Shown: positions 1-64,000 of the stretch, one piece after another
How positions within the stretch are numbered: the first letter of the stretch is position 1
Layout: each line of letters starts with the position of its first letter
Program-made: the position numbers and the translations under genes
Notes under the pieces: generated by a model
Told to the model about the DNA's origin: nothing
What the model saw: only the letters and a program-made list of their open reading frames with translations
Database searches by the model: none
Source: a virus
Reading direction: 5' to 3' (one strand)
Length of the DNA stretch: 64,000 bases
IMG/VR virus record: IMGVR_UViG_3300017971_000041
Span: 2,677 to 66,676 of that record

Positions 1-2
1 AT

Positions 3-1082
3 ATTTTTGAGAATAACGTCCAACTTGGCACAACCCGCGTGGCTACACTCGCAGATCGGGTTCTTCGGAACAATGAAATTTTCGAGTTGGTTGGTCATGA
101 AGGGAGTTTTAGAAATACCACGGTTAATGGTTCGGTAACAGGTGAGTCTCTGGACCTGGGTGTCATTGATGATCCGGTAAAAGGACGTGCTGAAGCAAAC
201 AGTAAAACGATTCAGGAAAAGACTTGGGATTGGTTTACAGACGATTTTTATACAAGATTTTCAGAATATGCTGGTTTATTACTGATTTTAACTCGCTGGT
301 CGGTTATGGATCTCGCGGCTCGGTTAAAAGAAAGCGAGCGAAATGTTAAAACGGTAACATTCCGAGCTATTGCTCAGGAGGATGAAGAACATCGAGAACG
401 GGGGGAGGCACTTTTCCCCGAACATAAATCGCTTGACTTCCTTAAAAAGCGAAAAAAGAAAATGTCCCTGCATAACTGGGAGGCTTTGTATCAACAGAAC
501 CCAGTATTAAAATCAGGAAACATTTTTAATTCTGACAATTGGAGATGGTACATTCGACTACCAGCTATTCGTTATAAGTTTATCGTCGTTGATACCGCCC
601 AGAAAAAGAATAACTGGAATGACTTTACAGACTTTCAATGCTGGGGTCATGGATATGACAATTGCATTTACTTGCTAGACCATGTCCATGACCGAATAGA
701 AGCACCGGAATTGAGGAAACTGGCTGAAGCGTTTTACCAGAAACACGATACTAAACGAATTGAACCCGACGACCCCCTACTCCGTGGTATTTGGATTGAG
801 GACAAGTCGTCTGGGATCGGGCTAATTCAGGAGCTTCGAAAGAAAAAATTAAAAGTCAATGCAATCCCCCGGTCCGTGGATAAAATTCAGAGAGCATTTG
901 ATACTACTCCTTATATCTCAGCTGGGCAGGTGTTTTTAAACGAAGACGTTAATAAAGTTGGAGTTATACTTGGAGAATCGGTTGTATTTCCAAATGGTCT
1001 TCATGACGACGCAATCGATAATGTAATGAATGCCATCGATGTGGCTTTTATTTCTGGAACCGATCAAATATTTATAGCATAA
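3..1082 (+). CDS. terL: Terminase large subunit, 5'-truncated by the window edge
   Basis: Frame is open from base 3. Walker B-like 'LGVIDDPVK', 'TRWS..DLA', nuclease motifs 'VDTAQK..NDFT', 'IEDKSSG', 'HDDAIDN'. Lies directly before the portal. Confidence 0.9.
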   Translation: MFENNVQLGTTRVATLADRVLRNNEIFELVGHEGSFRNTTVNGSVTGESLDLGVIDDPVKGRAEANSKTIQEKTWDWFTDDFYTRFSEYAGLLLILTRWSVMDLAARLKESERNVKTVTFRAIAQEDEEHRERGEALFPEHKSLDFLKKRKKKMSLHNWEALYQQNPVLKSGNIFNSDNWRWYIRLPAIRYKFIVVDTAQKKNNWNDFTDFQCWGHGYDNCIYLLDHVHDRIEAPELRKLAEAFYQKHDTKRIEPDDPLLRGIWIEDKSSGIGLIQELRKKKLKVNAIPRSVDKIQRAFDTTPYISAGQVFLNEDVNKVGVILGESVVFPNGLHDDAIDNVMNAIDVAFISGTDQIFIA

Positions 1083-1093
1083 TAGGAACTGAC

Positions 1094-2323
1094 ATGCTTA
1101 ATTGGTTAAAAAGAAGATTCGAATCACGAAATATGGCTCGTTCTACGGCAGTAGTTGAGTATTCTGGGCAGGGCAAAAAGAATGCCCCGATTTATAAAAA
1201 TTGGACAATTGCCAAAGCGGTCAAAGAGGGATTCAAATCAAATACTTGGGTATACCGATCCGTGGTTTTAATTACAGATGCGTGTTCGTCGGTTCCTTGG
1301 TCAGTATATAGGGACGACTCATTGTCAGATCCGCTGCCCGATCATGCATTGACTAAGCTTTTAAAAGCTCCGAATCCGAATTTCTCGAAGCAAGATATGT
1401 TTGAGATGTTGGTTAGTTGGTTGGAATTGTCCGGGAACTCATATTTTTATAAAACACAGGTCGATGCAAAAACGGTTGAACTCTGGCCCATCTCTCCAGA
1501 CTTAATTGTTCCTGTTACCCCGGCGAAAGTCGACGAATGGGTTGGGGGATATAAATTAACTCGGGAGAAAAATAAACGGAAAATAACATTTACGGCGGAT
1601 CAAATTATCCATCACAAATACTTTAACCCGGCCGATGCTTTATTGGGGATCGGTCCTCTTGAAATTGCAGGACCAGTAGTCGACATCGACAACGACCAAA
1701 AAGACTTTAACAAGGATGCGGCACAAAACCGTGGTATTATTGACGGCGTGTTTGCTTTCAAAAAAGATATTCCCGATCAAGATACAGCGGATGCACTTCG
1801 GGATCGAATTGAGGAGTCATATAAAAAGAAACGAAAAAATATCGTATTGGGCTCGGAGGCTAAATACATTCGAACGGCGATGACTCCAACTGAAATGGAT
1901 TTTACACAGTCTCGGAAAGATAATCGAGATGAAATTTTTATTACTTTCGGGATTCCACCGGCACTGGGTGGGTCGATGGATGCTTCTACTTACAATAACT
2001 ATCAAGTATCGGAATGGATTTTTTGGACTGCTACCATAATTCCGAAATTGAAAAAAATTGCTGATACTTTTAATTTGGCTTTTCGGGACGAGAAAAAGGA
2101 ACAAGAACAAATTGCTCCGATGCTCAATAAAGTTCCGGCAATACGTCAAATGGTTTCAGAAAAATCCAAAATTGCCGAGCGATTGTCAAAGGCTGGGATC
2201 CCCGTACAACAGATAAATCAGATTCTAGAGCTCGGAGTAAAGAAGTATAAGGGTTGGGATCAGCCATATAGGTCATCGTCGTCTGGTAACAATAAAAACC
2301 CAGACACCACGGAGGGCGAATAA
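1094..2323 (+). CDS. Portal protein, HK97 family
   Basis: 'VYRSV..I', 'L..PNP', 'LELSGNSY', 'LWPI.P', 'IIH..YFNP...GIGPL', 'FGIPP', 'TIIP'. Position after terL. Confidence 0.93.
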   Translation: MLNWLKRRFESRNMARSTAVVEYSGQGKKNAPIYKNWTIAKAVKEGFKSNTWVYRSVVLITDACSSVPWSVYRDDSLSDPLPDHALTKLLKAPNPNFSKQDMFEMLVSWLELSGNSYFYKTQVDAKTVELWPISPDLIVPVTPAKVDEWVGGYKLTREKNKRKITFTADQIIHHKYFNPADALLGIGPLEIAGPVVDIDNDQKDFNKDAAQNRGIIDGVFAFKKDIPDQDTADALRDRIEESYKKKRKNIVLGSEAKYIRTAMTPTEMDFTQSRKDNRDEIFITFGIPPALGGSMDASTYNNYQVSEWIFWTATIIPKLKKIADTFNLAFRDEKKEQEQIAPMLNKVPAIRQMVSEKSKIAERLSKAGIPVQQINQILELGVKKYKGWDQPYRSSSSGNNKNPDTTEGE

Positions 2324-2536
2324 GAGGCCCAGACAAGGGCCCAGACCCAGATTGAGGGTGAGGATGAGGGAAAACCCCAGACTCTGGGTGTTGAAATTGC
2401 TTTAAAACACGAAATTCGAGCTATTGATCAGGAGAAGGAACGTGAAACCCAGGCCCAGAAGGTCCTGTACCCAATTTTTAAACGTTACTTAAAATCAGTT
2501 AAGGACAAAATTGATGGTGTTTTTAAACAAAACCAG

Positions 2537-3343
2537 ATGCCACAATTGCAAAATTCCAATTATGTCAATAGCTTAATCGTTCCAGTCTGGGAAAAATACC
2601 AGACTGATATCGAGGCTGGGTTCAAAAAAATTGCTAATTTTTTTGCTTGGCAGATGGTTTTTGAAGTCCGCGCCTCAAATCCGGGTGCAGGTAAAGATGC
2701 AATAAATAAGGCATTGGGGAGTTTACTTGATGCTTATTTAGAAAAAGAACGTATAATTTTGAAGGAAAAGTCCCACATAGAAGAGACTACTACTGACAAA
2801 ATCGTTGATATTGTTCGAGATGGTGCCAAAGAAAAGAAAACGATCAAAGAAATGCAACAGGCAATTTCAGATTCAGGGACATTTTCACCTGAAAGATCAC
2901 TACGAATTGCTCGTACCATGACCGGTACAGGCGCCTCACTGGGACAATTACACATGGGCGTGGTAACAGGCGCGACTCATAAGTACTGGCGAGCTGCCGG
3001 CCATCAGACGAGGAAGCAACATCTGAAGCGGAACAATGAGAAACGGAAAATTAATGAAACATTTTCAAGGCAGTATGCAGAAAATATCATTGGACCAATG
3101 TATCCTGGAGATCCAAACATATGCGCTTCTGATCGAATCAACTGCCGCTGTTGGTCAACATTCACCATCGAAGGTAAACGTCAAGACGTCCTTGGAAAAC
3201 TTGACCGTGGTGAAATCACAGCTGAAGAGCTTTTAAACGACCTTGGCTTGTTGCCAGTCGATTCCGCTATTGTGGTTGGTACCGAGGCTATTATTGAAAC
3301 AGTAGCAGGCGAAGCATTGGAGGTTGAGGGGGTATCGGAATAA
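2537..3343 (+). CDS. Minor head morphogenesis protein (MuF/SPP1 gp7-like); the coding frame extends upstream to 2324
   Basis: 'RSLRIART', 'HKYW', 'TRKQH', 'MYPGDP...INCRC' motifs typical of MuF-like proteins. Confidence 0.82.
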   Translation: MPQLQNSNYVNSLIVPVWEKYQTDIEAGFKKIANFFAWQMVFEVRASNPGAGKDAINKALGSLLDAYLEKERIILKEKSHIEETTTDKIVDIVRDGAKEKKTIKEMQQAISDSGTFSPERSLRIARTMTGTGASLGQLHMGVVTGATHKYWRAAGHQTRKQHLKRNNEKRKINETFSRQYAENIIGPMYPGDPNICASDRINCRCWSTFTIEGKRQDVLGKLDRGEITAEELLNDLGLLPVDSAIVVGTEAIIETVAGEALEVEGVSE

Positions 3344-3407
3344 AATGAGATCCATAGAACATGATATTGACGATCTTCCAACAGATACAATTTATTAAGG
3401 AGTAAAT

Positions 3408-4634
3408 ATGAAACCTGAATATCGCCAAATCGGCAAAATACACGATTTCCGACAACAAGGGGATGAAGGGTTTGTTGATGCTTATTTGACAACCTGGGGT
3501 TCAATTGATTGGTATAATTCCACGTTTGCAAAGGGAGCATTTGCCGAGAGTTTTCGGACCGTGAAAATGAGGAATTTGTTTAATCATGAAACTCTTATTG
3601 GGAAGGTACTTGAGGCCCGGGAGGACGATATTGGCCCCTTTGTTCGAACTAAAATTAATCTAAAAACGACTGCCGGAAAAGACACATGGGAGCATATTGT
3701 CGCCGAAGACATCGATTGCTTTTCATTTGGGTTCAATGTAATTAAGGATTCTCGTAATAAAGCGGGTGTCCGGGTGTTAGAACAGGTTGAAGTTCTTGAG
3801 TGCGGTCCCGTTGTGTTCGAAGCAAATGGAACGGCCAAAATCGTTGATGTCCGCACAGGAACTCCCTTACGGGGAGACCAAATCGAGTGGAATAAAATGA
3901 CTCTCGAGGAAAGGAGTAAAATGGAAAAAGAAACAGATGCCCAGCCCGATGGGATAAAACAAGACGAAAAATGTGGAGAGGATAAGCGTAATATCGATTA
4001 TGATGTAACCAAAAGGCGAAATGAGTTGGTACGCCGAGGTTCGATCCTCCTTAATTCATTATTCCAGACTCTCGAGGACAATTATTATCCGGCGATTTGG
4101 GGCGAGGGATTAACGGGAGATGATGCGATTGCCAACATGGATCGAGCCATTGCGTCTTTCCACGGCGATTATATCGGATGGGTCCGGGAAATTTTTGTGG
4201 AATTCGGTGTCGACTCAACCGAAGCTCGCACCATCCAGATTGTGCCCAATGCAAACTCGGAATTGGTCAAGGCTTTCAGGTCGGTAGTTAAAGATCTCGA
4301 AGAAAAAGCCATTGCCAGCTCGTTCACGGTTGACGAATTAAGAACCCTCTCCCGTGGTAATTTGTTACCGATTGAAGTCCGTTCAAAACTCACTGAATTG
4401 GGGGAAGAAGTCGAGGGAGCTCACCGTCGTGCTCGAACTGCATTGGTTGAGCAATTATGCGCAGAAATCCGAGCTGGCGGCCTGACGGATGCTGATGTAT
4501 CGAGGATTCAGGCTTTGCTGCCTCAGCCTGTTAAAGATGGTAAGGATCCTGAAGCTGTCGAAAGTGTCTGGGAATCCTTGGATTCCAAATTTCGATCAAT
4601 CCTTTTGGGAACTGAAGAACCCGAAACCAAATAA
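3408..4634 (+). CDS. HK97-family prohead protease with long C-terminal extension
   Basis: 'KGAF..S', 'LFNHE..IG', 'ED..G', 'FSFGF', 'LECGPVVFEAN..A.I..VR'. RBS AAGGAG. Precedes the capsid gene. Confidence 0.88.
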   Translation: MKPEYRQIGKIHDFRQQGDEGFVDAYLTTWGSIDWYNSTFAKGAFAESFRTVKMRNLFNHETLIGKVLEAREDDIGPFVRTKINLKTTAGKDTWEHIVAEDIDCFSFGFNVIKDSRNKAGVRVLEQVEVLECGPVVFEANGTAKIVDVRTGTPLRGDQIEWNKMTLEERSKMEKETDAQPDGIKQDEKCGEDKRNIDYDVTKRRNELVRRGSILLNSLFQTLEDNYYPAIWGEGLTGDDAIANMDRAIASFHGDYIGWVREIFVEFGVDSTEARTIQIVPNANSELVKAFRSVVKDLEEKAIASSFTVDELRTLSRGNLLPIEVRSKLTELGEEVEGAHRRARTALVEQLCAEIRAGGLTDADVSRIQALLPQPVKDGKDPEAVESVWESLDSKFRSILLGTEEPETK

Positions 4635-4681
4635 AGATCAATCCCAAAAAAAATTTATAACAAAAAAGAAGGAGAAACAAC

Positions 4682-5908
4682 ATGGCCACACCCGAAATGA
4701 AAAAGGAATACGACAATTTCCGAACCATTCTGGAGGAATTTCGTACCACAAACGACAAACGCCTGGAAGAAATTGAAGCTCGTAATGGAGAAGTCCTGGC
4801 GGAAACTCGGGAAAAGCTCGAGACCGTCGAGACAAAGCTGAATGAAAGTGCCAAGCACCTGGATGAATTGAGGACCGCGGCGAACCGTCCCAACATTGTA
4901 CTGGGCAGCGAGAACATGACTGCCGAGGAACGGCAAATCCAGGAAGTTCGAAAACGTGCATTCGTGAAATATATTCGCTATGGTCTGGGTGAGGAATCTC
5001 GCCAGCAATTTCAGCCGGAAGAAATTCGTGCCTTGTCTGGGGCTTCCGACGCCGACGGTGGTTTCCTGGTACCCATCGAATTCGAATCCAACATTATCAT
5101 GAAGGCGTACAACATGGCCGAACTTCGTCCCATTTGTAACGTTGGGACAACCGGAAGAGACACCGTAGTATCCGGATCTCTGGCCAAACCCGTGGTTGCC
5201 TGGGGTCGTACCGCTATTGCCGTCTCCCCACAGGATCTCGCCTCTGGCGGGTCCATTTTACATGTTCGTACCATCAAGGGTTTGCTTCCCATGGACAACG
5301 ATACCCTGGAAGATGCCGAAGCGGATATTGTCGGCGAGCTGGAAGACGGTTTCTCACGGGCCATCGCCGAAGCCGAAGACGATGCCTTTGCTGTCGGCGC
5401 GGGTGATGATTCCCCCCATGGCGTTGGGTCCAATTCGACCGTCCAGGCCAATTATGCGGCTTCCGGAGTTGCCGCAGCTTTATCCGATTCCACCCACAAC
5501 GGTGTAGACGCAATCATTTCCGCCTATTTTAAAATCAAGAAAACCTATCGCCGGAACGGCGTATGGGCCATGAACTCCACGACCGAGGGAGCTGTCCGTA
5601 AACTGAAAGATGGTAACGGCCAGTATTTGTGGCAACCGGCCGTCGATGCCGATTCTCCGAATACTCTTCATGGCAAGGTGGTAAAGAATGCCGAAGGCTT
5701 ACCCGACATCGCTGCCGGAGCCTTTCCGATCCTGTTCGGTGACTGGTTCGCCGGCTACAAAATCCGGGACCGCCGTGGAATCCTGGTTCAGCGTCTCGTT
5801 GAAAAATATGCTGAATATGGACAGACTGCCATCCTCGTCTCTAAACGTCTCGCGGGCGGCGTCGTACTGCCGGAAGCATTTTCGTGCGTTAAGATCGCGG
5901 CTTCTTAA
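4682..5908 (+). CDS. Major capsid protein, HK97 fold
   Basis: N-terminal coiled-coil delta domain, 'DGGFLVP', 'LEDA', 'F..G.G...P.G', 'KLKDGNGQYLWQP', 'FGDW', 'RLAGGV'. Strong RBS. Confidence 0.96.
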   Translation: MATPEMKKEYDNFRTILEEFRTTNDKRLEEIEARNGEVLAETREKLETVETKLNESAKHLDELRTAANRPNIVLGSENMTAEERQIQEVRKRAFVKYIRYGLGEESRQQFQPEEIRALSGASDADGGFLVPIEFESNIIMKAYNMAELRPICNVGTTGRDTVVSGSLAKPVVAWGRTAIAVSPQDLASGGSILHVRTIKGLLPMDNDTLEDAEADIVGELEDGFSRAIAEAEDDAFAVGAGDDSPHGVGSNSTVQANYAASGVAAALSDSTHNGVDAIISAYFKIKKTYRRNGVWAMNSTTEGAVRKLKDGNGQYLWQPAVDADSPNTLHGKVVKNAEGLPDIAAGAFPILFGDWFAGYKIRDRRGILVQRLVEKYAEYGQTAILVSKRLAGGVVLPEAFSCVKIAAS

Positions 5909-5929
5909 TTCTCGAATTATCCGGCCCCT

Positions 5930-6016
5930 AAAAGGCGGAGTTGTGAAGCCTCCCACATAATACCCTGTACCTTGATCTCGCGGGTCCTTGGGAAAGGGTT
6001 CTCCGCCTTTTTTTTA
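5930..6016 (+). terminator. Long stem with U-tract after the capsid gene
   Basis: AAAAGGCGGAG (5930-5940) pairs with CTCCGCCTTTT (6001-6011), followed by a T run. Confidence 0.5.
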
Positions 6017-6033
6017 AAAATGAAAGGAATAAC

Positions 6034-6960
6034 ATGTTTTTTCTAAAAACTATAAAGAAATTCTGGTTTGAATTGTTTTTTATTGTATTGGCATTTTTAT
6101 TTTGTATCACCGAAGTCAATGCGCAATTTTACCGTCCACATGTTCGGACTCAGTCGTTGTCAGTTATCGGAGACGCCGCTATTGAGGAAGACAGTTCTGG
6201 CGGAAACCTCGGGGCGAAAAATCAATTGACGGGATTGGTTAATATGGGGCTGGTCGCTGTTGGGACGATGGTTGATGGTAGTGGTGAAACGACTTCGTAC
6301 ATGGATGATACTCCCACAGGTGAGTGGACTGAGGTCGATGCAAATGCAGCGGTTACGTTGACAGCCGATACTTCATATGCTCGAATCGGATCGAAGAGTT
6401 TAAAAATCGCTTTGACCGAAGACGCCGCTGCTGGAGATGGTGCATCTAATGATATTACCAATGATGACCTATCCAGCAATGAGTCCGTAGGTTTTTGGAT
6501 TTATGCTGGTGCGCCGATTACTTCAGGTGATTTTCAGGTAAAGCTTGACGATACCGACGGTACAGATCAAACTTATACAGTTGGCGCCGTAGCTGAGGGA
6601 GTATGGACGTGGATTGAATTAGACGTTTCCGGGTGTGATACGAATTGTGATACCACAGACAAAGTCCAGTTCCTCATGACGACACAAGGCGCGACGAATC
6701 TTGACGCAATTAATATTTATATTGACGGAATGTGGAAATGGGATGCCGATGCCGAAGAAGATTTGGGAACGACTATCGTTGACCACGGTGTGATTGGCGT
6801 CCAAACTGTTGCAACAGCAGCCGGCAGTGCGAACACGCCGGCCGTGAAAACCGAAAACACCGACTATTTTGTCCATTATGCGGCCACCGGAAACGACATG
6901 ATTGTGACCATTACCGATCAATCGGCGAATTCAGGAACCGTGGTAATTATGAAAGAATAG
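6034..6960 (+). CDS. Acidic beta-rich protein with Sec-type signal peptide; carbohydrate-binding-module-like
   Basis: MFFLKTIKK, hydrophobic core, VNA|Q cleavage-like site. 'GSKSLK', 'DLS..ESVGFWIY', 'W.WIELD', 'IYIDG' resemble jelly-roll CBM patterns. Confidence 0.6.
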   Translation: MFFLKTIKKFWFELFFIVLAFLFCITEVNAQFYRPHVRTQSLSVIGDAAIEEDSSGGNLGAKNQLTGLVNMGLVAVGTMVDGSGETTSYMDDTPTGEWTEVDANAAVTLTADTSYARIGSKSLKIALTEDAAAGDGASNDITNDDLSSNESVGFWIYAGAPITSGDFQVKLDDTDGTDQTYTVGAVAEGVWTWIELDVSGCDTNCDTTDKVQFLMTTQGATNLDAINIYIDGMWKWDADAEEDLGTTIVDHGVIGVQTVATAAGSANTPAVKTENTDYFVHYAATGNDMIVTITDQSANSGTVVIMKE

Positions 6961-7015
6961 TTCGGCATTCACAGTAATCGATTTTTAAACGAAATACTAT
7001 AAAAGGAGAAGTATT

Positions 7016-7393
7016 ATGAAGATGGATCCTGGAACTCTATATACGTTCGCTGAAGGCCTCTCAGCGCTGTCTCGCGCGGCCAGTACATATTATACCGCGG
7101 CTGTCGATCATGGTGCGAGCGGGCGAAGCGTCACTTTTTTCCTGTCGTGCGGTACGTTTGCAACTTCCTTGGCGGCAACCGTTCAGTATTCTGCCGACAA
7201 TAGTTCATGGACCGACGAGCCCAATACTACTGCCGGGAACGAAGTCAGTGCCTCTCTTACCACACCTGGAACCGTTCAATTGGATGTTCCCAACCCCCGA
7301 GAACGTTATTCCCGCCTTAAGATCGTTACTGGCGGTACGTGTGTATTCGGGGTAACCTCAGTTTCTGGGCCGAAACACTACGTTGACGCCTAG
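7016..7393 (+). CDS. Putative capsid decoration/cement protein
   Basis: Small S/T/A/G-rich beta protein ('QYSADNSSW.D', 'RYSRL') in the head module with strong RBS. Confidence 0.5.
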   Translation: MKMDPGTLYTFAEGLSALSRAASTYYTAAVDHGASGRSVTFFLSCGTFATSLAATVQYSADNSSWTDEPNTTAGNEVSASLTTPGTVQLDVPNPRERYSRLKIVTGGTCVFGVTSVSGPKHYVDA

Positions 7394-7412
7394 GCGCACA
7401 ATACCATAGCCT

Positions 7413-7438
7413 TGTGCCGGGATTACTATCCCGGCACA
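7413..7438 (+). terminator. Hairpin
   Basis: TGTGCCGGGA...TCCCGGCACA inverted repeat. Confidence 0.45.
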
Positions 7439-7454
7439 TATTTGGAGGACAAAA

Positions 7455-7688
7455 ATGCCGTATAAAATGATCCAAACCGTGGAAGCTGCAATTGATGGTG
7501 TAACTGTTAAGCAATACCGAGAAGGTGAAGTTTACGACAGTTTTGGAAACATGACGGAAATATTCATTGAAAACGAATGGGCTGCCGTCGATAAGCCGAC
7601 AATTGAGCCCGATGAAACGGCTTCACGGGCGCCCAAAGAGACACCGGAAAAAATCAAACCCAAAAAACGAACTATTAAAAAGAAATAG
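7455..7688 (+). CDS. Hypothetical protein (head-neck region)
   Basis: RBS GGAGG; 77 aa with a basic tail. Confidence 0.6.
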   Translation: MPYKMIQTVEAAIDGVTVKQYREGEVYDSFGNMTEIFIENEWAAVDKPTIEPDETASRAPKETPEKIKPKKRTIKKK

Positions 7689-7699
7689 CGGAGAAAACA

Positions 7700-8260
7700 A
7701 TGGCTTGGGAATTGTGTTCATATGATCAATTGAAGGACATCCTTGACCTCGAACAGGCGTTGATCTCTGGATATCCGGATCTCGTTGTTATAAAAGAATT
7801 GGTCGAGTATGCGATTGAGGCTTATTTATTCCGAGATCTCGAGAGTAAAGAACGATCTGAAAGTATTTATATTAATGATACTGCTCGATCAATCATTAGT
7901 CTACGGGCGATTCCGATTACAGATGTATCTTCGATCTCGTTAGTATCCGGCGAAACGACACTGACCTTGGTTGAAAACAGTGATTTTTTAGTTACTGATT
8001 ATGGGTTAAAACTGAGTAGTTTAGCTTCGAATTCAAGGTTGGATATTGTTTATACTGGCGGATATGCTGAGGACGCAATTCCCGAAGCCATCAATCGAGC
8101 AGCAGTTTTACAAACTGTTTTTGAGTTTCAGAACAAGGATCGATTAGGAGCTGAAACGATCTCGACTCAGGCTGGAACTGTAACCCGCCCGGCATTGGAT
8201 TTGCTGCCCCACATAAAACAATTGTTATTAAACTATAAGCATAAATTGTGTCTGATATGA
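7700..8260 (+). CDS. Head-tail adaptor (gp6/gp15-like)
   Basis: 'IEAYL.R.L', 'PI..V.SI', 'YTGGY...IPEAI..A', 'L..YK' pattern and position. Confidence 0.75.
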   Translation: MAWELCSYDQLKDILDLEQALISGYPDLVVIKELVEYAIEAYLFRDLESKERSESIYINDTARSIISLRAIPITDVSSISLVSGETTLTLVENSDFLVTDYGLKLSSLASNSRLDIVYTGGYAEDAIPEAINRAAVLQTVFEFQNKDRLGAETISTQAGTVTRPALDLLPHIKQLLLNYKHKLCLI

Positions 8261-8430
8261 AAGTCGAAAAATTAAAATCGTATTTGAAACAACCAAGCAC
8301 CTGGATCGGGATAGTTGCATTGCTGTCTCTTTTGGGTGTTAAAATAACTCCAGAGATGATTGAAAAATTGCCTCAAGCATGTTTGGTCATGGTCGGGTTA
8401 TATGAAATTATTCGAGACGAGGGAAAATGA
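8257..8430 (+). CDS. Small two-TM holin-like membrane protein
   Basis: 'LKQPSTWIGIVALLSLLGV.ITPE' plus a second hydrophobic segment. ATGA overlaps on both sides. Confidence 0.5.
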   Translation: MKVEKLKSYLKQPSTWIGIVALLSLLGVKITPEMIEKLPQACLVMVGLYEIIRDEGK

Positions 8431-9077
8431 CCAGTGAAACAAAAATAGAGGTCCACGGTGTGGCGGAAGTTCAGTCGTTGATCAATCGCATCCCCGCTGA
8501 ATTGTTTGATGAAGCACGAGATGCTTTTGCTGATGCAGTCCTTAAAGCCCAGGAAAAAACCTCCCGAAATTTACAAGGAGGTCCTTTGTTTACGAGAACG
8601 GGTCTTTTAGCGAGTTCAATTAATGCCGCCGTATCCGACAGGCGTGGTACATTGAAAACGCTAAAAGCTTCGGTCTTCAGTTCATTTATGGTTGGGAGTC
8701 AAGAAGTTCCATATGCGAAAATTCATGAAGTTGGGGGAACGATAACAGCAAAAAACAAATATTTAAAAGTCCCAGGCGGACCGTATTTAAATATTCCGTT
8801 ACCACCAAACAAAACCCCAGCAGGTGTTATGCGAATGACCCCGGCAATGGTTTTCCGATACGGTGGTTTTATTATTAAGTCAAGGAAACAAAATTATATT
8901 GTTATGATGCCTGAAAATCGTGCAAGCAGGACTGTAAAGTCTATTCCAATGTTTGTATTGAAAAAGTCAGTCAATATAAAACCCAGACTCGGTATGCGAA
9001 AAGCAGCAGAGGACCAAATCCCTACGCTACTTGGGCGTCTCCGGGCACTTCAATTTTCAGGAGGAACTCGTGGCTGA
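8427..9077 (+). CDS. Neck/tail completion protein (HK97 gp10-like)
   Basis: 'RTGLLASSI', 'VPYAKIHEVGGTI', 'YLNIPL', 'LKKSV.I.PR'. Confidence 0.65.
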   Translation: MTSETKIEVHGVAEVQSLINRIPAELFDEARDAFADAVLKAQEKTSRNLQGGPLFTRTGLLASSINAAVSDRRGTLKTLKASVFSSFMVGSQEVPYAKIHEVGGTITAKNKYLKVPGGPYLNIPLPPNKTPAGVMRMTPAMVFRYGGFIIKSRKQNYIVMMPENRASRTVKSIPMFVLKKSVNIKPRLGMRKAAEDQIPTLLGRLRALQFSGGTRG

Positions 9078-9576
9078 TACATGCATAAAACAAATATTGG
9101 ACAGCGTTAATACGCATCTGGGTTTTATTACCTTGGCTAATGGGTACCATTACGACATTCAAAAAATCGAACATGAACGAATAAAACCCTTTAATGGGTT
9201 TGATATACCGGCGATAAATTACTGGGAACTTGGTTTCTCGATTGGTGATGCTGGTGAATTGGCATATGGGTATGATAAACGGATTCTTCCAGTTTATTTT
9301 GAGGGCTATAATGCAAAATGGGACGACGGAAAATCAAATATTGAAGCGGACCAATTTGCGGCTGATATTTTAACTTGTTTGTATCGTACCTCGGCTGCTC
9401 CCAAAGTTTCTGATTCGATTAGTCGGAATCTAGGGGATTTGGTGGCTCATACAAAGATCAATCAGGTTCAGTATATCGTGGATGCAAGTGATAAGCCATA
9501 TTGTGGTGTTTTGGTTGTTGTTGAATTCCATTTCTTTGCAAAAATTGGCGACTTGTATAACATTGACAACATTTAA
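9070..9576 (+). CDS. Putative tail terminator
   Basis: GTG start after GGAGG. 'IT.ANGY..D' N-terminus. Position before the tail tube gene. Confidence 0.55.
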   Translation: MADTCIKQILDSVNTHLGFITLANGYHYDIQKIEHERIKPFNGFDIPAINYWELGFSIGDAGELAYGYDKRILPVYFEGYNAKWDDGKSNIEADQFAADILTCLYRTSAAPKVSDSISRNLGDLVAHTKINQVQYIVDASDKPYCGVLVVVEFHFFAKIGDLYNIDNI

Positions 9577-9587
9577 AGGAGATACAA

Positions 9588-10613
9588 ATGGCTACTTCAG
9601 AAAACGCAAAAGTCCAGATTGAATCTGGACAGTCGTTGGTTACTTATGCCCAAATGACCGACAGTGGGGACCAGCAGGTTTTTACCGTTTCCGGGGGTTT
9701 GGTTTGGTCTGGTCGAGCAGGATATGCTCCGGTAGTTCGACCAAATGGTATTGAATCCGGGCGTAACATTTTATCCGCCCATGCCAGCAATGATACAGTC
9801 AGTATTGCCTCGTTTACAGCATTTATCGGGGGAACTCAATATTCAGTTAGTGCAACCTCGGCAACCTTCAGTCGTCCGGCGACAGCTTCAAAAGCACAGG
9901 TCATATCGATGACTTTGGCTTCTGACGGCTCAACCGTCGAAGCCGTTTCAGGTACAATCAGCGCCACTACGGCTTTTTCCGAAACAAGAGGCGCTGCCGG
10001 AGGTCCACCACTCATTCCAGTCAAATCAGTTGAGTTGGGTCAAATCCGCATCACCGCTGCCACACCCGCCGTGGTTGCTTCGACTGAACTGTACCAAGTT
10101 CCTGGCGAACACACAGAACGTTGGGACTATCCGAACTTTTCGATCAATCGGATAGGCGATGGTGAAGCTGCAACCGTGGCTGCTAAAAAGAACGCCCATG
10201 TTGTTTTCGATGACGCAATGGAAGCGAACCATGTTGGTAGCGTGGCCAAGCAGGTGTTTATTCAATATTATACACCGATCTTTTCGAAAGTACAACGTGC
10301 TATCGACTTTACCCCCATTGAGGAGAGCCATTCGGTTAACAGTCAAGAATTTTACGGGGGAACTGTTGCATCGAAAACGTCCTCACTTGGCCAAGGTTCG
10401 TTTACTGCCTTGCTTGACGATGGTGTTCGGGACAACCTGGTTGCTTTGAAAAATCAGCTCCTGACTTTTAAGTTCTTCCCGGATGAAAATAAAACGCCGT
10501 ATGTTCTCACCCAGGGATATCTGGGTCTGGGTCGTACATTCCCGAAGAGCAATCAAAATCAGGCAGCTGCGACGATTTCCGGCGAAACTCAATCGGCGGA
10601 ATTTAATTCTTAA
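9588..10613 (+). CDS. Putative major tail tube protein
   Basis: Strong RBS, S/T/A-rich 341 aa, lies between the terminator and the chaperone/tape measure genes. Confidence 0.55.
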   Translation: MATSENAKVQIESGQSLVTYAQMTDSGDQQVFTVSGGLVWSGRAGYAPVVRPNGIESGRNILSAHASNDTVSIASFTAFIGGTQYSVSATSATFSRPATASKAQVISMTLASDGSTVEAVSGTISATTAFSETRGAAGGPPLIPVKSVELGQIRITAATPAVVASTELYQVPGEHTERWDYPNFSINRIGDGEAATVAAKKNAHVVFDDAMEANHVGSVAKQVFIQYYTPIFSKVQRAIDFTPIEESHSVNSQEFYGGTVASKTSSLGQGSFTALLDDGVRDNLVALKNQLLTFKFFPDENKTPYVLTQGYLGLGRTFPKSNQNQAAATISGETQSAEFNS

Positions 10614-10643
10614 TCTTTAATTTTTAACCGTATTGGAGGAAAC

Positions 10644-12482
10644 ATGCCCGCGAAACAAAAACAAATATTGGTAACAGGATTCCCCAGATCTGGGTTTGGC
10701 AGCTTAGGTCGGATTCTAAAACTCAACAGCATTCATGTGGGCCATGAGACAATTGAAGAACATGGGACTGTCTCATGGTGCCACACTGGGTACGGGAAGC
10801 TGTCATGGCTTGATGAACCAGTTAAAGACGTGCGAGACAATTCTGATATTATTGTCCATCTTGTTCGATTTCCACTAAATGTTATAGCTTCAGCAGGGAC
10901 ATTGACCGTGGAAGTAATTAATTTTATGCGGCAAAATTTAGGGAAACCTGAATTGACCACGGTAACGTTGGCTGATGTAGTTGAATTGTATCTTGATTGG
11001 AATCAACGGATCGAAGACAGTGATCCACATTGTTGCATAAAAATTGAAGACTTGAATGATTCGGCAGCAGTTCGGGGACTGATTGATCGCTTACGGGCTC
11101 CCATGGCAGCGGCCTTTTATCAAGATAAGATCGAAAAGGACTTCAATGCTCGCTCACACCAACAGCTGAATTGGCGTATTTTACGAAACGAATTGCCGAC
11201 TGAATTGTTTGATCGGTTGGTTGCTAAAACGGAATCATATGGGTATCCGATTCCTGAACCAACCACCGTGGCTGTGTGTATCATGGGGAAAAATGAAAAG
11301 CATTACCTCGAATCGTTGGTTAAAAGTATTAAAGAAGTTAGCCAGCCGAAATCAAAATTTTATGACCGGGCTGTGTATCTCGATACCGGTAGCACTGACG
11401 GGTCAGTCGAGTTTATGGAAAAAGCAGGATTCGAGGTTCATCGAACTGAGTGGCAAGACAATTTCTCTCTGCATCGGAATGAGCTTATTGATATTGTCAA
11501 AACTGGATGGATCGTGATGGTTGATTGCGACGAACGATTAGTTGGTCATTTCGGGCTCCTGAAGGGTCTCCTCAGCGATGTTCCCTATGATGTCAATGCT
11601 CTACGAGTTCGTATGGAAGATTTTAAAAATGGCAAGGCCTCGATGGTGTGGAATGTTGAGAAAATATTCCGGGCTGATACGTGCCGCTATGAATCCCGCG
11701 TCCATAATCAATTGAAATTCGAAGGGACCGCGCCCCAATGGATGGATGGGAAAATTGAGCACCATGGCTATGATATTTCAAAAGAAGCTATGGATAAGAA
11801 AATGGCCCGGACCCAAAAATTGCTGGCAATGCGGTTAAACGAAAATCCAGACGACCATGATGTTTATTTTTACATGGCCCAGAACGAATCGTATTTTAAT
11901 AATTATGAGACGGCATTGGGATACGTTGAGAAATATATCGAGGCTTATGCAAATAATTCGAAAATCAATAAATCGATATATCTGATTTATTGCCAGCTTC
12001 TTTATAATCTCGACCGGTTCCAACAACTCGAGGGCGTATATGAATGGTTACTTGTGAATTCCACACATGACCTTGATGTTTATTATCACATGACGGTTTA
12101 TGGGATTTCAAAGCGAAAGAGTCGATGGATAAAGATCGGGACAGAAAATTATATTGAAACCAGTCTCCGTTTCCAGCAATCGCCGGAACTCATGAACTCG
12201 TTCTTTTTTCACTACCTCGGCGATGAGCATTCCATTTTCATTTTGTCGGCAAATACCACGGAATTGTTTCGGTTAGCTGTAGAACGCCATAAGTACTTGC
12301 ACAAACTTAAGTCAATCGTCCCAGAGGGCCATACTTTTGCAGCCAACGTTGACAAACAACTGAAACGATATGGAGTCACTATCGGCTCGAATGTCCAGAC
12401 CGCGAAGTTGAACAAATGGAAAGACAAACCCTACCGTGGTAAGAAAAAATCGAAAAGGGTCCGCCGCGCAAAAAGGCATTAA
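10644..12482 (+). CDS. Sulfotransferase-like domain fused to GT2 glycosyltransferase and TPR region
   Basis: N-terminal 'ILVTGFPRSG' (PAPS-loop-like) and 'HLVRFPL.VI.S'. GT-A motifs 'CIMGKNE', 'LDTGSTDGS', 'W.DNFS.HRN', 'VDCDE', 'VHNQL', 'HHGY'. Helical C-terminus. Confidence 0.8.
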   Translation: MPAKQKQILVTGFPRSGFGSLGRILKLNSIHVGHETIEEHGTVSWCHTGYGKLSWLDEPVKDVRDNSDIIVHLVRFPLNVIASAGTLTVEVINFMRQNLGKPELTTVTLADVVELYLDWNQRIEDSDPHCCIKIEDLNDSAAVRGLIDRLRAPMAAAFYQDKIEKDFNARSHQQLNWRILRNELPTELFDRLVAKTESYGYPIPEPTTVAVCIMGKNEKHYLESLVKSIKEVSQPKSKFYDRAVYLDTGSTDGSVEFMEKAGFEVHRTEWQDNFSLHRNELIDIVKTGWIVMVDCDERLVGHFGLLKGLLSDVPYDVNALRVRMEDFKNGKASMVWNVEKIFRADTCRYESRVHNQLKFEGTAPQWMDGKIEHHGYDISKEAMDKKMARTQKLLAMRLNENPDDHDVYFYMAQNESYFNNYETALGYVEKYIEAYANNSKINKSIYLIYCQLLYNLDRFQQLEGVYEWLLVNSTHDLDVYYHMTVYGISKRKSRWIKIGTENYIETSLRFQQSPELMNSFFFHYLGDEHSIFILSANTTELFRLAVERHKYLHKLKSIVPEGHTFAANVDKQLKRYGVTIGSNVQTAKLNKWKDKPYRGKKKSKRVRRAKRH

Positions 12483-12498
12483 AAATTTTTATTAATTG

Positions 12499-12530
12499 AC
12501 ATATCCCGGAAATATTTTTCCGGGATATGT
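12499..12530. terminator. Inverted repeat between the GT gene and the tail chaperone
   Basis: ACATATCCCGGAAA / TTTCCGGGATATGT. Confidence 0.45.
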
Positions 12531-12545
12531 ATATCGGAGGCAAAA

Positions 12546-13052
12546 ATGGATATTGAAAAATTTCGTACAACGAGTTTTAAGAACCGAGTTGCAAAAATCG
12601 CGGTTCCGGAATTGAAAAATTTTTTCCCAGAAGGCGAAGAACCCGTCTGGGAAGTAAGGGGTGTTTCGGGCCACGAGTACGGTCAAATTCAAGAACGGTT
12701 AAATAATAAGACTTTCACGGTTGAATTTATGAAAGGGATTTCTGATGCAACCGGCCAAAAAGCAGCTGACGCTGTTAAGCGTATGTTAGGCTTTGACGGC
12801 GAGACCCCCAATGATTTGATTCGTCGATTTGACATGTTATTTGTTGCTTCGATAAATCCCGTAATCGAACGGCGAGATGGGATTTTATTGTGTGATGCCT
12901 TCCCAACAGTTTTTTATAAAATCACGAATAAGATTTTGGAATTGACGGGAAAGGGTAAAGATATGGAGGGGCATATGCCCTGTGGGGACGAGAAGACGTC
13001 CAAGCCAGCTGCTGGTACGGATGGAAATTCGGAAAATTCTTGTACGAACTAA
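12546..13052 (+). CDS. Tail assembly chaperone (gpG-like)
   Basis: Immediately upstream of the tape measure; RBS GGAGG; overlapping -1 frame ORF. Confidence 0.65.
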   Translation: MDIEKFRTTSFKNRVAKIAVPELKNFFPEGEEPVWEVRGVSGHEYGQIQERLNNKTFTVEFMKGISDATGQKAADAVKRMLGFDGETPNDLIRRFDMLFVASINPVIERRDGILLCDAFPTVFYKITNKILELTGKGKDMEGHMPCGDEKTSKPAAGTDGNSENSCTN

Positions 13053-13162
13053 GACCAGACATTTTCCCACAGGGCTATTTGACGGACGATGAGCGAATGG
13101 TTTGGTCAATATTCCTTGATGAGCTTGAGCAAATGAGGAAAACAAAACATGGCGGATGTTAA
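12959..13162 (+). CDS. gpT-like -1 frame ORF without its own canonical start (not in the ORF track)
   Basis: Reads YGGAYALWGREDVQASCWYGWKFGKFLYELRPDIFPQGYLTDDERMVWSIFLDELEQMRKTKHGGC*. Fills the gap to the tape measure gene. Confidence 0.55.
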   Translation, partial: RYGGAYALWGREDVQASCWYGWKFGKFLYELRPDIFPQGYLTDDERMVWSIFLDELEQMRKTKHGGC

Positions 13163-15866
13163 AAAGACAATTGAAATTTTATTTACAGCTACGGATCGAG
13201 CAACTTCAGTATTTGATGACGTAGCTAGCGGCATGAGCGATTTAAATTCTAATTTAACCAACATGACTCAGCCGTTTGCTGACATTGCTGCAAGAATTGA
13301 AAAATTGACAGCGGCGTTGGGAGCCTTTGGAGCAGTTGGTCTAGCTTATGCATATAATGAATCGCTAAAATTTCAGTCTGCTCAAATCGAACTGGAAAAA
13401 GTTGTCGGCGACAATCAAGCTCAAATTTTAGCAGCTTCCGACAATGCTCGATTGCTTGGAGCTGAATACGGTAAAATGAGCAGCGAGGTAATCGAGTCGA
13501 CAGCTTCTTTCAAGCAAGCTGGGTTCGATGTCGAGGAAGCCATGACATTATCAAAAAATGCCATGGACTTAGTTATTGCCGGCGGAGTAGGAGCAGCCGA
13601 ATCTTCAGAAATACTGATTTCTATACTCAAAGGCTTTAAAGCTCCTGCTGAAGATGCTGCTCGTGCTATTGACATCATGAACGAAGTAAGCAATAATTAT
13701 GCCACTGACGTTCAACAACTCGGAATTGGTATGGCAGGTATTTCACCAATTGCGAAAACAATGGGCTTTTCAATGGAAGAGACCGCAGGTTTAGTCACGC
13801 CAGTTATTGAAGTCTTTCGATCTGGCTCTGAAGCTGCTATCGCTATGAAGACAGGCCTTTTGAAATTAATCGATGACTCCGCCCCCGTGGAAGCTGCATT
13901 GAAACAGTTGGGCGTAGCTCAGAAAGATGCGAATGGACAGCTAAGGTCTGGTAAAGACATTTTATATGATGTGGCTAAAGCATTCGAATCGGCTAACGAA
14001 AATCAAAAATTATTTTTAACGAAAGAACTCGTCGGTATCGATCAATCAGCACGAATGGTTGAAGTTTTTAACAACCTCACAAAAGCAACCGAAATCACAG
14101 CCACGGCGATGGGAGCCGCGGGTAGTGCAACAGCTGAGGTCGAAAAACGTTTGGCTTCCAGTGAAGTAATTGTTCAACGGACCATCGTTTCTTTTCGAGA
14201 ATTGGCTGTAACGATCGGTAATCAATTTCGAGAAGCTGCTGACGGAGCATTAGAAGGTGCCACTGACATTTTTGATGCTTTAAATGAAGCAGTCGACGAA
14301 GGTGTTTTTGATGAAGTTTTTAATTATATTGAAGCATTCTTCAATAAAATTGGCGACACAATGTCAGACGTAGCAGAACAACTCCCAGAAGCCTTTGAGG
14401 GCATTGAATTTGATGGGTTGATTAATGCTATTGACGACTTGTTTTCGGGCCTTACAGACCTCGTTGAGGGCTTTTTTGGAGGCCTTGACTTGACAACTGC
14501 TGAAGGAATAGAGGCTGCCGTCCAAACCGTGGTCGATTCTATTGAAACTTTAATCCAGTTGGCTGCCGGAATAGCCAAAGCTTGGCAACCATTCATTGAG
14601 GGTCTGGGGGATTTAGTTCGTAACTTTAATGATTCGGGCGAGGAGAGTAAAGAATTAGTCGGCAATATTCTGGGTCTGGGGCAGGCAATAAATTCGATCC
14701 TTGGAATAACAGGTGGTTTTGTTGATTCGGTTCAAGGGATGACTAGTGCATTGACGGCGATGGCATCTGTCAGTGCTGGACATCATTTAGTTCAACTCCT
14801 GGGGTTGTTGACGGGTGGGGTGATTTCAGCTCCAGTAATTGGAGTTACTCTTGGAGTAACAGCAATAGCTGGGGGAGTTGCATATGCTGCGAATGAAGTT
14901 CTGGATTGGGCATTGGGGGAGGAACCAGACGTCCCTGATGCAAATGCAGCTTTTCAAATTGATGTGGGCTATGGAGACGGCACAATTTTTGATCCGACCA
15001 CAGGGGAGATTCGTGATCAAGAAGGGAAAATTTTATACACAATTGGTCTGGACAAGGAATCAGTTGTCGATGTACAAACGCGAACTGAAGAAGTAATTGC
15101 TGCGTTATATGATGATCCAGAAGGTGGGATTGGGATTCCAGCATACATTAATAAACCCGATACTGATTCGTTGACTCAAGCTCTCGATGAATTGGGGGTT
15201 TTAAAAGTCCCTGTTGAGGCTGACACTGAAAAAGCTGAAACCGATTTGCAGCAATTCCGCAGTGAATGGTATAAACAAGATGGGGAATGGATCGAAATAA
15301 AAGTCCCGATTGAGGTCGATACTTCTGCTATTAAAGACGCGAAAGACGACATTGACAAATTGCCCGATTACAAATTGATTAAAATTGAGGCTGAGAATCA
15401 AACCAAAAAAGACATTGCCAGAATAAAAGCTGAAGCTGACATTTTGAAACATGCTTTCGAGTTGAAAGCAGACTTAGACATTGCAAAAATCGAAGCAGAA
15501 GCTGAAAAAATTGAAGCATTAGCTGACTCCGTGGCTAGAACCTTTGAGGATACTGGGCAAGCAATTAGCAGTTTGTTTGGGCAGCTTGATAGTGCTGAAA
15601 ATAATCGAGATCGGTTTGCACTTCAACGGCAAATTGAACGGGAAAACGAACGCCGTGATAAAGCTTTACAATTGCAAGAAGAATTGGTTCGTGCTGAAGT
15701 CGAATTAATGGAAGCCCGGTCAAGACGCCTAGATTCTGGCGATGCACTTTTCACAATTAACGGGGAGGGACTTGAACCCCATCTGGAAATGATTTTTATG
15801 GAAGTGATGCAGTTGCTTCAAAATCGTGCTAATGAAGAAGGGATAAAATTGCTATTGGGGATATAA
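13149..15866 (+). CDS. Tail tape measure protein (TP901-type core)
   Basis: 905 aa, helical A/E-rich. 'QAGF', 'LKGFK', 'MGFSMEETAG', 'SGSEA..AMKTGL..L', 'DANGQLRS'. Confidence 0.92.
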   Translation: MADVKKTIEILFTATDRATSVFDDVASGMSDLNSNLTNMTQPFADIAARIEKLTAALGAFGAVGLAYAYNESLKFQSAQIELEKVVGDNQAQILAASDNARLLGAEYGKMSSEVIESTASFKQAGFDVEEAMTLSKNAMDLVIAGGVGAAESSEILISILKGFKAPAEDAARAIDIMNEVSNNYATDVQQLGIGMAGISPIAKTMGFSMEETAGLVTPVIEVFRSGSEAAIAMKTGLLKLIDDSAPVEAALKQLGVAQKDANGQLRSGKDILYDVAKAFESANENQKLFLTKELVGIDQSARMVEVFNNLTKATEITATAMGAAGSATAEVEKRLASSEVIVQRTIVSFRELAVTIGNQFREAADGALEGATDIFDALNEAVDEGVFDEVFNYIEAFFNKIGDTMSDVAEQLPEAFEGIEFDGLINAIDDLFSGLTDLVEGFFGGLDLTTAEGIEAAVQTVVDSIETLIQLAAGIAKAWQPFIEGLGDLVRNFNDSGEESKELVGNILGLGQAINSILGITGGFVDSVQGMTSALTAMASVSAGHHLVQLLGLLTGGVISAPVIGVTLGVTAIAGGVAYAANEVLDWALGEEPDVPDANAAFQIDVGYGDGTIFDPTTGEIRDQEGKILYTIGLDKESVVDVQTRTEEVIAALYDDPEGGIGIPAYINKPDTDSLTQALDELGVLKVPVEADTEKAETDLQQFRSEWYKQDGEWIEIKVPIEVDTSAIKDAKDDIDKLPDYKLIKIEAENQTKKDIARIKAEADILKHAFELKADLDIAKIEAEAEKIEALADSVARTFEDTGQAISSLFGQLDSAENNRDRFALQRQIERENERRDKALQLQEELVRAEVELMEARSRRLDSGDALFTINGEGLEPHLEMIFMEVMQLLQNRANEEGIKLLLGI

Positions 15867-15867
15867 A

Positions 15868-16209
15868 ATGATTTGTATATCGAGTACCATTGGGAGTGGT
15901 CGTTCGGTACAATTCCAGGAAACAGGCGAGACGATATTATACAATTTAAAAGCCCGTTTGTCTCATTCTGAATTATTAGATGGGACTTCATTCGTCTTAC
16001 ATTCCGGAACGAATGTTGGGGACATGACACCTAACATTTCCGCGGATTATGAACCGACACTCTGGGCAACTTTAAAAGAGATTCATGAAAATGATTCGAC
16101 AGTTTTATTATCATGTAAGGAGGGGCTGTTTTTAGCTTACATCGATTTTCTGTCTTTAAAAGGGACCCAGATCCAAATAACTATGAGGATCCAACAAAGG
16201 GAGACATAA
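15868..16209 (+). CDS. Putative distal tail protein
   Basis: Directly after the tape measure; 'RLSHSELLDG' motif; 113 aa. Confidence 0.45.
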   Translation: MICISSTIGSGRSVQFQETGETILYNLKARLSHSELLDGTSFVLHSGTNVGDMTPNISADYEPTLWATLKEIHENDSTVLLSCKEGLFLAYIDFLSLKGTQIQITMRIQQRET

Positions 16210-17354
16210 TGATAGCCGCCGCGTTGATGTTACGCCCAGATGAGTCTGGGCTAGAAAAATGTTTAAATTCAATAGACCCAATAGCAGACGAAATTGTCGC
16301 TGTTATCACGGGGGAACCGAGCCAAAGAACCAAACAGCTATTGTCACGATTTAATGTACAGTTCAATACCACGGTTTGGCGTGAAGATTATTCATATCAC
16401 AGAAATCAATCTTTCGACATGGTAAGTCCGGAAGCTGATTGGATCTTGCGTATTGACAGCGACGAGGAATTGATTTTACTGGACAAGAACCAACTGATCA
16501 ATACACTCAAAACTGCACCAAAAGAAGTTGATTGTTGTAGATGCAAAATGAAGGACTACCGTGGTAATACCGTCGTGATGGAATTTCCGCAATTGCATTT
16601 CTTTCGCGCAGGAACTGTCCAGTGGCGATATCGAAAACATAATACTCCTATATTTGCTGGAGAAATTATGCATCTCGATTCGTGTGTAACACACCATTAT
16701 GGGTATGATCTTGAGCCGAAAGCCATGGAGGCAAAACGGCAAGAAGCAATTCGGTTGATCAAATTGACGATGCAGGACTATCCCGGTGAGTATCCCGGAG
16801 ATTTTTATCTTTCCCAGATTTATGCACAGGATAAACCCAATGAAGCGATTAAACATCTGGTAAAATACATTGCCGAGAATGAAGATTCACCAGGATTTTT
16901 GAAGGCTGCTTATTCGTCTCTGAATTCCTTGTATGAAAAACTGGGAGAGACTGATAAGGCAATGGAAATTTTAAAAAGAGGTCTGGAGAAATTACCTCTG
17001 GATCTCGATTTAAATTTTCTTTTATGCCATCAATCTGTTCGAGATAACGATTACCAGTCGATGGTTAAAGGTGCGGAGAGATACATTCAAGCATGGAATA
17101 TTTATAAAAAACATGTTGACTTTTATGATCATTTTTGTTATTTTCATACGGATGAACACATTAGATTCGTATTGCATAAACTGGCCATTGCTCGGCTGCA
17201 AGAAGGAATTAGTTACGTTAATCACTTTTTTGGATTTGCGGATACTGATAACATTAATGACATAATGGTAAAAGACTTATCAATCCTTGGCATTGATTGG
17301 GAATGGGACGTCAATTATCCCATCGATGCTCAAAATATCCTAAAAGGAGTTTAA
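16209..17354 (+). CDS. GT2 glycosyltransferase with TPR repeats
   Basis: 'LEKCLNSI..IADEIV.V.TG', 'W.EDYS.HRN.S', 'WILRIDSDE', 'KHN', 'HHYGY', TPR-like helices. Confidence 0.85.
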   Translation: MIAAALMLRPDESGLEKCLNSIDPIADEIVAVITGEPSQRTKQLLSRFNVQFNTTVWREDYSYHRNQSFDMVSPEADWILRIDSDEELILLDKNQLINTLKTAPKEVDCCRCKMKDYRGNTVVMEFPQLHFFRAGTVQWRYRKHNTPIFAGEIMHLDSCVTHHYGYDLEPKAMEAKRQEAIRLIKLTMQDYPGEYPGDFYLSQIYAQDKPNEAIKHLVKYIAENEDSPGFLKAAYSSLNSLYEKLGETDKAMEILKRGLEKLPLDLDLNFLLCHQSVRDNDYQSMVKGAERYIQAWNIYKKHVDFYDHFCYFHTDEHIRFVLHKLAIARLQEGISYVNHFFGFADTDNINDIMVKDLSILGIDWEWDVNYPIDAQNILKGV

Positions 17355-17355
17355 C

Positions 17356-17925
17356 ATGCAAAAATTGCGAATGGGTGTTCGAGTTGATGCCCAATTAATT
17401 AAGAAACGGAAACAAGGCCAAAAAATAAAAATTGCATCCACCTGGACCGTGGAGCATTTGCGTCAAGGGAAACAAATCAACCGAATTTCCGTTGATAATA
17501 TAATGCCGAACCAAGTTATTAACCACGTCCTGGATGGAATTTGGTCCGGTGCGACAACTTATGCCACTTGGTATATTTTGATATTTTCTTCGACCAGTAC
17601 TGCTTATACTCCTGCTTCAACGGATACTTATGCGACTCCGAATTTTACCGAAGCCTCGAGTTACACAGGTAACCGACCGACGTGGCAGGAAGCTGGTGCG
17701 TCGGCAAAGTCCATTACGAATTCTGCTAATAAAGCATCGTTTACTATGAATGGTAATGATGCAGCTATCTACGGATGCGCCCTCGTCAATGTTGCAACTC
17801 CTGGCGACCAAGCTGCTTCAAATGGGATTTTGGGCCCAGTAGCTCATTTTCCGGCTGCAATTACGGGTATTGTTAACAACGATGAAATTAAGGTCTATGT
17901 GACGATTAGTGGCAGTGACGCCTAA
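17356..17925 (+). CDS. Putative tail/virion protein
   Basis: RBS AAGGAG; S/T/A-rich beta protein in the tail module. Confidence 0.55.
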   Translation: MQKLRMGVRVDAQLIKKRKQGQKIKIASTWTVEHLRQGKQINRISVDNIMPNQVINHVLDGIWSGATTYATWYILIFSSTSTAYTPASTDTYATPNFTEASSYTGNRPTWQEAGASAKSITNSANKASFTMNGNDAAIYGCALVNVATPGDQAASNGILGPVAHFPAAITGIVNNDEIKVYVTISGSDA

Positions 17926-18024
17926 GAATGTAGTGGGAGCCCAAAATTTTTTAACTTGTCTGTTTTTAAAATTGTTTTTGGGATAAACGTGGGCTCCCAC
18001 TTTTAATTGATTCGAGATAATATA

Positions 18025-19551
18025 ATGGGATTGAAAAATAATTTAATATCTGTATGGGACCTTGATGGCGACGCTAACGATTCTCATGGGTCGAATGATG
18101 CAACAGCCGGTCCAGGATTAACATATACCACAGGTAAGGTAGGTCAATGCGGTGTGTTTACTAAAGACACCGACGAGACCCTTACAACTGGGTATACGGC
18201 ACCAGCAGCGACTCATTTTTCAGTTTCGTTTTGGGTAAAGTATAATGATTCATCAAATTTAAAAATATACGATACAGACGATTCCGACAATTATCTGAGT
18301 ATCTGGTGTTTTTCTGACGAAATTCGAGCCTCCGCCCATGACAATACTGATCATCTATTTGTCAACGGAGGCGACATAGCCGACGACGCATGGCACCACG
18401 TGGTTGTCGTATACGATAATACCGAAGTCGAGTTAAGGATTTACGTTGATAATTCACTAATTGCTTCCGATGATACGGCAGTGTCTGGGCTCTCAATTAA
18501 CGGTGGGGCTGTGTATTTGGGCAGTGACGGTGGAACTGGCAATCCGTTCGAAGGGAATTTGGATCAAATTGCGATTTGGGATAAGATCATTGATACTGAC
18601 GACATCTCCGAATTATACAACTCAGGAAGTGGATTGGCATACTCTTCGTGGTCATACACTGAAGTGCCAGAAGAATACATTGACGATGAATTCTCCTTGA
18701 CTGAAGGAGCCGACCACAATCATAGAAATGTAGGTGAGGGTCTGGGTCTCTCGGAATCAGTTTCAGCATTGACGTATACTCAGGGAATTTCTGAAGGAAT
18801 CGGTCTTTCAGAGGACATTACCGCGTTAACATATTCCCAGGGAATTTCGGAAGGTCTGGGTTTAAATGATTTAGAAATCGGTGGTCGAGGTTATACAACA
18901 GGAATCGAAGAATCATTAGTTATGTCAGATACACAAGATGGAGAAAATTTTACAGCATGGTACGACAATAATCATTCACGAATCGAATATTATTACACAA
19001 TAGGATTGACGACACGCACACAGCGATGGCAGATAAGTCAAGTTATTCCGGCTAAATCGTTTCAAGCTCGTCGTAGGAGCGGATATCCGTCTTACTTATC
19101 AGTTGTTGTACCATATTCGGTTGAAAATCTCAATTATATCACTGCCCACAATGGCGGGGACCTCGTGGTATTAATGGAAGCTCGAGTCAACGGAGTTGTA
19201 CATTGGTCGGAAGAAATTTCACGAGTGGCTATCGAGGGATATTCGATAAGTGAGGGCGGGACAAATTCTTCAATTACAATCACTGGACATTATACATATC
19301 AGTATGCTCGTGGGTATACTACTTTGTATACAACGTTAAAAAATGTAATGACTCGGACTTTACAACAAAATGGTTTTTTACGTTTTCGGTGTGCGGTTCC
19401 CGATTTTTATTTGTATCCAGGAATGAGAGCATATTACGATGGGTCGTATTTTTACGTTGAGTCAATTTCATATGTGGTTAATTCTAGAACCAGCTACATG
19501 GACGTGACCGAAGGTTCATACATTGTCTATCGTGATGGCGGTGGATTGTAA
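18025..19551 (+). CDS. Tail protein with N-terminal LamG/concanavalin-like domain
   Basis: 'WDLDGDANDSHG', 'FSVSFWVK', 'WHHVVVVYD', 'IYVD', 'F.G.LDQIAIW...I.ELYNSG'. Internal EGLGLSE repeats. Confidence 0.75.
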   Translation: MGLKNNLISVWDLDGDANDSHGSNDATAGPGLTYTTGKVGQCGVFTKDTDETLTTGYTAPAATHFSVSFWVKYNDSSNLKIYDTDDSDNYLSIWCFSDEIRASAHDNTDHLFVNGGDIADDAWHHVVVVYDNTEVELRIYVDNSLIASDDTAVSGLSINGGAVYLGSDGGTGNPFEGNLDQIAIWDKIIDTDDISELYNSGSGLAYSSWSYTEVPEEYIDDEFSLTEGADHNHRNVGEGLGLSESVSALTYTQGISEGIGLSEDITALTYSQGISEGLGLNDLEIGGRGYTTGIEESLVMSDTQDGENFTAWYDNNHSRIEYYYTIGLTTRTQRWQISQVIPAKSFQARRRSGYPSYLSVVVPYSVENLNYITAHNGGDLVVLMEARVNGVVHWSEEISRVAIEGYSISEGGTNSSITITGHYTYQYARGYTTLYTTLKNVMTRTLQQNGFLRFRCAVPDFYLYPGMRAYYDGSYFYVESISYVVNSRTSYMDVTEGSYIVYRDGGGL

Positions 19552-19567
19552 GAAATTTAAGGTGATT

Positions 19568-21283
19568 ATGGGTAAGGGCGAAATAGTAAGCGAAGACGAA
19601 GACGGAAAATATCGAATTAAAATAAAATTTCGTCGAGATCGATACGATGCAGAATTGGAGTATTTGAAACAGCGTATTACTGAAGAGTGGGAAAAATATC
19701 AATTGATGGATCCTGGGGTCGAAAAACAAAAGCAATTAGCCATTTGGACAGCAATGGACAGCCGCCGTGAATTTTTAGAAACTAATTTCCCAGAAGATGA
19801 AGAACGAGATGTTTGGTGTGCTGACTATACGTTGAACATTGCTCCAGGCACCACGGTGGGGACAATTGAAATTCCCGGTGAGTTGAAAGATGTTTTGATT
19901 CGACCTGGTCATGAAGATGCTTATACTTTTGAACCGACTAGAGATGGTCAATTAAATCCCATTTTAAATATTACTCCTTCAGTTAGTTTTTTGTGTTGGG
20001 GATTGTTACCTGGATGGCAAAAATGGATGCCGACATATCGATTCGGGGAAGTTCGTGCAATCGATTATGAAAACGACAAATGCACCGTGGAACTTGAAGA
20101 CACATATTCCGACCCGGTTTACGCCCAGTATTTGGACATTAATCAATCATCATATTTATACAATGTACCGATTGAGTATATGTCATGTAATGCAGCAATA
20201 TTCGAGGAAGATGATGCGGTACTTGTCGAATTTGAGGACCAGGAGTGGGAGAATCCGAAAGTCATCGGGTTTAAACAAAATCCAAAGCCATGTGATATTT
20301 ATATTAAAATCGAATCTGTTAATGGTTTTGAGGGATATAAAAAGTCAGGATCTTATGTTTTCTTATCGCAGCCAAAGACTCAAGAAATGATCGATTGGCG
20401 TGGAATATGGTATGAAGATTTCACAATTATCCGAGAAAAGGATACAATTTCCAACTATTTAGTCGAAGTTGATGCCAATGGAGTAGCATGTATGGCCAGA
20501 GCGGACATGGACGAAGTTGACAATGAGTATGGATTCCACGCGTGGTTCGCTAACGATGACTTGTTTAAGTACATGACAACTGACTATAAAGGGACCTGGC
20601 CGCGTTATCTGTGTAAGCACCGACGAGCTGACACGTGGACTGATCTGCGGCTGGAGTCTGAATATCGAACTGACGAATGGTTGGACTGGGCTGATTCAAA
20701 AGTCGATCCTGTTTCCGGGATCCAACATTCTACAGCCCTCGAATCAATGACTAAACAAGAATTCCAAACGGCCGAGGGTGAAACGGTTAAGGGATATGTG
20801 ATAGCTATAGATGACGTTTACCAGATAAAACGTTATTACGAACGGTCGAGGTCCGGACCGACTCACTTGTGGGCTTTACCAGAAGAACAAGACAATATTT
20901 CAGGATTTATTTCTGACGTAACGGGAATATGGGCTTCAGATGACTATTATACTCTCGGGGCATATGGTCCGGTAGATCGTTATCACTTTCCTACTAATAA
21001 GGGATATCTTTGCCCCTCCCAGATATCTATTGGCGGTTTAATTTATAATCAATATTCGTATAGTTCAGATTATGACGTGGAATATAGTGCGCCGTATATA
21101 AAGTCAGATCGTTACGGAAGAAATCCAGAATTTCCATATTTAAGTGACCCCGATGATCCCCACCACTATGGTAGGACTATCATAGCGAAATACGGAACCC
21201 CCGTGGACCATAAAGCCACTGTTAATTGGGAGATGTACATTTCTTGGGAATTAAAATACGCATTACCTGCAGATTTAACTTAA
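19568..21283 (+). CDS. Tail tip/baseplate protein
   Basis: Likely start MGKGEI at 19568. 'WCADYT', 'GTIEIPGE', 'PGWQKWMPTYRFG', 'VPIEYMSCN..F...D.VLVEF' (OB-like). Confidence 0.6.
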   Translation: MGKGEIVSEDEDGKYRIKIKFRRDRYDAELEYLKQRITEEWEKYQLMDPGVEKQKQLAIWTAMDSRREFLETNFPEDEERDVWCADYTLNIAPGTTVGTIEIPGELKDVLIRPGHEDAYTFEPTRDGQLNPILNITPSVSFLCWGLLPGWQKWMPTYRFGEVRAIDYENDKCTVELEDTYSDPVYAQYLDINQSSYLYNVPIEYMSCNAAIFEEDDAVLVEFEDQEWENPKVIGFKQNPKPCDIYIKIESVNGFEGYKKSGSYVFLSQPKTQEMIDWRGIWYEDFTIIREKDTISNYLVEVDANGVACMARADMDEVDNEYGFHAWFANDDLFKYMTTDYKGTWPRYLCKHRRADTWTDLRLESEYRTDEWLDWADSKVDPVSGIQHSTALESMTKQEFQTAEGETVKGYVIAIDDVYQIKRYYERSRSGPTHLWALPEEQDNISGFISDVTGIWASDDYYTLGAYGPVDRYHFPTNKGYLCPSQISIGGLIYNQYSYSSDYDVEYSAPYIKSDRYGRNPEFPYLSDPDDPHHYGRTIIAKYGTPVDHKATVNWEMYISWELKYALPADLT

Positions 21284-21326
21284 TGCAAACAGCGCTAAGC
21301 GCTAATAACTATACAGGAGGTCTAAA

Positions 21327-21650
21327 ATGGCTTTAGCTTTAACGGAAAGAAGTGGACGGCAACCAACTTGGGAAGGAAAATTTACTGTAGACGATGACAC
21401 TTCCGATTATCTTTTTTTGCCGGCATTATCGGGCAGATACGTGGCGGTAGGTGTTATTCCCGGCGCAAACGGGGGCAAGATTCAGCATACAATTTCTTCG
21501 ATATCGGCTGTTGAAGGTGGTTCAGCTATCTGGTATGATTGGCCCCATGGCATGGTTAGTGCGAATAAAATGGATTATTTGTTAAGCCCTATTACGGCTA
21601 TTCGGTTTGTGGCTTCCGGCGGTGAGGTTGATTTCGAAGTACTGATATAA
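21327..21650 (+). CDS. Hypothetical small beta protein
   Basis: RBS AGGAGG; 107 aa. Confidence 0.65.
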   Translation: MALALTERSGRQPTWEGKFTVDDDTSDYLFLPALSGRYVAVGVIPGANGGKIQHTISSISAVEGGSAIWYDWPHGMVSANKMDYLLSPITAIRFVASGGEVDFEVLI

Positions 21651-21661
21651 GGAGGTTTAAA

Positions 21662-22663
21662 ATGAAAAAGTTTAGTTTGGCCTTGATGTTATTCTTGGCT
21701 CCTTTTACGGCGTCTGCTCAATACGGTGGTTCGCCTTACGGCGGTGGACCTATTAACTTATCTTTAAATCTTCAGACAAATGGTAACTGGATTACTAATG
21801 ACGGCGGGGATGAGGGGATTTACATTGACGCTGACGGAAATGTTGGTATTGGGACAGACAGTCCTACTTCTGTGTTAACTATCGAACCGGATACTGACGA
21901 CATAGCTTTTCAAATTGATGATACTAACGCTAAGATAGCTTGGCAGGATGGTCCCTATCTTTCCACGAGTTCGTTGTATACTGCTGCTTATGATTTTAGT
22001 ACTTCCCACTGGGATGGTTCCGGAGTAGTGACGACTTTATTTTTGGAGGCATCGACTGGGTTTGTCGGCGTTGGGGGGACTTCTCCTGAGTGTGGGCTTC
22101 ATGTAGGTGATGGATCTTCTGAAATCGTTAGTACTACTAACGATTTGTATATCTCGGGCAATGTCGAAGTAGATGGCACCCTATATTCGGACACTAACCT
22201 TTTTGTGGGTGGATATCTTTCTGCAGCCACAATTCGGGCTAAGTCCACAGACATTTCATTGGCCACGGTAGCCGGATCGTCCCTTGTTACGATTAAAGCC
22301 GACGGTAAAGTGGGTATAGGTGCGGCTTCCCCTGTGGCTTTATTAGACGTTAATGGTTCGATAGCTAAAAATATCACTACTCCTGATTTAACGGGCAATA
22401 GCTATACAATAACCGCTACAGATTATGCCGTACTTATTGACGACGACGACGCACAAGTAACAGGCACTGTAGTGATAGCACTCCCCGCCGTGGCTACTAA
22501 TACAGGAAGGGAGTTGGTCATCAAAAAGATAGGAAATAGCTATACCGTTCAGTTAGACGGTAACGGCAGCGAAACCATCGACGAGTCCCTTACTAAAAAT
22601 CTTTCCACTCAATATGATAGCTATACGATTATTTGCAATGGAACGGAATGGTGGATTGAATAA
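21662..22663 (+). CDS. Tail-fibre-like protein with signal peptide
   Basis: MKKFSLALMLFLAPFTASA|Q. Three 'G.VGIG...P...L.V' repeats. C-terminal 'GRELVIKK...LDGNGSETID...L.TQYDS.TI..NG.EWWI'. Confidence 0.7.
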   Translation: MKKFSLALMLFLAPFTASAQYGGSPYGGGPINLSLNLQTNGNWITNDGGDEGIYIDADGNVGIGTDSPTSVLTIEPDTDDIAFQIDDTNAKIAWQDGPYLSTSSLYTAAYDFSTSHWDGSGVVTTLFLEASTGFVGVGGTSPECGLHVGDGSSEIVSTTNDLYISGNVEVDGTLYSDTNLFVGGYLSAATIRAKSTDISLATVAGSSLVTIKADGKVGIGAASPVALLDVNGSIAKNITTPDLTGNSYTITATDYAVLIDDDDAQVTGTVVIALPAVATNTGRELVIKKIGNSYTVQLDGNGSETIDESLTKNLSTQYDSYTIICNGTEWWIE

Positions 22664-22672
22664 GGAGGCGTA

Positions 22673-23266
22673 ATGACTTATACAACTAAAGACGGCATAA
22701 TAGAAAACCCGATGTGGAACGACTTAATAGGATATTTAGCTGGGAAGAATATTGACGTTACTTCTGGCAGGATTGATTATAGTTATCCTAATGGCGCGGT
22801 AGCTTTCCAGAACAATGCTCGCTATGCCGATGAACCAGTAGTTGTTCGTCACCAGATTCACCATGGATTTTACTTTGGATCCGGAGCTGTAGCGCGACCC
22901 CATTTACATTGGCTCCAGCAACATTCTACTAATATCCCCAACTGGCTTTTTGGGTATAGATTAGTAGAAAACGGAGATTCGGCAACTATTGAAACGGACT
23001 TTTCCAACTTTACTTTTTCCGTTCCACAAAGTCATGTTTTTACTTATTCGTCGGGCGTTTTGGCGCAGATAACGAAGTTTACGGAAATAGATATTTCAGA
23101 TTTAAGTCCCAGTGATTTTATAATTACTGTTCTTTTCCGCGATACGACTAACGCCAGTACTTTATTTTCTGATGTAGATCCTTCCAGCCTTGTAGAGTAC
23201 GCTACGGATTTGGATCTTCATCTCAAAATTGATGCGTTGGGAAGCAGGGAGGAGTATACCAAATGA
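22673..23266 (+). CDS. Hypothetical virion-associated beta protein
   Basis: RBS AAGGAGG; 'QIHH', 'PHLHW', 'DLH..IDALGSREEY.K'. Confidence 0.6.
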   Translation: MTYTTKDGIIENPMWNDLIGYLAGKNIDVTSGRIDYSYPNGAVAFQNNARYADEPVVVRHQIHHGFYFGSGAVARPHLHWLQQHSTNIPNWLFGYRLVENGDSATIETDFSNFTFSVPQSHVFTYSSGVLAQITKFTEIDISDLSPSDFIITVLFRDTTNASTLFSDVDPSSLVEYATDLDLHLKIDALGSREEYTK

Positions 23267-23781
23267 AAAAAATAGTATTAGTAGGCTTGGGAGTCGCATG
23301 TCTTGTCTTAGTCATTAGCTTTTTTACTAATGCTACATATATCCAGGGAACGGGTGTTGAAGAAGGCGTCTTTGCTTACATGACGGCTGAGTCCGATACC
23401 ACGTGTACGGCTGCAGAAACGTGGTATGCGATAGCTGGTGCGTTTACTAATTCGCCGATGTCCGGTTTTATTTTTGATACGGACCACATCGAATATAGCG
23501 GTTTGGAACCCGTTTACTTTAAAATTGACTGGTTTTCCACGGTGAGTTCGGGTACAAATGGATCTGTTGGTCATTTTGGCGTTTATCTTAATGGCGTCTT
23601 AGTCGATTCGTCCGTAATGGGTGTTTACATGAAAACAGCGGATGAGCCTTTTTCGGCAGCGGGCACCTGTGTTATCGAACTGGATACTGACGATGAGATC
23701 CAGCTTCGGGTCAAGTCTGATGGAGCTGGGGATGTTTTTACTATTTATCATTTTACTACCACCATCAACCGTTTTTATTAA
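23263..23781 (+). CDS. Protein with N-terminal signal/anchor and C1q/BclA-C-like beta domain
   Basis: MKK plus hydrophobic stretch; 'V.LNG', 'IELDTDDEIQLRV' pattern. Confidence 0.55.
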   Translation: MKKIVLVGLGVACLVLVISFFTNATYIQGTGVEEGVFAYMTAESDTTCTAAETWYAIAGAFTNSPMSGFIFDTDHIEYSGLEPVYFKIDWFSTVSSGTNGSVGHFGVYLNGVLVDSSVMGVYMKTADEPFSAAGTCVIELDTDDEIQLRVKSDGAGDVFTIYHFTTTINRFY

Positions 23782-23802
23782 TCTGAAGCTTGGAGGCTTA
23801 TT

Positions 23803-24132
23803 ATGAAAATCAGTATTCCCCTTATGTTATTGATTTTACTGGTTTTAGAGAGTTGTGTTTTCCATGGAACCCATCGTTCGAATTGCGTTTCAAAAGCATT
23901 TCAAAACGCAACAGCATGGCGAATTAATACGGGCGAAACCGTGTTGATTTCTGAGCAAAAATGGCATGGGCGTAACCACTGGCAAGCAAAAACCCTTTCT
24001 GGAACGTACTTATGTGGGAATGGCTGGCAAGTTACTGTCTGTGAAAACGAAGGTAAAGAATACAATAGCCTTCGGTTAGACGACGCTATGGAAAAATTTT
24101 TAACTTTTAGAGTACCCTATGGGGAGGAGTAA
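23803..24132 (+). CDS. Putative lipoprotein
   Basis: MKISIPLMLLILLVLES|C lipobox-like sequence. Confidence 0.55.
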   Translation: MKISIPLMLLILLVLESCVFHGTHRSNCVSKAFQNATAWRINTGETVLISEQKWHGRNHWQAKTLSGTYLCGNGWQVTVCENEGKEYNSLRLDDAMEKFLTFRVPYGEE

Positions 24133-24135
24133 AAA

Positions 24136-24522
24136 ATGAAACAATTTAAATTACTTATTATATGGTTCCTGGTATTTTTTTCTTTATCTGCGCCTGCGTT
24201 TTCGGATAAATCGGTAACTTTTGATCAGTACTTTCCAGTATTTATCAACAGTCGTGCGGTGGAATTGAATTATGGTTCGTTAGGAGAACCAGATTTAAAA
24301 CTAACCGAAATCATCACGGTCAAAATAAAAGTAAAAGAGCAGAATGGGGTTCCAAGTTATTTTTATAAGAAAAAATGGGATATAAGAGTCAATAATCCTG
24401 ATGGCTTGCCCCAATTACCGTCGGCGTGTAAAACTGCAAATCGGGTAGATTGTGATAAGTGGTTGTATTTAAATACGGCCACAGAAGCGATAAATGTAAA
24501 TTATTCCCCCTCTTTCGAGTAA
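24136..24522 (+). CDS. Secreted hypothetical protein
   Basis: MKQFK, hydrophobic core, AFS|D. One Cys pair. Confidence 0.6.
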   Translation: MKQFKLLIIWFLVFFSLSAPAFSDKSVTFDQYFPVFINSRAVELNYGSLGEPDLKLTEIITVKIKVKEQNGVPSYFYKKKWDIRVNNPDGLPQLPSACKTANRVDCDKWLYLNTATEAINVNYSPSFE

Positions 24523-24548
24523 CTGCCGTGGATTTTAGGAAAATTTTT

Positions 24549-25307
24549 ATGCGTCCTTTACTTATTTTATTTATCAGTTTGACGGTGTCTCCTGCATCGG
24601 CTTTATCTATTTTCTTCGTACCCGGTCCTGATAAAGCCGCCACAGAACACCGGATTTACTGGGAAAGTGGCTCTAATAACGGCTATGCAAGCCTCCAAAT
24701 GCCGAAAACTATCATGGATTTTGGACACTTAGCGGCAGGGAAGTACTTTTTTTGGGTGACAGCGCTTGATAAATATGGAAATGAGTCGGATAAATCAGAA
24801 GTTTTAGAAGTTCGAGTTATTGATGGAAAGACGGAAAACGATTTATTCCCTATTCATATAATCATAAAATCGCCTTCAGAAATAATTATCCACTCGTTAG
24901 GAGTTGATTCTGAAACAAAAGTTTCGAATGGTGACGGGGGGATTTATATTGTGGGTAATCAATATACCACGTTAACCGACATTGCTAATTTTCTTGGATC
25001 CGACATTGGACTTGGGAATATTGAGCTTTGGGTCGAGGTACCAATTGAGACCCTGGCCCAAAGTGTTCCAGACACCTTTCCGAATAGTACGAGTCCGGGC
25101 GGGCAAATGGTCTGGGAAAATTACAATCCTCCGATAATAAAAACCCAGACCCATGCAATCATGAAAGTAGCAGAACGGTTAGGAAAAAATTACAAACCAA
25201 TGTCTTTCGATATATATACTCGTTATCGAACTGAGTTTGGTATTGAAGCAATTTTAACCCAACACGAACTTCTGACTAAATTACAAACGACGGAGATCCG
25301 GGAGTAA
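24549..25307 (+). CDS. Secreted protein with fibronectin type III-like domain
   Basis: Likely start MRPLLILFISLTVSPASA| at 24549. 'L..G.Y.F.VTALD..GNES..S' FN3 signature. Confidence 0.6.
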   Translation: MRPLLILFISLTVSPASALSIFFVPGPDKAATEHRIYWESGSNNGYASLQMPKTIMDFGHLAAGKYFFWVTALDKYGNESDKSEVLEVRVIDGKTENDLFPIHIIIKSPSEIIIHSLGVDSETKVSNGDGGIYIVGNQYTTLTDIANFLGSDIGLGNIELWVEVPIETLAQSVPDTFPNSTSPGGQMVWENYNPPIIKTQTHAIMKVAERLGKNYKPMSFDIYTRYRTEFGIEAILTQHELLTKLQTTEIRE

Positions 25308-25312
25308 AATTT

Positions 25313-25657
25313 ATGGAAAAACACTTGACTCAATGGTTCGAGCAATTCCTGGGAGTTTGTCCTGTTTTTGTTATTGCGTTGTTCGGAGGCTTCGCACGGG
25401 TATTAAATCGAGACGAGTCTAAATCAAAAGCTACTTACGGGGAATACATTGCTGGATTAGTAACAGCTGCCTTTGTTGGGTTAATTGTTCATTGGGTTTC
25501 TGATGCGGTCGGACTCGAGCCTAAAGTCAAATCGATAGCCATAGCACTGGGCGGATATCGCTCAAAGGACGTGCTATCTGTTTTATCAAAACTATTTATC
25601 GAGGTCCTCAATGTAAAATTTTTTAAAAGCCTATTCAACCCCCGGAGTGACAAATGA
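25313..25657 (+). CDS. Holin-like membrane protein
   Basis: 'ALFGGFARVL', 'AAFVGL', 'ALGGY' with three hydrophobic segments, at the end of the tail module. Confidence 0.7.
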   Translation: MEKHLTQWFEQFLGVCPVFVIALFGGFARVLNRDESKSKATYGEYIAGLVTAAFVGLIVHWVSDAVGLEPKVKSIAIALGGYRSKDVLSVLSKLFIEVLNVKFFKSLFNPRSDK

Positions 25658-26163
25658 AAGAATTATCAGAACTGATTTCTATGGACATCAACATTCTGCT
25701 CGGCCACTGGACACTCCTCGTGGTTATCAATCTTGTTTACGTGTCGTGGATTTGGATTACTGTCGATTCGGTTATGGAAAAGACGCCTTCAGAATGCTTG
25801 ATGTTACCCATTATAATGAAACGACAAGATTGCATTACTCGGAAGATTTATTATTTAAAAATTATTCTGTTGGTCCAGCTTGTGTATTTTATGTATTATT
25901 CTCATTGGTTCATATACCAATACTACCACGGGTGTCCATGCACACATGTTTTTCAATTTATGATGCCGGTCCATGAACAATCTCATTTAATTTCAACGGT
26001 ATTTTTTAGATGGGTATTTATTGAGGGAGTCGTTCACTTGTTTTGTTTTCGATTAGCTTATGAAGTTCGAAGGGACCTAAAGAAAACATTTCGTAGTTAC
26101 CGAAAGGGGACAAGATGCAAGTCATGTGACCGCAAGTGCCCCCTGATGACGGTACGGTTATGA
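25654..26163 (+). CDS. Membrane protein
   Basis: About three hydrophobic segments, Cys-rich tail; ATGA-coupled to the holin. Confidence 0.5.
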   Translation: MKELSELISMDINILLGHWTLLVVINLVYVSWIWITVDSVMEKTPSECLMLPIIMKRQDCITRKIYYLKIILLVQLVYFMYYSHWFIYQYYHGCPCTHVFQFMMPVHEQSHLISTVFFRWVFIEGVVHLFCFRLAYEVRRDLKKTFRSYRKGTRCKSCDRKCPLMTVRL

Positions 26164-26167
26164 GGAA

Positions 26168-26392
26168 TTAGTCCACGGATTGGAACAAGGCGTTAGCAAA
26201 TGCCGTGGTAATTTCATGATTATAACCGCGCTCAATGGATGATTCTTTCAGCATTTTTACATTGCCCCGAATAACAAACATCTTATCGAGTGTTCGTTCG
26301 AGTTTCTCCAGCGCGGTGTGTTGGACTGAATCTGTGGGGGCAATCGCTTCATGTAAATCATTAATGAGTTGTTTTGCTTGTACAGAATCCAT
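26168..26392 (-). CDS. Hypothetical protein
   Basis: RBS GGAGG; 74 aa. Confidence 0.65.
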   Translation of the reverse strand: MDSVQAKQLINDLHEAIAPTDSVQHTALEKLERTLDKMFVIRGNVKMLKESSIERGYNHEITTAFANALFQSVD

Positions 26393-26400
26393 TGTTCCTC

Positions 26401-26643
26401 CTATTTCTCGTTTTGAGAGTAAATGCCAATGACTCGAACAATACCTTCGCGGGTGCAGAGGTATTTGTGCAAGTCGATTAAAAATCGTTTCTCAGGTCGA
26501 TCAATCGAGTAAATCTCCGGCTCACCATCGACAGTTACAATAACCACATGTTCGGACATGATGCCCAAAGATTTATCGAAACCGTAATATTCAACATTGT
26601 TGCCAGATTCGTCTTGTACAGTAAATGTTCTCTGGTCGTTCAT
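26401..26643 (-). CDS. Hypothetical protein
   Basis: RBS AAGGAG and its own promoter. Confidence 0.65.
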   Translation of the reverse strand: MNDQRTFTVQDESGNNVEYYGFDKSLGIMSEHVVIVTVDGEPEIYSIDRPEKRFLIDLHKYLCTREGIVRVIGIYSQNEK

Positions 26644-26669
26644 GTAATTCTCCTTTCGTGTTATGGGTA

Positions 26670-26698
26670 TTTATATTCGAAAAAATATTAAATGTCAA
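26670..26698 (-). promoter_or_regulatory. Sigma70-type promoter
   Basis: TTGACA-N17-TATAAA. Confidence 0.7.
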
Positions 26699-26702
26699 CA
26701 GG

Positions 26703-26738
26703 AAAGGTCCCTTTATTGTGAAAGGGACCTTTTTTTTT
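26703..26738. terminator. Intrinsic terminator, possibly bidirectional
   Basis: AAAGGTCCCTTT / AAAGGGACCTTT with T run. Confidence 0.7.
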
Positions 26739-26740
26739 CG

Positions 26741-27109
26741 TTATGCAATCACAGAATATACCCAGCGAAAATTGCTCATTTTGAACATCCAGAATGTTTC
26801 ATGTTCAGACGGGGGCAGTTCATGTCTGTGTTTACGCAGGCGAGCACGGACAGCTTTCGCGGAAATTCCCAGTTGTTCAGCGAGATATTTAGGTGTAAAA
26901 TATACAACCTGTTTTTGTTCCTGTTTTTGTGTTCCTTTAACGTATCCAATTTCTGGATCGAAATTCGGAATCGGACCACCGAGGTCGTTAATGGAGACAT
27001 TAAATTTTTTCATTACTAACGAGAGTTTCGCCATTGCTGCTTTCATTTCTCCCTCAGTTCCAGGTCGGGCAGCAAGATTATATATTGATTGTATCGTTGA
27101 CATGTTCAT
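26741..27109 (-). CDS. DUF2786-like N-terminus plus shared HTH-like C-domain (paralogue 1)
   Basis: 'IYNLAARPGTEGEMKAAMAKL' and 'TPKYLAEQLGISAKAVRARLRK...LP....FWMF'. Confidence 0.75.
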   Translation of the reverse strand: MNMSTIQSIYNLAARPGTEGEMKAAMAKLSLVMKKFNVSINDLGGPIPNFDPEIGYVKGTQKQEQKQVVYFTPKYLAEQLGISAKAVRARLRKHRHELPPSEHETFWMFKMSNFRWVYSVIA

Positions 27110-27147
27110 GTTTTTTCCCCTTAGTGTTTGTTGTTAATCTTGCTTTG

Positions 27148-27176
27148 TTTATAAGAGAGAAAAAGATTTCTGTCAA
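27148..27176 (-). promoter_or_regulatory. Sigma70-type promoter
   Basis: TTGACA-N17-TATAAA. Confidence 0.7.
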
Positions 27177-27189
27177 CAGAAATTCTCGT

Positions 27190-27636
27190 TTATTTTAAAT
27201 GTTGGATAAAAATTTTCATGACGGGTTCTCGATGGGCAGAATCAAATTCCCAGCCTCTGGGTTTTAGTGGTTGGGGGATTGAAGTGCGATTTGAGCGCAG
27301 AATTTGACGTACCTTAGATGGCTTCAATCCAGTTTCTTCAACAATCGTTTTTACATTAAATGTACGGCCGCTAGGGACGAAATCTGGGTCTGGTTTGTAT
27401 GAACCCGATCCAGGCTTCGCCGTCTTTGTTTTTGTATCAGGAGACGGTTTCTGTGTGGGCTCTACGGAAGTATCGATGAAGATAACGAATGTTGAATTTT
27501 CACACAGTATGCGTAACTGTTCAGCTACCTCCGTGGCTTTATCTTCAGTAAATTTATTTTTCCCTTGAACCATGATGGGTTCTTCATCATAGTTGCCCTT
27601 CCGAAGTAATTTGTGGATGGAACAATTCTCAATCAT
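27190..27636 (-). CDS. Shared HTH-like C-domain protein (paralogue 2)
   Basis: 'FNVKTIVEETGLKPSKVRQILRS...IP....GWEF'. Start chosen after AAAGGA. Confidence 0.7.
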   Translation of the reverse strand: MIENCSIHKLLRKGNYDEEPIMVQGKNKFTEDKATEVAEQLRILCENSTFVIFIDTSVEPTQKPSPDTKTKTAKPGSGSYKPDPDFVPSGRTFNVKTIVEETGLKPSKVRQILRSNRTSIPQPLKPRGWEFDSAHREPVMKIFIQHLK

Positions 27637-27813
27637 TGATATTCCTTTCATAATTTACATATTTTCGTTTTGTAGACGTCGTCAGGTCGTCATATTTCAA
27701 CGATCGTTGTTTCACATGTATTATCATATGCATTTTCATTAAACGTTCGATATTCGACGAATCGTGTTGAATTTGACAAAAATGCATAAGAAAATACATG
27801 TAATTTGTAATAT

Positions 27814-28116
27814 TTAACGTGTGGGGTAATATTTCAAGAATTCAAGAAGGAGATCGTTCACTGTTTTTATGCCAGAATGTACCCATAGAGTTATACGCTG
27901 AAGGGCTCCTCCCCCAGTTTCCGGGGATTGCCATAGTTCAAATCGATAATACCTTTCTGTCTTTATTTCTGGTAGCTTACCGTCAATATAATCCCAAAGT
28001 TGTGTTTTATCCGTCTCGATTGGTACCTGAATATTCTCAATCTCGTCATATTGATCAAAATTAATTTGTTTCCCTGCGGCTGGTCCACCGATAAGGTGGT
28101 TATATTTTATTTCCAT
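27814..28116 (-). CDS. Hypothetical protein
   Basis: RBS AAGGAG; 'LIGGP..G' N-terminus common in small phage proteins. Confidence 0.65.
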   Translation of the reverse strand: MEIKYNHLIGGPAAGKQINFDQYDEIENIQVPIETDKTQLWDYIDGKLPEIKTERYYRFELWQSPETGGGALQRITLWVHSGIKTVNDLLLEFLKYYPTR

Positions 28117-28155
28117 ATTTTCTCCTTGTTGGGCGCCCGAAGGCGCCCGTTTCAG

Positions 28156-28359
28156 TTATTTAATAAAATCGATTTCCACGGTTGCATATGACAGTCGGGC
28201 AGCGGCTTTGACACCTCTGATGTAAGAGGAGACATCAGCAGGTTTGTAAAATGTTTCAGTATTTCTGAGAGTGCTTGCGATTCTGGAGGTTGTTACCTCA
28301 AATGTTGCAGTTTCGAGCATTTCGTCGAGGGAGGTTTTTATTTCGATGCGAATTTTCAT
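28156..28359 (-). CDS. Hypothetical protein
   Basis: Start MKIRIE after AAAGGA; promoter upstream. Confidence 0.6.
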   Translation of the reverse strand: MKIRIEIKTSLDEMLETATFEVTTSRIASTLRNTETFYKPADVSSYIRGVKAAARLSYATVEIDFIK

Positions 28360-28395
28360 GATGGTTCCTTTCTGTTTGTTGTTAGTCATGCTTCT

Positions 28396-28424
28396 GTTAT
28401 AAGAGAGAATGATCGGGATGTCAA
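28396..28424 (-). promoter_or_regulatory. Sigma70-type promoter
   Basis: TTGACA-N17-TATAAC. Confidence 0.7.
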
Positions 28425-28456
28425 AGAAAAATGGAAAATTCTTTTCATAAAACCAA

Positions 28457-28481
28457 GGAGCCCCTCCCAATGAGGGGCTCC
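28457..28481 (-). terminator. Hairpin terminator
   Basis: GGAGCCCCTC / GAGGGGCTCC. Confidence 0.6.
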
Positions 28482-28508
28482 CACAACAACAACAACAACA
28501 ACGAAAGG

Positions 28509-28946
28509 CTACATATACCCGTAGCAGGTTGGACCGAAACCCGTCTTAATGCTCTTGGGGACGGTCAGTCGACGGCCACAACGTCCGCAGCGGCCTTCAT
28601 GATAAAAGTGAACGGTCTCGGGGATTTGTTTCGTTTGGCTGTTTTTCAATTTTGAATACACCCATTTAAATGCCTGCATCGAAATTGCTTTTTCCGAGAC
28701 TCGAGATTTTTTCGTAAGACGGAAATTCATATCCCGATCAATGATTCCCATATATGAATAATTTGAATTATTATCAGGGCCAGACAGCAATGAAACGAAC
28801 CAAATTTTATTCGTGAACATGTCAAAATCCCGAGGCTTTGAAATTTTAAAGGTGAAGCGGTTTCTGGTCGACTCGTTCTCAATTGTAAAAATCGATTTGC
28901 CCGCAAGAATAAATGATAGAGCATCGTCCCAGCTAATTTCATTCAT
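28509..28946 (-). CDS. DUF6011-like zinc-ribbon protein
   Basis: 'FILAG...FT', 'L.GPDN...Y.YMG', 'HEGRCGRCGRRLTVP.SI..G.GP.C'. Confidence 0.8.
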   Translation of the reverse strand: MNEISWDDALSFILAGKSIFTIENESTRNRFTFKISKPRDFDMFTNKIWFVSLLSGPDNNSNYSYMGIIDRDMNFRLTKKSRVSEKAISMQAFKWVYSKLKNSQTKQIPETVHFYHEGRCGRCGRRLTVPKSIKTGFGPTCYGYM

Positions 28947-29168
28947 GATGATTCCTTTCAATTAATATCAATTATGTTTAATATTTACATGACATTCATT
29001 AATAAGTCAACAAATATTTTAAAAATATTTCTCCGGACACAACGAAGATACAGACACAAATAATAAATTCTGCAAAGGCCTTGCTTCTAATCGTCTCAAC
29101 ACACCCAACGAAGGCAACTATCCAAGTCGTTATCGCCAGTATGGCAACAGATAATGCAGTCAACTCAA

Positions 29169-29369
29169 TCATCCCTTCCCCCGTGATATTACATCATTAG
29201 AGCCCTCACCGTGGACGAATCGGACTTGGGTCCACGGGATGCGATATAATCCCTGTGATATGTCGTTGGTTTCAATGAACAAGAATTTAGAGTCGGTCAG
29301 GTCGTAGCGGACTCGACCCAAAACTACGATTTCTCTGTCTATGAGTTGGATTGTAAGGGCGCGATTCAT
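29169..29369 (-). CDS. Hypothetical protein
   Basis: 66 aa; ATGA-coupled to the upstream gene. Confidence 0.55.
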   Translation of the reverse strand: MNRALTIQLIDREIVVLGRVRYDLTDSKFLFIETNDISQGLYRIPWTQVRFVHGEGSNDVISRGKG

Positions 29370-29800
29370 GACAAACCCCCTATTGTGTTGGATAACAGGT
29401 GTCCAGTGATGTTTGTTGAGAATGATTCTTCTTTGGAATCTGGGTTCTCATAACAGTCTTGGCATAAAAACCGCAAGCCAGGGCCAACAGGTTTGTGGTT
29501 ACAGCATGAGCATGTTTTCCTGGCTAATGGTTTTTTCGGAACGTCGGCATAATCATTGCGGCAGGACTCACAATTTTGGATATTTAGAACGTCCTTGTCT
29601 TTGTATAAAACGAATATCTTATTACATTTTGCACACGGCTTTTTGATAGCCACGAGTTTTTTGGGTTTCTTGCCGCAAATTTTACAAGGTTGGAAAATTT
29701 TACGTTCTCGCCGTAAATGGTCTCCCCATTGGTGGCAACAGTCGTATTTGTAAAATTTCTCGCCGTTATTAATTTGAAGACGGGCTTTACGAATTGCCAT
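29366..29800 (-). CDS. Cys-rich multi-zinc-finger protein
   Basis: Start MAIRK after AGGAG; several CxxC pairs. Confidence 0.65.
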   Translation of the reverse strand: MAIRKARLQINNGEKFYKYDCCHQWGDHLRRERKIFQPCKICGKKPKKLVAIKKPCAKCNKIFVLYKDKDVLNIQNCESCRNDYADVPKKPLARKTCSCCNHKPVGPGLRFLCQDCYENPDSKEESFSTNITGHLLSNTIGGLS

Positions 29801-30191
29801 TACTTTTCTCCTTTGCTTTTTTGACACACCCAAAGTCGATGTCAGCCAGGGCGGATATGACAGCACATGTTTGGCAAGGTCTCGAGGTCCAGTGATGTGG
29901 GTCCTGTTCGATGGCTTCCAATATTGGAGCAAGACAAAGAGATCTCAACTCAAGGATCGCAGTACGAACTTGGGTCGCAAGGTTAGCAGCTTGGTCCCTC
30001 TCTTCAATTAATGCATTGAATAATTCGATTCCTTCTTCGGGGACATCAGGTAAATTACCTCCCGGCCAAGCAGTTTTCATGATCTCTGTGAACGACCCCC
30101 AAGTCAAAAAATATCCATCAAAATTGTCTAAATCTCCCTTCAGATTCGGACATGCTTCGTAAATTTTGTCCATCAATTCTTGTTCGTTCAT
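29787..30191 (-). CDS. Hypothetical protein
   Basis: 134 aa; 'DPH.W..RPCQTC' motif. Confidence 0.65.
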   Translation of the reverse strand: MNEQELMDKIYEACPNLKGDLDNFDGYFLTWGSFTEIMKTAWPGGNLPDVPEEGIELFNALIEERDQAANLATQVRTAILELRSLCLAPILEAIEQDPHHWTSRPCQTCAVISALADIDFGCVKKAKEKSNGNS

Positions 30192-30391
30192 TACACCCCC
30201 CGCTCAATAGTTAATAAATCCGCGTTCATAGCTGCCTGTAAATATGTCAGGGGAAGGAGCTGATTGTGCCAAAAGACCACATCCGTGGTTGTAACTCGTT
30301 GAACGATCATCAGAATTTGATTGTTTACGCCAGAGATTAAAAGATCTCCTGGTCTCATCTCAGCCAAGTCTCTGATTTTTTGTCTTTGCAT
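30191..30391 (-). CDS. Hypothetical protein
   Basis: Likely start MQRQK after AAAGGA. Confidence 0.55.
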   Translation of the reverse strand: MQRQKIRDLAEMRPGDLLISGVNNQILMIVQRVTTTDVVFWHNQLLPLTYLQAAMNADLLTIERGV

Positions 30392-30603
30392 GTTTGTAGT
30401 TCCTTTCAGAAAATCAAAATTAGTTATCCTACGCAAACAGAAACAGCCAAATTTAAACGTTTACAGTTGCTTGTGCTTGCACCTATCCCGTTTATAGAGT
30501 AGCGTTGAATTTTCGCTATCTGGGGAATTTATCAAAATTCATGCCAATTTTTTTATCGTGCTGAAAGACAAATCTGGCATGAAAATTGCTATTTAATATT
30601 CAC

Positions 30604-30632
30604 GTTATATCTCGAATCGATCCTGATGTCAA
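30604..30632 (-). promoter_or_regulatory. Sigma70-type promoter
   Basis: TTGACA-N17-TATAAC. Confidence 0.65.
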
Positions 30633-30642
30633 TAAAAATCCC

Positions 30643-30671
30643 GGGAGACAGACAAGATTTGTCTGTCTCCC
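30643..30671 (-). terminator. Hairpin terminator
   Basis: GGGAGACAGACAA / TTGTCTGTCTCCC. Confidence 0.65.
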
Positions 30672-30677
30672 AAAATT

Positions 30678-30914
30678 TTATTTCAGGAGCTTTAAATTGG
30701 CAAGGATATTGCTTATAGCCACATCAACTACGACCCGATCCGTCGTTGGAAGAGACCCCGTTCGATCTTCGATTATTTCGAGATTGTCAGAAATTACTGT
30801 AGCGATTTGATTAATCTCGGTTCGGGTTTCAGTGGCTGCCATTTCAATGTCTTCTAATTCAAAATCAGTATACAGTAGATCGATAATTTTTTGGAGCTTG
30901 TTAGTTGTCGTCAT
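30678..30914 (-). CDS. Hypothetical early protein
   Basis: CAA-rich leader, GGAGG, promoter TTGACC-N17-TATAAA at 30960-30988. Confidence 0.7.
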   Translation of the reverse strand: MTTTNKLQKIIDLLYTDFELEDIEMAATETRTEINQIATVISDNLEIIEDRTGSLPTTDRVVVDVAISNILANLKLLK

Positions 30915-30996
30915 GTTGTTTCCTCCGTGTTGTTGTTGTTGTTTTGTTAATCATGATTATTTATACAAGACATCAATAGAAAGGTCAACAGAAATC

Positions 30997-31086
30997 CTAG
31001 CCATGACCAAAATTTTTGAAATGAGCGTTTTTAATGTTGGAATTAAGGATGGTGGCCTGGTTGTTGATGAGTTCGATTCTGTTCAT
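30997..31086 (-). CDS. 29-aa small ORF (MNRIELINNQATILNSNIKNAHFKNFGHG)
   Basis: CAA leader, AAGGAG RBS, promoter TTGACA-N17-TATATA at 31133-31161. Confidence 0.5.
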   Translation of the reverse strand: MNRIELINNQATILNSNIKNAHFKNFGHG

Positions 31087-31431
31087 TTTGTTTCTCCTTG
31101 TTGTTGTTGTTTGTTGTTCATCTTGCTTTATATATATACCACGGGTCCTTTAAGATGTCAAGAAAAATCCCAGATTTTTTTTAAAAATTTCCACGGTCTT
31201 AGCTCTCGAAAATCCGATGCTGTTTGTTTTTAGATAGCTAGCTATCGACATTAAAAACAGGAACCATAAATCAGACCTGGCTGTCTGTACGAGAGATGCC
31301 GTCAACAGCAGCCAGACTCGATATTTAGAACGTATTTCTTTTGTCGATAGCTAGCTATGAACGAGATCTCCAAACATGATTTTTGAGCAACTGAGCAGCA
31401 GAAAAAAACTCTAAAAAATCCGGGGTTTTTC

Positions 31432-31460
31432 TTGACAAACCCAAGCGGCTTTGGTATATA
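31432..31460 (+). promoter_or_regulatory. Sigma70-type promoter
   Basis: TTGACA-N17-TATATA with TG extension. Confidence 0.7.
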
Positions 31461-31503
31461 TCAAGCACAACACACAACAACTTACTAACGAAAGGAACAA
31501 AAC

Positions 31504-31875
31504 ATGAAAAAACAACTAATTCAAAAAATTTACAATCTCGCCGCCGCACCAGGAACTGCAGGAGAAGGATTTGCTGCAATGACAAAATTGGCCGCTCTCC
31601 TCAATAAATACAACTATAACATTAATGATTTCGGCGGCCCGATCCCGGGATTCGACCCGAAAACGGGTCCGACCACCGATGACGCTTCTGATGAAAAATC
31701 CGAAGAAATTCAATATGTTACACCTAAAGAAATTGCTGCAAAAATGGGCATCTCCGCAAAAACTCTCCGCGCCCGTCTTCGCAAACATATCAACGATCTT
31801 CCGATCTCCGAACACGAAAAACGTTGGGTGTTTAAGGCTGAAGATATTGATTTTATTATCAATATCGTCTCCTAA
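31504..31875 (+). CDS. DUF2786-like N-terminus plus shared HTH-like C-domain (paralogue 3)
   Basis: Full-length paralogue of 26741-27109. Confidence 0.8.
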   Translation: MKKQLIQKIYNLAAAPGTAGEGFAAMTKLAALLNKYNYNINDFGGPIPGFDPKTGPTTDDASDEKSEEIQYVTPKEIAAKMGISAKTLRARLRKHINDLPISEHEKRWVFKAEDIDFIINIVS

Positions 31876-31893
31876 TACACAATCACACAACTC

Positions 31894-31920
31894 GCCCCCG
31901 TCGTTCGACGGGGGCTTTTT
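31894..31920 (+). terminator. Intrinsic terminator
   Basis: GCCCCCGTCG-TT-CGACGGGGGC-TTTTT. Confidence 0.8.
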
Positions 31921-32808
31921 CGGGGGTTTTTAGCGTAGCTATGAGACGAGATTGAATGATTGTCCACGGTGGGTAGGATCCCTCGTGTTTGCATTTATGT
32001 TAAAATGTCGGCGGCCTGACAGCGCTTGTTGACCAGTTCCTCAGGAGCTGTAAATCGCGGCATATTGACGAGGGGATAGCTAGCATACCAGGTTGTCGAT
32101 TGTCGTGAAAATGGGTTGCTAAACCGCCGTGGTACGCCCACGCCCGTAAGACAGCTGTACTCCTGAATACCACGGTAGTCGACAGTGTCGTATGCCAGCT
32201 ATCCACCAGGATAATGCATGCTCTGAGGACTCCGTGGTTGACTCACAGGACAATGAGAGCAGAACACCTTCAGACCTCCGTGGTTGTCAGTATTTTTATT
32301 AGTTGAGTATGGCTATCCGCTTTTTCGGTGCTCGTTGTAAATCTTATTTAACAGCGTCAGGGGGGTACAGGCCCTTGAAGGTCCCTCAATGCGCGTATAT
32401 TCGACTCAGATCGGAAATGCATGTTCATGTATTCAATTGATCGGCGCCCGTCAAATACCGTCACTGACAGCGTTATAACAGGCTGGTTGTTCAGCTCGCG
32501 ATATTTGAATGCTAATTGACAATGCATGTTATGATATTCATTGTATGTCGATAGGTCGATATTCGTCAGCTGAGGCTCTGCATTTTTCAATGTCCTGATA
32601 AAAAAAATGATATTGTCGAACGTCATATTATGAGTCTGGGTTTTGTTATTGGATGGTGTCACGAATACGTCTGGGATATCGTTGTGAGAGGAGCCAGATA
32701 GCCGAAAATGGCAATATTGGAGCTGTACTCAATGCTTGCTATTCGGGCTGGTTTTGACCAAAAAAAATCGAGCGAGACATGCGTCTCGCCCGATTTTTGT
32801 GTTGTGTG

Positions 32809-33288
32809 TTAGATGATTTTTTTGATAATTTCAAGCGTATAGCGAATGTTAAAAACCCATCGTCCCTCGATTTCAGTCGGGGGCAATGTTTCGCCGTTGT
32901 CGCGCAATTTGCGCAGTTTGCGTCTGATTGATTTTTGATCGATGCCTGTTTTGTATGCAATGTCTTTCATCGTGAACGTTACAGGCGTGTCAGGTACGAT
33001 TATGACAATGATCGGGCGCGAGGTTAATTCTTCACAATTTGCGGAGACAGGCAGGTCGTTTTCGACGAAGACAGCGTAATCAAACAGGGTCTCGTTATGT
33101 TCGTGAATTAATTCAGGATTTTCAATTTTTGTTTCTGTAATCGTTACGTTCATGTCAGCCTCCAAATGTTTGATTTTTTTAATGATAAGACGTTTCGCCA
33201 TTTTGTTTGATTTGAGTGATTTCAGGCCTGCAATGTTGCGCAGTTCGTTCAGTCGAGTGAAGAGTTCGTTTGTAGTTGCGTTTTTCAT
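32809..33288 (-). CDS. Shared HTH-like C-domain protein (paralogue 4)
   Basis: Start MKNATT after AAAGGA. 'FTMKDIAYKTGIDQKSIRRKLRK...LP...GRWVF'. Promoter at 33349-33377. Confidence 0.75.
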   Translation of the reverse strand: MKNATTNELFTRLNELRNIAGLKSLKSNKMAKRLIIKKIKHLEADMNVTITETKIENPELIHEHNETLFDYAVFVENDLPVSANCEELTSRPIIVIIVPDTPVTFTMKDIAYKTGIDQKSIRRKLRKLRDNGETLPPTEIEGRWVFNIRYTLEIIKKII

Positions 33289-33948
33289 TTTGTTTTCCTT
33301 TCGTTTGAGTTGTTGTTGTTGGTCACGTTTTCTGTTAATCATGCTTCTTTTATAAGAGAGATCGGTCGTGATGTCAAAGAAAATCCTAGATTTTTTTACA
33401 TATTAGGTAAGTTTTTTCAAAATCAGAAATAACGTACTGAATTTGTTGGACAAATCACCCAACTCCAACTGAGGTCCTCAAATCAGCCACGTTGGGAGAT
33501 CGTCCTTATGTGAATAGTACGTATCGTCTACCGCTCCGATCTTCTCGTCTGGCTTGACTCACTCCGCGGAAACGATTCCTATTTTAATGAATAAAAATGC
33601 AGGTATGGCGTTTAAAAAAGCCACGGTGTGAGGGCTCGAAAATGGTGAGTATTTTTATTGTTCGTAGCTGGCATACGGGGGAAAATTAACAGAGCACATT
33701 CGAGCTCTGAGGCGGTTGGACTATTCCATTTTCGTTATTGATTTAAAAGTGGAAGTTTTGTTGGGTAACAATGGAGAAATTCGCCAATGGACACGGTTCA
33801 TTGCGCCGATTTTGAATTCTTACGTCCCGTCTCTTATGCTTGCTATCCACGTCCGTGTGGAGCCGTATGATGCATTAAAACGTCTCTATTTAATGATTCT
33901 AAAAAAACGATTCGCGGACGGGTACGCGAATCGTTTTTTTTTAGAATT

Positions 33949-34284
33949 TTACATAGGTGTCAAGAATGTTGCATGAATACGGTAGAATTTGTTTGTGTGA
34001 GTTCGTATCAATATCAGGTTAGTACGTTTGATATGGTGCACAATTTCGACAAATTCACATGTATGAAATGTGGGAGCATATTCATCGATTTTTGCATCGA
34101 TTATGAACGTTTCAGACGTGTTAATCGGTTGTGCAATCATCAGGAATGACAGGCGTTCGAGTTTGTTGTAGTCAAATAGTGTGTTTTCGAGTTCAAACAG
34201 GCAAGATTTGCAGATAAGTACGTTCATGTGGATTTTCAGGTCGTCGTCGTTGTGGAGATTTTGACAAAAATAACAATGTTTCAT
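33949..34284 (-). CDS. Hypothetical protein with N-terminal CxxC...CxxC
   Basis: Start MKHCYFC after AAAGGA; promoter at 34337-34365. Confidence 0.6.
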   Translation of the reverse strand: MKHCYFCQNLHNDDDLKIHMNVLICKSCLFELENTLFDYNKLERLSFLMIAQPINTSETFIIDAKIDEYAPTFHTCEFVEIVHHIKRTNLILIRTHTNKFYRIHATFLTPM

Positions 34285-34359
34285 TTGATGTCCTTTTGTG
34301 TTATGTTGTTGTTGTTTCCCGTCGTTCATGAGTATATTTTTACCAAATTTTGTTCGTGG

Positions 34360-34425
34360 TGTCAACAGAAAAAATGGATTTAAAAATCTTTTTTAAATCC
34401 ATTTTTTGTCGATTTTCTGTTGACA
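34360..34425. repeat. Inverted repeat joining two back-to-back divergent promoters
   Basis: TGTCAACAGAAAA...TTTTCTGTTGACA enclosing AAAATGGATTTAAAAA / TTTTTAAATCCATTTT. Confidence 0.75.
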
Positions 34426-34494
34426 TCCGCTCTAATTTCTGTTATTTATATATTCATGAACGACAACAATAACACAAAAACAGAAAGGGACAAC

Positions 34495-34773
34495 ATGAAC
34501 GAAAAACGCGATTTACCCGAAATAACTGATCGTGATCTCTGTGAATTATTTATTGATCAATGTGCATTGTTTGACCCCTCACATGTCAAAAACATTATGT
34601 CTCGTCTCGACCGTGAACGTGCGAATTTTCGACAAATTTACGACATCATGGAATCAATCGGATTTGACTCAATGTACGATCATTTCCTCGATTACACTGA
34701 ATTCGATGATCTGTCGATTGACATTGAACATGTTTGCTATAACGCTGTCGAATTATTGATGAAAAAATTGTAA
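34495..34773 (+). CDS. Acidic hypothetical protein
   Basis: Promoter at 34420-34448, RBS, downstream hairpin near 34781-34813. Confidence 0.65.
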   Translation: MNEKRDLPEITDRDLCELFIDQCALFDPSHVKNIMSRLDRERANFRQIYDIMESIGFDSMYDHFLDYTEFDDLSIDIEHVCYNAVELLMKKL

Positions 34774-34830
34774 CGATAACAAAAAATGCGATGTCTTCAC
34801 GAATCGCATTTTTGGCGGAAAATTTAGAAT

Positions 34831-34905
34831 TTTTGGAATAGAGATTGCATCGGAGAAATGGAATAGAAATTGCCGGAGAGTTTTGGAATAGAAATTGCAT
34901 CGGGC
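34831..34905 (+). repeat. Three direct repeats at 25-bp period
   Basis: GGAATAGARATTGC at 34835, 34860 and 34885. Confidence 0.75.
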
Positions 34906-34946
34906 TTTTTTGTTGACAAGAAAAAATAAAAATGGTAAAATTAACT

Positions 34947-35000
34947 AACACTCCGAGTAGAATTGACTTCTCCTTAAGTCAGTGTCTGTACTTCTTTTTT
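34947..35000 (+). ncRNA. Candidate small RNA of about 55 nt with a CUCCUU loop
   Basis: Promoter TTGACA-N17-TAAAAT at 34913-34941; no ORF; stem TGACTT/AAGTCA around CTCCTT; ends in T6. Confidence 0.5.
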
Positions 35001-35272
35001 GACATGGATAGCAAGCGATCTGATGTTCTATAAACTCGTTATGTACGCAATATAGACCGCCCTCTGATCGAAATTTCCCAGACATCAATGACATTTAATC
35101 TCCATTTTCGTAATTTTAAATCAGGCCGTTAAATAGCGAATTTTCAACCTGGATAGCTAGCTATCCGTGTATTGTAAACGTGCTATATTTGCTGAATAAA
35201 CCAGATCTGGGGCGAGATTTAAGAGACATCACACAGAAAAATCTCGCCCCAGAATTTATAATCCTTCTACGA

Positions 35273-35674
35273 TCAATTCAAAGAGTTGATGTCTGTATTT
35301 CTTACTATTAGCCACGGTCTTTGCAAGCGTCTGGCAGCTGTTGCAGTCAGTAACCAACTCGCTGTAGCCAGCGACCAGTTCGTGATGCATCGTGCATTTT
35401 TCGACGTTAAGACGTTCACAACAGTGCCTTCTGACGACTTTCTGTACAACGAAGCAACCTCCTCGTGGTTAGTATACATGTCCCCGGCATGTAAATATTG
35501 TTCCGGAGAAATTAAAGTATCGATTTGATCATAAGGAATCAGGACGTCAATGTCCGAAATCCCCTCGACATAATCTCCAAATACAAAAGATCCGGTTATT
35601 TTTCCTGACATAAGAAATTTTACAGGAAGACATTTTTTATCTTGTATTGCTCGTTTGATTTTTTGGGATATCAT
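35273..35674 (-). CDS. Pol-beta-superfamily nucleotidyltransferase-like small protein, possibly frameshifted
   Basis: 'ITGSFVFG......SDIDVL' motif. Confidence 0.6.
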   Translation of the reverse strand: MISQKIKRAIQDKKCLPVKFLMSGKITGSFVFGDYVEGISDIDVLIPYDQIDTLISPEQYLHAGDMYTNHEEVASLYRKSSEGTVVNVLTSKNARCITNWSLATASWLLTATAARRLQRPWLIVRNTDINSLN

Positions 35675-36045
35675 GATTTGTCTCCTTTGATTCCAATGTA
35701 ATATCCGTGTTTCCTCGGGGTCTTACGGATCAGTTTTGGTCTGGACATAACAGCTTGGTATTTCAGAGAAACTTTGTACTCAAAATATTCCCGGGTCTGG
35801 GTCCAACCACGGGTGTTGGGTCTTTTAGGTGGTCGAGATAGTTCGACGTCCATGGCACCAATGAAGCTGTCAATGGCTGCTATCAAACGTATATCATTAA
35901 CCCGTATCGTGTTGACCGCTTTTTCAAATGCCTTTATTTCTTGTTCCAGTTTGATCTGTTCTTCGATCATTTTGCGTAGAGTTGCGGCAGCAGTGACAAG
36001 AGAGAGACCTTTCCCGGATTTAAATTTCAGAACTTGGTTGTCCAT
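35671..36045 (-). CDS. Hypothetical protein
   Basis: RBS AGGAG; coiled-coil N-terminus. Confidence 0.65.
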   Translation of the reverse strand: MDNQVLKFKSGKGLSLVTAAATLRKMIEEQIKLEQEIKAFEKAVNTIRVNDIRLIAAIDSFIGAMDVELSRPPKRPNTRGWTQTREYFEYKVSLKYQAVMSRPKLIRKTPRKHGYYIGIKGDKS

Positions 36046-36053
36046 GTTTTCTC

Positions 36054-36629
36054 CTATATTTTACTGTACAGTTTCAGAATGCATTCACGGGTTGCTCGAA
36101 CATCGACCAATGCATCATGAGCCCCCTCGAGGTCTACCTTCAGTACATTACAAACCGTTTGCAATTTATAATTTGGGAAAATGAATTCTTGTCTCCGGAG
36201 TTCATACATCAAACAAATCTGCCGTAAATCCAAGAAAGCAGAGCGGATGAATGAGAACCAATATGGGTCGTTATTTTTCAAAAAGAACGAGCTGATGAAT
36301 TGACAATCAAAATCAACATTTTGACCACACAAGACAAATTTGTCGTTTCGGTTATATGGGTCCACATATTGAGATAAGAATTTCTTGAACTCGTAGTATA
36401 CTTCATCCCCGGGCGCGAAACCTTCCATATCTTGTTTTGCAATGCCATGGACAGCCAATGATTTGTCGGTAATCGAATCAAAATTGAAGGGCCGGATATT
36501 CCGTATAAACTCGAACACTGACGACTCCCCATTGACAATAATTTCGGCAAGAGCAGCCACTTGGATGACGTCATTTTCTTTAGGATCCAACCCCGTGGTT
36601 TCTGTATCCATCCACAAAAATTTAAACAT
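36054..36629 (-). CDS. DEDDh 3'-5' exonuclease
   Basis: 'DTETTGL', 'GQNVDFD', 'AHDALVDV'. Confidence 0.92.
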   Translation of the reverse strand: MFKFLWMDTETTGLDPKENDVIQVAALAEIIVNGESSVFEFIRNIRPFNFDSITDKSLAVHGIAKQDMEGFAPGDEVYYEFKKFLSQYVDPYNRNDKFVLCGQNVDFDCQFISSFFLKNNDPYWFSFIRSAFLDLRQICLMYELRRQEFIFPNYKLQTVCNVLKVDLEGAHDALVDVRATRECILKLYSKI

Positions 36630-36630
36630 A

Positions 36631-36960
36631 TTAGCGCCTCCTATAATAAAGTTTTTCGGTAGAAAGTAAATAGTTGTAAAATCGAACTAAGAAAATTTCT
36701 CGGGTTGGGATTCGTCCCCAGTATAATTGAAGCTTTTTTAATTTGTTGATTTCTCGAGTCAGGTTACCCCGCTCAGGGCCCTCGCACGTTGGTTCTCCAC
36801 GTTTTATGATACAGAACTCATATACCAAGAGGAAGTACTCATTCATTGTATTTTTCATCGTGTTAAGGTCCTGAAAGCGGATATCCCGTTCAACGATCTC
36901 GAGGACAAATCGCTTGAAATCCTGCAATGTACAATTGATTTTTTGTCCATTTATTATCAT
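36631..36960 (-). CDS. Hypothetical protein
   Basis: 109 aa, coupled to the ligase. Confidence 0.55.
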   Translation of the reverse strand: MIINGQKINCTLQDFKRFVLEIVERDIRFQDLNTMKNTMNEYFLLVYEFCIIKRGEPTCEGPERGNLTREINKLKKLQLYWGRIPTREIFLVRFYNYLLSTEKLYYRRR

Positions 36961-38150
36961 TTATCCCATCGCCATCCCTTAAATCGTGGTTGTCGGAGTG
37001 AGCCTTTTTTCGTTTCTTCTTTATACTCGATTGTAGCAACTACGCCCATGAATCGATCTTTGTTTTCCCAAATGTATGAACGGACCAGGGTTTTTTCATT
37101 GCCTAAAAGGACCGACTTAAATCCCGTCCCAACCCGAACTTCTCGATTTTTATACTGGACGACAATACCCCCGAGCGACCCTTCGTTTGCCCCCGTCCCC
37201 TCGTAGAACCCGATAACTCGACAATCAACGGATTTTATCGGGACTCGCCTTTGCCAATCATAACCACGTTTGTCTTTGTACAGTGAATTTGGATCATAGA
37301 TTACGATTCCTTCCTCTCCATCATTAACACTCTGGGCGAAAAATAAATCGAGCTCCTTAAATGAATTAATCGGGTAGTGAGGAATGAGTTGGATGTGACT
37401 TGAACCCAACACTCCCGTCTCGAAATGTTCAGCTAATATGTTATAACGTTCGGCCTTTATAGCCTCCACGGATGGGATGTCAAAGACATTCAAAATCGCG
37501 GTTGGAAGTTGTTGGTGGTTGCGAATCAATCCCGAGGCGGAATCGAAGTGGTGGCCTGGGACTGTAATCTCGGCGTCGAGTTCGTATGGATACGATTCCA
37601 ATGCTTCAAGCAAATGGTCGACTCCAAGGACTTCATGGCCAGACCGTGTTACGAGCTTTCCCCCTATGTATCTTCCTCGGACTCCGTCTTTTTTGACTGC
37701 AGCCAGGACCGGGATTTTTGTGCGTTTTTTCTTATACGATTTTAAAAGCATTACCGAGGGCTTTTTTGACCCATCGAAAGTCAATGGAATGAGGCCGGGG
37801 AAAACGGTATTAATTGTCCGAATTCCAATACCAGCCCGGAGATCTCTGTCGATAATACGCTTTGCCAACTCACATGTCGGTCCGTCCATTGCTTGCAAAC
37901 ATTGCCGGACTTTCATTTCAGCTTCGGCCCCAGATAATTCCCTCGTGGATAATAAATCGAGCATTTGAAAAAACGAATCCTCGAGAATGTTTACGGAGCC
38001 AGCCCCTCTGATGTCAGGAGCTGTGATAAAATATTTTTTAAAAGGATTGTATGTATATTCTAAGATCTCCCGTAGGTGATGATTTTTATTTAAAATTTCT
38101 TGTTTCTTATGGCCGGATGCACGACTGATACAATCAATGATCTCTAACAC
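36957..38150 (-). CDS. ATP-dependent DNA ligase
   Basis: 'KKDGVR' motif I, 'LDAEI', 'VFDI', 'EGIV', OB domain 'VGTGF', 'SLRQPRF...RWDK'. Confidence 0.93.
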   Translation of the reverse strand: MLEIIDCISRASGHKKQEILNKNHHLREILEYTYNPFKKYFITAPDIRGAGSVNILEDSFFQMLDLLSTRELSGAEAEMKVRQCLQAMDGPTCELAKRIIDRDLRAGIGIRTINTVFPGLIPLTFDGSKKPSVMLLKSYKKKRTKIPVLAAVKKDGVRGRYIGGKLVTRSGHEVLGVDHLLEALESYPYELDAEITVPGHHFDSASGLIRNHQQLPTAILNVFDIPSVEAIKAERYNILAEHFETGVLGSSHIQLIPHYPINSFKELDLFFAQSVNDGEEGIVIYDPNSLYKDKRGYDWQRRVPIKSVDCRVIGFYEGTGANEGSLGGIVVQYKNREVRVGTGFKSVLLGNEKTLVRSYIWENKDRFMGVVATIEYKEETKKGSLRQPRFKGWRWDK

Positions 38151-38210
38151 AGTTCCCCCTTTCGACTAATGTCATGTATTCTCACGACATTAGTAGAAGT
38201 ATGATTTTTG

Positions 38211-38516
38211 TTATATGAAGCCCAGGTATTCGAACAATTGCTCAGGCGTAAAATCGTAGATCAGATATGTAGCCATAATATAATTTGCCTCGTCGACTGT
38301 CCACAATTGACTATAAAAGTTCAGTTGTGCAGCCAATAATAAGAGATTGTTCGTGTTGATGGATTTTTCCGAATGAGTTGCCAGGACCGCCTTAAAGCGG
38401 TCAATTTGCGAGAGAATGTCAGCGTCGGTAACAATATAACTCTCCATAAAGCAGTGTCGTTCCTTGTCCTTTAAAGCAGTGTAACGTCTTAATTCTTCTA
38501 CGTCCCGAAATTTCAT
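38211..38516 (-). CDS. Hypothetical protein
   Basis: RBS AAGGAGG. Confidence 0.65.
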   Translation of the reverse strand: MKFRDVEELRRYTALKDKERHCFMESYIVTDADILSQIDRFKAVLATHSEKSINTNNLLLLAAQLNFYSQLWTVDEANYIMATYLIYDFTPEQLFEYLGFI

Positions 38517-38531
38517 AATTCCTCCTTGTTG

Positions 38532-38951
38532 TTATATGTCCAAAATTTCAATCAAATCTTTTTCATAGCGACTGTCAAATTTCCATGTTTTGTTAGAAAG
38601 TCGAGGGGGGAGTTCGTAAGATTTTTGTTTCCTCAAAATTTTACGAATTTTTGAAGGTTTCATGTTCAGTTCTATTGCAAGATCAGCAGGTGTTATGATT
38701 CGAATTTTGTTTTCGTGCAATTCACAATTAATTGTTCTTCGACAAAGAATCGTAACAATTCGTGTGATTGAATGATCGGAGAGATTTAAATTTTCGCCGG
38801 TCAAAGAGTCAGCAAAATCACGATAATGAGCAGGACCCTCTTTTGAGATATCAATTTTCTTTTCGGAGCAGGTATCGAGTAAATTTTGATACATAGAATC
38901 GTGTTTTTTATTTATGTAGTTGATGTCGTTTTTAATTTGTGATTTTTGCAT
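38532..38951 (-). CDS. Shared HTH-like C-domain protein (paralogue 5)
   Basis: 'ITPADLAIELNMKPSKIRKILRK...LP...TWKF'. Promoter at 38984-39012. Confidence 0.75.
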   Translation of the reverse strand: MQKSQIKNDINYINKKHDSMYQNLLDTCSEKKIDISKEGPAHYRDFADSLTGENLNLSDHSITRIVTILCRRTINCELHENKIRIITPADLAIELNMKPSKIRKILRKQKSYELPPRLSNKTWKFDSRYEKDLIEILDI

Positions 38952-39082
38952 TGTGTTTCTCCTCGTTGTTAATTGTTACGTTGTTTATAATAGAGAAATC
39001 ACACAATGTCAACAAAAATCTTAGGAAATAAAAGCCAGATTCCGAATCCGGCTTTTATTTCCCCAACAACAACAACGACACA

Positions 39083-39613
39083 TTAAAACAGAGTGAGAAT
39101 ATGGTCCCAATATTCGATCCTGAAGACCCAGCCTCCGGGTTTTTCAGATTCGGGTAGCAAGTCAGATTCGTCTTCCCGGTATTTACGAAGGATTCGGCGA
39201 GTTTTAACCGGAGTTATTTTTAAATGATTAGCAATGTCTTTAACAGTAAAAGTTTCCACGGGGGTGGGATCTGGCTCGACAATCTCGTCCAGGTCGGTCA
39301 ATTCAGCTACCGCCTCTTCGTTCAGGGTATCAGCGAGTTCGATCAATTTTTCAGTCGTCCAGGTTTCCATCGGAGCAAACCAGTAAGTGCCCTCGGCATT
39401 TTTAATAGACGTTATCAGTTCCTCGCGGCAATTTTCAGTAGGGGTCGGTTTTTTGATTGTGGTCAGTTTTGCGGCCAGGACCTCGATTTTTTCGATCATA
39501 ACGGCTTTAGAATATTTACAAGATTTCAGAGGTTTCATTCCTGAAGATTGTCGCAGATTGTTTAGGTGGGCGAATATTTCTTTCGCGGTATTTGTCGTAT
39601 CGATCGTGGTCAT
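39083..39613 (-). CDS. Shared HTH-like C-domain protein (paralogue 6)
   Basis: 'FTVKDIANHLKITPVKTRRILRK...LP...GGWVF'. N-terminus related to paralogue 4. Promoter TTGACA-N17-TATACT at 39658-39686. Confidence 0.78.
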   Translation of the reverse strand: MTTIDTTNTAKEIFAHLNNLRQSSGMKPLKSCKYSKAVMIEKIEVLAAKLTTIKKPTPTENCREELITSIKNAEGTYWFAPMETWTTEKLIELADTLNEEAVAELTDLDEIVEPDPTPVETFTVKDIANHLKITPVKTRRILRKYREDESDLLPESEKPGGWVFRIEYWDHILTLF

Positions 39614-39717
39614 TGTTGCCTCCTGTGTTTGTTGAATTTGTTTCGTTTTGAAGATCCAGTATAAGAGACATTGATTGAGGTGTCAACACAAATCCCGGGT
39701 GTTGACACCTTTTTTTA

Positions 39718-40461
39718 TTATTTTACAATTTTCTTGATAACATCAGTTCGATATTTCATTTCCCATACCCAACGACCCGATTGGATCGGTTGTGGCAATT
39801 CGTTTTTCAATTTACGAATTTTGATTCTGAGTTTTTTCGCGGGGATTCCGAATTCTTTCGAAAGATCTTGGACAGAAAATGTTTCAGATGGGGATTCCAT
39901 GTTCTCATATGGATCGACGACTTTTGGTTTTACAGTTTTTGGATCGGGTGCAGGTTTTTGCGTTTGCGTTTGTGTTTGTTTCTGATGTTTGACCTTTTTA
40001 TTGACAATTGACAGATTCCTGCATCCACAACTTGCACAACGGGAATGAGCGATTTTATGACGAAAACGTTTTGTCAATTTGATTCGATAAGCAAGGGGTT
40101 TTTTACATCCCTCACAGACAACAACGTAATTAAAGGTAGGCCCGTCTCCAGCATTCGTCGTTCGGGTAGGCTCGGCCCCAATTCGTTTAGCAATTTGTTT
40201 CCAAACGTGGTCATGAGCAGAATAGCCACGGGTTTTGACGTCAATCATGTGAGCAATTTCATGCAAAATTACGTCTTCAAATTCTGGTTTTGGGAAGGTT
40301 CCTATGACGTGCGAGAATCTGACCTCGAGGACCTCTTTTGTGTCGCGAATGTATTTGACAGCGCCCATAGTTCTTTGTGCATTCGTCAAAATTATTGGGA
40401 TATTTTCAAATCCATGCATTTTCATCATTTTGCGGGCAGTGTAAGCAATGTCAGTCATCAT
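39718..40461 (-). CDS. SprT-like zinc metalloprotease fused to the shared HTH-like C-domain (paralogue 7)
   Basis: 'ILHEIAH...H...WK.IA..IGA.P', CxxC...CxxC, 'FSVQDLSKEFGIPAKKLRIKIRK...LP...GRWVW'. Promoter at 40502-40530. Confidence 0.85.
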   Translation of the reverse strand: MMTDIAYTARKMMKMHGFENIPIILTNAQRTMGAVKYIRDTKEVLEVRFSHVIGTFPKPEFEDVILHEIAHMIDVKTRGYSAHDHVWKQIAKRIGAEPTRTTNAGDGPTFNYVVVCEGCKKPLAYRIKLTKRFRHKIAHSRCASCGCRNLSIVNKKVKHQKQTQTQTQKPAPDPKTVKPKVVDPYENMESPSETFSVQDLSKEFGIPAKKLRIKIRKLKNELPQPIQSGRWVWEMKYRTDVIKKIVK

Positions 40462-40719
40462 TTTCTCCTTTGTTGTTGTGTTCTATGTTGTTGTTATGAA
40501 GAACATATGAGAAAATGATTTAAATGTCAACAAAAAATCTAGATTTTATAGAAAAATTTTATTCCTTATTATAACATGATATTTTACGAATGTAGACAGT
40601 GTCAGATGATCAAAATTCAACGATCATATCGACACGCATATAATGACATGTATCGAAAATTATCGTTGAATTTTGACGAGCTCATGAACCACATTATTTT
40701 CATCAATAAAATCAATATG

Positions 40720-40989
40720 TTATTGTTTATCCAGAGACAGGAATGCCATAATTTCGTTTAATTCTCTGGCATTGCGTAGCAAATTGAGTCGACCCCTCAG
40801 TCTTTGAACCATAGCAAACCGTTGGCGGGACTTCAATTCCACATATAGTAACTCCCGTACCTCGTCCTCTTGCATGAATTTTAATCCTACATGGATCTTT
40901 TTCCAGTTCGACAAGCGGTCCAGTATTTCAATAAATCTGGGCTTCGACATTTCTATATTATCAAATAATTCAGTTACAAAAGTTCCCAT
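40720..40989 (-). CDS. Hypothetical protein
   Basis: 89 aa, downstream of the polymerase. Confidence 0.6.
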   Translation of the reverse strand: MGTFVTELFDNIEMSKPRFIEILDRLSNWKKIHVGLKFMQEDEVRELLYVELKSRQRFAMVQRLRGRLNLLRNARELNEIMAFLSLDKQ

Positions 40990-40998
40990 TGTATTTAC

Positions 40999-42987
40999 CT
41001 ATTTTTTATATCGTTTTGTTTCGAATCCAGCCGCCTTAAGTGGAAAACCAGTGTATACTTCGTCTCGATTACACATGATTTTATTGACTTCATCAATCGA
41101 GACCCCTCCATCAATCGGGGTTTCAATCACGACTTCGTCGTGGACAGTCAAGATTATTTTGTGTCCGAGTCTTTCGAGATCCAAGACAGCTTCCATCAAT
41201 ATCTCCCGACACATTGCTTGAGTTGCATTTTCAGCCAATCGACCAGGAGTCAATGACACCCGTCTCCAACTGTTTTTTGAAGTCATCCCCAGGTGTGTTA
41301 CAGATTGAGTCCAACCCCAAGGCGCCTTTACTTCCTCCACCCGTGGTTTATAATATGCTAGGGCTTTCCCGTTGGGGAGAATCAAAAAAAGAAATCCTTG
41401 ATGGCTCATAAATTGGATGTATCCAAATGAGGTCAAGGTACCTTGATTGATGATTGCGTCTTCAGCTGCGTCTTTGAGACCATACCAGAATTCTTTTACA
41501 TGATAATATTTTTCACGGAAAATATCGATTGTTCGTTTTGCTCCAGCCATGTCAAGATTGAAGCCTCTCATTAAACAATCCTCGAGGAATTTCTTGGCCC
41601 CCATCCCATATCCGCACCCGAGAATTGTAAGCTTCCCGTGTCGTCTCATTTCGGAATCCTTTGGGATTTGATCATAGGACAAGTCGTAAAGTGAAGTCGC
41701 CATATCTGTATACAAACACAATCCGTTTTCAATTTTCCGCAATGCATCTTCTTGTCCGGCTAACCAAAACAAACCACGGTTTTCGACTTGTGAGTAATCA
41801 GACACAACAAATTTATATCCAGGAGGAGCGGTGATAGAGGGGCGTATCAACGCGGAACATGCATATAAGAAGTCAGGAAAGACACCCATCAAATCGACCA
41901 ACGAATCATTTTTAAACATTTCAATGGCTTTCTCGATATCCATTGATTTGATTTCAGCTCGAGGCAAGTTTTGAGGCTGCAATAAACGGCCTCCCTCCCG
42001 CCCCGTGGTAGCTCGATGGTATTTAAGACAATCACGGATTCGCCCGTCGAAACACACAGCTTGCTGTAGTTTGGGGAATTTTTTAATCGAACTTTTCCCA
42101 GCTGTTTTTCGAATTTCAAGTAACGTTTTAACGCCCGGAAAATTATCAATCTCTGGATCTTCGAGACTTTTTGTAACAGTGTCAGCAGTCAAGTCTGGCA
42201 ATTCATATCCCTGCGATTCGCACCATTGGAGGATTTTTGCTCGTTGATTAATTGTTTGGACTTTATTGCCAGTTATGATTCCGACCATCGCCGTAACATC
42301 TTCGAGATATTCCTCGGTTCGATTAACCACGGCATCGATTAATTCGAGATCAATCGGAATTCCGCGTTCATTTTTTCGGACGGTATGGCGCCAAATTTCG
42401 AGTTCATTACCAACGTAGCCCCAGGGAAGTTTGGTGAGGATGGCACGTTCGGCTTCCACGTCCTGGATGCAGTAGTCGTACATTTCTTGATAAAGGTCCG
42501 GAAATAGTTCCTTTGTCCATCGAATGTACGGGTTTTTCTTTGATGGTTTTTGTGGTTTCGACAATTTCTGAATTAAATATGATCCCCGTTTGTCTTTTTG
42601 GATTGCCAATTTCAGGACCTCACCACATTTGTCAAGAGCCAACGGGAGAGCGAATGCCGAAGCAATTGCTTGTGTGTCACGGTATTGGTTGAAGGGAATT
42701 TTCGGCCAAGCGAATTTTCTCATGCAAACATAATTCCAAAGATATCGCTCGAAGGCAACATTCCAGCCATATACCAAGTATCCGGCCTCGATTCGCTCAA
42801 ACAAGTCAACCGGCGGTGGAAGGTCTGGGTGCCAGAGTCTGGGTTCTTCATCATTGAAAGCATATGCCAGACAGATGATGTCAGTTGAGGGATCCATTGC
42901 ATATCGACCCGACCCAACAACTTTAATGTCAGCTTTCGAATATGACTCAAAGTCCATGTTTATTCGGGGGCTTTTATCGTCTTCCAT
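40999..42987 (-). CDS. DNA polymerase family A with 3'-5' exonuclease domain
   Basis: 'DFESYS', 'NVAFER', 'YCIQDV', 'TGREGG..LQPQNLPR', motif A 'DYSQVENR', motif B 'R.HGK..ILG.GYGMG', motif C 'VHDE'. Confidence 0.96.
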   Translation of the reverse strand: MEDDKSPRINMDFESYSKADIKVVGSGRYAMDPSTDIICLAYAFNDEEPRLWHPDLPPPVDLFERIEAGYLVYGWNVAFERYLWNYVCMRKFAWPKIPFNQYRDTQAIASAFALPLALDKCGEVLKLAIQKDKRGSYLIQKLSKPQKPSKKNPYIRWTKELFPDLYQEMYDYCIQDVEAERAILTKLPWGYVGNELEIWRHTVRKNERGIPIDLELIDAVVNRTEEYLEDVTAMVGIITGNKVQTINQRAKILQWCESQGYELPDLTADTVTKSLEDPEIDNFPGVKTLLEIRKTAGKSSIKKFPKLQQAVCFDGRIRDCLKYHRATTGREGGRLLQPQNLPRAEIKSMDIEKAIEMFKNDSLVDLMGVFPDFLYACSALIRPSITAPPGYKFVVSDYSQVENRGLFWLAGQEDALRKIENGLCLYTDMATSLYDLSYDQIPKDSEMRRHGKLTILGCGYGMGAKKFLEDCLMRGFNLDMAGAKRTIDIFREKYYHVKEFWYGLKDAAEDAIINQGTLTSFGYIQFMSHQGFLFLILPNGKALAYYKPRVEEVKAPWGWTQSVTHLGMTSKNSWRRVSLTPGRLAENATQAMCREILMEAVLDLERLGHKIILTVHDEVVIETPIDGGVSIDEVNKIMCNRDEVYTGFPLKAAGFETKRYKK

Positions 42988-42989
42988 GT

Positions 42990-43751
42990 TTACTCCTTGT
43001 ATTGAGGAAGGTTTGATGGTAAAGTTTCGTGAATACCTTCGGTTATTTCATGGTTCTTATCGATTTTACCGATTGCCATTACTGAGATTGCTGCCATTTG
43101 CAACAGCCGCTTCTTTAGCTCAATTCGCCAGTGGGGATTTTGTAACGAGATTTGTGAAATCTTATCAAGACGTTTAGCAAATACTCGTCTCATTTCCTCC
43201 AAACCCATCCCGTGGTTCATGTCAGACCAAAGAAATTCTTGGACGGTCCTGGCGGCTTTAATCGTTTTAGCGATTGCTAATTCTTCGAGGTCAAGGGCAG
43301 CTTGTGTGTCTTGATATTGGATTTCCTTGATATTAGCTTCCCGGATAAGGGCATCGCGGCAATCGCTGGATAAATAGTGTTTGATATAGTAAATTCGTTT
43401 AATTTTTGTCGTTGATATCAGTTTAATACAATTAATACAAGGTCGTACTGTACAATATAACTCTGTGTTTGTCAACCCTTCTTTTCCACAGGATTTTAAT
43501 CCCTCGATTAAGACATTTACCTCAGCGTGTATTGCCGGACATTTATCAAGGTCTTTTCCTGAATTGTCGCCTTTAGGATTTCGTTTACAGGTTTCACAAT
43601 GGGGGTGACCAGATGGGGGCCCATTGTAACCGGTTGCAACAATTCGACTATCTCGGACCAACAATGCCCCAACCCGACGACTGAGGCACGTTGACCGAGC
43701 GGCAACCAATTTTGTGATTTCCATAAAATAATTTTGGCGGCCGAGTCGCAT
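42990..43751 (-). CDS. dCMP deaminase with a helical C-terminal extension
   Basis: 'RSTC..R.VGA', 'TGYNG', 'HAEVN', 'PCINC'. Confidence 0.9.
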   Translation of the reverse strand: MRLGRQNYFMEITKLVAARSTCLSRRVGALLVRDSRIVATGYNGPPSGHPHCETCKRNPKGDNSGKDLDKCPAIHAEVNVLIEGLKSCGKEGLTNTELYCTVRPCINCIKLISTTKIKRIYYIKHYLSSDCRDALIREANIKEIQYQDTQAALDLEELAIAKTIKAARTVQEFLWSDMNHGMGLEEMRRVFAKRLDKISQISLQNPHWRIELKKRLLQMAAISVMAIGKIDKNHEITEGIHETLPSNLPQYKE

Positions 43752-43754
43752 GAT

Positions 43755-44450
43755 TTAGAATTCTCCTTTGACATGGGCGTGGAAAGTATGTAACGATCCG
43801 ATGTTATGATAAAACCACCCGGGGGTAACGCCAACTTGGTCAGCGATATATTGCATCAATTTGATCGTGGTATATACATCCGATGCATAAAATAAAACAT
43901 AATCACACGATCTCTGGGAATAGATAACGTGTAATTTATTTCCACGGATGAAGAATTGATAAGTCAAAGAGCACGGGACTCGGTCGCGGCCTCCCCAGTT
44001 CATCATGTCTTTGTTCGATTCATACATGGAAATAATTGCCTGGCGAGTATTCGGACGTTCTTTCAATTCCTGAATAACGTACGGAATCTGGGCCTGCCAG
44101 CGTTCGGGATAGGCGTAAGAGAAACAGCCATTGCGGATATAGGGTTTCCAAAAATCCTGTCGAATTTTCCAAGCTTCGCCGGGATTTTTATTGACGATGG
44201 AAAAATCCAGTCGTTCGGCAATTTCTGCATGGACCCAATCAATATCCATGTTCATGTAAGCCAGCAATTCCTCGAGGTCGTTGTACTGTTGAATGCAGTA
44301 GGAATAGCTCATGAGTTCGAGAGTCCGGAAGTCCGGATCGTCGCCGACGTATTTGTCTTGTACGGTATCGGACTGGTATTCGATTCCCATTTCTTTCAAT
44401 TCCCGTGCTAACTCTTTAGCACACTCGATAGTCGATTGATAAACTCTCAT
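43755..44450 (-). CDS. Thymidylate synthase homologue with dCMP-type specificity residue (dCMP hydroxymethylase/methylase-like)
   Basis: 'TRQAI', catalytic 'VPC..TYQF.IR', 'QRSCD......SD' with Asp at the position of E. coli ThyA Asn177, 'IGSLH'. Confidence 0.8.
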   Translation of the reverse strand: MRVYQSTIECAKELARELKEMGIEYQSDTVQDKYVGDDPDFRTLELMSYSYCIQQYNDLEELLAYMNMDIDWVHAEIAERLDFSIVNKNPGEAWKIRQDFWKPYIRNGCFSYAYPERWQAQIPYVIQELKERPNTRQAIISMYESNKDMMNWGGRDRVPCSLTYQFFIRGNKLHVIYSQRSCDYVLFYASDVYTTIKLMQYIADQVGVTPGWFYHNIGSLHTFHAHVKGEF

Positions 44451-44575
44451 TATTTTCCTCCGTTAATAAAATAATAATATGAATAACACGTACCCAATGA
44501 TGAAAATACTTAAAATTGTGTCAGAATTCATGATGTTTCTTTCATAACACACATGGATGTCAGAGTCAATAAATT

Positions 44576-45721
44576 TTATCTGCCAAGGTGTCTCTGGACG
44601 ATTTTATTTTGTTTGGCTAGTCGAACACATGAAGGCCGGTATCTGGGTCTCTCGGTCAAAAATGCATGAAATTGATCGATTAAGAAGCCCGGGAATTCAC
44701 ACGGGATACATCTCCCGGTTTGACGAATTAGCGTCCCATTCATGTTGTGGCGCCAGGTGCCATCGTCTTCAAGTTTTTCGGAATAAAAAATAAAGTCATC
44801 GGGAAAGCCCATGATTCGAGCTCGTTCACGGATCGTTGTTGGTAAGTTCGTTACTGGGTGAATGATCGGGTTGGTACCAATCAGTGTCGGGGAAGGCCCA
44901 TCGTACTTCGGTTTTCGAAAACCGAAATGGAATTTCTGTTCACCACGGTCATTGATATAATGTAGGGGTTTGTTGTCCTTTTTATCCCTGAAGATCTTTT
45001 GTACTTCTCCCCAGTTCATGGGTCCATCACGAAAAACCCGATTCCCAGCACGGGCTGAACTGTGGATTGAATGGAGAATATGGTTCGGCAACCTCCCGTG
45101 GCAGTCCTCAAGGTCCCGGATAACTTCTTTCAATGATTTCCCAATGTTGCGTTCGCCCGGCATGAATTGGTAGCCTAGATCGTGCAAGGAGGCAATAATA
45201 AACAGACGGTTCCGGTTCTTTTGGGAATTACCGTAGTGATAATTCGATACATATTCCACGTCAATGTGGTAATCAGGCAACAGAGATTTGTACAGCTCTG
45301 GCGGATTTGCTTCAAGGGATTTGGGAAGGTTGTCAAAGAAAGCAAACTTCGGTTTAATGACATTAACTATTCGAATCCATTCAAGAAACTCATCGGAGGC
45401 TTTCGATGCATACTCTTTACGTTCTGCCCCTGTTTTGTTGACGAGATTCGAATAGCGTCCACATTTCGGGTGTCCCCCGATAACATCGACCTTTCCAACC
45501 AAATCCTTTTTGATAAAGTCTGGCAGTTCGCTGTCTGATTTGACGAGCCAGGCGCCGGGGAAATTTTCGAGGAAGGTATTTCTGCCGTTTTCATCGAAGT
45601 GATGGCAAAACCCCCGAGGTTCAATGTTCCCATATAATTTATGGCCAGCTCTATGGGCATAAACGAATGGTGACCCGATTCCCGCATATACACCCAACAT
45701 TTTCAAAGGTCTTTCAATCAT
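44576..45721 (-). CDS. Divergent C5-cytosine DNA methyltransferase-like protein
   Basis: Motif I 'YAGIG', IV 'GGHPKCG.YS', VI 'FDNLP', VIII 'Q..RNRLF', IX 'TIRE.ARIMGFPDDF', X 'QTGRCIP'. Confidence 0.75.
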   Translation of the reverse strand: MIERPLKMLGVYAGIGSPFVYAHRAGHKLYGNIEPRGFCHHFDENGRNTFLENFPGAWLVKSDSELPDFIKKDLVGKVDVIGGHPKCGRYSNLVNKTGAERKEYASKASDEFLEWIRIVNVIKPKFAFFDNLPKSLEANPPELYKSLLPDYHIDVEYVSNYHYGNSQKNRNRLFIIASLHDLGYQFMPGERNIGKSLKEVIRDLEDCHGRLPNHILHSIHSSARAGNRVFRDGPMNWGEVQKIFRDKKDNKPLHYINDRGEQKFHFGFRKPKYDGPSPTLIGTNPIIHPVTNLPTTIRERARIMGFPDDFIFYSEKLEDDGTWRHNMNGTLIRQTGRCIPCEFPGFLIDQFHAFLTERPRYRPSCVRLAKQNKIVQRHLGR

Positions 45722-45778
45722 TATATTTTCTCCAAGTAACAAGCATTTAATTCGTTATGGTTCATGGGGGCCTTTTAT

Positions 45779-46405
45779 TTAATAATTCGAATTTTGCCGG
45801 AAAACATTGACCAATGCTTTTTTATGATAAAAAACATACAAAGCTTCCATTGACCCGACATGGTGAAAAATCGTATTCAACAAAGAAACGTAGCCGAGGA
45901 CCATCGAACTCACGAATCGGTTCCAGTCAGTTAACACATGGGTGTTTTTCCACGGTTTGTTTTTAAGGAGATTGCAGGCTATTCCAATGTGATAGGTGGT
46001 ATTCAGCATTTGCAGTGGATCCTTTACCAAGTCAACCGTCGGGCGGGGGGTGTATTTCTCGAAATGGGTCGGTTGGATATCACACAGAATGAGCATTTCG
46101 GTATAGAAGTGCAAGGCGTCAATCAATTCTTCGACCAGATGTACCTTGCTGTGGTCCGCGGCTTCGATGGCTTCGGTAATTTCTTCTGTTACACGCCAGG
46201 CATAGTCTTTGATAATGTATTGCCAAACCGGGTCGTCAATCGAAAACGGCCGACCAACAACGAAACCCAAGCCCAGACCATTGCCTTCCTCAATGCCTTT
46301 ATATTTTTCGTGCAATTCCGCCTGTCTGGCGAAGATTCCTTTAATTTGTTCGAACGGTGTTTTTGGGATGACTAATCCTTTTACGTCTGCGTCGTTGACA
46401 TTCAT
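45779..46405 (-). CDS. All-alpha dimeric dUTPase/MazG-like NTP pyrophosphatase
   Basis: 'EEITEA', 'EELIDALHF', 'KPWK', 'Y..K..VN.FRQ..NY'. Confidence 0.82.
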   Translation of the reverse strand: MNVNDADVKGLVIPKTPFEQIKGIFARQAELHEKYKGIEEGNGLGLGFVVGRPFSIDDPVWQYIIKDYAWRVTEEITEAIEAADHSKVHLVEELIDALHFYTEMLILCDIQPTHFEKYTPRPTVDLVKDPLQMLNTTYHIGIACNLLKNKPWKNTHVLTDWNRFVSSMVLGYVSLLNTIFHHVGSMEALYVFYHKKALVNVFRQNSNY

Positions 46406-46463
46406 GATTTTTCCTCCTATTGCAATTTAATAAGTTTAACATTGTCCACGTCATTGACATGGT

Positions 46464-46976
46464 TTAGGTTTCGTAACCAGCCTCTCTGCATATTCTTTTT
46501 AATCGTATCATAGACAAATTTCGAAAGTCAACAGGAATCACTTTTAAATCAAGAATTGTCGAACAATGGACCATAATATTTTGGTATCGAGTATAAATAT
46601 CAAAGTACCGTTGTCGAACTTGCTCCACGTGTTCTTTGGATTTATGTTCTTTCTGGTTCAAGTAATGCAATTTTGATTCCAGATATTCCCATCCGGGGTT
46701 GCAATATATAATAAAAGGATTTAATTTTTGTAGTGCGTTCCACAGTATTTCGGGTTTGACAAGGATTTTACCACGGAGGGTGCAATATACTTGTTCGGAA
46801 ATACACGGGTGGCGGTCCAAAAGCATGTCCTTCGGAGTATTTTCAATTCGGGCCATAATTTCTTCAGGTGACTTCGGAGGCGCACCGAAATGGTGAATTT
46901 TCAAACCAGTGAATTCCGAAAGATGCCTCCCAACCGTGGTTTTCCCAGACAAATCGGGTCCTTCTAATAATATCAT
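46464..46976 (-). CDS. dNMP kinase (thymidylate-kinase-like)
   Basis: 'ILLEGPDLSGKTT', 'DR...SE.VY...RG'. Confidence 0.85.
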   Translation of the reverse strand: MILLEGPDLSGKTTVGRHLSEFTGLKIHHFGAPPKSPEEIMARIENTPKDMLLDRHPCISEQVYCTLRGKILVKPEILWNALQKLNPFIIYCNPGWEYLESKLHYLNQKEHKSKEHVEQVRQRYFDIYTRYQNIMVHCSTILDLKVIPVDFRNLSMIRLKRICREAGYET

Positions 46977-47014
46977 TTTTTGTCCTTTTTTAGAAATGTA
47001 GAAAAGAGATTTTG

Positions 47015-47034
47015 AAAAAAGCCCCCGAAGGGGC
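47015..47034 (-). terminator. Intrinsic terminator
   Basis: GCCCC-TTCG-GGGGC-TTTTTT on the minus strand. Confidence 0.8.
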
Positions 47035-47066
47035 CTATTTCATAGTAGCGAAGGATCGAGCGGGTA

Positions 47067-47687
47067 TTACTTCGGAGCCAAGCCCATGTCGGCGGATTTG
47101 CCGGTGGCCAAGGACGAAAATACTGGATACAAACGTATCCATTTCTTGGCCGATTTTTTGGTGGTAACTTCGGCAATGGCGTCGGTGAACTCGTCGCTGG
47201 TAGCATCGGGTTTGGAGAAAAAGAGATCCACGATGGTTTTGTTGATTTTGGATCCCTTCGGGCCGCCCTTGCTTTTCTTCGGTCTGGTCGGCATGGCCAA
47301 GTCCATGTCTTCGAGGCGTTTGCGAATCTGCGCAATCACTTTTTTCTCGGTGGCGCCGGTAATGTTTTTGACGGCCTCGGCAATGATCGGTTTGAAACCT
47401 TCGAAGGACAAGTCTTCCTGGGTCAGATCCTCGGCGAGTTCCAGGTTTTCGTCCAAGTATTCGGAAATGTTTTCTCGAATTTCGGCCGGGGATATGACCA
47501 GCCCTTCGCTGATGGTAATGGCGCGGTACAGGCGGACCAGGTTGGAAAATGGGATTCCCTGTTCGAACATTTTGGTTTTGATTTCATCGGGATCTTGTTT
47601 GTTTTCAAAGCCCTGCATGATAACACTTTTGGCATTTTCATATTGGGTTTCCGGGATTCCTTTGATTGTTTGTTTTTCGTTGGACAT
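47067..47687 (-). CDS. Hypothetical helical protein, probably highly expressed
   Basis: Own promoter at 47739-47767, AAGGAGG RBS, own terminator. Confidence 0.75.
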   Translation of the reverse strand: MSNEKQTIKGIPETQYENAKSVIMQGFENKQDPDEIKTKMFEQGIPFSNLVRLYRAITISEGLVISPAEIRENISEYLDENLELAEDLTQEDLSFEGFKPIIAEAVKNITGATEKKVIAQIRKRLEDMDLAMPTRPKKSKGGPKGSKINKTIVDLFFSKPDATSDEFTDAIAEVTTKKSAKKWIRLYPVFSSLATGKSADMGLAPK

Positions 47688-47773
47688 GATGCCTCCTTAA
47701 TTATTTGTTTATGGTATTCGTAATCAATTGTTAAGTTGAATATACCAAATATCATTTAGTGTGTCAACACATT

Positions 47774-47920
47774 TTACCAAATTTTAATGTTTTTTATACG
47801 TTTTATATTCACATGTTTTTTAACGTAATCAACAACCTCCTGGGGATCGTCGCCCCGGAGAACGATGAAATCCGTACGACCTTTGTCGTCAATGTAATCA
47901 ATTTTAAATTCTTTTTCCAT
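47774..47920 (-). CDS. 48-aa small ORF (MEKEFKIDYIDDKGRTDF...)
   Basis: Promoter at 47959-47987 and AAAGGA RBS. Confidence 0.6.
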   Translation of the reverse strand: MEKEFKIDYIDDKGRTDFIVLRGDDPQEVVDYVKKHVNIKRIKNIKIW

Positions 47921-48011
47921 ATTTTCTTCCTTTCTGTTAATGTTGATGTTTATGCTTTAATATAATAGCTAAACAAATCTTTGTCAACAGAAAAAGAATA
48001 AAAATCTAAAA

Positions 48012-48302
48012 TTAATTCCAATCATCGACCCAATAGTACGATCCATCATTAATTAACTGGGTAATTAATTTCCCAGACTCCAACAAAGGAACGCCTTGTC
48101 TGGTTGTATGAATAACCAGAGCTACCATACGTGATACAACGACCTTTTGATGGCAACAAATAAAATATCCGGACCTATTTTTAAACATCCCCAGACGTCC
48201 CATGTTTTGATATGAGTATCGATTTCGATCAGATTTGCTACGTCTGTGGTGTCCCTTGGCCTCGGTTAAAAATATTGTCTGCATTAAATCAGCTCGATCC
48301 AC
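48012..48302 (-). CDS. Hypothetical protein
   Basis: GTG start after AGGAG. Confidence 0.5.
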   Translation of the reverse strand: MDRADLMQTIFLTEAKGHHRRSKSDRNRYSYQNMGRLGMFKNRSGYFICCHQKVVVSRMVALVIHTTRQGVPLLESGKLITQLINDGSYYWVDDWN

Positions 48303-48311
48303 AATTCTCTC

Positions 48312-49946
48312 CTAAGATGGTATGTTTTCTTCTTTAGTTTCGTAGTATTTGGGAGACTTTTCAGGAGTCGCAAATTCAACTTCCTCGATTGACCAATAAC
48401 GCCCCCCGACAAATACTTTTATGCGGGCCGGAATTCGTAACTGACTACGGACTTTATACAATTCATCCACGGTGAGTGGCATCTTTTCAAGGCCTCCTGT
48501 GAAACGGAATAGTGTCCAATTTTTAGCTTTGGTTCGTGCATAGCCCTTGTGGTCGAGACAAATGTATTCAGTAACATAATTCAAACGGCATTTATAAATA
48601 ACTTTTAATGAATTTGGTTTTCCTGGTTTTTTATGGATTTTATAAAACACCTTATCTACATTGAGCCATTTTCGTTTCTTAGCTAAATCATTTTGAATGA
48701 TGTCCACGGTGTCTGCTTTAGTTTTGATTTTTTCTTTAAACACGAATTCGTGACCACAAACTGCACAGAAGCGAGTTAGTGTGTGGGTAATGACCATGCA
48801 TTTTGGACATTGTTTTGTTGGGGCTTTCCCTTTTTGTTTTTTACCTTTTGGTTTGGGAACAATCACATTATTAATAGGACCTAGTCGACTCGTGTTACCG
48901 GCAAAGTCAAGGACTAGACAATGGGTTTTCCCAGGGGCCATTCGCAATCCACGGCCGACCATTTGTACATGCAAGACAGCGCTTTTGGTCGGGCGCAATA
49001 GTACAATCAAATCAATGTTGGGGGCGTCAAACCCGGTGGTTACCATACCGACTGAAACTACACATCTGATTTCTTTGTTTTTAAATTGCTGAATGATTTC
49101 ATCACGATCTCCATTTACCTTTGTATGAAGAGCCCGGGATTTAATCCCCAGAGAATTTAACTCAGCTGTAATGTTTTCACAATGTTCGATATTGATAGCA
49201 AAAACCAACCAGGAATGGTAATTCCATTGGCCAATATCGACTGCCTCCTTAACAGCGGCCTTTGTAATCGAGAGCCGGTCGACCTTCTCAGCTAATTGTT
49301 TTTGATTAAAATCCCCAGCTGTGGTTTTCACCCCCGTGGTATCCAACTCATTTTTTGTTGCTCTGGAAATTAAATTGCATAAATAGCCATCAGTAATCAA
49401 TTTATTAAAGCTTTTAGTCGATGATAAATCATATGATAATTTATCGAATATTCGATCTTTGCCTTTATAAATGTATCCTATACCACGGCGGAATACTGTA
49501 GCTGACAATCCGACACATTTCGAATTAATGGCTGTTAAGAATTTTCGATACATTGACGAGCCCTTTGGTGGGATCTGGTGGCATTCGTCAATGATTGTTA
49601 AATCGAATTTCTTAAATTTGCTTGGGTGTCGGTAAACCGATTGAATTCCGGCAACAGTGATTTTTTGGATGTCTCGAATTTTCAGCCCAGAACTGTATAA
49701 ACCAATTGAAATGCCAGGGAAAAATTCACAAATGGCTTCATGGTTCTGGGTTAAAATTTCTTTTGTGGCAGCCAATACGAGAATATTTTTTTGTGGAAAT
49801 TTTTCCAAAAATTCATAGATGAATTGCCCCATTATAACTGTCTTGCCGGCTCCAGTAGGAACTGCTATTACTGGATTGTACTCTTCGACGTCCTGTAACA
49901 GTGCTTTAACTGCTTCTTGTTGATAATCTCGTGGTTCAAATCTCAT
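48312..49946 (-). CDS. SF2 DEAD/H helicase (RadD/YejH-like) with zinc finger
   Basis: Start MRFEPRDYQ. 'PTGAGKT', 'DECH', 'SAT', 'TTGFDAP', 'QMVGRGLR', CxxC...CxxC. Confidence 0.93.
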   Translation of the reverse strand: MRFEPRDYQQEAVKALLQDVEEYNPVIAVPTGAGKTVIMGQFIYEFLEKFPQKNILVLAATKEILTQNHEAICEFFPGISIGLYSSGLKIRDIQKITVAGIQSVYRHPSKFKKFDLTIIDECHQIPPKGSSMYRKFLTAINSKCVGLSATVFRRGIGYIYKGKDRIFDKLSYDLSSTKSFNKLITDGYLCNLISRATKNELDTTGVKTTAGDFNQKQLAEKVDRLSITKAAVKEAVDIGQWNYHSWLVFAINIEHCENITAELNSLGIKSRALHTKVNGDRDEIIQQFKNKEIRCVVSVGMVTTGFDAPNIDLIVLLRPTKSAVLHVQMVGRGLRMAPGKTHCLVLDFAGNTSRLGPINNVIVPKPKGKKQKGKAPTKQCPKCMVITHTLTRFCAVCGHEFVFKEKIKTKADTVDIIQNDLAKKRKWLNVDKVFYKIHKKPGKPNSLKVIYKCRLNYVTEYICLDHKGYARTKAKNWTLFRFTGGLEKMPLTVDELYKVRSQLRIPARIKVFVGGRYWSIEEVEFATPEKSPKYYETKEENIPS

Positions 49947-49990
49947 AGTTTTCCTCCATTGTGTTAGTATATCATGGAGAGTTAACGTTG

Positions 49991-50395
49991 TCAATAGAAA
50001 AGTTTCCCGGTCAATAAAAACAATAACCGATTCCAAAAGCCCAGATTTTTAATTCGCCGGATAGTTTTTTCGAGATCCGCGATTTCTGTAAGGTTCAAAG
50101 CCTCTTTTATTTTTAATGAATCGACTTCATAACTCAATTGACTTAACGAATGGAGGGGAATATTCAACAATTTATGTACTCGTTCAGTAAAACCAATATA
50201 AACAGGCTCCTTCTGTCCAGCAAAATAAAACGGCTGGGGATAGACCTTTTCAACTTGCGTCTTCGGTTTCGTTGACAAATCTGTGATATGGTTTGAAGTC
50301 AAATAGGGAGCTATGGTTTTGGTCAATACTTCGGTTCCAGCCACATTGTGAGTCTCTATTGTTTTGATATCAGTAATTATAATTGCTTTTTTCAT
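49991..50395 (-). CDS. Hypothetical protein
   Basis: 134 aa. Confidence 0.55.
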   Translation of the reverse strand: MKKAIIITDIKTIETHNVAGTEVLTKTIAPYLTSNHITDLSTKPKTQVEKVYPQPFYFAGQKEPVYIGFTERVHKLLNIPLHSLSQLSYEVDSLKIKEALNLTEIADLEKTIRRIKNLGFWNRLLFLLTGKLFY

Positions 50396-50442
50396 AATAC
50401 CCCCGTAATTAATGACGGGATGTTGAGTCCCATCGTTTGGAT

Positions 50443-51213
50443 TTATTTTCTCACAGCAATTTCATTATTGGTAACGGCTTCCGACAATTCGAAAGTATAA
50501 TCATACAGATGCAGGCCCTTCGAGGTTGCAATGATTTGTCCGTTGTCGACTCCGATTTCCGAGGCACAAATTTGCTTTAACATTTCGATTATGGCCAAGT
50601 TTGCTGGAAACCCAGACCATAAATCCCAGGACCGGAAATAAGGAAAGAAATGCAATGCTCCATCCTGAATCCGAGTATCGATATGGCGTAAGCATGGCGG
50701 ATCGACCAAGCTCATGTCCGAAGGTTTGGCAATTTGTAGGACCATTTGGTTGTTTCGAGGCCCAAACGCCTTATACGTCCGAATCATGTAATCGACTTGA
50801 TTTAACAAAACACATGGATTTGATCGTAAAGAGGTGAAAATACCACGGAGGAGGTCGATGTTAGTTTCTCGAACTTCCGTGGTGATATCTTGTGCATATA
50901 AACGGTTTCCATAAGTATATGCTTCGTTGTCATCTATGTCAGGAGTCAAAAGGTATTGGGAATATCCCTCGACATAGCCTTCTTGAACGGGGTCCGGCAG
51001 TCCCAAAACGGGGTTCAGTTGAGGCAACATGGGATTGTCCCACGGACGTCGGATGTGGATAGTTACGAAATCCAGCTCGAGTCGTTTGCTTAAAGCAAAG
51101 GATCCTTTATCAATGTTAAATGTTCGGCCTTCGGTAACAGCAGCATATACTGCTTGGAACCAAGCATCGGAGATTGTTACTGCATCAATTGAAATAGGCT
51201 TAAGTACGTCCAT
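50443..51213 (-). CDS. Thymidylate synthase (dUMP-type)
   Basis: 'YTYG.R', 'DPPCLR', 'FRSWDLWSGFPAN' with Asn at the specificity position, 'LHLY'. Confidence 0.88.
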   Translation of the reverse strand: MDVLKPISIDAVTISDAWFQAVYAAVTEGRTFNIDKGSFALSKRLELDFVTIHIRRPWDNPMLPQLNPVLGLPDPVQEGYVEGYSQYLLTPDIDDNEAYTYGNRLYAQDITTEVRETNIDLLRGIFTSLRSNPCVLLNQVDYMIRTYKAFGPRNNQMVLQIAKPSDMSLVDPPCLRHIDTRIQDGALHFFPYFRSWDLWSGFPANLAIIEMLKQICASEIGVDNGQIIATSKGLHLYDYTFELSEAVTNNEIAVRK

Positions 51214-51656
51214 TATCTTCCTTTCTGGGGCTTGTCAATTGGTCCCTTTTTGCCTTCTGAAATCGGACCATTGTTAAAATCGGGGGCGGCAATTCGGGGG
51301 ACATCCTCAATTTCGATCACCCGGGAAATATCCATCCAGGCCGAGTCAATGAGCTTTCCTTCCCTTGCTTGGGGGGTTACAAGGGCCTGGATACATCCCG
51401 ATAAATCAAATGAGATCGAGGTAACGATTCCCCTAAAACCAGTTACTTTATCTCGTACGGGCTTACCCAACATGGATATATGAGTCATGGTGTTCTCCTT
51501 TCGTATGGTAAATTGATTTTCGTTCAGCCAACTATGGAATTCTTTAGCTGTGTAATAACATTTGTCTGGGTCTCGAATGCACAGATGTCCTTCATCGTAC
51601 TCGATCAGGGCCTGGCATTTGACGTCTTTACAAAATTCGTATTTTTGATATCTCAT
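51213..51656 (-). CDS. Hypothetical protein; may be two genes (internal RBS and ATG at 51488)
   Basis: Cys-rich N-half; C-half 'LG..VRD.VTGF.G.V......GC' common in phage proteins. Confidence 0.6.
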   Translation of the reverse strand: MRYQKYEFCKDVKCQALIEYDEGHLCIRDPDKCYYTAKEFHSWLNENQFTIRKENTMTHISMLGKPVRDKVTGFRGIVTSISFDLSGCIQALVTPQAREGKLIDSAWMDISRVIEIEDVPRIAAPDFNNGPISEGKKGPIDKPQKGR

Positions 51657-51664
51657 GTCAACCT

Positions 51665-52192
51665 CTAAAATATTATTTGTTTCATGAACGAAACGGTTCC
51701 TTGGCGTAGATTTCCACGTTCGGGGCGATTCGTGAAAATATAGTCATAATCGAATTCCATTGACAGAATGTCAGCCGTGCAGTCTGGTACCGGTTTATTC
51801 GGATCCCGGACGAGTACGGTTATAAAATCGACTGGACACTTTTGTCGAAGTTTATTGATTTCCTTCGGCTCCCGGACATGTACAAATAAAACGAATGGTT
51901 GTCCGAGGTTCCTGCAAGCCCGGATTTGTTGAAGAGTCTCCTTCAACGGGAAATCACAGTAGTCGATGGAAAGCCACTTCAATGTTTGCCAATGGTTCCT
52001 CAATTCGTCCGTCTTGCCTTCGTCGCCTTCTTTGATTCCGACCATTGCACAAGCTTTTTTAATTGTATCAATGGTCGAATAATTAAAAGACCAAACCCCG
52101 TGGCGGTCCAATAGCTTGCGCAGTTCCTCAACAAAGGTGTCCTTTCCGTGGCCACCTGGGCCATTTACAACAATAACTTTTTGGATTTCCAT
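51665..52192 (-). CDS. P-loop dNMP-kinase-like protein
   Basis: 'VNGPGGHGKDTF', 'FVHVREP.EI', 'YDYIF.N'. Confidence 0.75.
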   Translation of the reverse strand: MEIQKVIVVNGPGGHGKDTFVEELRKLLDRHGVWSFNYSTIDTIKKACAMVGIKEGDEGKTDELRNHWQTLKWLSIDYCDFPLKETLQQIRACRNLGQPFVLFVHVREPKEINKLRQKCPVDFITVLVRDPNKPVPDCTADILSMEFDYDYIFTNRPERGNLRQGTVSFMKQIIF

Positions 52193-52194
52193 GT

Positions 52195-53031
52195 TTACCT
52201 TTTGTATTCGTGTTTAATGGATTTTAACAATTTATAATGTTGACACCCCAGACGTTGTTGATCGGTTACGAGCTGTAAGTCATCGTAATAGGAGCACTTC
52301 CATCGACCCTCAGGATGTAAGTCCAGATAATCACAGGTGCGACAATTACGCTCCACATGAGCATTACCGTGGCAAATTGCATTAGCATCGCAAAATCGGC
52401 ACTCAAACCATGTAGGTTTGAATTTTTTGGGCGGCGGGTCCTCAGATAAAATGATTCGTTCAGCTTTTCGCTCCAGATCCTGAGCATATCCCTTGTCAAG
52501 TTTCACCCGTTCGAAGTACATGGCATCTGTATTTTTATTGACTGCGATGAACATGGCGCGGGTCAATTTCAATTTATACATGTAAATTTGCATTTGGGCA
52601 TAATAAACAGGCTTTGAAACTTTGACACTGCGGGTCTTTGAAATCTCTTTAAAATACTTATCACTCATGGTTTTGTATTCCATAAGGTGTACAGTTTTGG
52701 GAGCTTCAACAATGCCCAGACCCTTGCCATCACAATGACCTTTACAATGCCCAAATCCCAAAACAACTTCAGCTTGGTCATCAAATGTCTGGATTCCGAT
52801 TTTTGCGAGTTCAGCTTCAATCGCCGGCTCTTCGCGGTGTCCACGGTTGAAGAGACGTTTCAGACGTGCGGGAATTTCTCGATTGTAGCACCAACGAAAC
52901 GAATACCAAAGATACCGGTCACATGAATGGCCCAATTTCGAACAGCCCAGATAGGGCCTCAGTTCCCCTGGCTCAGTTAGTTCCTCAATTTTTGCAGCTG
53001 TCGTGTTTTTAAATTTTGTTAATTGTACCAC
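52195..53031 (-). CDS. Cas4-like PD-(D/E)xK nuclease
   Basis: 'YLGCS.LGH.C.R.LWY.FRW', 'GHCDG', 'EYKT', 'YYAQMQ.YM', C-terminal CxxC...C cluster. Confidence 0.85.
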   Translation of the reverse strand: MVQLTKFKNTTAAKIEELTEPGELRPYLGCSKLGHSCDRYLWYSFRWCYNREIPARLKRLFNRGHREEPAIEAELAKIGIQTFDDQAEVVLGFGHCKGHCDGKGLGIVEAPKTVHLMEYKTMSDKYFKEISKTRSVKVSKPVYYAQMQIYMYKLKLTRAMFIAVNKNTDAMYFERVKLDKGYAQDLERKAERIILSEDPPPKKFKPTWFECRFCDANAICHGNAHVERNCRTCDYLDLHPEGRWKCSYYDDLQLVTDQQRLGCQHYKLLKSIKHEYKR

Positions 53032-53033
53032 AA

Positions 53034-53279
53034 TTACCCCCTTAAGCGTTTAATAAATTGCAATATTTCATCCTCGGCTCGGGTATATACTTCAGCCATT
53101 ACCGAATTTGAAACATTCTTTTCTTGAAAATTATAAATCAAATCATATAAAATCCCCCTATATCCAAAATAAAACGTTATGCTAATAGTGCCGGGAAATG
53201 TATCACGTTGGATAAAAAGCTTCAAATGAAGGTCATGTTCGTGCTTCATTTTTTCCATAAATTCAAACATTTGTTTCAT
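53034..53279 (-). CDS. Hypothetical protein
   Basis: Likely start MKQMF after GGAGG. Confidence 0.5.
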   Translation of the reverse strand: MKQMFEFMEKMKHEHDLHLKLFIQRDTFPGTISITFYFGYRGILYDLIYNFQEKNVSNSVMAEVYTRAEDEILQFIKRLRG

Positions 53280-53835
53280 TGTCAAAGGCCTCCAAAGTTT
53301 GGAATATTGATTGTATAATTGTCTCAATGATCGGGATTTGACACATTGTTTTTTCATAATCCGAATCATTATCGATGAAAAACGGCTCCAAAATTATACA
53401 AGGGGCCTTCGTATATTTCAACAAAAACCCACCCCGATCTTCACACGTCCGTGGTTTAGTACCACGGTTGGGGAGTTTGAGGATCTTGACGAGGTTGTTT
53501 TGGAATATTTGTGCGGCTACTTGGCCCAGTCTGGATTTGTGGTAGTACAGAGTTTCGGTGCCTGAGGCCTTAGTATTGAAAGCGTTACAGTGAAAGCTAA
53601 TGATTAATACTGGATCGTAGTAATTGATGTCTGCAGGGAGGTTGGCATACCCATCCCTGAAAATTTCAATCGGAGCGATGGGTAAATTATCATAAATTAT
53701 TCGGTTGACGATTCGGTGAACCAATAAATTATTGTAGGCATACTCGGTCATAAAATAATTCTCGTTAATAGCTCCTTTAGATTGCGCGGAATGTCCAATT
53801 ACTAAAGCAACTTTCGGTCGACATATATTTCCCAT
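53263..53835 (-). CDS. N-acetylmuramoyl-L-alanine amidase (Amidase_3), probable endolysin
   Basis: 'GH....GA....E', 'SFHCNA...ASGTE', 'RG.K', 'P.IILEPFFIDN..D'. Confidence 0.88.
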   Translation of the reverse strand: MGNICRPKVALVIGHSAQSKGAINENYFMTEYAYNNLLVHRIVNRIIYDNLPIAPIEIFRDGYANLPADINYYDPVLIISFHCNAFNTKASGTETLYYHKSRLGQVAAQIFQNNLVKILKLPNRGTKPRTCEDRGGFLLKYTKAPCIILEPFFIDNDSDYEKTMCQIPIIETIIQSIFQTLEAFDNETNV

Positions 53836-53910
53836 TTCTGTCTCCTTAAAGGTCACGAGATTAAATAATTTCGTGAACGTCAACACAATCATGCATTGAC
53901 GTTCATAAAA

Positions 53911-54129
53911 TCATTTAATTCGTTCTGGGTTCAAATCACGAATCTTAAGTTGAGTTGCTCCGTCATATTCTTGACCAACGATTGTTCCGATCTCGTCATA
54001 ACATCGGGGACAAAGTAATCCCCAAGGACCGTGGACAGTTAGAGTATCGAAGAACGATTTTTCTTTATTCAAATTACATTTGCAGATATCACATGTCGGA
54101 TTTTTTCGTAACCATTTTTTCGGACCCAT
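53911..54129 (-). CDS. Small zinc-binding protein
   Basis: 'CDIC', 'GPWG.LCPRC', 'GQ.Y'. Confidence 0.7.
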   Translation of the reverse strand: MGPKKWLRKNPTCDICKCNLNKEKSFFDTLTVHGPWGLLCPRCYDEIGTIVGQEYDGATQLKIRDLNPERIK

Positions 54130-54200
54130 TAATTTTCTCCTTTGTTGTTATTGTTAATGTTAATCATGTTATTGCACAAAAGAGATTTCCGAGTCAACAG

Positions 54201-54500
54201 TTATTTTTCGAAATTACTACCGACAGTTCGGTATATGTAGCATGGTTCGATGTTTTGAAACATGTTATCAACTACAGATTTCCATTGACCTTGACAGTGT
54301 TGTGGCATCCGTTCTGATATTGAGGCAATGATCTCGTACCATTTCCGCATAGCATAACAGGTGCCAATGGTATCTTCACTGAATAAATTGGCAACAGCAA
54401 TTAAACGACCTTGTGGGATCCCAGCCCGTTTAGTTTCCTGGCTGATGAATAGGCGGATCGATTTATAAAGCTCTGGATTTTTTCGGAATTTGTATAGCAT
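54201..54500 (-). CDS. Hypothetical protein
   Basis: 99 aa with AGGA RBS. Confidence 0.55.
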   Translation of the reverse strand: MLYKFRKNPELYKSIRLFISQETKRAGIPQGRLIAVANLFSEDTIGTCYAMRKWYEIIASISERMPQHCQGQWKSVVDNMFQNIEPCYIYRTVGSNFEK

Positions 54501-54550
54501 ATATGTCCTATGGAAAGGCGAGGACGCTAGCCCCCGCCTTTAATACAATG

Positions 54551-55048
54551 TTATTTTTTCATCCACGGTGGGGTTTTTGACTTGCCCTCGGCAGCTGTAG
54601 AAGGTCCGGCAGCCGTCGTGCTTTCGTCGCCCGGTTGGTAGTCGCCGGTATATTTCCCGTATAAGGTGATTTTATTCGATTCCGGATAAGCGGCCGTGGC
54701 TTTTGTTTTTCCGACCTTCAGGCTCATCGGGATCCCATGCAATTCTTCGGAGTCCTCGACTGCGACTTTTTCACAGGCCTGGCAAATGGAATTCATGGTT
54801 TTGTTGGCAATTTGCACGGCGACCGGGTTCGGATTGTCGAGATTGAGCTTGTCGAACAGGATTCGGCCTTTATACTTGCCATCAATAATACGAATCTGGA
54901 GATCCAGATATGATCCGTCGCCGGCTTTCGTCTTTTTCATCTGTGATTTGACAATCATGCCAGCATAGTCTCCTACTGGGATTGCCGAGTAGTCATTCAT
55001 GCCTTCATTATTGTTTTCGGTATTTGCGGGGGTAAACAGTCTTGCCAT
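54551..55048 (-). CDS. DUF669-like ssDNA-binding protein
   Basis: 'IP.G.Y...I', 'YKGR..FD.LNL', 'AVQIA', 'DSEELH..P', C-terminal 'PPW'. Confidence 0.82.
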   Translation of the reverse strand: MARLFTPANTENNNEGMNDYSAIPVGDYAGMIVKSQMKKTKAGDGSYLDLQIRIIDGKYKGRILFDKLNLDNPNPVAVQIANKTMNSICQACEKVAVEDSEELHGIPMSLKVGKTKATAAYPESNKITLYGKYTGDYQPGDESTTAAGPSTAAEGKSKTPPWMKK

Positions 55049-55354
55049 GGTATCCTCCTATAAAAATGTTAGGGTTAGTCCCAGTTTCAAATATAAAAGT
55101 ATGAAAAAAGTCAAAACTACTAAAAATATAATTTCTTCTTCAGTCCACATTATTGATGGCCTCATATATGTTTACTATGGGGCAATTCATGTTAATTAAT
55201 CGATCTTCGTTGATTGTTTCTGGATGCCGCCTTGTTTGTTCAAAGACGGGGAAGGGGGTGGTAATCCCTTCTCCTGTCCCAATGTTCAGTTCGTGACATT
55301 GTGAGTCCATAAAATCCAGTTACTACGTCATGAACTGTTTCCCCGATTTGGAAT

Positions 55355-56149
55355 TTATACTTTTTCTTCCGTTTCATCGGTTTCCTCAATTGTTTCTTTT
55401 TCTTCTCCCGGGAGTGGTGCGTCTGAAGTCGGTTCGGTTTTGCGGCGTTCTTCATTTTCGGCCCTAACTTTCGGCCCAGTCAGAATTTTTTCAAAAATAG
55501 CGGTCAAGTTCGGGGGCTCGATCTCGGCCAATTTGCCGGATCGGTCTTTCCCATCATAACGTAAATCCGCATAAGTTTGCAGGTACCGGTAAACCGTCCC
55601 GTCTTCGGTTTTCCCAAGACGCAGCGGGAAAACCTCGTCGAAGAAGAAGGGCAAGCCGTTAAGCAACTGTTTACCAGGCATGCTCGGCTTATATGACGTA
55701 ACGCCGGAAGCTTCATCGGTGAAAGTAACCTGTTTGGCTGAGAAATAAACATTTTTCCCGTGCAAATCTCTGAAAGCACGAATCATGCCAGACATGGTAT
55801 CAGCCAGTCGGCCATATGCCTGGCGGGGATCGCGTTCTTCTCCCTTAAATTGGGATAACATAACTTCAGCGATTTCTGTAACCGAGTCCAAGCATAACGT
55901 GTAGTATTGTTTGGCTTCGTCGGATCGCTTTGCCCACTCGTAGATTTCGAACACGTCATCCACGGATTTGACTTCGATATACGGGATGTTTTTGTCCTGC
56001 AGAGACAGCAATCCAGATTCTGCGGAAATGATGATTGGTCCGGGGGCGGATGATGCCAGCACCGTTTTTCCGTAGCCGGCGGGCGAAAATACCAGACACT
56101 TGACTCCATTTAGGCCATAATCCTTAGTCGTTTGGATTTTTATTGCCAT
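55355..56149 (-). CDS. AAA_24/Sak4-like phage ATPase
   Basis: Start MAIKI. 'PAGYGKT', 'SAESGLLSL', 'DSVTEIAE', 'DPRQAYG', 'KDRSGKL'. Confidence 0.88.
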   Translation of the reverse strand: MAIKIQTTKDYGLNGVKCLVFSPAGYGKTVLASSAPGPIIISAESGLLSLQDKNIPYIEVKSVDDVFEIYEWAKRSDEAKQYYTLCLDSVTEIAEVMLSQFKGEERDPRQAYGRLADTMSGMIRAFRDLHGKNVYFSAKQVTFTDEASGVTSYKPSMPGKQLLNGLPFFFDEVFPLRLGKTEDGTVYRYLQTYADLRYDGKDRSGKLAEIEPPNLTAIFEKILTGPKVRAENEERRKTEPTSDAPLPGEEKETIEETDETEEKV

Positions 56150-56319
56150 TCTTGATTTCCTCCAATTGGTCTTCGAGTTCTTGACATATTTCAATAATCC
56201 AGGTGCGGGTCGCACAATCAAGGTTACCAAAATGGTGATTGTAATTGTACTCTCTCTGGATTTTACGATTGATTTTATGAAATATTTTTTTACCCATTTT
56301 CTATACCATTGATAGATAT

Positions 56320-56847
56320 TTACTGTTTTTCAGCAACCATTTGCTCGATCAGGTCCAGGCGGCTGTTGAGGTTTTCGAACTGACTGAACAGCTTTCTGAT
56401 GGCTTTTAAGGCGGTATTTCGTGCTTTCGCCGGGTCATTATCGAAATCCATTCTCAAGTATTTGTCATATTCCGACTCGTGGTTTTTCGCCGACTCTACT
56501 TTTTCCCTGCGTTTTTTGGCAACCTCAGCGGCGTCCCTCATTGCTTTCGAAACCTCTTTCATAGCAGCAGTGATCCCAAACGGGTCGAGGTTGTCAAAGC
56601 CAACATTCGTCACGGGGACCGTTTCGCCACAAGTACACCTTTCGATTTTCGAGTTTTTTCCTTCAATCGGCGCCTTGCTGGGAATCGCATCCAGGCTGAT
56701 CTCAATGGTACATTTTTCCTCGGACTCAAAAACCTTGCGACAAGTCACGCGGAGTTCGTCAATTCCCCCGTCAATGAAGAGAGGCTTAACAATTTCATTA
56801 ATTTTGTCGGATAATTCACCCATTTGTTGTTCAATTTTTGCGCTCAT
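56320..56847 (-). CDS. Hypothetical protein
   Basis: RBS AAGGAG. Confidence 0.65.
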   Translation of the reverse strand: MSAKIEQQMGELSDKINEIVKPLFIDGGIDELRVTCRKVFESEEKCTIEISLDAIPSKAPIEGKNSKIERCTCGETVPVTNVGFDNLDPFGITAAMKEVSKAMRDAAEVAKKRREKVESAKNHESEYDKYLRMDFDNDPAKARNTALKAIRKLFSQFENLNSRLDLIEQMVAEKQ

Positions 56848-56881
56848 GATTGCTCCTTTTGTGTTAGTTGGGGGTTATGGA

Positions 56882-57271
56882 TTAAACCTTGATTTTGAGA
56901 GTTGGCATGCCAGGTTTTTCGGTAATCGCCTGCATAAGCAAACAATCGTCCGGCAATTGATTGAAAAATTTAGCCACGAGTTTGGGTTTGAAAGTCAACG
57001 CCTGGTGTTCTGAGTCGGACAGTTCTTTGTAGATGGAAGACAGGACGGCTTCGTCGATGGATTGGTTAATTTTCTTTGTAGCCGTTACTTTCAAGCCAGA
57101 GGAGGACGTGATGGTAGCTGTTTTAAAGTCGGGATCGCCGGTGATGGCTTCGTGCTTTTCGAAAATCTCCTCGCACAATTCCCGACGCATGGTTGCTTCT
57201 TTTTGTTTCAGGATTTTGAATTTTTGGTACAATTCATGCCATTCGAGATATTTGTCTTTGGTTTCATTCAT
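56882..57271 (-). CDS. Hypothetical protein of the phage recombination module
   Basis: RBS AAGGAGG; 'E..MR..LC', 'KP.L....F..L', 'IT.KPG.PTL'. Confidence 0.7.
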   Translation of the reverse strand: MNETKDKYLEWHELYQKFKILKQKEATMRRELCEEIFEKHEAITGDPDFKTATITSSSGLKVTATKKINQSIDEAVLSSIYKELSDSEHQALTFKPKLVAKFFNQLPDDCLLMQAITEKPGMPTLKIKV

Positions 57272-57345
57272 TCGTTTTCCTCCTTATTAAAATTTTGTTT
57301 TCTGGAGTCTCCGGGACAATCAATTTCTGTCTGGGAAAGTCATCT

Positions 57346-57419
57346 TGGTCGGGGGAGGGAGATTCGAACTCCCAACCAAGGCTCCCAAAGCCCTTATGTT
57401 ACCATTACAGCATCCCCCG
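57346..57419 (-). tRNA. tRNA-Pro(UGG) with encoded CCA
   Basis: CGGGGGA/TCCCCCG acceptor stem, AGGGC-TTTGGGA-GCCTT anticodon arm, GGGAG-TTCGAAT-CTCCC T arm, ACCA end. Promoter at 57467-57495. Confidence 0.92.
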
Positions 57420-57503
57420 ATTTTTATTATTCCTTTGACCATTCATTCAGTCATTTGAATAATTAATTTATATACTATTCAAAACGTTATGTCAACATTT
57501 ATT

Positions 57504-57743
57504 TTAACAATGAGGACACTCTGGGCGATCACATCGCAGACACCACGGTGAGGTAATGGGCTCGGGACAATATGTCCTGACCAAGGATCCCATCGTTTCC
57601 TCAAATGAGGCATGCCAGCTGCCTTCGGTATCCTGCCAGATAATCGTGAATTGCGAAGAGATCAATTTATTGCGGGCATTAGCTATCATGGTAGCTTGTT
57701 CTTTCGTACATTTCATCGGTTTGGGTCTATCGAGACAAGACAT
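57504..57743 (-). CDS. Hypothetical protein with Cys-rich C-terminus
   Basis: 79 aa. Confidence 0.55.
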   Translation of the reverse strand: MSCLDRPKPMKCTKEQATMIANARNKLISSQFTIIWQDTEGSWHASFEETMGSLVRTYCPEPITSPWCLRCDRPECPHC

Positions 57744-57744
57744 T

Positions 57745-58014
57745 TTACCCCCTTTTTTGATTTAAAAATTCTTTACGAGCTATACATTCTTCATTGAAAG
57801 CAATTTCAGTCATACATTTTTTGATAAGACCAGATCGATAGGTAACCGTCATTGTCAAAACGTCTTGTTTGAACGGCCCTTCTGGTAATAATTCAGCATG
57901 AAGCAAATTTTGTACATGAGTTTTCGTATGTTTTATTGTTAATCGAAAAGCTTCGATATCGATCCCTTGTAATATTTGGGAATCAGTATATTCTCCGGTC
58001 AGTATTGGTTGCAT
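57745..58014 (-). CDS. Hypothetical protein
   Basis: Promoter at 58044-58072; AAAGGA RBS. Confidence 0.65.
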   Translation of the reverse strand: MQPILTGEYTDSQILQGIDIEAFRLTIKHTKTHVQNLLHAELLPEGPFKQDVLTMTVTYRSGLIKKCMTEIAFNEECIARKEFLNQKRG

Positions 58015-58361
58015 GTCGATCCTTTCTGTTAATGTTTATTCCTGTTATAATAGACTATTTCATACATGTCAATACTTATTTTAACGAATTCTGACTCGTT
58101 CAACATATTGATCTCGATTAGAGCAAAATTTTCGCCATACAGCCCACAAATTTGCTTGCCATTTGTAATGAAAATAATCCTCATGTAGGGCATTCAAACA
58201 CGAAACTTTCCAAATATAAATTACCTCAAATGTTGATTTACACATAACACCTCCCAAAACAGAGACAGCTGACGTAAATAAAACGATCATTATAATAATG
58301 ACATACGACATCATGTAACATTTTTCGTGCAAAATGGGCGCCTTTTACAGCGCCCAGTCAG

Positions 58362-59537
58362 TTATTTGCAGAAAACGCGAGTCAATAAGGTTTCTTTACG
58401 GCCTTTATATTCTTTATGCGCCTTAACAGTTGCTTTACATTTCCAAACGTCTCCGTCTTCGACGTCCAATTCATTTGATGAAAACCAAGTGAATAAGTTT
58501 CCTTCCGGATCCTTGAATTTAACCATCGTACCAATTCCCCATTCAGATTCGGTCGTTCGTGAGTAAAGCACCTGCAGGAGCATATCGTACCTTTCTTTGA
58601 TTTCTCCAAAATGTTGACTAGCCAGTTGTTCTTTTTTGAGTTTTTGTTTTTCAGTATCACGTTGACAGCACCCGATAGCGGACACAAGCAGAGCGATATT
58701 GTCCCAATTTACAAATCCTTCCCCGACAATCATTTTCAAATTTTGGATGTAATTTGAATTGCCGACTTGATGTTCTATCCATTCCGTAGTTTTTACCACG
58801 GATTCGTAGTCCTGCGGAACAATTTGGATTGGGCGTTCGATTTTAATTCCAGGTGTCGAATGCAGATTCTCCTTGAGTGTCGAAGCTGTCGGGACAAGTG
58901 ATTCGTTCATATAAGCAGCTTTCTTAGACACCCATCCGTATTGACGAATGCAGGCAGCGCCCAGGGCCAAAATCTCTCCGATTGAGTATAAACGAGGTGT
59001 TTTAAGCCCACATTGAGTTTCTTCAAAATCATTATTGTTCAAAAATTCGAAAATTGCGGAGTAGTAATTTGCGAGAGCTTTCGGGGATTTGTGTCCAAGG
59101 AAATCCTTCAGACATTGACGTCCGACTTGTAATAAACGCCCATCGTCATGTTGGACAAGGAAAGTGTGCTTACGATTGCGATTCGTTTGGCAATGGTCAC
59201 AACACCTACGTTCTCGATACATTTCAGGAGCCTCGAATCCTGGAATCGATTGAATCATGTTTTTAGTTTCCGTGAAATACTCGAGCTTTGCACACAGAGA
59301 CCAGCCTTCAATTTTAGGAGCAGACCCTTCGACCTCGATGGGGAAATATTTTCTGAAGATTTTTAATCGGACACCGAGTTCATCCTCACCCGTGGTAATT
59401 TCTTCGATGAAGGATTCTCCGACGGTCATTGTAGGGGGCTCAACGTTCAGTTTTTTTGCTCGTTTAACGAGCTTATTGAAAGCCATTTGGAAATCTTCTA
59501 AATTTTGTTCGGGGATATTAAAAATGTTGTCAGGCAT
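58362..59537 (-). CDS. Conserved-looking phage protein with zinc ribbon and C-terminal OB-like domain
   Basis: 'CDHC...R.RK', 'QVG..CLKDFLG', 'D..GN.F.WFSS', 'ATVK.H.EY.G.K.T.LTR'. Promoter at 59577-59605. Confidence 0.75.
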   Translation of the reverse strand: MPDNIFNIPEQNLEDFQMAFNKLVKRAKKLNVEPPTMTVGESFIEEITTGEDELGVRLKIFRKYFPIEVEGSAPKIEGWSLCAKLEYFTETKNMIQSIPGFEAPEMYRERRCCDHCQTNRNRKHTFLVQHDDGRLLQVGRQCLKDFLGHKSPKALANYYSAIFEFLNNNDFEETQCGLKTPRLYSIGEILALGAACIRQYGWVSKKAAYMNESLVPTASTLKENLHSTPGIKIERPIQIVPQDYESVVKTTEWIEHQVGNSNYIQNLKMIVGEGFVNWDNIALLVSAIGCCQRDTEKQKLKKEQLASQHFGEIKERYDMLLQVLYSRTTESEWGIGTMVKFKDPEGNLFTWFSSNELDVEDGDVWKCKATVKAHKEYKGRKETLLTRVFCK

Positions 59538-59613
59538 GTTGTTTCTCCTTGTAGATTATGTTTAAATCATGAGAAGAATTTATATGAAAAATATTCGTTT
59601 GTCAACAGAAATC

Positions 59614-59973
59614 TTACATTTTCCGATAAATCTCGTCCGTTGTAAACATTCGACCTTTTATATAAGAACGTTGAATCATCCCAGTCGATGCAAATCCAAC
59701 GACCAAATACCCGCCTCGATGAGTGCCAAACGAATGGATCTCACCACGGTCAGTTTTACGAATGGTCGCAGCAGAACGCAGCTGGAGCCCTTCGTTGAAT
59801 CCGTCTTTAATCCCGGCCCAGAATAGATCGTGTTGTTTTTTATCCTGTTTTTTATGGATGTATTTAGGGATCGAGACCTTGTTTATGGCCGATGTATAGT
59901 CGAAAGCTTGTTCAGAAAGTTTCAGTCCCTGTCGTAAACCTGATTTATATTCGCGTGTATTTTTCATTTTCAT
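59614..59973 (-). CDS. Hypothetical protein
   Basis: Start MKMKN after AAGGAG; promoter at 59998-60026. Confidence 0.55.
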   Translation of the reverse strand: MKMKNTREYKSGLRQGLKLSEQAFDYTSAINKVSIPKYIHKKQDKKQHDLFWAGIKDGFNEGLQLRSAATIRKTDRGEIHSFGTHRGGYLVVGFASTGMIQRSYIKGRMFTTDEIYRKM

Positions 59974-60040
59974 CTCCTTTGTTTGAATTAGGATTCCTTT
60001 ATATAAGAAGAATTCAAACAAGTCAACAAAAATCCTAGTT

Positions 60041-60319
60041 TTAATCTATGGGTTGTATAATAAATCCGTATTTTTGAACTCGAGCCCGTTCGATCTCTTG
60101 ACGCCGGATTTCCACGGTTAGGGCTTTCCTGTGGGACTCCACAGTGGGTAGCTCTCGGTATGTTTTGCCAGCTGGGTCACTGGTCTCAACGATTCGGCAT
60201 GAGTCGGACGGTTTCCCGTCGTCGTCAATCTGAATTTCCAGGGCTAATCCTAGCGGGTGTAAAAATTGTCGATTTAGTTCTTGCAAATAGCCGTGGTCAA
60301 TAAATAATTGAAAATCCAT
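60041..60319 (-). CDS. Hypothetical phage protein
   Basis: 'GYLQELNRQFLHPLGLAL' motif; promoter at 60340-60368. Confidence 0.7.
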   Translation of the reverse strand: MDFQLFIDHGYLQELNRQFLHPLGLALEIQIDDDGKPSDSCRIVETSDPAGKTYRELPTVESHRKALTVEIRRQEIERARVQKYGFIIQPID

Positions 60320-60397
60320 TATTTTCCTCCTTTACGTTCAATATACATACCTTTATATATAATGTCAACCCGATAAAAATTTCATAAAAAAAAGATG

Positions 60398-60426
60398 TTG
60401 ACATAATCATTTTATTATGGTACATT
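60398..60426 (+). promoter_or_regulatory. Promoter of the primase gene
   Basis: TTGACA-N17-TACATT with TG extension. Confidence 0.7.
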
Positions 60427-60540
60427 TAGCATAACGTTCATGTTCCCGTGAATACTGCAGAGAAACCGCTGGAATTGGCCCCCGGCGGTTTTTCCATTTC
60501 CCGGGGACCTAGACATCAACCAGAAGGCAATAGAAAGGAA

Positions 60541-62967
60541 ATGTCTATGCAAGCCGTATTTGTTGGGAACAGAAACGCAAGTGGCAACCCAAGTGCACTA
60601 TTAAAACGACACACTGTTAATGATTTTTCTGATTTTTGCAAACAATTTTTAGAAACATGTTCAGCTGGGTCAAAAAGCAATACTTACCTAACAATTGCCG
60701 ATAACGTAAGAATAACCCCCGGAAATCCAGATAAACCCAACTCTTACCTTGGAACCGACCATTACCATCGAAACAATCTCTCCCAATTATCCGCTTGGTT
60801 ATTACCGTTCGATGGAGACAATTCAAAATCAAAGCCAGGGTCGTGCATTGACCCAAAGCTTGTTCATGAGACTCTTAAGAGATTAAATCTTACTCACTGC
60901 ATTTATACGACCCATTCGCATATAACCGGCAAACGCAATCGATGGCGTCTTTTTCTGCCTTGCAAATTGAAAGGTCCTAACGAACTAAGAGCCACGGTTG
61001 AAGATTTATACAAAATGTTAGTTCGATATGGGTGTAAAGATTTAGCACCTACCACGGAGAGTAAGACATGGTCACAGCCGTGGTTTCTGCCAACACGGAC
61101 AGATCCCTCTGACGGGCACTTTCAGTACTTTATTTATACCAAAGGTGTTGAATACGTCGCAGTTAAAGGACCCAAACCGAGCAAAGATTCTCATGACCAA
61201 CGTACCGATTTTGACCAGACAGCTTCCGATATTCTCGAAGTAATTAAATATGGCCTTGACGGATTACATCCGGCAATGAATAAATTCATTTATGGAGCGG
61301 TTCGCGATGGACGTCCGCCTGCATGGATTAAAGCTGAATTGCATGTATTGACTTCTGACTATGATCCAGCCGATAAGCGCCTCATGGGTCGTAAGAAAGA
61401 CATTGATCGATTGGTCGATTATGCTTGTAAAAAACATGATGCCAGCTGTGGTATCGATGACGATACTGACTACACAGATTATGAATATGACTGCGAGGAA
61501 ACAGAACTCGGGGACGATGAAAAATCTCCATCCGAACTGGGACACACAATTTTCCCTGATCAAGGGGGACAAATGGAAAAGCTCGTTGAATATGCAATGG
61601 ACTGGATGCTGTTCCCTGATCGAAGCATTGCAACTGTAGCTGCTCATGCGTTGATCTCTGTGCTGGGAGGTCGAGTCTATTCATACGATGAAGAACACGG
61701 GGGAACTGGAATCGTATATACTGCCTTAGTTACCGGGGATTCCACGGTTGGTAAGTCGAATATGAGGAAGTTCTGTGCTCACATGTTTAATAGTTTTTCA
61801 AAATTCAGCCCCGAAGCTTTTCACGACTTTAACGGGGCTTTTTACTATACATCCGTCAAAAACTTTTTGAAAGACTTGGAACGAACGGGCTCTATTATAT
61901 CATTTCGAAGTGAGTCAGGACAAACGGACATGTCACAAGCCGGTGATATGCCGAGAGTTCGGGCTTTTGAACTCGAACTTGCAACCAATTCTGGTATACT
62001 AGGATCTGTATCCGCTGGGGGTCAGAATGACCGAATACGAGCCCTATGTTCACCCGCGGTAACTACGATTCGGGAGTCAGTCGCAGAAATCCAAAACGAA
62101 GCTGACATGATGTTAAAAACATCGATAAATGGGATGGCGGGACGTCGGTCTCATATCATTTTACCCAAACATCGCGGCTACAAAACTAAAAGCAATGTCA
62201 ATATTCCGACACATTTTGTGTCCATGATGACAGAAATGTATGCCCGGGCTACTAAAGAACGTAATGACATTTATCGGTATTTGGCAAAAGATAAATGGAT
62301 CGTTCTTAACTATGAAAAAGATAGCTATTTGGACGAAAAGGAAAATCATTGGATCAAGAAATATAATGAATATGCTGACCACGGGGATGACTATATGCGT
62401 ACCTTCTATGGTCGTTTGTTTGAAAAGGTCCCTGCCTATGCGGGACGTCTCGCTGTTACTGATGACTGGAACCACCCCGTGGTGACAACTGACCATATTG
62501 ATATCGCTGAAAGGTCCCTGTTGGCTGAAGCTAAGGCTTTTCGTAATCGGGAAACCAAAGAAACAACCGGTGATTTGGTGGCTGAACGAATAAGCTCGAT
62601 TATGGCTAACCGGATCCTAACACTAAAATCATTGCGGACTATGACTACTAAGCCGCGAAAAAATGAAACAAAAGCTCAATTTGCTGCCCGGAAACAGAGA
62701 ATAAAACGAGACTTTGAAAAAATGGTTTGTGAAGGTTGCGTTCCTAGAGCACGATTGTTTAATATGTTACAATCCACCGAACATTTTCGGAATTTAAAAG
62801 CTGAACAGAACTACGAATACAAGCTCGATCGATCGCTAAGCAATTTAGGAATCGTGCCCGTCCCCCGGAAATTGGCTGTGGACCGTTACAACTTTTCAAA
62901 AAAAGTCTATACGTGCAACCCTAAAATCATTACTCTCATTGATACCAAGTATAAATTCTGCAAATAA
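60541..62967 (+). CDS. AEP-type primase-polymerase fused to a P-loop helicase-like domain
   Basis: 'LPFDGD', 'YTTHSH', 'RWRLFLP', 'SQPWFLP', Walker A 'GDSTVGKS'. Start after GAAAGGA. Confidence 0.8.
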   Translation: MSMQAVFVGNRNASGNPSALLKRHTVNDFSDFCKQFLETCSAGSKSNTYLTIADNVRITPGNPDKPNSYLGTDHYHRNNLSQLSAWLLPFDGDNSKSKPGSCIDPKLVHETLKRLNLTHCIYTTHSHITGKRNRWRLFLPCKLKGPNELRATVEDLYKMLVRYGCKDLAPTTESKTWSQPWFLPTRTDPSDGHFQYFIYTKGVEYVAVKGPKPSKDSHDQRTDFDQTASDILEVIKYGLDGLHPAMNKFIYGAVRDGRPPAWIKAELHVLTSDYDPADKRLMGRKKDIDRLVDYACKKHDASCGIDDDTDYTDYEYDCEETELGDDEKSPSELGHTIFPDQGGQMEKLVEYAMDWMLFPDRSIATVAAHALISVLGGRVYSYDEEHGGTGIVYTALVTGDSTVGKSNMRKFCAHMFNSFSKFSPEAFHDFNGAFYYTSVKNFLKDLERTGSIISFRSESGQTDMSQAGDMPRVRAFELELATNSGILGSVSAGGQNDRIRALCSPAVTTIRESVAEIQNEADMMLKTSINGMAGRRSHIILPKHRGYKTKSNVNIPTHFVSMMTEMYARATKERNDIYRYLAKDKWIVLNYEKDSYLDEKENHWIKKYNEYADHGDDYMRTFYGRLFEKVPAYAGRLAVTDDWNHPVVTTDHIDIAERSLLAEAKAFRNRETKETTGDLVAERISSIMANRILTLKSLRTMTTKPRKNETKAQFAARKQRIKRDFEKMVCEGCVPRARLFNMLQSTEHFRNLKAEQNYEYKLDRSLSNLGIVPVPRKLAVDRYNFSKKVYTCNPKIITLIDTKYKFCK

Positions 62968-62983
62968 CACACCCCCACGCGAT

Positions 62984-63025
62984 AAAAGGGGACACATTGT
63001 CTTTAGACAGTGTGTCCCCTTTTTT
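62984..63025. terminator. Bidirectional intrinsic terminator
   Basis: AAAAGGGGACAC / GTGTCCCCTTTT. Confidence 0.8.
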
Positions 63026-63855
63026 ATTTCTACTCGAAATTTCCCCTATTTACATGCCTAACAGTTGAATCTGGGTCTGGGTTTTCACGTTGTCGATAGA
63101 AAATTCATGAGTCTGGGTCCGGGTTTCACTGTCGAAGAACGTTGTTTTTGGAGCAAAATAACAAAAAAAAGCGATAAACACGCCATTTTGAATATGTAGA
63201 AAAAATTTCTTAACCGACAAAAATGTAATTTTTCAAAATTCACAAACAATTGTGTAACTATTAAGGACCCAGATTCGTCAAAAAACCCCAGATTTTAAGA
63301 AAATTTGCGTCCAGATCTGGGGTTTTTCAGTCGTCGATATCGCCAGATAAAAAATCTGGGAAATTATAACTCGTTAAAATCATTCAAAATACAAAATCAT
63401 GAAAAAAAGTGCTGACGATTCTCAATGATTTTACATAGTTACCTGATTTGTGCGCGAAACCAATATTTTTGGTACACTATCCGAAAAAACCCATTTGGAC
63501 CGATATTCGTAATAATTTCACATATTTACGAGTCCAATGCTACCAACACAAATTTTGTCGGGTGCGTGTGCGCGCGACGGTGCGCCGCGCGGCGATTTTT
63601 TGTTCGTGCATTTTTTTTTGCCACGGTTGGCATGTAAGTTGCAAGGGGCGTTTGTCAATGCGTTAAAAAAGGTGTTTTGGTATTGTTGGATAATATAAAT
63701 ATATATGTCGAGATATATAACATACTCAAATGATTGAAAATATGATCCAGATAAACCGACAAATGGAATCGACATATGCGCAGGACCATATTGTCAACAG
63801 TTTATCCCATGTGATTTCAACATGTTACACACACAAACCGTGGAATTCCTTATGA

Positions 63856-64000
63856 AATCAATGAGTTGGCGCCAATCGATTTTGAAAACATATATAAAAT
63901 CAATGAGTTAGAGCAGGTAACTTTGAAAACATATATAAATCAATGAGTTACAAATGTTGATTTTGAAAACATATATAAAATCAATGAGTTAGAGCAGGTA
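63856..64000 (+). repeat. Tandem repeats of about 41 bp, each with an IHF consensus site
   Basis: AATCAATGAGTTR at 63856, 63898, 63938, 63979; TTTGAAAACATATATA precedes three of them. Confidence 0.85.

Follow-up and report, generated by a model that had tools for sequence, protein, structure and literature searches.

Canonical DNA cytosine-C5 methyltransferases (C5-MTases) such as M.HaeIII and M.HhaI (PF00145) have a two-lobed fold, motifs I to X in a set order, a catalytic Cys, an Arg pair in motif VIII and an RE..FPD motif IX. The acidic residue of motif II binds the ribose of the cofactor.

A phage enzyme of this fold, CmoX of Synechococcus phage S-B43 (PDB 8YF3), is a DNA cytosine C5-carboxymethyltransferase (Yang et al. 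2025, PMC12783734). Its R350 binds the carboxyl of the cofactor, and replacing this residue by Asn (R350N) abolishes activity. For CmoX produced in E. coli the CmoA of the host was enough, and 4257 CmoA genes are given for 5615 CmoX contigs in a survey based on SPPC plus R350 (PMC12783734). A related switch has been engineered: a cationic residue at the M.MpeI N374K and M.CviPI site best supported the use of carboxy-SAM, and the Lys/Arg variants still methylate with SAM, whose abundance in E. coli is put at 400 times that of carboxy-SAM (PMC13288465).

A different route to modified cytosine is the T4-type two-step hypermodification, in which a dCMP-modifying thymidylate-synthase (TS) homologue is followed by a group transferase acting on DNA (PMC8670742, PMC13326640). 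The DNA-level enzymes include glucosyltransferases, a 5-hydroxymethylcytosine (5hmC) carbamoyltransferase (PMC8670742) and arabinosyltransferases (PMC13326640). Among TS homologues, Asp177 marks dCMP use (PMC13326640, PMC8670742), a hydrophobic residue at position 143 goes with methyl products and an acidic one with hydroxymethyl products, and Asn in place of D169 is of the 5-hydroxy-dCMP synthase type (PMC13326640). TS, PRA-PH and dCMP-deaminase domains also co-occur on contigs experimentally enriched for modified cytosine (PMC8670742). 

Here we describe a C5-MTase-fold gene (the MTase-like gene) in a 64,000-nucleotide stretch of viral DNA, hereafter the window (IMG/VR record IMGVR_UViG_3300017971_000041, positions 2,677 to 66,676). 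We tentatively propose that its product would decorate cytosines that are already substituted at C5. The features are listed in Table 1.

Table 1. Features of the MTase-like locus in the window; motif residue numbers refer to the 388-aa frame.
Feature	Residues	Window position	Strand	Remarks
MTase-like gene (C5-methyltransferase fold)		44576..45721	minus	381 aa, ATG at 45721; ORF, Pfam PF00145, AF2, Foldseek
Motif I YAGIGS	19-24	45671..45688	minus	canonical FxGxGG
Motif II-like GNIEPR		45614..45631	minus	carries acidic residue
Motif IV GHPKCGRYS	90-98	45449..45475	minus	catalytic Cys, Lys before it (not Pro), Gly after it (not Gln)
Motif VI FFDNLPKS	135-142	45317..45340	minus	Asp replacing Glu of ENV
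Motif VIII SQKNRNR		45206..45226	minus	QxRxR plus one extra residue
Motif IX TIRERARIMGFPDDF		44792..44836	minus	Arg-Glu of motif IX present
Motif X QTGRCIP	341-347	44702..44722	minus	Arg at canonical Asn position (HhaI N304, CmoX R350)
Family A DNA polymerase		40999..42987	minus	end of same gene string
dCMP deaminase		42990..43751	minus	extra C-terminal part of ~100 aa
TS homologue, probably dCMP-specific		43755..44450	minus	Pfam, PHROG, alignment to solved TS structures
All-alpha NTP pyrophosphatase (dUTPase_2 / MazG-like)		45779..46405	minus
P-loop dNMP-kinase-like gene		46464..46976	minus	PHROG 761, E 4.5e-10

The longest frame of the MTase-like ORF opens at a TTG (44576-45742, minus strand, 388 aa). 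The ATG at 45721, which is the upper coordinate of the initial annotation, has a GGAG 8 nt upstream and gives the 381-aa protein predicted by gene callers. This protein scores 54.9 bits against Pfam DNA_methylase (PF00145, cut-off 22). Against NCBIfam dcm (TIGR00675) it reaches 36.5 bits, below the cut-off of 100.65 and unlike the CmoX type with its SPPC and ENV-type motifs, of which the homologue in Synechococcus phage RN05-S scores 154.9. The initial annotation had proposed a structure prediction, and the AlphaFold2 model is confident and complete (mean pLDDT 91.8, pTM 0.90). It combines a Rossmann-type catalytic domain with a target-recognition lobe, and its top Foldseek matches are all C5-MTases (M.HaeIII with E 2.9e-18; CmoX, 8YF3, at rank 7). 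M.HaeIII and M.HhaI are the best matches in both sequence and fold, at only 15-20% identity.

Relatives of the protein form a family that, at E up to 1e-30, comprises 81 representative clusters. Searches of the ESM Atlas returned only clusters named 'viral DNA cytosine methyltransferase'. Among cultured phages no close relative was found, the best match being 26% identical (42 records), and bacterial and archaeal genomes gave seven matches, weak or on MAG contigs, from which no reliable host was obtained. A full-text literature search, with most subscription journals outside its coverage, found no description of the family. Judged from sequence and model, the window protein is a member of a virus-only branch of the C5-MTase fold. 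We examined eight long relatives, and each carries a fused DNA N6/N4 methylase domain. These fusions and the target-recognition lobe speak for DNA as the substrate, and nothing points to action on free nucleotides, which the initial annotation had offered as one option.

We could confirm all four unusual motifs quoted in the initial annotation (YAGIGS, HPKCG within GHPKCG, DNL and GRCIP), and they lie in the usual order on the predicted fold. The features listed above for M.HaeIII and M.HhaI are shared, including the Arg pair of motif VIII and the Arg-Glu of motif IX. In alignments to M.HaeIII, GHPKCG falls on GGPPCQ, DNL on ENV, and Gly-Arg (Gly-Lys in other members) on the Gly-Asn of GNAVP. 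Accordingly, where the canonical enzymes have PCQ, ENV and Gly-Asn, the window protein has Lys-Cys-Gly, Asp-Asn-Leu and Gly-Arg, and the last Gly of motif I is a Ser. As had been suggested, the altered residues do line the cofactor and base pocket.

The catalytic Cys is present in every one of 143 aligned relatives (143/143). It is followed by Gly in 141 and preceded by Pro in only one. The first residue of motif VI is Asp in 136 relatives and Glu in the remaining seven, a change that is conservative by sequence, with the acid retained. The canonical Asn of motif X survives in five relatives; Lys (105) or Arg (29) takes its place in 134. The Arg pair of motif VIII is kept in 141-143 of the 143 rows, the Gly-x-Gly of motif I in 125-126 of 126 filled rows and the acid of motif II in all 133 filled rows (121 Glu, 12 Asp). 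In motif I, both the Gly and the Ser are retained family-wide, and the first position is variable (66 Thr, 31 Tyr). Since they are conserved in 143 relatives, these deviations are not due to chance, and the pattern of conservation indicates that the pocket changes are under selection. The family thus naturally carries both of the pocket changes that engineers introduce to switch the cofactor of a C5-MTase. Some relatives also contain inteins, inserted exactly before the catalytic Cys. Inteins usually sit at essential sites.

The neighbourhood resembles a T4-type system, with an Asp177 TS homologue, an NTP pyrophosphatase, a kinase, a dCMP deaminase and an optional, dependent DNA-acting enzyme. 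There are two differences. The candidate DNA-level enzyme has the C5-MTase fold and is not a glycosyl- or carbamoyltransferase, and the TS homologue falls outside the hydroxymethylase and 5-hydroxy-dCMP synthase signatures described in PMC13326640. The window TS homologue has R143, C146, S147, D169 and D177 (E. coli ThyA numbering). The Asp in place of Asn177 indicates, at the level of sequence, a dCMP substrate; position 143 is Arg instead of an acidic residue, and D169 is kept. Because the best solved matches (9iqu and 9iqc) carry Asn169 in their alignment, we considered a 5-hydroxy-dCMP synthase, but rejected it in view of the D169 of the window protein; a full-text literature search for '9IQU' returned nothing relevant. 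The signature is uniform: R143, C146, Ser or Thr147, D169 and D177 occur in every one of the 43 TS homologues that were clustered (the window and 42 further loci) and in 76/76 and 64/64 TS matches of two further samples.

The association between the two genes extends well beyond the window. A TS homologue lies within 8 kb of the MTase-like gene in 48 of 52 viral loci; the four loci without one are in records that are 6-48% complete, with no PF00303 match anywhere in those records. As a control we chose 50 loci of canonical viral C5-MTases and searched 40 records, 3 of which had any PF00303 match. Depending on the locus, the TS gene is found just upstream of the MTase-like gene, just downstream or 4-5 kb away. 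The linkage therefore survives rearrangement, although it could partly come from shared ancestry in one phage lineage.

In the opposite direction the association is loose. Of 80 TS-clade loci, 19 have the MTase-like gene and 61 lack it, so the dependence runs one way, from the MTase-like gene to TS. This is the pattern expected for a downstream decorating enzyme. The NTP pyrophosphatase accompanies the TS clade in 70 of the 80 loci, and the kinase cluster is found in 10 of the 19 loci with the MTase-like gene compared to 1 of the 61 without it. The premise of the initial annotation that C5 may already be substituted fits both the neighbouring genes of the window (the Asp177 TS homologue, the NTP pyrophosphatase, the kinase and the dCMP deaminase) and the strong family-wide linkage to TS.

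Based on these observations, we propose that the MTase-like enzyme may be the DNA-level second step of a cytosine hypermodification, an optional accessory to a nucleotide-level module for cytosine replacement. The Asp177 TS homologue would first convert dCMP into a C5-substituted dCMP, probably the hydroxymethyl form. The kinase and host enzymes would raise the product to the triphosphate while the NTP pyrophosphatase clears the competing dNTP, and the phage polymerase would incorporate the substituted nucleotide into DNA, perhaps replacing cytosine fully. After replication, the MTase-like enzyme would flip out these presumably substituted cytosines and lengthen or change their side chain at C5 with an alkyl group taken from a cofactor of the SAM type. 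That group could be the methyl of SAM, or the carboxymethyl of carboxy-SAM, with the cationic residue holding the latter cofactor, so that the final base would not be plain 5-methylcytosine. For this, the enzyme would have kept its catalytic Cys, an acid in motif VI (Asp for Glu), the Arg pair of motif VIII and, for nucleotide binding, motifs I and II, and would have rebuilt the pocket around C5 and the transferred group (Gly for Gln, Arg or Lys for the Asn of motif X, no Pro before Cys).

The fold and motif order of C5-MTases together with conserved pocket changes, the TS linkage (48/52 compared to 3/40) with its uniform Asp177 signature, its one-way direction and its survival of rearrangement, and the domain co-occurrence on contigs with modified cytosine (PMC8670742) all support this reading. 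We put the whole of it, including an intact enzyme that acts on DNA, forward tentatively, at a good deal less than an even chance. That the product is something other than ordinary 5-methylcytosine is probable. Somewhat more doubtful than the reading as a whole is that this is the first natural C5-MTase-fold enzyme to act on C5-substituted cytosine, building on the side chain of a TS-derived base that is probably 5hmC; we know of no natural enzyme of this fold with such a substrate.

Two routes are possible for such an enzyme. O-alkylation from SAM or carboxy-SAM would give 5-methoxymethyl- or 5-(carboxymethoxy)methyl-cytosine. Alternatively, the Cys could drive an exchange of the hydroxyl on the substituted cytosine. 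A third possible variant, transfer of the aminocarboxypropyl group of SAM steered by the cationic residue, is speculative.

Other observations count against hypermodification. All residues for ordinary carbanion chemistry at C5 are kept, whereas O-alkylation of a side chain would not need them. Arg143 of the TS homologue fits neither the methyl nor the hydroxymethyl type, and the linkage may in part reflect the common lineage ancestry mentioned above. GGCC is under-represented in the window (266 compared to 351 expected), an avoidance that would not be expected were every cytosine protected and that suggests incomplete protection. Finally, engineered Lys/Arg variants of ordinary MTases continue to methylate with SAM (PMC13288465).

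Several of these points fit a rival explanation, an ordinary SAM-dependent 5-methylcytosine DNA MTase of a divergent viral lineage that serves anti-restriction on leftover unmodified cytosines, its motifs being tolerated drift. Such an enzyme would retain the Cys, the motif VI acid, the motif VIII Arg pair and motifs I and II, as is observed. The engineered Lys/Arg variants keep SAM activity, and SAM is said to be in 400-fold excess over carboxy-SAM in E. coli (PMC13288465). The five relatives with the canonical Asn of motif X, the lack of CmoA in the related records (see below) and the N6/N4 methylase fusions in 8/8 long relatives, as in multi-methylase anti-restriction proteins, are also in its favor. 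Nonetheless, drift fails to explain a Gly in 141 and a Lys or Arg in 134 of 143 relatives that are 27-63% identical. An anti-restriction methylase should also spread beyond phages with an Asp177 TS, yet the MTase-like loci have TS in 48 of 52 cases against 3 of 40 for canonical records, and any replacement of cytosine at the level of the nucleotide pool would leave it little substrate. We consider this explanation unlikely, but one to be taken seriously.

Less likely still is a CmoX-like C5-carboxymethyltransferase that would use carboxy-SAM from host CmoA and unmodified cytosine to make 5-carboxymethylcytosine. The initial annotation had suggested another cofactor, and there is a published precedent exactly at the motif X position in CmoX R350 (PMC12783734) and M.MpeI N374K (PMC13288465). 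The window protein shares with CmoX a phage origin, the C5-MTase fold, an Arg where motif X normally has Asn, and a small residue following the Cys (Ser in the CmoX type, Gly in the MTase-like family, Gln in canonical enzymes). The window Arg aligns with the Arg of the CmoX-type protein of RN05-S, where canonical enzymes have Asn, and it corresponds to R350, the residue without which CmoX is dead (R350N, PMC12783734). Most of the family has Lys here (105/143), at the position structurally equivalent to M.MpeI N374K and M.CviPI Y205K/R, the changes that served carboxy-SAM best; those variants are laboratory-made, otherwise canonical, retain SAM activity and act on unmodified cytosine (PMC13288465). 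CmoX itself (8YF3) ranks among the closest matches by both sequence and fold, and the CmoA of the host was enough for CmoX in E. coli (PMC12783734).

The genomic context, in contrast, is not that of CmoX. The CmoX gene is accompanied by one for CmoA and in many cases by a ligase gene, and the CmoX-type gene of RN05-S adjoins a CmoA homologue. The MTase-like family is instead tied to the Asp177 TS homologue, and CmoA (TIGR00740) was found in 0 of 43 records, namely the window's own complete record and 42 related viral records (15 of the 43 at least 90% complete), compared to 4257 CmoA genes for 5615 CmoX contigs (PMC12783734). The same model detects the CmoA of RN05-S with E 4.1e-33. Of the control genomes, E. 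coli alone scored above the CmoA cut-off; carboxy-SAM may therefore be missing from many hosts. The window protein has GHPKC in place of SPPC, and the family would not have been counted in the CmoX survey because that required SPPC plus R350 (PMC12783734). C5 is, moreover, probably occupied already.

Neither the window nor its GHPKCG clade has an amide ligase or asparagine-synthetase-like gene, although the latter is found next to relatives in 33 of 52 loci. We rejected the possibility that it is a CmoY-like ligase acting on the MTase-like product. Among 80 viral loci with asparagine-synthetase-like relatives, it tracks the TS homologue (64) and not the MTase-like gene (21), and CmoA and canonical C5-MTases are absent from all 80, which also speaks against a CmoX-like pathway. 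Five loci of the TS sample contain the asparagine-synthetase-like gene but no MTase-like gene, and a search of cultured phages with its protein gave no hit at E 1e-5.

A cofactor-independent chemistry on 5hmC appears improbable. Here, after attack of the Cys on C6 and loss of the hydroxyl, the exocyclic methylene would accept a nucleophile from what used to be the cofactor pocket, such as an amino acid that the Arg or Lys binds. The strict one-way dependence on the TS homologue, the invariant Cys with inteins directly before it and the cationic character of the rebuilt pocket would all suit this chemistry. Liutkeviciute, Klimasauskas and colleagues have reportedly observed that bacterial C5-MTases couple thiols to 5hmC and remove formaldehyde from it without SAM. 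However, motifs I and II, which bind the adenosine of SAM, are strongly kept (125-126/126 and 133/133) and argue for a nucleotide cofactor, no candidate nucleophile was identified, and to our knowledge this chemistry has no natural precedent. An inactive or purely DNA-binding relic, or an enzyme with a target other than phage DNA cytosine (e.g. host DNA or RNA), is similarly improbable: none of the Pro-Cys, ENV and GN signatures has its canonical form and the dcm score is below cut-off, but active-site residues are strongly conserved over the 81 representatives at E up to 1e-30, inteins are inserted at the catalytic Cys, the kind of essential position they usually occupy, and the model is confident and complete.

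Whether a phage gets past a given restriction or CRISPR defence depends on the hypermodifications of its DNA, and phage DNA modification enzymes such as glucosyltransferases and carboxymethyltransferases are a source of epigenome-sequencing tools. The MTase-like family is large, virus-only and uncharacterised. Unlike CmoX, it occurs without CmoA and depends on a dCMP-modifying TS homologue. If it does act on C5-substituted cytosine, the hypermodified base would belong to a new class and the reaction would be of a type new to the fold, which would then decorate a base that is already modified. The other outcomes would be a wider range of natural carboxymethyltransferases, or the finding that enzymes with a cationic pocket work as ordinary methylases in nature.

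Finally, we looked at the two sequences for which the initial annotation had suggested site-specific marking. Nothing beyond a mild over-representation supports this suggestion: counted on both strands of the window, CCACGG occurs 101 times compared to 66.7 expected, and CCCAGA 85 times compared to 65.6.

The initial annotation had described a C5-methyltransferase fold with rewired catalytic motifs, and we found all the motifs it quoted in canonical order (YAGIGS, GHPKCGRYS, FFDNLPKS and QTGRCIP), together with GNIEPR, SQKNRNR and TIRERARIMGFPDDF. The longest frame of this MTase-like gene (44576-45742, minus strand) begins with TTG and encodes 388 aa; the ATG at 45721, its upper limit in the initial annotation, has GGAG 8 nt upstream and gives a product of 381 aa, as gene callers predict (P0001 among the protein relatives). 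In alignment with M.HaeIII, Gly-Pro-Pro-Cys-Gln is replaced by His-Pro-Lys-Cys-Gly, Glu-Asn-Val by Asp-Asn-Leu, and the Gly-Asn of GNAVP by the motif X Gly-Arg (Gly-Lys in most relatives). The protein matches Pfam DNA_methylase at 54.9 bits (cut-off 22) and NCBIfam dcm at only 36.5 bits (cut-off 100.65). An AlphaFold2 model based on an alignment with 28 relatives has a mean pLDDT of 91.8 and a pTM of 0.90; in Foldseek it is closest to M.HaeIII, plant MET1, an E. coli prophage methylase and M.HhaI, with the carboxymethyltransferase 8YF3 at rank 7. Taken together, these results confirm the initial observation.

Judging from the alignments, the deviations are a family trait. A word-index search returned 71 relatives, the nearest 63% identical, and an exhaustive search 642 proteins at E <= 0.001 (81 at E <= 1e-30). 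For column counts, 157 family candidates (P0001-P0158 minus P0071) were aligned to the profile of the relatives' alignment A1, and 143 had both motif columns filled. The motif IV Cys is present in 143/143 rows and followed by Gly in 141/143; it is preceded by Glu (68), Lys (32), Asn (12), Ser (12), Asp (11), Ala (5), Pro (1), Tyr (1) or Thr (1). The 12 rows with Asn look like intein ends, since the 'N, G, K' rows agree with intein junctions between HN and CG. Motif VI starts with Asp (136) or Glu (7), and motif X carries Lys (105), Arg (29), Asn (5), Gln (2) or Ala (2). Gly-x-Gly-Ser of motif I and both Arg of motif VIII are retained across the family, and motif II is acidic in 133/133 filled rows. 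The family boundary is marked by weaker matches carrying canonical GPPCQ, ENV and GN.

The family is essentially viral: its Atlas clusters are 97-100% viruses, and in a scan of one prokaryotic genome per species (185,579 species) there were 7 matches, each of them on a MAG contig. Among cultured phages, no relative exceeds 26% identity.

Several homologues contain an intein (P0075, P0085, P0098, P0104, P0128; also P0086, P0094, P0115), which combines Hint/intein domains with a DUF559/MTES_1575 endonuclease. Its insertion point in 5/6 sequences listed lies between GHPE and CG, corresponding to about window nt 45461-45466; His-Asn closes the intein, and the C-extein starts (+1) with the catalytic Cys. 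A divergent N6_N4 DNA methylase domain is often fused to the MTase-like protein or encoded after it (P0076, P0077, P0081, P0091, P0101, P0105, P0109, P0123; loci such as L026:9401-10306).

The window derives from a 66.7-kb IMG/VR record of a tailed phage, with direct terminal repeats and a completeness rating of 100%. The MTase-like gene lies within a single minus-strand gene string with nucleotide-metabolism genes.

Features of the window (nt positions)
Feature	Position	Strand
Terminase, portal, capsid, tail genes	up to ~26 kb	+
Glycosyltransferase family 2-like ORF	10644-12482	+
Glycosyltransferase family 2-like ORF	16209-17354	+
Long block of replication and nucleotide-metabolism genes	beyond structural genes	-
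Family A polymerase	40999-42987	-
dCMP deaminase	42990-43751	-
TS homologue	43755-44450	-
MTase-like gene	44576-45721	-
All-alpha NTP pyrophosphatase	45779-46405	-
dNMP-kinase-like	46464-46976	-
Second TS homologue	50443-51213	-
ORF of PHROG 37639, adjoining second TS homologue	51213-51656	-
Second kinase-like ORF, adjoining second TS homologue	51665-52192	-

The dCMP deaminase has 253 aa, compared with about 135-160 aa for relatives at other loci; its deaminase domain stops near residue 146, and its C-terminal 100 aa are without family match.

Aligned to solved thymidylate synthases, the neighbouring thymidylate-synthase (TS) homologue has Asp at 177 and Arg at 143 and keeps Asp169 (E. coli ThyA numbering). 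Asp177 is the accepted sign that dCMP is used (PMC13326640; PMC8670742). A TS homologue lies <=8 kb from an MTase-like relative in 48/52 viral loci; the remaining 4 are fragments with a rated completeness of 6-48%, and their records contain no TS at all. The signature R143/C146/S-or-T147/D169/D177 is common to all 43 clustered TS homologues. In a control set of canonical viral C5-methyltransferases (80 loci kept, first 50 taken, 40 records searched), any TS was found in 3/40 records. The TS gene may adjoin the MTase-like gene, downstream or upstream of it, or lie 4-5 kb off; the linkage has therefore outlived rearrangement, and shared ancestry surely also contributes to it.

In a separate sample, 80 viral loci were selected on the TS homologue. 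The MTase-like gene occurs in 19 of them, compared with 70 for the NTP pyrophosphatase, 56 for a family A polymerase and 30 for a dCMP deaminase; the TS signature does not differ between loci that have the MTase-like gene and those that do not. TS and pyrophosphatase thus seem to form a core sufficient in itself, in the manner of T4 gp42 and gp56, and the MTase-like gene seems to be an optional addition that depends on this core.

Cultured Clostridium perfringens phages have a TS homologue that shares 38% identity with that of the window (for example phage CPD4, MK017819.1, 48884-49645, locus L054), also with Arg143/Asp177 and with no MTase-like gene nearby; they are a possible experimental source for identifying the TS product. 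The window's second TS homologue keeps Asn177 (dUMP type), and its best NCBIfam match is an archaeal-type TS model, at a score under cut-off. It may be a true thymidylate synthase or part of a second pyrimidine-modifying pair.

Opening space at HhaI Gln82 and Asn304 is the classic route to C5-methyltransferases taking bulky SAM analogues. The natural enzyme CmoX, from Synechococcus phage S-B43, takes the carboxymethyl group of carboxy-SAM and attaches it to cytosine C5. Its counterpart of Asn304 is Arg350, which touches the carboxyl of the cofactor; carboxy-SAM is the only cofactor that the wild type accepts, and the R350N mutant has no activity (Yang et al. 2025, PMC12783734). Among engineered enzymes, a cationic side chain at the motif X site is best for carboxy-SAM use in M.MpeI, and M.CviPI Y205K/R acquire carboxy-SAM activity (PMC13288465). 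As a comparison we used the CmoX-type protein of Synechococcus phage RN05-S (372 aa; motifs GSPPCSAFS and VGRMVPP), whose gene adjoins an ORF matching the model of CmoA, the carboxy-SAM synthase, at E 4.1e-33. Its Arg shares a column with the window Arg, the family Lys and the canonical Asn, and the Ser after its Cys falls in the column of the family Gly and canonical Gln. The rewiring thus falls at the position of the transferred group, a site with one natural and several engineered changed-cofactor precedents. CmoX is the nearest functional precedent.

In sum, the fold is intact, the rebuilt pocket is conserved, the family is confined to viruses, CmoA is missing from the window's genome and the related records searched, and the dependence on the dCMP-type TS module is one-way. 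This module would replace phage-DNA cytosine by a C5-substituted form, probably hydroxymethyl, so that the MTase-like enzyme would meet substituted cytosines. On these grounds we tentatively rank first a DNA-level second step, in which a SAM-type cofactor would extend the C5 side chain. To our knowledge such extension is without natural precedent, which counts against it, as do the retention of residues needed solely for C5 carbanion chemistry and the avoidance of GGCC in the window (266 versus 351 expected; whole window, both strands, maximal-order Markov expectation).

Ordinary SAM-dependent 5mC methylation of residual cytosines ranks second, a possibility we consider rather unlikely; a cationic residue is by itself compatible with plain methylation. 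Doubtful, and third, is a CmoX-like reaction in which unmodified cytosine would be carboxymethylated from host carboxy-SAM. The CmoA model has no match in the window's complete genome or in 42 records of related viruses, of which 14 are >= 90% complete, compared with 4257 CmoA genes per 5615 CmoX contigs in the published census (PMC12783734). Unlike CmoX, the MTase-like protein is without the SPPC motif, and its family falls outside that census because SPPC and R350 were demanded. Cofactor-free covalent exchange at 5hmC, and an inactive enzyme or one with another target, are equally improbable.

The C5-methyltransferase fold itself is known; of this rewired viral family and its pairing with TS we found no description in full-text literature (subscription journals lie largely outside this coverage).

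A glutamine-dependent asparagine-synthetase homologue adjoins the MTase-like gene in 33/52 loci; every locus of the window's GHPKCG clade lacks it. It resembled CmoY, the ligase of CmoX systems, a role dropped after sampling by that gene: the 80 loci so chosen have the TS homologue in 64, the MTase-like gene in 21, and CmoA or a canonical C5-MTase in none. In the TS sample, 5 loci have it without the MTase-like gene, and 4 of these have an N6/N4-methylase-like ORF as the only methylase-type gene, with no C5-type gene. The TS core therefore has in this homologue another accessory, independent of the first, and its presence is no evidence that the MTase-like enzyme makes a carboxyl group. The pairing of this homologue with Asp177/Arg143 TS occurs mostly without any methyltransferase (L221-L298, L144-L220; for example L203:8001-10048) and has the look of an unexplained cytosine pathway of two enzymes that is widespread.

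Finally, the two glycosyltransferase-like ORFs flank the tape-measure gene in the tail block, and their targets could be virion proteins or DNA. In the window's word counts CGATCG is under-represented (10 versus 38 expected), and CCACGG (101 versus 66.7) and CCCAGA (85 versus 65.6), proposed in the initial annotation as marked sites, are mildly over-represented.
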